Shown here: positions 1 through 20,000 of the stretch, piece by piece
Layout: each line of letters opens with the position of its first letter
Position numbering within the stretch: position 1 is the stretch's first letter
Source of the DNA: an uncultured virus (IMG/VR IMGVR_UViG_3300010347_003641)
Taxonomy: Duplodnaviria; Heunggongvirae; Uroviricota; Caudoviricetes
DNA: 20,000 nt
Virus record (IMG/VR): IMGVR_UViG_3300010347_003641
Direction: 5' to 3' (one strand)
Notes under the pieces: generated by a model
Database searches by the model: none
The model's input: only the letters and a program-made list of their open reading frames with translations
What the model was told of the DNA's origin: nothing
Made by a program: the position numbers and the translations under genes

Positions 1-1
1 C

Positions 2-1039
2 GAACTCGACGGATTGAAGAAAGACCCTTCGAAAGGTATGAGAGCGAGAAAAGCCCAAAGGGCGATACAGGAAGCCCAGCAAAACGGAAAACTCATTATC
101 GACTTCGACGACTACGGTTGCGACACTCCAGATCAAATAATAATTTGTTCTGCCGAAGAAAACAAATGCCCGCTCATCACCTCCGACAGAATGATGCAGA
201 TCTTCGCTACGGAATTGAACATCGACGTTATTGATGCGAAAAAGCGGGAACGTGAAGGCAAGTTCCTCGTCAAGAGCGACAATATATTCGAAGATTCTAT
301 AAGTGTCGAGCCGGAAATCACGGAGTGCGAATACGGGTATGTCGAGGACTCAAGCGGGAAGCGCCGGCTCGGGTATCATTCGGACGGTACGATAACTTTC
401 ATAAACGAGCCGAAGATAAGAATACCCGGCGGCACAGAAGTTATTCCTTCTAACGACGGACAGAAATGTCTTATCGACGCTCTCAAAAGAGACGAGATCA
501 GAGCGATATTCGCCACCGGTTGCGCAGGTAGCGGAAAGACCTACATAACACTCGCGTGGGCCATATCGAGAATAAAGGCCGGCGCCTTCGACAGAATCGT
601 GTGGGTCGTGCCGCCTGTTCGTGTAGGCGGAAAGGATAGAGACGGTTATGTTCCTGGTTCCATCGAAGAAAAAACCGCGATATACTGCGGCGGTCTCAAG
701 GACAACATAACCAAACTCTGTCAAGACGCTGGCGAGTTCGCCGAGGCCTGCTTGGAGATCCAGTCGCTCAGTACAATTCGAGGAAGGACGATATCCAATT
801 CCATTTTCGTAGTTGACGAAGCGCAGAACATAACAGTTCACGAGATGAAAACGCTCCTCTCGAGAGTTGAGGATAATTCCAAAGCGATCATAATCGGCGA
901 TATAAACCAGTCGGATATCCGCGAGGCTACAGGTTTGAAGGCGGCTATCGACAAGTTCTATGGGAACGGATTTTCTGCCGTCGTCAATCTTGAGGCTTCG
1001 CAGAGGGGGAAAATCGCCGAAGCGGCCGATAAGTTGTGA
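2..1039 (+). CDS. phoH: PhoH-family ATPase with N-terminal PIN-like domain (PhoH2/YlaK-like), 5'-truncated by the window edge
   Basis: The frame is open upstream of the track start (2-13 reads ELDG, then LKKD, a PIN-like 'ELDGLK' motif). PIN-like segments 'PDQII' and 'LITSDRMM' follow. PhoH motifs present: Walker A GCAGSGKT, GYVPG, IRGRTI, VVDEAQN, IGDINQSD and a terminal QRG. Confidence 0.9.
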   Translation, partial: ELDGLKKDPSKGMRARKAQRAIQEAQQNGKLIIDFDDYGCDTPDQIIICSAEENKCPLITSDRMMQIFATELNIDVIDAKKREREGKFLVKSDNIFEDSISVEPEITECEYGYVEDSSGKRRLGYHSDGTITFINEPKIRIPGGTEVIPSNDGQKCLIDALKRDEIRAIFATGCAGSGKTYITLAWAISRIKAGAFDRIVWVVPPVRVGGKDRDGYVPGSIEEKTAIYCGGLKDNITKLCQDAGEFAEACLEIQSLSTIRGRTISNSIFVVDEAQNITVHEMKTLLSRVEDNSKAIIIGDINQSDIREATGLKAAIDKFYGNGFSAVVNLEASQRGKIAEAADKL

Positions 1040-1046
1040 GGACACT

Positions 1047-1517
1047 ATGGAAGACTTTGAAACCGATAGCAGACAAGATAGACTCATACTGGAACTTCAA
1101 AGAGAAATAGACAAGCTAAAGGAAGACGTCGAATACCTGAAGAACTCATACGCTTCGCAGGCTTTGAGTATCGACTGCCTCTTCAAAAAGCTGGACGAAC
1201 TCCAGAAAGAAACGAACAGCCTGAAAATGCAGGTGATTGGACTCGTAGATAAATTCGACGAATTGCGAGACCACATCGACGGGAAATGGAAAACCGATCT
1301 CCTCGCGAAAATGGTTGACTCACTCCAGCTAACGCAGAACCATTTGATTGAAATGATGAAGGACGTGTCGAAATCGCAGGCCAACCTCGCCGAATCTGTA
1401 AACGACAACAAGACGAAAGTGAGGATAAGAACGTTCGACTTCTGGCTCAAACTCTTCGCCGGCGGTGGACTTCTCTACTTCGTCATAGAAAAAATTCTCT
1501 CGCATCTACTAAAGTAA
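1047..1517 (+). CDS. Coiled-coil protein with C-terminal transmembrane helix (156 aa; XhlA/BhlA-like holin-type topology)
   Basis: The true start is probably ATG 1047, with GAGGA at 1038-1042, rather than the track start at 960. The body shows a heptad pattern and the C-terminus is hydrophobic (FWLKLFAGGGLLYFVIEKIL). A holin role is inferred from topology only. Confidence 0.65.
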   Translation: MEDFETDSRQDRLILELQREIDKLKEDVEYLKNSYASQALSIDCLFKKLDELQKETNSLKMQVIGLVDKFDELRDHIDGKWKTDLLAKMVDSLQLTQNHLIEMMKDVSKSQANLAESVNDNKTKVRIRTFDFWLKLFAGGGLLYFVIEKILSHLLK

Positions 1518-1893
1518 TTCTATTAAGCATTTTATAGGCAACGGTGTTCGAAGAGTCTTCGATGGATACCGTTGCTTTTCTGTCTATGACTTCGTAATAG
1601 GCTATCCATTCGTACTCTCTTCTCTGCTCGGGACTGTAAGTGTATTTTATTCCGTCAGTTTTCGAGAAGACGTATATCAGGAACTCTTCGTCGGATATCT
1701 TCTTCGCGACTGCGAGATAACCCGGCTTCATGTTGATGGAGCGTTCGTAAATAGTCCTGTATCCGCACGACGTTTCGAGAATGCCCGGAAATTCTATCTC
1801 CAACTTCACACGCATGACAGCATCGACCTTCTGCTGAACTTCTCGAATGTCGATACTTGGACCTTCAAGTTTTATGTAGATTTTGTCTTGCAT
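1483..1893 (-). CDS. Hypothetical protein (about 136 aa)
   Basis: The ORF fills the gap between two + strand genes and has protein-like composition. ATG 1893 has a GAAGG 7 nt upstream. The track start at GTG 1935 lies inside the putative promoter. The 3' end overlaps the neighbouring + strand gene convergently by 35 nt. Confidence 0.65.
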   Translation of the reverse strand: MQDKIYIKLEGPSIDIREVQQKVDAVMRVKLEIEFPGILETSCGYRTIYERSINMKPGYLAVAKKISDEEFLIYVFSKTDGIKYTYSPEQRREYEWIAYYEVIDRKATVSIEDSSNTVAYKMLNRITLVDAREFFL

Positions 1894-1925
1894 GTCTTTG
1901 GCCTTCACTAGCATCACCGAAATAA

Positions 1926-1951
1926 ATTTTATCACTTTTTCAACATGTCAA
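1926..1951 (-). promoter_or_regulatory. Putative extended -10 promoter for the leftward hypothetical gene
   Basis: The minus strand reads TTGACA-tgttgaaaaag-TGA-TAAAAT. This gives a TGn-TAAAAT extended -10, with a TTGACA at a non-canonical 14-nt spacing. Confidence 0.4.
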
Positions 1952-1976
1952 AATACCTTCGAAAGGGAGTGAGCGT

Positions 1977-2198
1977 GTGTTGAAGTCGAGAGAAGAAATA
2001 GGCAAAAAGGTACGTGCGCAGATGAGAATGCGCGGCATATCGGAGTATGATATGTTCTCGATCACGGGTATCGACCCGGCGAGGCTTTCCGAGATCTGTT
2101 TCGAGACGGCGAAAAACGAAAGCAAGGAACCTACGGCCATTGAGCTTTTACAGATATCGTCGGCGCTCGGGCTGAAGCTAGAAGATATTATCAAATAA
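1977..2198 (+). CDS. XRE/Cro-like helix-turn-helix protein (73 aa)
   Basis: Sequence pattern IGKKVRAQMRMRGIS..MFSITGIDPARLSEI...KEPTAIELLQISSALGLKLEDII is typical of HTH_XRE. An SD-like AAGGGAG lies upstream of the GTG start. Confidence 0.8.
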   Translation: MLKSREEIGKKVRAQMRMRGISEYDMFSITGIDPARLSEICFETAKNESKEPTAIELLQISSALGLKLEDIIK

Positions 2199-2234
2199 AC
2201 TTCCCTGCAAGTTATTCCTTATCAGGGTGGTGAA

Positions 2235-2552
2235 ATGGCTTTCGTTAAACAGGTTTTCGCCTCTGGAGACACGGCGGCGTACACATGGGCCAATAAAGTC
2301 GAGAACGCTCTCGAAGAGACGGCAAAGGCTCCTACGAAGGTAGTGAAGGAGACTTTGGCGTCTTCTCTTGCCGCGGACACGAACAAGACCGTTACCGGCG
2401 GCGCTCTCTACACCGGCAGGACGCTGGTTATTAGAGACGGAATATACCAGCACGAAACGGACGACTACGTAATAGTGAACTCGACTACCATCAAATTCAC
2501 ATACAACATTCCAGCCGGTTCTGTGCTGGAGTTCAGGTTCCCGGGGGTATAA
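2235..2552 (+). CDS. Small virion structural protein (105 aa)
   Basis: SD GGGTGGTG. The N-terminus MAFVKQVFASGD...NKVENALEE resembles phage fibre-anchoring N-termini. The C-terminus LVIRDGIYQ..DDY....TIKF...PAGSVL resembles a common phage structural beta-domain. Confidence 0.65.
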   Translation: MAFVKQVFASGDTAAYTWANKVENALEETAKAPTKVVKETLASSLAADTNKTVTGGALYTGRTLVIRDGIYQHETDDYVIVNSTTIKFTYNIPAGSVLEFRFPGV

Positions 2553-2555
2553 CAC

Positions 2556-4952
2556 ATGGCCACTCTCACTTCTACCAAAGCAGGCGTGTGGTCCGATCCG
2601 ACTGTTTGGGGCGGCGCGGTTCCTGCCGCCGGAGACGACGTTGTTGTAAATCATGATGTCGAATACGATCTGAACGACGAGGCAACGCTTCTCAACCTCA
2701 TAACTATAAACGCGAACGGTGTTCTAAGACATAAAGAAGACGTGCAAACGGCAATACATGTTTGGCAGGTCACCATCGCCGGCGGCACGTACCAGATGGG
2801 ACCGCTTTCCAAACATATTATTTACAGAAAGGGTACCGCTACGTACACGACCACCGGAAGAATATACATGAACACTACCAACTACGGCAAATTGCTTCTC
2901 TCCGGTTCGAGACTGGATCTATTTACGAGCCTCGCCGCTTCTCCTTCTATAGGAGACGCGTATCTCGACGTATCTGATTCGTCGAAATTAGGGTACGGCG
3001 ATAACATTCACGTCTATAAAGACAACAGAAACATTATGGACGACCAGGACGAAGGTTTTTGGGTCAACTACGTCGAGACTGGAAAGGTCTGGATACGGAG
3101 ATTCGTCGGTCCTTCTTGCACTACAACAGCTCAGGCGAACGCAGGAGCCACAGAGATCTATGTTGACAACGCCAGGAAATTCTTCGAGACCGACAGGGTA
3201 ATAGCCGACAACAGCAAGATCGTATTCGATATCCAGAGCATCGACCTATCCGAAAACAAGCTCGTACTAGCTTCTCCTCTCTCCGCTACGATCGCCGCCG
3301 GCACGATGCTGTACGAAACAGGCGTCGAGAAGAGCCACGACAGCGATTCGGAAGTTAGGGTCAATTGTATGACTCTTCAATCGGCGATATCTGCAAACAC
3401 GACGAATATCGTTCAGATATCAAACGCATCGAGACTATCGGTCGGCGACACCCTGTACATAGAGGACACTCACTGGAGCGGAACGTCGCGATACGAAGGT
3501 ACCTTCGCCACAGTCGCGTCTATAAACGGGAACGACGTTACACTATCCAACATGTACAGGCGAAACTATCAGACGGTAACAAACCTGACGAATTTTGACA
3601 GGAACATAGAAAGCGGCGCGATAGCCGTACTTCTTAACTTCGACTGCGTGGTAGAGGCCGATCTCACTCCCGGGCCTTACATCGACGTCGCTGACACCTC
3701 GAACAGCAACCGTCAGGTAGTTATAGAAAACGTGCTTTTGCATAAACTCGGCGGCTCGTCTTCGGCAACATACCGTGGCCTGTCTTTACGCGGTTACTTC
3801 AACGGGACCGCAGGCGGTACGTGCATAGTCCAGCGTAACGCGCTCTTGTCGTGCAACCAGAAAGCCGATGGCGAGGGAATGTATTTCTACGCGGCTTATT
3901 ACGGGATAAGACCTATCAGATGCAACTTTATATGGGGGGCCTATTCCGGTTTGAGAATGTACGGCTGTTTCCAGGGCGGCCGCGTGTTTGGGAACATCTC
4001 CTCTTTCGCTGGTTACAATAATTTCAGGATTGAATACATAGTGCACGGAATGAAGTTCGCGTACAACCTTGGAACGGCGAGCCAGAACTACGCTTACATG
4101 TTTGCCGCATCGTATCACGAGCGGCCGAATTCAATGCGTTCCGACGGCTGGGAAATTTATGCCGACAGCAACATAAGTAGATTTGCGGTATTCCCATTCT
4201 ATTTCACCGAGACGGCTACAGGGCTTCGCTATTCCCTAAACAGATTTTCGTTCTACAAACCTCACTACACGCCGAACCACCCTTTGTACTGCAACGGCTT
4301 TTTGTACGTTTTGAATTCCGAGATAGTCGGTCAGTTGACAACAACGACGTACGACAACAGCTCTGATTACAACCACTTCGGCACTTCGACGTCGGTAAAT
4401 AACGGACTCGTCTCCCTCAACCACAACTTCAATGGCGATACAATCGTGTACACAGGCCGCGCGATTTTCTACCTCGATATAGACAGCGGGAAACAGGTGT
4501 GGCGGATGTCGAAGAGAAACACTACGTACTGGTCTGGACTCGTCGGTAGCTGTTACCTCACGAAAGGGTCGAAGGCTACATTCACTGGCCAGATAATGGT
4601 CGCGACCAATTACAACGGTTCTACTCCTAGAGTACGGTGGTATTCGCCGTTCAATCTAGCGATGCAGTCGCAAGACGTACCAAACTACATAAAGGGAGTC
4701 TGGCTTCCGTACTTGGTAGAAGTAACTGCGCAGAGGAACGGCTTTTATTTTTTCGTCATAGAGACCAACGCTAACGATACCGACGTGTGGATGACCAATC
4801 CGGTGTTGTACGTAGATGGTTACGAATTGAGGCAGAGTACGATAGACTCCGCCAATCAGGCACGCCTGAAGGAGAGAGTGGTGTTCGACAGAGAGATCAC
4901 GCCGTCAGATTCATATGGGATAAAGCTGATGGGCGCAAGGTTCGGAGGATAA
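2556..4952 (+). CDS. G8-like / parallel beta-helix tail spike-like virion protein (798 aa)
   Basis: The N-terminus TSTKAGVWSDPTVWGGAVPAAGDDVVVNHDV is G8-like. Three small beta-rich repeats follow, then an Asn/Tyr/Gly-rich beta-helix-like region and a C-terminal CBM-like beta sandwich. The gene lies in the fibre operon. Confidence 0.65.
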   Translation: MATLTSTKAGVWSDPTVWGGAVPAAGDDVVVNHDVEYDLNDEATLLNLITINANGVLRHKEDVQTAIHVWQVTIAGGTYQMGPLSKHIIYRKGTATYTTTGRIYMNTTNYGKLLLSGSRLDLFTSLAASPSIGDAYLDVSDSSKLGYGDNIHVYKDNRNIMDDQDEGFWVNYVETGKVWIRRFVGPSCTTTAQANAGATEIYVDNARKFFETDRVIADNSKIVFDIQSIDLSENKLVLASPLSATIAAGTMLYETGVEKSHDSDSEVRVNCMTLQSAISANTTNIVQISNASRLSVGDTLYIEDTHWSGTSRYEGTFATVASINGNDVTLSNMYRRNYQTVTNLTNFDRNIESGAIAVLLNFDCVVEADLTPGPYIDVADTSNSNRQVVIENVLLHKLGGSSSATYRGLSLRGYFNGTAGGTCIVQRNALLSCNQKADGEGMYFYAAYYGIRPIRCNFIWGAYSGLRMYGCFQGGRVFGNISSFAGYNNFRIEYIVHGMKFAYNLGTASQNYAYMFAASYHERPNSMRSDGWEIYADSNISRFAVFPFYFTETATGLRYSLNRFSFYKPHYTPNHPLYCNGFLYVLNSEIVGQLTTTTYDNSSDYNHFGTSTSVNNGLVSLNHNFNGDTIVYTGRAIFYLDIDSGKQVWRMSKRNTTYWSGLVGSCYLTKGSKATFTGQIMVATNYNGSTPRVRWYSPFNLAMQSQDVPNYIKGVWLPYLVEVTAQRNGFYFFVIETNANDTDVWMTNPVLYVDGYELRQSTIDSANQARLKERVVFDREITPSDSYGIKLMGARFGG

Positions 4953-4953
4953 C

Positions 4954-7900
4954 ATGACGCCTATAAGGCTAGTAGATGGTCAGGAGTTACAGGCATTCAG
5001 CCAGGGGAACGGAAGAGTTGCGATACTGAAGACTTTAGAGGACAGGTTTGTAATAAAATTTGGATCGACGGTGGGTTCAGCGATCGAAGTGTTCTCCGTG
5101 TCCAATTCTGCAAACGACGTCGTGTTAGCGTCCGGCGTTGACCTTCTTTTCGACGGGGCAGCGGCAACGATAGGCGGAAACATTCCATCGTCTATAACGC
5201 TCGGAAAGGCGGGCGACACTATAAACCTGAACGCTGCCGGCGTAACGTACAACTTTCCTACGTCTGGAACTCCGTACCTCATGCTCACGGGCGGTGTTTT
5301 AACAGGAAACTTAGTGCTGGACAAGGCGGAACTTCATTTCAACTCAGCGTCAGCAGATGCTCAGACAGAAGTAGCACTCAAGGTCGATGGCGAGGACTTC
5401 GTCATATTCGAGCCGGAAGAATCCAACAGGGAATGGTTGCGCATAAAAGACACCGGCGAATCCGATCCGACGAACGCCATGAAACTCTTCGGCTGGAACG
5501 TGTGGCACACAGGAAACCTCACGCCTTCCAATTATCTCCCTCTTGCCGGCGGCACGTTGTCTGGATCGTTGAACATGAACAACAACACCCTCCAGCTTTC
5601 CGCCGACGATTACATCCTTGCGGGGAACGCGAGCTACTCGCAGGCGGGAATATGGATAAGTTCGGGACAGGACATAGCCTTCAACATTAACAGCAACGGT
5701 GCCGGAGCAGATAGCTTTCAGGTGTTCGAAGGGAGTACGCCGACCTCTCTGTTCCAGATAAGGACTGACCTGTTCAAATACAAGACTTACGACATATGGC
5801 ATTCTGGCAATTTCAATCCGGCCTCTAAATCAGACGTGCATTCTCACCCGTACATGCCAGACACTCACGACGCTTCGGCGGTAACTTCTGCGAAAATAAC
5901 AAGCTGGGACGCGGCCTATGCCCATTCGCAAGCTTCACACGCAAGGACAGATGCAACTCTCGTGCAGAGTTCTTTGACTAACGGGAACATAAAAATAAAC
6001 GGCACGGAAACCACCGTATATACACACCCTACCGACGCCGGAAACAAGCACATTCCCGCCGCAGGGGCGTCGGGTAATTTCCTGAAATACTCGTCTGCCG
6101 GCACAGCCACCTGGTCAACTCCCGCGATAGCAGATATAACCGGTCTTCAGACCGCTCTGGACGGAAAAGCGCCGACGCATACGCACCCATACCTCGCCGA
6201 TTCGCATGCGGCCAGCGGAGTTACAACGGGGAAGATCGCCAATTGGGACACGGCTTACACGCACTCGCAAGCAACGCACGCAAGAACAGACGCAACGCTT
6301 ACGCAAAGCTCGTCCACGAATGGAAATATAAAGATAAACGGCACAGAAATCACAGTCTATACGCACCCTTCTACTGACGGAAACAAGCACATTCCGAGCG
6401 GCGGTTCTGCCGGGCAATTCGTAAAATATTCCTCCGCAGGTACTGGAGCATGGGCCACGCCGGCGATAGCAGATATATCAGGCTTGCAGACCGCTCTCGA
6501 CGGGAAGGCTGCGAGTTCTCACAACCATTCTGCCGCCGATATAAATGCCGGAGTTCTTCCTGCGAGTTACGGCGGAACTGGATTGACTAGCATAGCGACT
6601 CTTCTCAATACAAACAATACATTAGATACAGTTCTCGCAAACGGGAACACAAGCTCGAATACGATGGTCGTAGGAAGGTATTTACAACAGGCCACTGGCG
6701 TTCCAACGGAGAACATCGGTTCTCCGTCTCTTGCGGAAATGGCGCTTTTCCAGCAGCAGTTCGACAATAAAACGTGGTTCTATCCAACGGACATGTTCAC
6801 GTTCGAATACACGAACGACGGGACGACGTGGATCAACGCGAATGTGCCTGCTTCCGAGATAAAGAAATTCGTCAGCGGATATTACAGTGCAACGATAAAC
6901 ATTCCGAACGGCTGCCAGAAATACAGGATACAGATCTACAACAAGAATACTTATGTGTACGTGAACGCCCTGTACATATACGCATCTGCAGCCGGTCATA
7001 GCACGAAGATAAAAATAAGGAAGAGAGATGTAATAAGTCAGGCCTGGTCGTACCACACCAACTCTGAAAGCACAGTCGGCGGTTGGCCGGCTCACTGGTA
7101 TCTTCCGTTCGCTGGAATACCATGGAGCAGATCCGCAAGCACAGGAATGTGCGATTACGTCGAAATAGAGTTTACGCCAGTGTGGAATGCAACATACCCT
7201 TCCAACGTGATAACGTTATACAACTTGGATCTTTGGGGCGGATATCCGGCAGGCACAAGAAGTTTGTTCGCATGGGATGGAGATAGGAACGCAACATTTC
7301 CAGCCCAGCTCAAAGCGAGCGAGCTTTACGAAGGAGCAAACAGAGTTTACAGTCCTAACAACACAAACATAGGAACCGGCGCTACAAACTACGCAGCCGG
7401 AAACGATTCGCGGTTTCACTCGAATGCCAACGATCCGACGAGCGACCAGAAGGCGGCCCTTGCCGGCACTTCTGGCACTCCGTCGAGCACGAACAAGTAC
7501 GTAACCAATGGAGATAGCAGATTGTCCAATTCCAGAACCCCGACGGCGCACAAATCGACTCATGCCTCCGGCGGTTCCGATCAGCTCACGCCTGCCGACA
7601 TAGGCGCGGCTCCAGCTCACACGCACCCGTACCTCTCCTCGTCCGGCGGAACTGTATCCGGCGACTTGACAATCACAGGGAACCTGACTATCAGCGGAAC
7701 GTCAACGACGATAAACACAGAGACCATCAACCTCGCAGACAACATAATCGTGCTGAATTCCAACTTCGCAGGCACGCCTTCCGAGAATGCCGGAATGGAA
7801 ATAGAAAGAGGCACATCTGCAAATGTTGTCTTGAGATGGAACGAAACGGCCGACATTTGGGAAGTCACCAAAGACGGCACCAATTACTACACAATACTCG

Positions 7901-9726
7901 ATTCCTCGCACGCGGCGAATGGAGTTACAAGTGGCAAGATTACCAATTGGGACGCAGCTTACACACACTCTCAGGCAACACATGCCCGTACAGACGCAAC
8001 GCTCGTTCAATCGTCGGCAACAAACGGAAATATAAAGATAAACGGCGCAGAGACAACCGTTTATACACACCCGAGCGGAGCCGGGAACAACCACATTCCC
8101 AGCGGCGGAGCTGCGAACCAGTTCCTACAATACAGCGCGTCTGGTGTTGCTGTCTGGAGTTCAGTAGATTGGTCCGAACTCTCCGGCAAACCTTCGACAT
8201 TCGCCCCGTCAACTCATACGCATGCAATAGCTGACACAACAGGACTCCAGGACGCGTTGAACACGAAATCCGACGTACACACGCACCCGTACCTGTCCAG
8301 TTCCGGCGGCACTATAACAGGAGACCTGCAATTAGACGCAGCCAACAACGACAGATATATAGTCTTCAACTATACAGGGAGCGCTGGATTCAGTTGGCGG
8401 CTTGGATACATAGGAACTGGAAGTGGCGACGCAAATTACTTCGCTATAGACACCAGCGGCGAAGACGGTACGTGGGCCAGGGCGTTGGAAATAGGACTTA
8501 CGTCAAAAAAGACGGACTTCAAAACTACCCCCTCCGTAAACGGAACACTTTTGTCTCTCTCAAACCACACGCATTCGGCCGTCACAACGTCTGTAGCAGG
8601 ATTCATGAGCGCGGCCGACAAGACAAAACTCGACGGAATAGCCACGAACGCGAATAATTATTCGCACCCAACGGGCGACGGGAATTTGCACGTGCCGGCA
8701 ACTTCTACTACAAACAACCTCAAGGTGCTTAAAGCCGGAGCGACTGCCGGCTCAATAGCGTGGAGCGATGTAGATTGGGCCGAATTAACCGGAAAACCTT
8801 CGACCTTCGCTCCTTCGGCGCACACGCACACGAAGTCTCAAATAACCGATTGGTCGCACGAGCATGCGATAAACATAGGGAACGGCGCGGCCACACAGAT
8901 ATCCCTGAATACAGGCAGTCGGTTGGATATCGTCGCGGGAACAGATATATCCATAGCCTACGACGACGCAAATGACAAGGTAACGATATCGAGCTCTTAT
9001 TCTCACCCTAGTGGTGCCGGATACAACCATATTCCTAGCGGTGGAGCGGCCAATCAGTTCCTTCAATACAGTTCATCAGGAGTCGCCGTCTGGAGTTCCG
9101 TCGATTGGTCTGAACTTTCCGGTAAACCTTCGACTTTCGCTCCTGCGACTCACTCTCACGCGATAGCAGATACTACGGGTCTTCAGGCTGCTCTGGACGG
9201 AAAAGCGCCAACACACACACACCCGTACCTTTCTGATTCGCATGCAGCCAGCGGAGTTACGACCGGAAAAATCACCAATTGGGACACAGCTTACACCCAT
9301 TCTCAAGCTTCGCATGCGTACCTGCCTCTTGCCGGAGGCACGATGGCTTCGAATGCCGTGATTGTGTTCCCCTCCGAGCAGAGGCAGAAGATAACCCTGT
9401 ACGCAGCTAACAGTTGGCACACGATAGGTACGGAAGCGTATCACATAGCGTACGGCGGATACCACAACGCGGCGGGATCTCACGAAGGTCATAAGTTTTA
9501 CACGGCGCCTTCGAACCTTGCAGCTCAAATAGGGTCTGGAACGTCGAATTCAGCATCAGGATACACCAACTCGAAGAACTCGAAATTCTTCGGCACAGTC
9601 GATTTTGCGGAGAGCACTAACACAGTTGGAGACGCCAACATAGGCGGCAAAGCGACGATAGCCTCGAAATTTGCGATAGAGTACAACGAGGATATGAACG
9701 CCCTCGACTTCAATTACATAGGTTGA
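4954..9726 (+). CDS. Long phage tail fibre protein 1 (1590 aa)
   Basis: Contains many fibre motifs (YLPLAGGT, HTHPYL, ITGLQTALDGKA, WSELSGKPSTFAPSTHTH, AGFMSAADKTKLDGIA) and an embedded NAGMEIERG..RWNETAD domain. SD GGAGG sits in the last codons of the previous gene. Confidence 0.9.
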   Translation: MTPIRLVDGQELQAFSQGNGRVAILKTLEDRFVIKFGSTVGSAIEVFSVSNSANDVVLASGVDLLFDGAAATIGGNIPSSITLGKAGDTINLNAAGVTYNFPTSGTPYLMLTGGVLTGNLVLDKAELHFNSASADAQTEVALKVDGEDFVIFEPEESNREWLRIKDTGESDPTNAMKLFGWNVWHTGNLTPSNYLPLAGGTLSGSLNMNNNTLQLSADDYILAGNASYSQAGIWISSGQDIAFNINSNGAGADSFQVFEGSTPTSLFQIRTDLFKYKTYDIWHSGNFNPASKSDVHSHPYMPDTHDASAVTSAKITSWDAAYAHSQASHARTDATLVQSSLTNGNIKINGTETTVYTHPTDAGNKHIPAAGASGNFLKYSSAGTATWSTPAIADITGLQTALDGKAPTHTHPYLADSHAASGVTTGKIANWDTAYTHSQATHARTDATLTQSSSTNGNIKINGTEITVYTHPSTDGNKHIPSGGSAGQFVKYSSAGTGAWATPAIADISGLQTALDGKAASSHNHSAADINAGVLPASYGGTGLTSIATLLNTNNTLDTVLANGNTSSNTMVVGRYLQQATGVPTENIGSPSLAEMALFQQQFDNKTWFYPTDMFTFEYTNDGTTWINANVPASEIKKFVSGYYSATINIPNGCQKYRIQIYNKNTYVYVNALYIYASAAGHSTKIKIRKRDVISQAWSYHTNSESTVGGWPAHWYLPFAGIPWSRSASTGMCDYVEIEFTPVWNATYPSNVITLYNLDLWGGYPAGTRSLFAWDGDRNATFPAQLKASELYEGANRVYSPNNTNIGTGATNYAAGNDSRFHSNANDPTSDQKAALAGTSGTPSSTNKYVTNGDSRLSNSRTPTAHKSTHASGGSDQLTPADIGAAPAHTHPYLSSSGGTVSGDLTITGNLTISGTSTTINTETINLADNIIVLNSNFAGTPSENAGMEIERGTSANVVLRWNETADIWEVTKDGTNYYTILDSSHAANGVTSGKITNWDAAYTHSQATHARTDATLVQSSATNGNIKINGAETTVYTHPSGAGNNHIPSGGAANQFLQYSASGVAVWSSVDWSELSGKPSTFAPSTHTHAIADTTGLQDALNTKSDVHTHPYLSSSGGTITGDLQLDAANNDRYIVFNYTGSAGFSWRLGYIGTGSGDANYFAIDTSGEDGTWARALEIGLTSKKTDFKTTPSVNGTLLSLSNHTHSAVTTSVAGFMSAADKTKLDGIATNANNYSHPTGDGNLHVPATSTTNNLKVLKAGATAGSIAWSDVDWAELTGKPSTFAPSAHTHTKSQITDWSHEHAINIGNGAATQISLNTGSRLDIVAGTDISIAYDDANDKVTISSSYSHPSGAGYNHIPSGGAANQFLQYSSSGVAVWSSVDWSELSGKPSTFAPATHSHAIADTTGLQAALDGKAPTHTHPYLSDSHAASGVTTGKITNWDTAYTHSQASHAYLPLAGGTMASNAVIVFPSEQRQKITLYAANSWHTIGTEAYHIAYGGYHNAAGSHEGHKFYTAPSNLAAQIGSGTSNSASGYTNSKNSKFFGTVDFAESTNTVGDANIGGKATIASKFAIEYNEDMNALDFNYIG
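5839..6516 (+). repeat. Tandem 339-bp (113-aa) coding repeat in fibre 1, with further copies at about 7900-8290 and 9001-9320
   Basis: HSHPY...WDAAYAHSQASHARTDATLVQSSLTNGNIKINGTETTVYTHP...GLQTALDGKA starts at 5839 and recurs as HTHPY... at 6178. Confidence 0.9.
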
Positions 9727-9730
9727 TAAC

Positions 9731-12598
9731 ATGAGTCTAATCGCTTGGTACAAACTCGACGGCAACGCCAACGACAGTTCTGGAAACAACAGGCATTTAA
9801 GTACGATATCTGCGACATACAGCGCCGCCGGCAAGATAAACGGCGCATATTCTTTCGCTTCCGGCAACAGAATCTATTCGTCAACCGGCATGGACTTCCC
9901 TGCGATCGTCTCGGTGTCGGCGTGGGGGTATTCGACGTCTTTCGACAACAACCCTATGCTTTTCTCGTTCAATTCGCCTTCGTTCGCCGGACCGGATCTT
10001 TTCTTTTCAACCGCCTCTTCCACGATATGCTGGAACGTCGGGGACAGCGCCACATCTGCCTTTAAGATCAGCGGAACGAACGTCTCGTTTCCAAGCGTCA
10101 ACGAATGGCATCATTACGTCGTACTCAACGACGGATTCAGGAACAAGGCATATCTGTATATCGACGGAGTCTATAGCGGCGAGACTACTTACAGAAACAC
10201 CACTCAGGCCAATAGGGGCTTTACCATAGGTAATTACCACCCTGCTTCCTCTTCGTATGCCTGGCGAGGTATGATAGACGACTTCAGGATATACGACCAC
10301 ATATTGTCCGAACGGGAGATAAAAGAGCTTGCGAAGGCGAAGGTTCTTCATTATTCGTTCGACGACTTTCAAAGGCCGACTGTTAATCTAATAACCAATC
10401 CCACCAGAGAGGTAGTTGGGACGTACGAATTCGTGCAATACATAGATCTTGCACCAATTTTCGACACTTACGGCACCGACAAGCCGTATTCTCTCTCCCT
10501 CGACATGAAATCCGCCGACACGTCCAATACTATTAACGTTCTTGTTTATATGCAAAACGGCTCTAACACCAGATACACGTTTGTGAACACGTATGTAGGA
10601 GTTTCCGAGTATTATAGCCGATACGAGTTCTCGGATTTGACTCCGGTCCTTGCCAATCCTGGCGTTACTCAAGCTATGCTGGCATTCTACGGAACGTACG
10701 GTACAGGGAATTACCCTTCGATAAAGAACGTTCAACTGGAGATGACAAGATACTGCACTCCGTTCGTTGACGGTTCGCGGCCCGGAATCGTTAAAGACCA
10801 GTCGGGATTCTCTAACGATGCAGAGCTTGAAGCCGCTTCTTCTCCGGAGCACACTACGTTCAGCGCCATCGGGAGCGGTGCGTACTACTTCTCCGGGGAT
10901 GCTCACATACATCTGGCGCAATCGCCGATTGCGGATCTGAACGGCGATTTTTCGGTTAGCGTGTGGATACGAGCTACCGATGTTTCGACAGACAACACGT
11001 GGCAAAGACGTATATTGGGGATAAACGGTTCGAGCGCCGGCAAGTTCGACCTCTCGATGTTCGAAAGCGGCGGCATAGCTATACGCATAAACGAAACGCC
11101 ATATACCACTCCTGCCGTATCGCTGCTTTACGACTGGCATCACATCGTATTCACAAAATACGGAACTACCTACAAGGTTTATATAGACGGGCAGGAACAG
11201 ACGTTGACGAACACGGGGCTTGGGTCACATTCAACATATCCCGGGGTGCTGATCGGAAGAGCTTATTATTCTTCCATATTCCGCGGCGGTTTCATCGGAT
11301 TGATAGACGACGTGAGAATATATTCGACTGCGCTTTCCACGAGCGACGTGTTTACGCTTTATCGCACGCGTGCTTCGCTTAACGCAAACGGTCTTTTGCT
11401 CACGCACGAATTGAACGAAGAACGCTTCAACAGATGCCCGCCCTTCGAAGACTGGACCATGTACGGAAATGCGCATGTAGAAAACGGCGAGCTTGTGATC
11501 CCCGACTATTCCTCTTATGCCATATCGCCGTACATGTACATCGGTCAAGACACCAACTGGTATTGGGGCGCCGAATGGTTTGCTACACAGCAGAGCAACT
11601 ATGCGTCTTATCAGCCGAACGCCGGTTTTCTAATGGGTTCGTCGTACTACAATAGCGATTTCGTACTTACTCCGAATACGGCCGATTACACCGGGAACGG
11701 TCATGCGAACAGTTATCCGGTGAACCAATGGACAGCAAAATACTGGAGCGGCAACGGCGGCAACGATGTGCAATACTTAAAACTCCAGATATCCGGCAGC
11801 TCCACATATGCGCAGGCCTCGGGGTTCAGAGTCAGAAGACCAACCGTTTCTATCGTATCTTACACCGACGACGAATACATACCGTTCTCGAACAATATTC
11901 TCGATTACTATTATTCCACAAACCAGCAATTACGGTCATCTGGTATATTAAACGCGCAAAGCTTTTCGGAAACAGGTGTAACTGACGGTCTGATCGGTTG
12001 GTGGCCTTTCGACGGGAACGCGAACGATCTCTCGTTTTCGAAAAACGACGGAACAGTAAGCGGCGCATCGGTGGCCGTCGGAACGTTCGGCAAGTGTTAT
12101 TCCTTTGATGGGACAGACGATTATATACAGATAAACAGCGTGAACGTAGAAACCGTCAACGCGATAATCGACCTCAACAATGTCTCGGCCGTGCAATACT
12201 TTTTCGGAAGCGCTACAGCGAGCAGAGGCATAAGGTACAACGGAGAAACGTTTTTGGTGTTCGGTGAAACGGCGGGAAGCTCCGCGATTCCGTGGACGAA
12301 AGTCGCCGGATTTGTCATGTTCACCGCCGCAAGGAGCGGTTCCGACTGGAAACTGTACATAAACGGAAGCTTGATAGGCACGGCGACAGGGGCAGGCGCG
12401 TTGAGCATAAACAGGATCGGTAGAAGATCGGACGGGTACTACTTCAACGGAAAGATGCGAGATGTCCGTTTCTACAACAGGGCATTGACGGCGGCCGAGA
12501 TCAATGTTCTTTACGATATGCTCTTTACTAACAACAAGATGAAGATAACAAAACACGGAGTGTACGTCAGTGGAGAATTCGACGAGACGCTGCTATGA
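9731..12598 (+). CDS. Multi-LamG (concanavalin A-like) domain virion protein (955 aa)
   Basis: Three LamG-like domains (LIAWYKLDGNANDSSG...GMIDDFRIYDHILS; ...GLIDDVRIYSTALS; LIGWWPFDGNAND...GKMRDVRFYNRALT) are interspersed with CBM-like beta sandwiches. Confidence 0.88.
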   Translation: MSLIAWYKLDGNANDSSGNNRHLSTISATYSAAGKINGAYSFASGNRIYSSTGMDFPAIVSVSAWGYSTSFDNNPMLFSFNSPSFAGPDLFFSTASSTICWNVGDSATSAFKISGTNVSFPSVNEWHHYVVLNDGFRNKAYLYIDGVYSGETTYRNTTQANRGFTIGNYHPASSSYAWRGMIDDFRIYDHILSEREIKELAKAKVLHYSFDDFQRPTVNLITNPTREVVGTYEFVQYIDLAPIFDTYGTDKPYSLSLDMKSADTSNTINVLVYMQNGSNTRYTFVNTYVGVSEYYSRYEFSDLTPVLANPGVTQAMLAFYGTYGTGNYPSIKNVQLEMTRYCTPFVDGSRPGIVKDQSGFSNDAELEAASSPEHTTFSAIGSGAYYFSGDAHIHLAQSPIADLNGDFSVSVWIRATDVSTDNTWQRRILGINGSSAGKFDLSMFESGGIAIRINETPYTTPAVSLLYDWHHIVFTKYGTTYKVYIDGQEQTLTNTGLGSHSTYPGVLIGRAYYSSIFRGGFIGLIDDVRIYSTALSTSDVFTLYRTRASLNANGLLLTHELNEERFNRCPPFEDWTMYGNAHVENGELVIPDYSSYAISPYMYIGQDTNWYWGAEWFATQQSNYASYQPNAGFLMGSSYYNSDFVLTPNTADYTGNGHANSYPVNQWTAKYWSGNGGNDVQYLKLQISGSSTYAQASGFRVRRPTVSIVSYTDDEYIPFSNNILDYYYSTNQQLRSSGILNAQSFSETGVTDGLIGWWPFDGNANDLSFSKNDGTVSGASVAVGTFGKCYSFDGTDDYIQINSVNVETVNAIIDLNNVSAVQYFFGSATASRGIRYNGETFLVFGETAGSSAIPWTKVAGFVMFTAARSGSDWKLYINGSLIGTATGAGALSINRIGRRSDGYYFNGKMRDVRFYNRALTAAEINVLYDMLFTNNKMKITKHGVYVSGEFDETLL

Positions 12599-12607
12599 GA
12601 AGGTGCG

Positions 12608-15600
12608 ATGATGGCAAAGCTTGCTAGTACGACTATATACGGCGACTTGAACGTCAGCGGAAAGATAAGGGGCGACGGCGTTTTGGTTTCCGGCGTAGAT
12701 GCCGACAAACTCGACGGTAAGCATCTCACCGACCTGAAGATAACAGTTACCGGAGCCGTAACCGCTTCGCAGATAGCCTTCGGGTCCGACGGCACCGTTA
12801 CGTTGAACACTTCTCTGTCAACTCATACGCACGACGATCGCTATTACATAGAAAGCGAGATAGACAGTCAGATGGCCGGCAAGTCTGACGTCGGACACAC
12901 GCATTCATACCTACCTCTCGCAGGTGGAACCATGTCAGGCGCTATTGCGATGGGAAGTAACAACATAAGCGGTGCAGGTACGGTGTCGGCAACTACGTTC
13001 CAGGAGAACGGAACGAACCTCGCTTCTAAATACCTCGGTATCGCGGCAAAAGCAGCCGATTCCGACAAACTCGACAACATAGACTCTACGGGGTTCCTTC
13101 GAATAATAACCGACGGGACGACCGACAAGGTTACGATCAGCAACAGCAAATTCGGAGTGGTTGGCGGCTCCAACATATCCATAACATACGACGATACGAA
13201 CAAGAAGATAACGATAGCAAACACTTATTCGTATTCTCACCCGACTGGCGACGGTAATTTACACGTACCTGCCACCAGCACAACAAACAACACCAAGGTT
13301 TTGAAGGCCGGTTCCACAGCCGGTTCGATTTCGTGGGGAAGCGTCGATTGGACCGAGCTAACGAACAAGCCCTCAACTTTCTCGCCTTCTTCACACAATC
13401 ACCCTAACACAGAGATAACTGGCCTCGGGGGAGCTGCAACTCTCAACGTTGGAACAGCGGCCGGCACCGTTGCCGCCGGAAACGATTCGCGTTTCCACGC
13501 CAATACGAACGACCCGACTGCCGATCAAAAAGCGGCCCTGACCGGTACGAGCGGCACGCCGAGTTCAACGAACAAGTACGTTACCAACAGCGATAGCCGT
13601 CTGTCGGACGCTCGCACTCCAACTGCACATACTCACGTAAAGAACGATATAACCGACTTCACGCATACTCATTCTGACGCCACAACGTCTGTTGCAGGAT
13701 TCATGAGCGCTGCCGACAAGACGAAACTTGACGGCGTAGCAACTAACGCTAATAACTATACGCATCCTACTGGCGACGGAAATCTACACGTGCCGGCCAC
13801 AAGCACCACGAACAACACCAAGGTATTGAAAGCAGGAGCTACCGCAGGCTCTATGGCGTGGGGAGTAGTTGCGTATTCAGAACTGAGCGGTGTTCCTACA
13901 ACATTCGCTCCGTCCGCTCACAAGACTTCTCATGCCAGCGGCGGCGGAGACGCTTTGACGCCAGCCGATATAGGGGCTGCAGCCGCTTCTCACGGCTCTC
14001 ACGTTCCAACAGGAGGAACGTCAGGTCAGTATTTGAAGCAAGGCAACTCGTGGTCAACAATAACTATATCAGAAGTCTCTGGTTTACAAGGCGCCCTCGA
14101 CGGAAAAGCTGCAACATCTCACAATCACGATACTGTATATCCTTCGATGAATTCAACAAGTGTAGATGCAGATACAATAACAAGAAGCGGATTTTATCAC
14201 TGCAATGCCAATGTTCCTACGACCGACGGCGAATCAGACAAGGCGATTATTCACAATCAATACGGTCCGTCTTCAGTTTGGGCTACGCAGATCGCCATAT
14301 CTTGGCGCAACGGACGAATGTGGTTCAGAAACAAAGAAAACGGAACATGGGAATCTTGGCAGGAAGTGTCGAAAGAACATTCGCACCCTTATCTTTCGAA
14401 TTCCGATTCAAGAATAGCGCAATGGGAATCGGCGTACACTCATTCCACATCGTCGCATCTCGCTCTTGGCGAAACCTCTTCGACGGCTTATCAGGGCGAC
14501 AGAGGAAAGACTGCATACAATCACTCTCAAGAGGCTCATGCAAGAACTGATGCCACGCTTACTGAATCTTCTCTTACAAACGGAAACATCAAGATAAATG
14601 GAACAGAAACTACCGTTTACACACATCCTACCGGAGACGGGAATCTGCACGTTCCGGCGACTTCTACAACTAATAACACGAAGGTATTGAAAGCCGGCGC
14701 AACAGCAGGATCTTTGTCCTGGGGCGTTGTGGCATATTCAGAACTTTCTGGTGTTCCTTCGACATTTACTCCCTCTTCTCACAATCATCCAAACACTGAA
14801 ATAACAGGTCTTGGAGATTCGGCTACGAAGAATGTCGGAACGGCTTCTGGCACAGTGGCCGCCGGAAACGACTCTCGATTCCATTCAAATGCGAACGATC
14901 CCTCTGCCGATCAGAAGGCGGCGTTGGCCGGAACGTCAGGAACTCCGTCGGACACAAACAAATACGTAACCAACGACGATAGCAGAATGACCAATGCGAG
15001 AACGCCTTCTTCTCACGGTAACGAAGCTCACTCTTCGACATTCGTTACTCAAACGGAGATAACAAACAGCATATCTACTCATGCGGGCAACGCCACCGTA
15101 CATCACTCGAACGCAAATGATCCGACTGGTGATCAGAAAGCGGCTTTGGCAGGTACGTCCGGTACTCCTTCATCGACGAATAAGTACGTTACGGACGGCG
15201 ATTCCCGGCTTTCCGACGCAAGAACGCCGACTTCTCACGGCAACGACAAGCACTCGGCAACGTATGTAACACAAACAGAGATAAATACAAGCATATCAAC
15301 ACACGCCGGTTCCGCAACGGCACATCATTCGAACGTAAACGACCCTTCGTCTGATCAAAAAGCGGCTTTAGCTGGTACTTCCGGCACTCCGTCCGGCACG
15401 AATAAATACGTTACCAATGCCGACTCGAGGTTATCCGACGCTAGAACACCGACTTCTCATACTCATCCAAATACAGAGATAACTGGTCTAGGGGATTCCT
15501 CGACAAAGAACGTCGGGACGGCAACCGGTACAGTCGCCGCAGGAGACGACGCCCGTTTCCACTCGAATGCAAACGACCCTACGAGCGACGAGAAGGCGGC

Positions 15601-16609
15601 ACTAGCTGGTACCGGAACTCCGTCAGGCACAAACAAATATGTCACGAACGACGATTCGAGACTATCGGACTCAAGAACTCCGACGACTCACAACCACGCC
15701 GCCGGAGATATAAACAGCGGAACACTAGGCGTCGCAAGGGGCGGTACTGGAATAGATTCCTACACGGCGAATAACTATTTAAGAGCGTCTGGATCGACTA
15801 CACTAGAACAGAGAACGCCGTCCCAGGTGTTGTCGGATATAGGAGCTGCGGCGGCGAGTGATTTAACTGGTCACATAAACTCGCAACTTCACATTCCGAC
15901 CTTCGGAGCCAATGAATTAAATTACGTGTTGTCTGTAATAGGTAACGATCCGCTATATTCGACGGCTTGGATGGAACTGAACAAAAATAGAGTAGGATTA
16001 CCAAACGTTGAAGATTACGGTATAGCCTCTCAAGTGGAAGCGGAAGCTGGAACGTCTTCAACTAAATACATGACACCACTGAGGACAAAACAAGCGATAG
16101 CAGCGTTACAAGCAGTATCGAGCGTTGCGGGTAAAACGGGAGCGGTAACTCTGTCCGCTTCAGACGTAGGAGCTGCTGCAAGCGATCATACGCATACTGG
16201 TTATTTAGCATCTTCGGGCGGAACGCTTACTGGAAACATGAATTTCGCCGATTATCTAGCACAAAGTCCGGAGATAAAAGATTACTCTGAAACCGTTAAA
16301 GCTCAAGGTACAACTGGAGGAGCTAAAACAATAAACATAGAAGACGGCAATGTTCATACGATAACACTTAGCTCCAATACTACTTTTACGTTTAGCAATC
16401 CGTCAGCTTCAGGAAAGGCCTGTTCTTTGACTATTATTTTAACTCAAGGTTCGACGGTGAGCTCTGTAACGTGGCCGGCTTCGGTAAAGTGGCCTGATGG
16501 AAATGCCCCTAGTCTCGCAGGAGCTAGCACCACTTATGTGCTATCTTTTCTCACAATCGACGGTGGCACCACGTGGTTTGCGTGGTTTTTAGGGAGTGCT
16601 TTTGCATGA
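12608..16609 (+). CDS. Long phage tail fibre protein 2 (about 1333 aa; start at 12608 or 12611)
   Basis: Motifs DADKLDG, HTHDDRYY and YLPLAGGT, with many HxH motifs. A knob-like domain (SGFYH...QIAISWRNGRMWFRNKENGTWESW) lies at about 14150-14370. The C-terminal beta domain reads GNVHTITLSSNTTFTFSN...TWPASVKWPDG.APSL...TIDGGTTW. Confidence 0.9.
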   Translation: MMAKLASTTIYGDLNVSGKIRGDGVLVSGVDADKLDGKHLTDLKITVTGAVTASQIAFGSDGTVTLNTSLSTHTHDDRYYIESEIDSQMAGKSDVGHTHSYLPLAGGTMSGAIAMGSNNISGAGTVSATTFQENGTNLASKYLGIAAKAADSDKLDNIDSTGFLRIITDGTTDKVTISNSKFGVVGGSNISITYDDTNKKITIANTYSYSHPTGDGNLHVPATSTTNNTKVLKAGSTAGSISWGSVDWTELTNKPSTFSPSSHNHPNTEITGLGGAATLNVGTAAGTVAAGNDSRFHANTNDPTADQKAALTGTSGTPSSTNKYVTNSDSRLSDARTPTAHTHVKNDITDFTHTHSDATTSVAGFMSAADKTKLDGVATNANNYTHPTGDGNLHVPATSTTNNTKVLKAGATAGSMAWGVVAYSELSGVPTTFAPSAHKTSHASGGGDALTPADIGAAAASHGSHVPTGGTSGQYLKQGNSWSTITISEVSGLQGALDGKAATSHNHDTVYPSMNSTSVDADTITRSGFYHCNANVPTTDGESDKAIIHNQYGPSSVWATQIAISWRNGRMWFRNKENGTWESWQEVSKEHSHPYLSNSDSRIAQWESAYTHSTSSHLALGETSSTAYQGDRGKTAYNHSQEAHARTDATLTESSLTNGNIKINGTETTVYTHPTGDGNLHVPATSTTNNTKVLKAGATAGSLSWGVVAYSELSGVPSTFTPSSHNHPNTEITGLGDSATKNVGTASGTVAAGNDSRFHSNANDPSADQKAALAGTSGTPSDTNKYVTNDDSRMTNARTPSSHGNEAHSSTFVTQTEITNSISTHAGNATVHHSNANDPTGDQKAALAGTSGTPSSTNKYVTDGDSRLSDARTPTSHGNDKHSATYVTQTEINTSISTHAGSATAHHSNVNDPSSDQKAALAGTSGTPSGTNKYVTNADSRLSDARTPTSHTHPNTEITGLGDSSTKNVGTATGTVAAGDDARFHSNANDPTSDEKAALAGTGTPSGTNKYVTNDDSRLSDSRTPTTHNHAAGDINSGTLGVARGGTGIDSYTANNYLRASGSTTLEQRTPSQVLSDIGAAAASDLTGHINSQLHIPTFGANELNYVLSVIGNDPLYSTAWMELNKNRVGLPNVEDYGIASQVEAEAGTSSTKYMTPLRTKQAIAALQAVSSVAGKTGAVTLSASDVGAAASDHTHTGYLASSGGTLTGNMNFADYLAQSPEIKDYSETVKAQGTTGGAKTINIEDGNVHTITLSSNTTFTFSNPSASGKACSLTIILTQGSTVSSVTWPASVKWPDGNAPSLAGASTTYVLSFLTIDGGTTWFAWFLGSAFA
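14894..15690 (+). repeat. Tandem coding repeat (about 74-78 aa) in fibre 2
   Basis: NDPxxD[QE]KAALAGT(S)GTPSxTNKYVTxxDSR..RTP begins at 14894, 15116, 15338 and 15572 (spacing 222, 222, 234 bp). Dispersed copies begin at 13508 and, in fibre 1, at 7429. Confidence 0.92.
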
Positions 16610-17538
16610 TTGCTAATAACATAAAGAGATTTTATAAACAAGGAAACATAACTGATTGTGTGTATTTCGTTGTTCAAGACGGCAAGGTCCGCAAATTGAA
16701 GGCGTCCAACGGAGACTTGTTATGGACTTCCTCTTCTCTTGGAACAAACTACAACTATGCTCTAGCGACCGATCCTAGTGGCTACGTTTATGGAGGCGGA
16801 TCGGCAAACATAGTTAGAAAAATAGATCCGTCTGATGGTTCTTTTGTGTGGTCCAAAGACTTAGGTCAAACAATTAGGTGGATCTACTGTGACTCTAACG
16901 GTTATGTATATGTGGCTTATGCGAGCGGTTTTGCATGCAGGCTGAACCCTAGCAATGGAAACATTGTGTGGACAAGCAGCGATTATGGAAATTATAGCAA
17001 TGGAATATGTTGCGATGAGAACTACGTGTATTTGGCTGTTGATACTAGCATTAAAAGGCTTTCTATTTCAAATGGTAGTCTAGTTTCAAGTTCTTTTGCC
17101 GCAATGAGTGTTACCATGCCTGCTGGAGGCACCGTCAGCATAGGATCGTCTTCCAACAAAATAGCTTTTGGCGGGAACACTTCTACGCTTAAAATATACG
17201 ATACAGGAGACCATTCTAACATCGATGTCAGCGTTGGAGATCATATCAATAATGCTGTTTGTGCGTATGGTAGCGATTATATGTATGTCAATCCATACAA
17301 CGCATATGTAAAAAAGATCAATGTTAGTGACGGATCAATAGTATGGACAAGCAGTAAAATAGCTACTTATGGATACGGCGCAACGGTGGACGAAGACGGT
17401 TATGTGTATGTCGGCGGACGAGATGGAAAAATCAGAAAGCTGAACCCAAGCAATGGTTCAGTTATATGGACGACTCCGTCTTATCAAGCTACAACATATG
17501 AATGTGTTCTAACCACTCCATATTGTTCAAGTTGGTGA
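16606..17538 (+). CDS. PQQ-like beta-propeller protein (310 aa), probable receptor-binding adhesin
   Basis: The start overlaps the fibre 2 stop as ATGA (16606-16609), with GGGAG upstream. Blades repeat as YVY(V/G)...VRK(L/I)xPSxGxxxWTS, about 6-7 times. Confidence 0.8.
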   Translation: MIANNIKRFYKQGNITDCVYFVVQDGKVRKLKASNGDLLWTSSSLGTNYNYALATDPSGYVYGGGSANIVRKIDPSDGSFVWSKDLGQTIRWIYCDSNGYVYVAYASGFACRLNPSNGNIVWTSSDYGNYSNGICCDENYVYLAVDTSIKRLSISNGSLVSSSFAAMSVTMPAGGTVSIGSSSNKIAFGGNTSTLKIYDTGDHSNIDVSVGDHINNAVCAYGSDYMYVNPYNAYVKKINVSDGSIVWTSSKIATYGYGATVDEDGYVYVGGRDGKIRKLNPSNGSVIWTTPSYQATTYECVLTTPYCSSW

Positions 17539-17543
17539 TTTTT

Positions 17544-17918
17544 ATGGATTATGTATTGATAGAAAACGGGAAGGTAACGAAAATCGGCTTGCCGAAAATT
17601 GGCAAACTTAAAGACGGTAGATCGGTTTCTTGCTATCATCTTTTGTCTCACGAAGTCTTATTACAAGAAGGTTGGCTGCCGCTTATAGACAATCCTCCGG
17701 TAGTTGTCGAAGGCTTTGTGCCAATCATTGTCGGTTATGAAATTTTCGAAGACAAAGTAGAAGTGCTGTATGAATTGGAGCAAATTCATGAGAAGCCCGA
17801 AGAAACTTCCGTCGAAGAGAAACTGGAAAAGATAAGCGTTTTAGAAGAGCAAAACATGGTTCTTCAGCAAGCAATAATCGAACTCTCCATTATTCTCGGA
17901 AACGTAGTCGGAGGCTAA
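17544..17918 (+). CDS. Tail-fibre-associated protein (124 aa; assembly/chaperone-like, XkdW-like position)
   Basis: ATG 17544 has GGTGA upstream. The segment LP..G.LKDGRSVS.Y.LL....L..EGWLPL..NPP and the C-terminal coiled coil LEEQNMVLQQAIIELS are typical of genes that precede CD1375/XkdX genes. Confidence 0.65.
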   Translation: MDYVLIENGKVTKIGLPKIGKLKDGRSVSCYHLLSHEVLLQEGWLPLIDNPPVVVEGFVPIIVGYEIFEDKVEVLYELEQIHEKPEETSVEEKLEKISVLEEQNMVLQQAIIELSIILGNVVGG

Positions 17919-17919
17919 T

Positions 17920-18147
17920 ATGTTCAACAAAAACAGTGCGCTCGTCAAGGTTTGGATCAAGTGGTATGACGAAAAGAAAACTACGGCGGAACAGATCCCG
18001 AATCTGTATAATCTCCGTGAAGTTATAAAGGAAATACTTGTTAATAGAGCTATTGAGGGGCTAGACGCCGGCGAAATTACAATCGACGACGTAACTACGG
18101 ATTTGGGAGTTAAAGAAGCCGTCGAATCCATTGTCGCGGCAAGATAA
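17920..18147 (+). CDS. CD1375/XkdX-like small phage protein, apparently two tandem units (75 aa)
   Basis: SD GGAGG. LVKVW......TAEQIPNLYNLREVIKEIL is followed by a second unit, AIEGLDAGEITIDDV..LGVKEAVESIV. Confidence 0.7.
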   Translation: MFNKNSALVKVWIKWYDEKKTTAEQIPNLYNLREVIKEILVNRAIEGLDAGEITIDDVTTDLGVKEAVESIVAAR

Positions 18148-18156
18148 GGAGGACGT

Positions 18157-18309
18157 ATGTTCAATAAGACAAGCGGGATAGTTAAGACCTGGGTAGCGAT
18201 GATACTGATAGGAATATATTCGTTTGACGATGTTCCGAAGCTGTTGAATCTTCGGACGGCGGTCGGCGAAGTCCTCGATCTCGTCGGTATTCCTCACGGT
18301 GAAGCGTAA
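18157..18309 (+). CDS. CD1375/XkdX-like small phage protein (50 aa), not in ORF track
   Basis: Strong SD AAGGAGG. Hand translation MFNKTSGIVKTWVAMILIGIYSFDDVPKLLNLRTAVGEVLDLVGIPHGEA is clearly paralogous to the 17920 gene (MFNKNSALVKVW...IPNLYNLREVI). Confidence 0.85.
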   Translation: MFNKTSGIVKTWVAMILIGIYSFDDVPKLLNLRTAVGEVLDLVGIPHGEA

Positions 18310-18424
18310 TTCGTTTCTCGTGAAGATAACGGTAATGCTCGTATTGCTAGGGGCATGGCCGTTCAGATTGGTGCCGAAGAAGGGTACGGCGAGAAGAATC
18401 CTCGAAGAAATAGGTTATAGATAA
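18299..18424 (+). CDS. Third CD1375/XkdX-like paralog (41 aa), not in ORF track
   Basis: The GTG start overlaps the end of the previous gene. MKRNSFLVKITVMLVLLGAWPFRLVPKKGTARRILEEIGYR aligns to the paralogs (NSxLVK; VMLVLLGAWPFRLVPK vs VAMILIGIYSFDDVPK). The stop abuts the terminator. No clear SD. Confidence 0.65.
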   Translation: MKRNSFLVKITVMLVLLGAWPFRLVPKKGTARRILEEIGYR

Positions 18425-18447
18425 AAGCCCCTCAACGGGGCTTTTTT
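18423..18447. terminator. Bidirectional intrinsic terminator
   Basis: AAAAGCCCC-tcaac-GGGGCTTTTTT lies exactly between convergent genes. Confidence 0.9.
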
Positions 18448-18715
18448 AATGTATGTTAACCGTCTTTGCTTCTTGCCGGGCTCTACGTTCTCGTTCTCTC
18501 TTCTCGTCTTCGGCGTTGAATATCGCAGCTACCCGTTTTCGTCCTTCCTTCAGCATCTGCGTACTTACCAATGCGATGAGTTCTTTGTCGTTTATTTTCT
18601 TGTTCGGATAGGCGGCTCGATACTCGATCATCATTTGTTCGAACCCTCTCACGAAAACGTCATCGACATGGTCGTTCAAGAGGTTGTTAGAATCTTTGAT
18701 AGCCTTTCTTTTCAT
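18446..18715 (-). CDS. Hypothetical helical protein (89 aa)
   Basis: SD AAAGGGGG upstream of the ATG. The ORF ends at the terminator and has a charged, helical C-terminus. Confidence 0.75.
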   Translation of the reverse strand: MKRKAIKDSNNLLNDHVDDVFVRGFEQMMIEYRAAYPNKKINDKELIALVSTQMLKEGRKRVAAIFNAEDEKRERERRARQEAKTVNIH

Positions 18716-18730
18716 AAATAGACCCCCTTT

Positions 18731-18761
18731 TTAGATCTAATTTATCCTCTTGTCAGGATAA
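18731..18761. promoter_or_regulatory. Palindromic operator-like sites upstream of the 89-aa gene
   Basis: A perfect palindrome TTAGATCTAA (18731-18740) and an inverted repeat TTATCCT-N6-AGGATAA (18742-18761) lie in AT-rich intergenic DNA. Confidence 0.35.
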
Positions 18762-18807
18762 TTTTAACGTATAACTCTCAAGATATGACAATCAACATAG
18801 AATATTA

Positions 18808-18848
18808 AATAAAACGAAACTCCCACTATGTTCGCCCGGGGAGTTTCG
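18808..18848 (-). terminator. Intrinsic terminator downstream of the DUF1599 gene
   Basis: 10-bp stem CGAAACTCCC (18815-18824) / GGGAGTTTCG (18839-18848) with a 14-nt loop, followed by TTTTATTT on the minus strand. Confidence 0.7.
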
Positions 18849-18872
18849 AAATCTAGCAAATCGTAATTTTGC

Positions 18873-19241
18873 TTATTCGACTTTACTCAGAGCGAATCGC
18901 CGGACTCCAGGCCAGTTGTTTGTTCTACAAAGACGTGCGATAATCGCATATACAGATATATCGTCGTAAGTATCCTCTATCGCTTCGTTCTTCGCTTCTT
19001 TGTTTGCGAATACCAGATTCAGCAAACGTTCGAATTTATCGTTCATTCTAATTATAGTCCCAATTTCCCCGAATTTTGCGATGTTGTCTGGACCGTAGTC
19101 TAATTGCTTCGAGATGAATACTTGGGATAATTCCAATTGTCTATCTATAAACTGTTCAAACAACTTTTTCTGTTGTGGCGAACAGAGTTCTATTGTATTG
19201 AGTATCGTAGAGAGTTTTTCTAGCAACCCGGTATTTCCCAT
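18873..19241 (-). CDS. DUF1599 / nucleotide modification associated domain 1 (Nmad1)-like protein (122 aa)
   Basis: Signature KQLDYG.DNI..FG..G..IRMNDKFERL.NL....NEAIEDT..D...YAII. SD AAAGGAGG. The start overlaps the upstream stop (TAATG). Confidence 0.85.
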   Translation of the reverse strand: MGNTGLLEKLSTILNTIELCSPQQKKLFEQFIDRQLELSQVFISKQLDYGPDNIAKFGEIGTIIRMNDKFERLLNLVFANKEAKNEAIEDTYDDISVYAIIARLCRTNNWPGVRRFALSKVE

Positions 19242-19999
19242 TATACAGTTCCTCCTTTTATTCTATCAATCTTTTTCGTCGTGAACTTTACGGTCAATAA
19301 CTCAAACGTATTATCCGAGCAATACACTCCGGCTGTTTTTCCAATGAAACCCTCTGCGTCGAAGACCATTTCGTTATATAATTCAGAACCTTCTTTTACA
19401 ACCAGAGAAACTTGTGTACCTTCCTTGTCTTCGGCAGTTACGTTCGTTAACTCTCCGCTTTTTACAGTAATTTCCTTTATCCGAAGATTTAATCTCGAAT
19501 TATCTTTGACGAGAAACAATCCGCCGGAAGGACCCGCAGCGTACGGAGCCGACGTGTCCCGAAGTACAATTGAATCGTGGCCTAGCTGGTAGAAGGAATC
19601 GAGACACAGAAGAACGGAATGCTTGTCCCTGACTATCTCATAACCTTCTTCGGTATTTCGTATATGGGAATCTCGTAATAACTCTTCGTTTTTCAGAAAG
19701 AAGCTCTTTCGCTGGAGAGAACGCTGGTAATACGAAAGGGTGGGCGTCGATACATAGTCCATGACGTAAAGTATAGAATTATTGGCCGTAAACGGTTCCT
19801 CTTCGTTGGCTACCATGAGTTCGCCTTCGAGGAAGAACGGTGTGGTTACGGGGATCTTTGAAAGCAGATCGCCCCAGGCCTCTTCGAGTTTTTCTAGCCG
19901 GCGTCCGCTCTGCGAATATATAGAAAAGCCGGAATCGAATATTATACGGCATCTCGGGCCTTCGTAGCACGGAGTTATTACGTAACCCTTTCCGTATTC
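19241..19999 (-). CDS. ATP-dependent DNA ligase-like protein with substituted catalytic residues, 5'-truncated by the window edge (at least 252 aa)
   Basis: The frame is open from 19999 to the track start at 19816 and adds EYGKGYVITPCYEGPRCRIIFDSGFSIYSQSGRRLEKLEEAWGDLLSKIPVTTPFFLEGEL. Ligase-like motifs appear in order: I PCYEGPRC, Ia YSQSG, III LEGEL, IIIa YVMD, IV HDSIVLR..APY, V LFLVK, then an OB-like region with FIGK. Confidence 0.75.
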   Translation of the reverse strand, partial: EYGKGYVITPCYEGPRCRIIFDSGFSIYSQSGRRLEKLEEAWGDLLSKIPVTTPFFLEGELMVANEEEPFTANNSILYVMDYVSTPTLSYYQRSLQRKSFFLKNEELLRDSHIRNTEEGYEIVRDKHSVLLCLDSFYQLGHDSIVLRDTSAPYAAGPSGGLFLVKDNSRLNLRIKEITVKSGELTNVTAEDKEGTQVSLVVKEGSELYNEMVFDAEGFIGKTAGVYCSDNTFELLTVKFTTKKIDRIKGGTV

Positions 20000-20000
20000 G

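Follow-up and report, generated by a model that had tools for sequence, protein, structure and literature searches.

The window, the whole stretch of 20,000 nucleotides of viral DNA analysed here, ends in a minus-strand gene for a protein that we call a pseudo-ligase. Its features and those of its neighbours are listed below, with residue equivalences given in PBCV-1 ligase numbering.

18446..18715, minus strand: next same-strand gene, 89 aa, no family match
18873..19241, minus strand: translationally coupled downstream gene, 122 aa, DUF1599 (Nmad1)-like (TAATG overlap; phrog_1485, E 8.6e-14)
19241..19999, minus strand: pseudo-ligase gene; ORF with the TAA stop and residues 18-269 of the 269-aa protein
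19280..19495, minus strand: short OB-like beta-barrel, residues about 186-257 (strands in the model, OB-type structure matches)
19505..19519, minus strand: motif V, L178-F-L180-V-K182 (MAFFT; PBCV-1 K186 replaced by Leu, K188 kept)
19526..19549, minus strand: A168-P-Y-A171-A-G-P174-S175, following motif IV (MAFFT)
19559..19582, minus strand: motif IV, G157-H158-D159-S160-I161-V162-L163-R164 (hhalign, MAFFT, ligase HMM)
19757..19768, minus strand: motif IIIa, Y95-V96-M97-D98 (MAFFT; PBCV-1 D99 kept)
19817..19828, minus strand: motif III, E75-G76-E77-L78 (hhalign, MAFFT; PBCV-1 D65 replaced by Glu, E67 kept)
19871..19876, minus strand: recombination junction, codons 59/60 (L007 against L010, metagenome contigs)
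19895..19909, minus strand: motif Ia region, S48-G49-R50-R51-L52 (hhalign and MAFFT; R50 equivalent to PBCV-1 R42)
19949..19972, minus strand: motif I remnant, P27-C28-Y29-E30-G31-P32-R33-C34 (MAFFT columns)

The pseudo-ligase ORF is real. As claimed in the initial annotation, the frame is open on the minus strand from 19241 to 19999 and reaches the edge of the window without a stop; the edge cuts the ORF, leaving its first 17 codons beyond. An identical copy at positions 8001-8810 of locus L007, which shares an exact run of 3538 bases with the window, is complete, so that only these 17 N-terminal codons are missing here and the full ORF of 269 aa could be recovered. The coupling of the gene to its neighbour, also noted earlier, takes the form of a TAATG overlap, the last base of the TAA stop (19241) being also the first of the next gene's ATG, and on L007 the pseudo-ligase ATG in turn overlaps the stop of an upstream 105-aa ORF. 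Pfam places the 122-aa DUF1599-like neighbour below threshold (E 0.012), and its relatives P0126 and P0127 carry PF07659. A complex prediction for the pseudo-ligase and this neighbour scored 0.00, which gives no verdict and is neutral on binding. A module encoding two clamp homologues, a primase, a RecD/Dda-like helicase, a UvsX-like recombinase, a RuvC-like resolvase and NrdD has the pseudo-ligase gene at its end. A canonical ligase was looked for on a related 99.9 kb phage contig, which is 65% complete, and neither PF01068 or PF01653 nor a second PHROG 114 match was found there. Scans for promoters and terminators gave counts at the level of shuffled sequence.

The pseudo-ligase is a very distant relative of the Chlorella-virus-type minimal ATP-dependent DNA ligases, and at the level of sequence the homology signal is weak. 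In PHROGs, a collection without curated cut-offs, the protein matches PHROG 114 (ATP-dependent DNA ligase) weakly, with E-values of 2.7e-6 and 2.2e-6 at about 27 bits, the second match spanning residues 25-212; the L001 copy reaches 1.7e-9 and 31.4 bits. Alignment of the family to 60 ligases with hhalign gave an E-value of 4.5e-5 over residues 48-194, at a probability of only 68.8%. An HMM of the 60 ligases scored the three family members at 11.7, 16.8 and 13.5 bits, exceeding all of 3000 shuffles (3000/3000; maximum 7.9 bits). Eight of ten weak tblastn matches in a phage collection fall on annotated DNA ligase genes and the other two in unannotated records, and nearly every ESM Atlas neighbour listed belongs to a viral PF01068 ligase cluster, with scores of 0.96, a DNA-ligase Pfam family being present in 6 of the 7 rows listed. 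The ligase relationship put forward in the initial annotation is thus recovered by PHROG 114, hhalign and the ligase HMM, and Pfam gave no match: neither the window fragment nor P0003 scored above the gathering threshold of any family, PF01068 and PF14743 included. No significant match to the pseudo-ligase proteins came from Pfam and NCBIfam together (P0001 against PRK09125 being weak, E 0.019), and sequence searches of the PDB with the protein and the family profile returned no ligase, only chance-level hits to sulfatases, an aminomethyltransferase and the like. Searches of the phage collection with megablast and tblastn at E 1e-5 found no match, phmmer against 1.84 billion representatives recovered the family's own cluster only, and a word-index search found three proteins.

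The defining feature of covalent nucleotidyltransferases is the lysine of motif I. We aligned the three family members with 59 true ligases in MAFFT (62 sequences), and in the motif I columns the ligases carry Lys (59/59), Asp (59/59), Gly (59/59) and Arg (58/59), where the pseudo-ligase family carries Cys, Glu, Gly and Arg, each in 3/3 members. PCYEGPRC thereby falls under PKIDGVRG, as had been read from the sequence, with Cys28 under the invariant Lys and its codon, TGC, at 19967-19969 as stated. The family therefore lacks the AMP-accepting lysine of the KxDGxR motif of ATP-dependent DNA ligases, and KxDGx[RH] is present in 120/120 of the ligase relatives listed. A permissive hhalign run produced an alternative register at low confidence, with R33 opposite the motif I lysine; in either register the motif I loop contains no lysine. 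Ahead of residue 115 the family has just two invariant lysines, K8 and K54, K21 being Arg in P0002, and the residues invariant in this family specifically include C34, H144, C149 and H158. According to a review, the Arg of motif I and the Glu of motif III contact the ribose and the Lys of motif V contacts the AMP phosphate (PMC7470946); the same source gives the role of the motif I Lys. With cysteine in place of the lysine needed to carry AMP, the protein has most likely lost the ability to seal DNA and acts by binding something.

The remaining motifs present a mixture of retained and altered residues, with one correction to the earlier reading. The Arg of motif Ia was thought to be lost, the motif being read as SQSG at 19904-19915, a reading that is off by three residues: SGRRL pairs with the ligase GRSLK in both hhalign and MAFFT, and since R50 falls in a column that is Arg in 59/59 ligases, the motif Ia Arg is kept. 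The readings of motifs III and IIIa agree with the MAFFT alignment, in which EGEL lies under DGEL and (M/T)D under FD; the position of PBCV-1 F98, the adenine-stacking Phe, is Met in the window and Thr in the other two lineages, against Phe in 59/59 ligases. Motif IV was rightly placed, with GHDSIVLR under GYEGxILR, and the change reported at its Glu is only a conservative one to Asp (E161 to D, with G162 to S and R166 kept). Downstream of it, K173 is replaced by Ala, Ile or Val and R176 by Pro, the ligases having Lys in 59/59 and Arg in 56/59. In motif V, LFLVK aligns under LRIKR as proposed, and of its basic residues only the first is lost, to Leu, the second Lys being kept; in the ligases the first position is always basic (Arg or Lys, 59/59) and the second is always Lys (59/59). 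Motifs III, IIIa, IV and V accordingly do not retain all of their conserved residues, F98 and K186 being lost. In PBCV-1 ligase, K173, R176 and K186 contact the nucleotide phosphates or the nick. Among the basic residues counted, three of four are gone (K27, K173 and K186) and K188 is kept; R176 is also gone. The five acidic positions of the pocket all stay acidic (E30, E75, E77, D98 and D159), three of them through Asp/Glu swaps. Over the ligase columns conserved at 90% or more, the residue is kept in 17/42, and the loop between motifs III and IIIa is 13 residues shorter than in ligases. Members of the family differ from one another at the F98 and K173 positions, and on these alignments this variation looks like decay of the nucleotide pocket.

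Structure prediction with AF2 on the merged alignment gave a model with a pLDDT of 76.2 that has the nucleotidyltransferase fold, a fold that is partly imposed, as 59/62 of the alignment rows are true ligases. Within that constraint, the modelled nucleotidyltransferase domain superimposes on Pmar-Lig with Z 17.5 (2.3 Å over 171 residues), on ASFV ligase with Z 16.5 and on PBCV-1 ligase with Z 15.3 (2.5 Å over 163 residues), and the best Foldseek match has an E-value of 8.9e-12; the ligase fold proposed earlier is hence matched in a model from a ligase-rich alignment. The family-only alignment of four rows yielded a pLDDT of 38 and was unusable. Two chains of PDB entry 9hu3, titled 'PR1 phage heterodimeric DNA ligase', also match the model, and a literature search found no paper on this ligase. 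The OB-like C-terminal part inferred in the initial annotation is predicted by the model, with OB-type structural matches at Z 6-7 over residues 183-257, and, as also noted there, no motif VI is recognisable, MAFFT setting TVKF under KPRF as a weak match. This domain measures 80-84 aa against a ligase median of 122 aa, making it about 40 residues shorter, and the model falls below a pLDDT of 50 at residues 226-236 and 258-269. The pI of the pseudo-ligase proteins is acidic, at 5.15-5.93. The lost loop, the loss of K173 and R176, the short OB domain and the acidic pI together argue against DNA binding.

The family comprises three lineages only, at 65-71% identity, all of them from sludge-type metagenomes. 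Cys28 is present in 3/3 lineages, including P0002, in which 9 positions of the N-terminal 59 residues differ from the window type; its shared presence in the window and L001 is not independent evidence, as the first 59 codons of these two are identical DNA. This identity ends at the recombination junction: on the 5' side the DNA of two alleles is identical and on the 3' side it is about 35% diverged. L007 and L010 differ at 2 positions in 8000 bases and then diverge abruptly, and metagenome contigs are identical to the window over 19874-20000 and then continue at the same length in diverged form. In the diverged part (codons 60-265, two of the three lineages), pN is 0.214 and pS is 0.762, which indicates that the gene is under purifying selection, with pN/pS at about 0.28 and pS saturated; dN/dS in the OB part is 0.24. 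Together with the ancestry tests, the retained Cys28 and the intact frame, these values support the earlier proposal of a maintained, repurposed protein rather than a decaying pseudogene. A ligase fold (from the model), a disrupted catalytic site and purifying selection thus occur together, as in an exapted inactivated ligase. A test for extra constraint on the ancestral ligase columns was not significant (20/30 versus 90/176; Fisher p 0.17).

Sequencing runs of sludge and wastewater dated 2016 to 2025 contain this same DNA, and in independent sludge metagenomes the frame is intact and the sequence identical. None of the runs listed as carrying this DNA is an RNA run; run X20, labelled 'RNA? 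(probably DNA)', contributes a single 151-base contig and gives no evidence on expression either way. A scan of genome contigs detected no prophage copy of the pseudo-ligase. One further candidate from the metagenome scan, L009 at 27% identity, was rejected as spurious because the matching stretch runs antisense to a bacterial ORF of 377 aa.

Of known systems, PBCV-1 DNA ligase and the small phage ligases of its type, for example that of Stenotrophomonas phage Yut1 (PF01068 with PF14743; PDB 1fvi, 2q2t and 7obn), are the closest. They share with the pseudo-ligase a two-domain architecture of nucleotidyltransferase and OB domains, at about 300 aa against 269 aa here, and the motif order I-Ia-III-IIIa-IV-V. 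The equivalents of PBCV-1 G30, R32, R42, E67, D99, Y109, R112, R166, G175 and K188 are kept, and the substitutions are K27C, D29E, D65E, F98M/T, E161D, G162S, K173A/I/V, R176P and K186L, in addition to the 13-residue and roughly 40-residue shortenings of the III-IIIa loop and the OB domain. Lig E and other minimal bacterial ATP-dependent ligases (4d05, 6gdr and 8u6x; PRK09125) have the same minimal nucleotidyltransferase and OB arrangement with no extra DNA-binding domains, and Foldseek matched the model to structures of this type with E-values of 2e-9 to 4e-8. Unlike the pseudo-ligase, Lig E enzymes retain the catalytic lysine (PMC6144786). Among non-catalytic proteins of this fold, the m3G-cap-binding domain of snurportin-1 matches the model at Z 13.1 (3.0 Å over 162 residues). 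Snurportin-1 is a eukaryotic nuclear import adaptor that binds the cap without catalysis.

A possible functional parallel is offered by the poxvirus processivity factor A20 (OPG148). As described in a preprint, A20 is an inactivated DNA ligase derivative that descends from NAD-dependent ligases, combining the fold of a ligase adenylation domain and a disrupted catalytic site with a non-enzymatic role in DNA replication (bioRxiv 10.1101/2022.11.22.517515). The pseudo-ligase resembles it in being viral, in its ligase fold (predicted here) and in its disrupted catalytic site, and our model matches chain 8wpf_B of the monkeypox polymerase complex at Z 8.4. The two differ in that A20 belongs to a eukaryotic virus, whereas the pseudo-ligase belongs to a phage, is of the ATP-dependent Chlorella-virus type and is far smaller; unlike A20, it retains an OB-like domain and has an invariant Cys where the lysine would be.

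Taken together, these observations make it very probable that the protein is derived from a ligase, does not ligate and is maintained by the phage. It descends from a minimal ATP-dependent DNA ligase of the Chlorella-virus type, with its nucleotidyltransferase and OB domains. We lean towards an explanation in which it would no longer form the lysyl-AMP intermediate, and so would not be a nick-sealing enzyme. As R33, E77, R50, R164, K182 and the five acidic positions remain in place, the remodelled cleft may still bind something non-covalently. Candidate ligands would be a nucleotide-like or phosphorylated compound or the 5'-phosphate end of DNA, and the protein may assist the phage's own module for DNA replication, recombination and nucleotide metabolism as an accessory factor without catalytic activity, possibly acting jointly with the co-translated DUF1599 protein. 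By analogy, poxvirus A20 is an inactivated ligase that works for its replisome in much this way. The step that assigns the function to binding through the old cleft is more tentative than the explanation as a whole.

The variable F98 and K173 positions, the missing DNA-contact elements, the acidic pI, the short OB domain and the absence of significant extra constraint on ancestral columns would suit a pure protein-protein adaptor, in which the fold is a scaffold, as in A20, and the old cleft is functionless. Such an adaptor would bridge replication or repair proteins of phage or host, for example the phage clamp homologues, of which two are encoded, or the host ligase. We nevertheless regard this as rather unlikely: 15 of the 18 ligase-conserved columns in residues 60-185 are invariant in the family, the substituted E75, D159, S160, P174 and L180 among them, the hairpin of motifs I and Ia is the most conserved part in comparison with the independent lineage P0002 (37/42 identical over residues 18-59 versus 81/126 over residues 60-185), and the adaptor has no known partner. 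The fixation of C28 in all three lineages, the acidic pocket, the invariant C34, H144, C149 and H158 and a neighbour whose family is named for nucleotide modification could instead point to an enzyme with new chemistry. Here Cys28 would be the centre of a rewired active site that keeps the ribose-contacting Arg and Glu and one motif V Lys, as a nucleophile or as a metal ligand with H158 and the retained acidic residues. Nucleotides or DNA would be the substrate of its thiol- or metal-based chemistry, which might, for instance, run through a nucleotide bound covalently to the Cys or share a modification step with the DUF1599 protein. This is improbable, as the equivalents of K173, R176 and K186 and a recognisable motif VI are gone, invariance over three lineages is weak evidence and, to our knowledge, a Cys-NMP intermediate is without precedent in the ligase and capping-enzyme superfamily.

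Still less credible is the view that the protein remains an active DNA ligase, adenylylated on a different lysine or by a different route. It would explain why K182 of motif V, the Arg residues of motifs I and Ia and the Glu of motif III are retained, and the search of the related contig turned up no other ligase. Against it stand the motif I loop devoid of lysine in either register, with K8 and K54 as the only invariant lysines nearby, changes at five further conserved catalytic or binding positions, the unrecognisable motif VI and the uniform KxDGx[RH] of the listed relatives; moreover, as the contig is 65% complete, a true ligase may lie elsewhere or that of the host may be used. A decaying pseudogene or a chance resemblance to ligases is the least plausible reading of all and is already disfavoured. 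The very small size of the family and the blank Pfam and PDB sequence searches would fit it, but several independent homology signals agree, pN/pS is low even with pS saturated, three lineages and runs from 2016 to 2025 all show an unbroken frame, and the gene is translationally coupled on both sides.

An inactivated ligase is already known in poxvirus A20, and the phage variant is new; our literature search found no description of a phage pseudo-ligase or of a relevant heterodimeric phage ligase. If the favoured explanation of a maintained protein with a remodelled binding cleft is right, the pseudo-ligase would be a bacteriophage counterpart of A20, a replication or repair enzyme turned non-enzymatic helper. 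A natural relative with Cys in place of the motif I Lys, kept by selection, is a ready-made experiment on what the remaining fold can do, and it could be probed for nick or nucleotide binding, recruitment of partners or other chemistry; were the Cys chemistry true, the superfamily of ligases and capping enzymes would have gained a new mechanism of catalysis. With three lineages from sludge-type metagenomes and a candidate function, the general impact is moderate. For annotation, PHROG-based pipelines could label the family 'ATP-dependent DNA ligase' and thereby wrongly credit the phage with a ligase of its own.

The pseudo-ligase reading frame (19241-19999, minus strand) is translated without a stop and is open at the edge of the window, with its TGC cysteine codon at 19967-19969, as the initial annotation had described. 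The coupling to the downstream gene claimed there is also seen: in the TAATG at 19241, the TAA stop of the pseudo-ligase and the ATG of the next gene have one base in common. The missing 5' end was recovered from L007, a metagenome locus that matches the window exactly over a 3538-base run and in which the pseudo-ligase ATG overlaps the stop of a 105-aa upstream ORF. As the full ORF in L007 encodes 269 aa, only 17 codons are absent from the window.

The pseudo-ligase has no significant match in Pfam or NCBIfam, PDB sequence searches found no ligase, and phmmer against 1.84 billion cluster representatives returned its own cluster only. A word-index search of 5.8 billion proteins gave three matches, the family proteins P0001, P0002 and P0003, with 72-100% identity to the query. 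Though Pfam is blank, profile comparisons match the protein to ligases, in line with the initial annotation. PHROG 114 (ATP-dependent DNA ligase) aligns with residues 25-212 at E 2.2e-6 (window fragment, E 2.7e-6; the copy in L001, a locus with a diverged allele, E 1.7e-9), and aligning the family with 60 small phage-type ligases in hhalign yields E 4.5e-5 (probability 68.8%, residues 48-194). An HMM of these 60 ligases scores the three family members at 11.7, 16.8 and 13.5 bits, against 7.9 for the best of 3000 shuffles. These comparators belong to the Chlorella virus type: a profile built from them finds PBCV-1 ligase (E 5e-69) and 7obn (E 2e-80). With a threshold of E up to 10, tblastn against 50,697 phage records gave 10 matches, eight on annotated DNA ligase genes and two in unannotated records. 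Among the nearest ESM Atlas clusters listed, 6/7 carry a DNA-ligase Pfam family, mostly viral PF01068 (scores 0.96, shared features 192/256). The pseudo-ligase has descended from ligases, a kinship on which five independent, individually weak signals agree.

Among enzymes, ligases of the PBCV-1 type and small phage ligases come closest to the pseudo-ligase, which is without their defining lysine. According to an excerpt of PMC7470946, the motif I lysine is the AMP carrier, the motif I arginine and motif III glutamate touch the ribose, and the lysines of motif V make contact with the phosphate of AMP. The motif KxDGx[RH] is present in 120/120 of the ligase relatives listed.

Active-site positions at which the pseudo-ligase family differs from ligases. 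Columns are from a merged MAFFT alignment (59 ligases), numbered by PBCV-1 ligase.
K27: C28 in the family; K in 59/59 ligases
D29: E30 in the family; D in 59/59 ligases
D65: E75 in the family; D in 58/59 ligases
F98: M/T97 in the family; F in 59/59 ligases
E161: D159 in the family; E in 59/59 ligases
G162: S160 in the family; G in 59/59 ligases
K173: A/I/V171 in the family; K in 59/59 ligases
R176: P174 in the family; R in 56/59 ligases
K186: L180 in the family; R/K in 59/59 ligases

What K173, R176 and F98 do in PBCV-1 ligase was reportedly worked out in mutational studies by the Shuman laboratory. Along with the lysine, the pseudo-ligase has lost four more conserved positions with catalytic or binding roles; the family retains the PBCV-1 residues G30, R32, R42 (as R50), E67, D99, Y109, R112, R166, G175 and K188, and keeps the ligase residue in 17/42 columns conserved at 90% or above. 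Motif Ia had been read as SQSG with its arginine lost; that register was off by three, and hhalign and MAFFT agree in assigning R50 to the column where arginine is invariant. A permissive hhalign run gave an alternative, low-confidence register with R33 opposite the motif I lysine, and in neither register does the motif I loop contain a lysine. K21 is an arginine in P0002, and the nearest invariant lysines are K8 and K54. Since lysyl-AMP should be unable to form, the pseudo-ligase is predicted from its sequence not to seal nicks. Motifs III and IIIa are separated by 20 residues in the pseudo-ligase versus at least 33 in 59/59 ligases; the OB part is 80-84 aa in the family versus a ligase median of 122, and the pI 5.15-5.93 versus a ligase median of 7.18 (range 5.53-9.08).

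AlphaFold2 modelling from a four-row, family-only alignment reached pLDDT 38, and from the merged alignment (three family rows and 59 ligases) pLDDT 76.2 and pTM 0.74; because ligases dominate the latter, this model resembles homology modelling more than it does an independent test. Its NTase domain matches Pmar-Lig (Z 17.5, 2.3 Å over 171 residues), African swine fever virus (ASFV) ligase (Z 16.5) and PBCV-1 ligase (Z 15.3), and the best Foldseek matches are all ligases (from E 8.9e-12), the fold that had been anticipated. Residues 183-257 match small OB-type barrels (Z 6-7).

PCYEGPRC is present in 3/3 pseudo-ligase lineages: the window type (L007, P0003), the type of loci L001 and L008 (P0001), and P0002. 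As codons 1-59 are identical DNA in the window and L001 types, with 2 differences in the 8000 bases upstream, these two are not independent at the N-terminus. P0002 is an independent lineage, in which 9/59 N-terminal residues differ, 37/42 are identical over residues 18-59, and C28 is retained. Between the window and L001 types, codons 60-265 give pN 0.214 and pS 0.762 (saturated), and the OB part has dN/dS 0.24; the gene is under purifying selection, which upholds the earlier view of it as maintained. Two observations went against a simple 'rewired pocket' account: ancestral conserved columns are not significantly enriched for family-invariant positions (20/30 vs 90/176, p 0.17), and family members differ from one another at the F98 and K173 positions.

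Across 13 metagenome studies of sludge, wastewater and bioreactors (2016 to 2025), 20 rows contain the gene stretch; five of these may be the window's own source. In sequencing runs X6 and X8 the window allele is present with zero differences within the gene. The sludge runs X8 and X11 contain both this and a second allele, identical over 19874-20000 and then of the same length but diverged, and the second allele dominates in X11 (depth 16.3). No variant at the Cys codon was found in X6, X8 or X11, three independent DNA runs. Within the gene, window 19871-19876 (codons 59/60) marks an abrupt recombination junction: L007 and L010, a contig with the diverged allele, differ at 2/8000 bases upstream and by ~35% from codon 60 on, neighbour gene included.

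The window is phage DNA, encoding PhoH, giant tail-fibre-like proteins, a lectin-domain structural protein and a beta-propeller protein; upstream of the pseudo-ligase, L007 encodes a tyrosine integrase, an FCS/TRASH-like zinc-finger protein, ParA and several unknown ORFs. The integrase and ParA suggest a temperate or plasmid-like lifestyle for this ~100 kb phage.

Features of the window, of L007 and of the related phage contig G001 (L011-L014).
4954-9726 and 12608-16609, plus strand: two giant tail-fibre-like proteins, 1590 and 1333 aa, with phrog_38707 and phage tail repeat matches in common
9731-12598: 955-aa protein with three Laminin_G_3 lectin-type stretches, between the tail-fibre-like genes
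16573-17538, plus strand: 321-aa PQQ/BamB-like beta-propeller protein, directly after the tail-fibre genes
17920-18147 and 18157-18309, plus strand: tandem small paralogues, 75 and 50 aa, both phrog_5056, unknown function
18299-18424: third small ORF after the phrog_5056 pair
L007 1466-2113, minus strand: tyrosine integrase, a few kb upstream of the pseudo-ligase
L007 3825-4649, plus strand: ParA-like partition ATPase, a few kb upstream of the pseudo-ligase
L013 3725-4810 and L014 2711-3931 (G001): two separate sliding-clamp homologues (DNA polymerase processivity factor, phrog_947)
L011 2226-8120, minus strand (G001): 1964-aa ORF with zero PHROG match
L012 11254-16281, plus strand (G001): 1676-aa protein, C-terminus matching phosphatase and GTP-binding-domain families

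The coupled downstream neighbour is a 122-aa protein (phrog_1485) whose relatives carry PF07659 (DUF1599, 'nucleotide modification associated domain 1'); its own Pfam match is below threshold (E 0.012). The two genes are adjacent in L001 too, and probably in the third lineage, as P0002 and the neighbour homologue P0125 both have a longest contig of 33,511. Two more distant neighbour relatives, P0129 and P0130, are 211-aa proteins with PF14359 and PF24963, which points to a nucleotide-metabolism setting for the neighbour family.

On G001, a myovirus-like contig of 99.9 kb, estimated 65% complete, the pseudo-ligase lies at the end of a DNA-metabolism gene module. The contig encodes the two clamp homologues, a primase, a RecD/Dda-like helicase, a UvsX-like recombinase, an SbcD-like phosphoesterase, a RuvC-like resolvase, NrdD and four methyltransferases. 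A DNA polymerase was not among the genes recognised in the available 99.9 kb. The initial annotation had asked whether the phage also has a canonical ligase: this 65% complete contig holds no PF01068, no PF01653 and no second PHROG 114 match, so the phage either uses a host ligase or has one in the unseen part.

Taken together, the pseudo-ligase is very likely a maintained, non-ligating ligase derivative. It may be a non-catalytic binder that uses the old cleft, through R33, R50, E77, R164, K182 and five acidic positions, and might thereby serve as an accessory factor in phage DNA metabolism; this we propose tentatively, as a reading somewhat short of probable. Its main weakness is that strong DNA binding fits poorly with the loss of DNA-contact elements and with the protein's acidic charge. 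That the protein is a pure adaptor appears unlikely. A Cys- or metal-based enzyme is improbable. A still-active ligase is more improbable again, the retained motif residues standing beside a motif I loop free of lysine. Least credible is a pseudogene or chance resemblance, set between the blank Pfam search and the purifying selection.

Repurposed inactivated ligase or NTase folds are already known. Snurportin-1, a non-catalytic cap binder, has a fold that matches the pseudo-ligase model (Z 13.1). An excerpt of bioRxiv 10.1101/2022.11.22.517515 presents poxvirus A20 as a DNA ligase that has become inactivated. No phage pseudo-ligase was found in the literature searched. Cysteine in place of the lysine that defines ligases is a striking change and a readily testable one, but the family is tiny.

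PDB entry 9hu3 ('PR1 phage heterodimeric DNA ligase'), on which the literature search found no paper, has two different chains, A (VIA Z 9.1) and E (Foldseek E 3.2e-8), that both match the NTase-fold model; should one of its subunits lack catalysis, the pseudo-ligase would have in it a precedent close in function. The DNA ligases of Caulobacter phages Quill_5.2 and BL199 (L004 543-1430 and L006 473-1369) have KNDGCC as motif I, with the lysine retained and a cysteine at the usual motif I arginine position.
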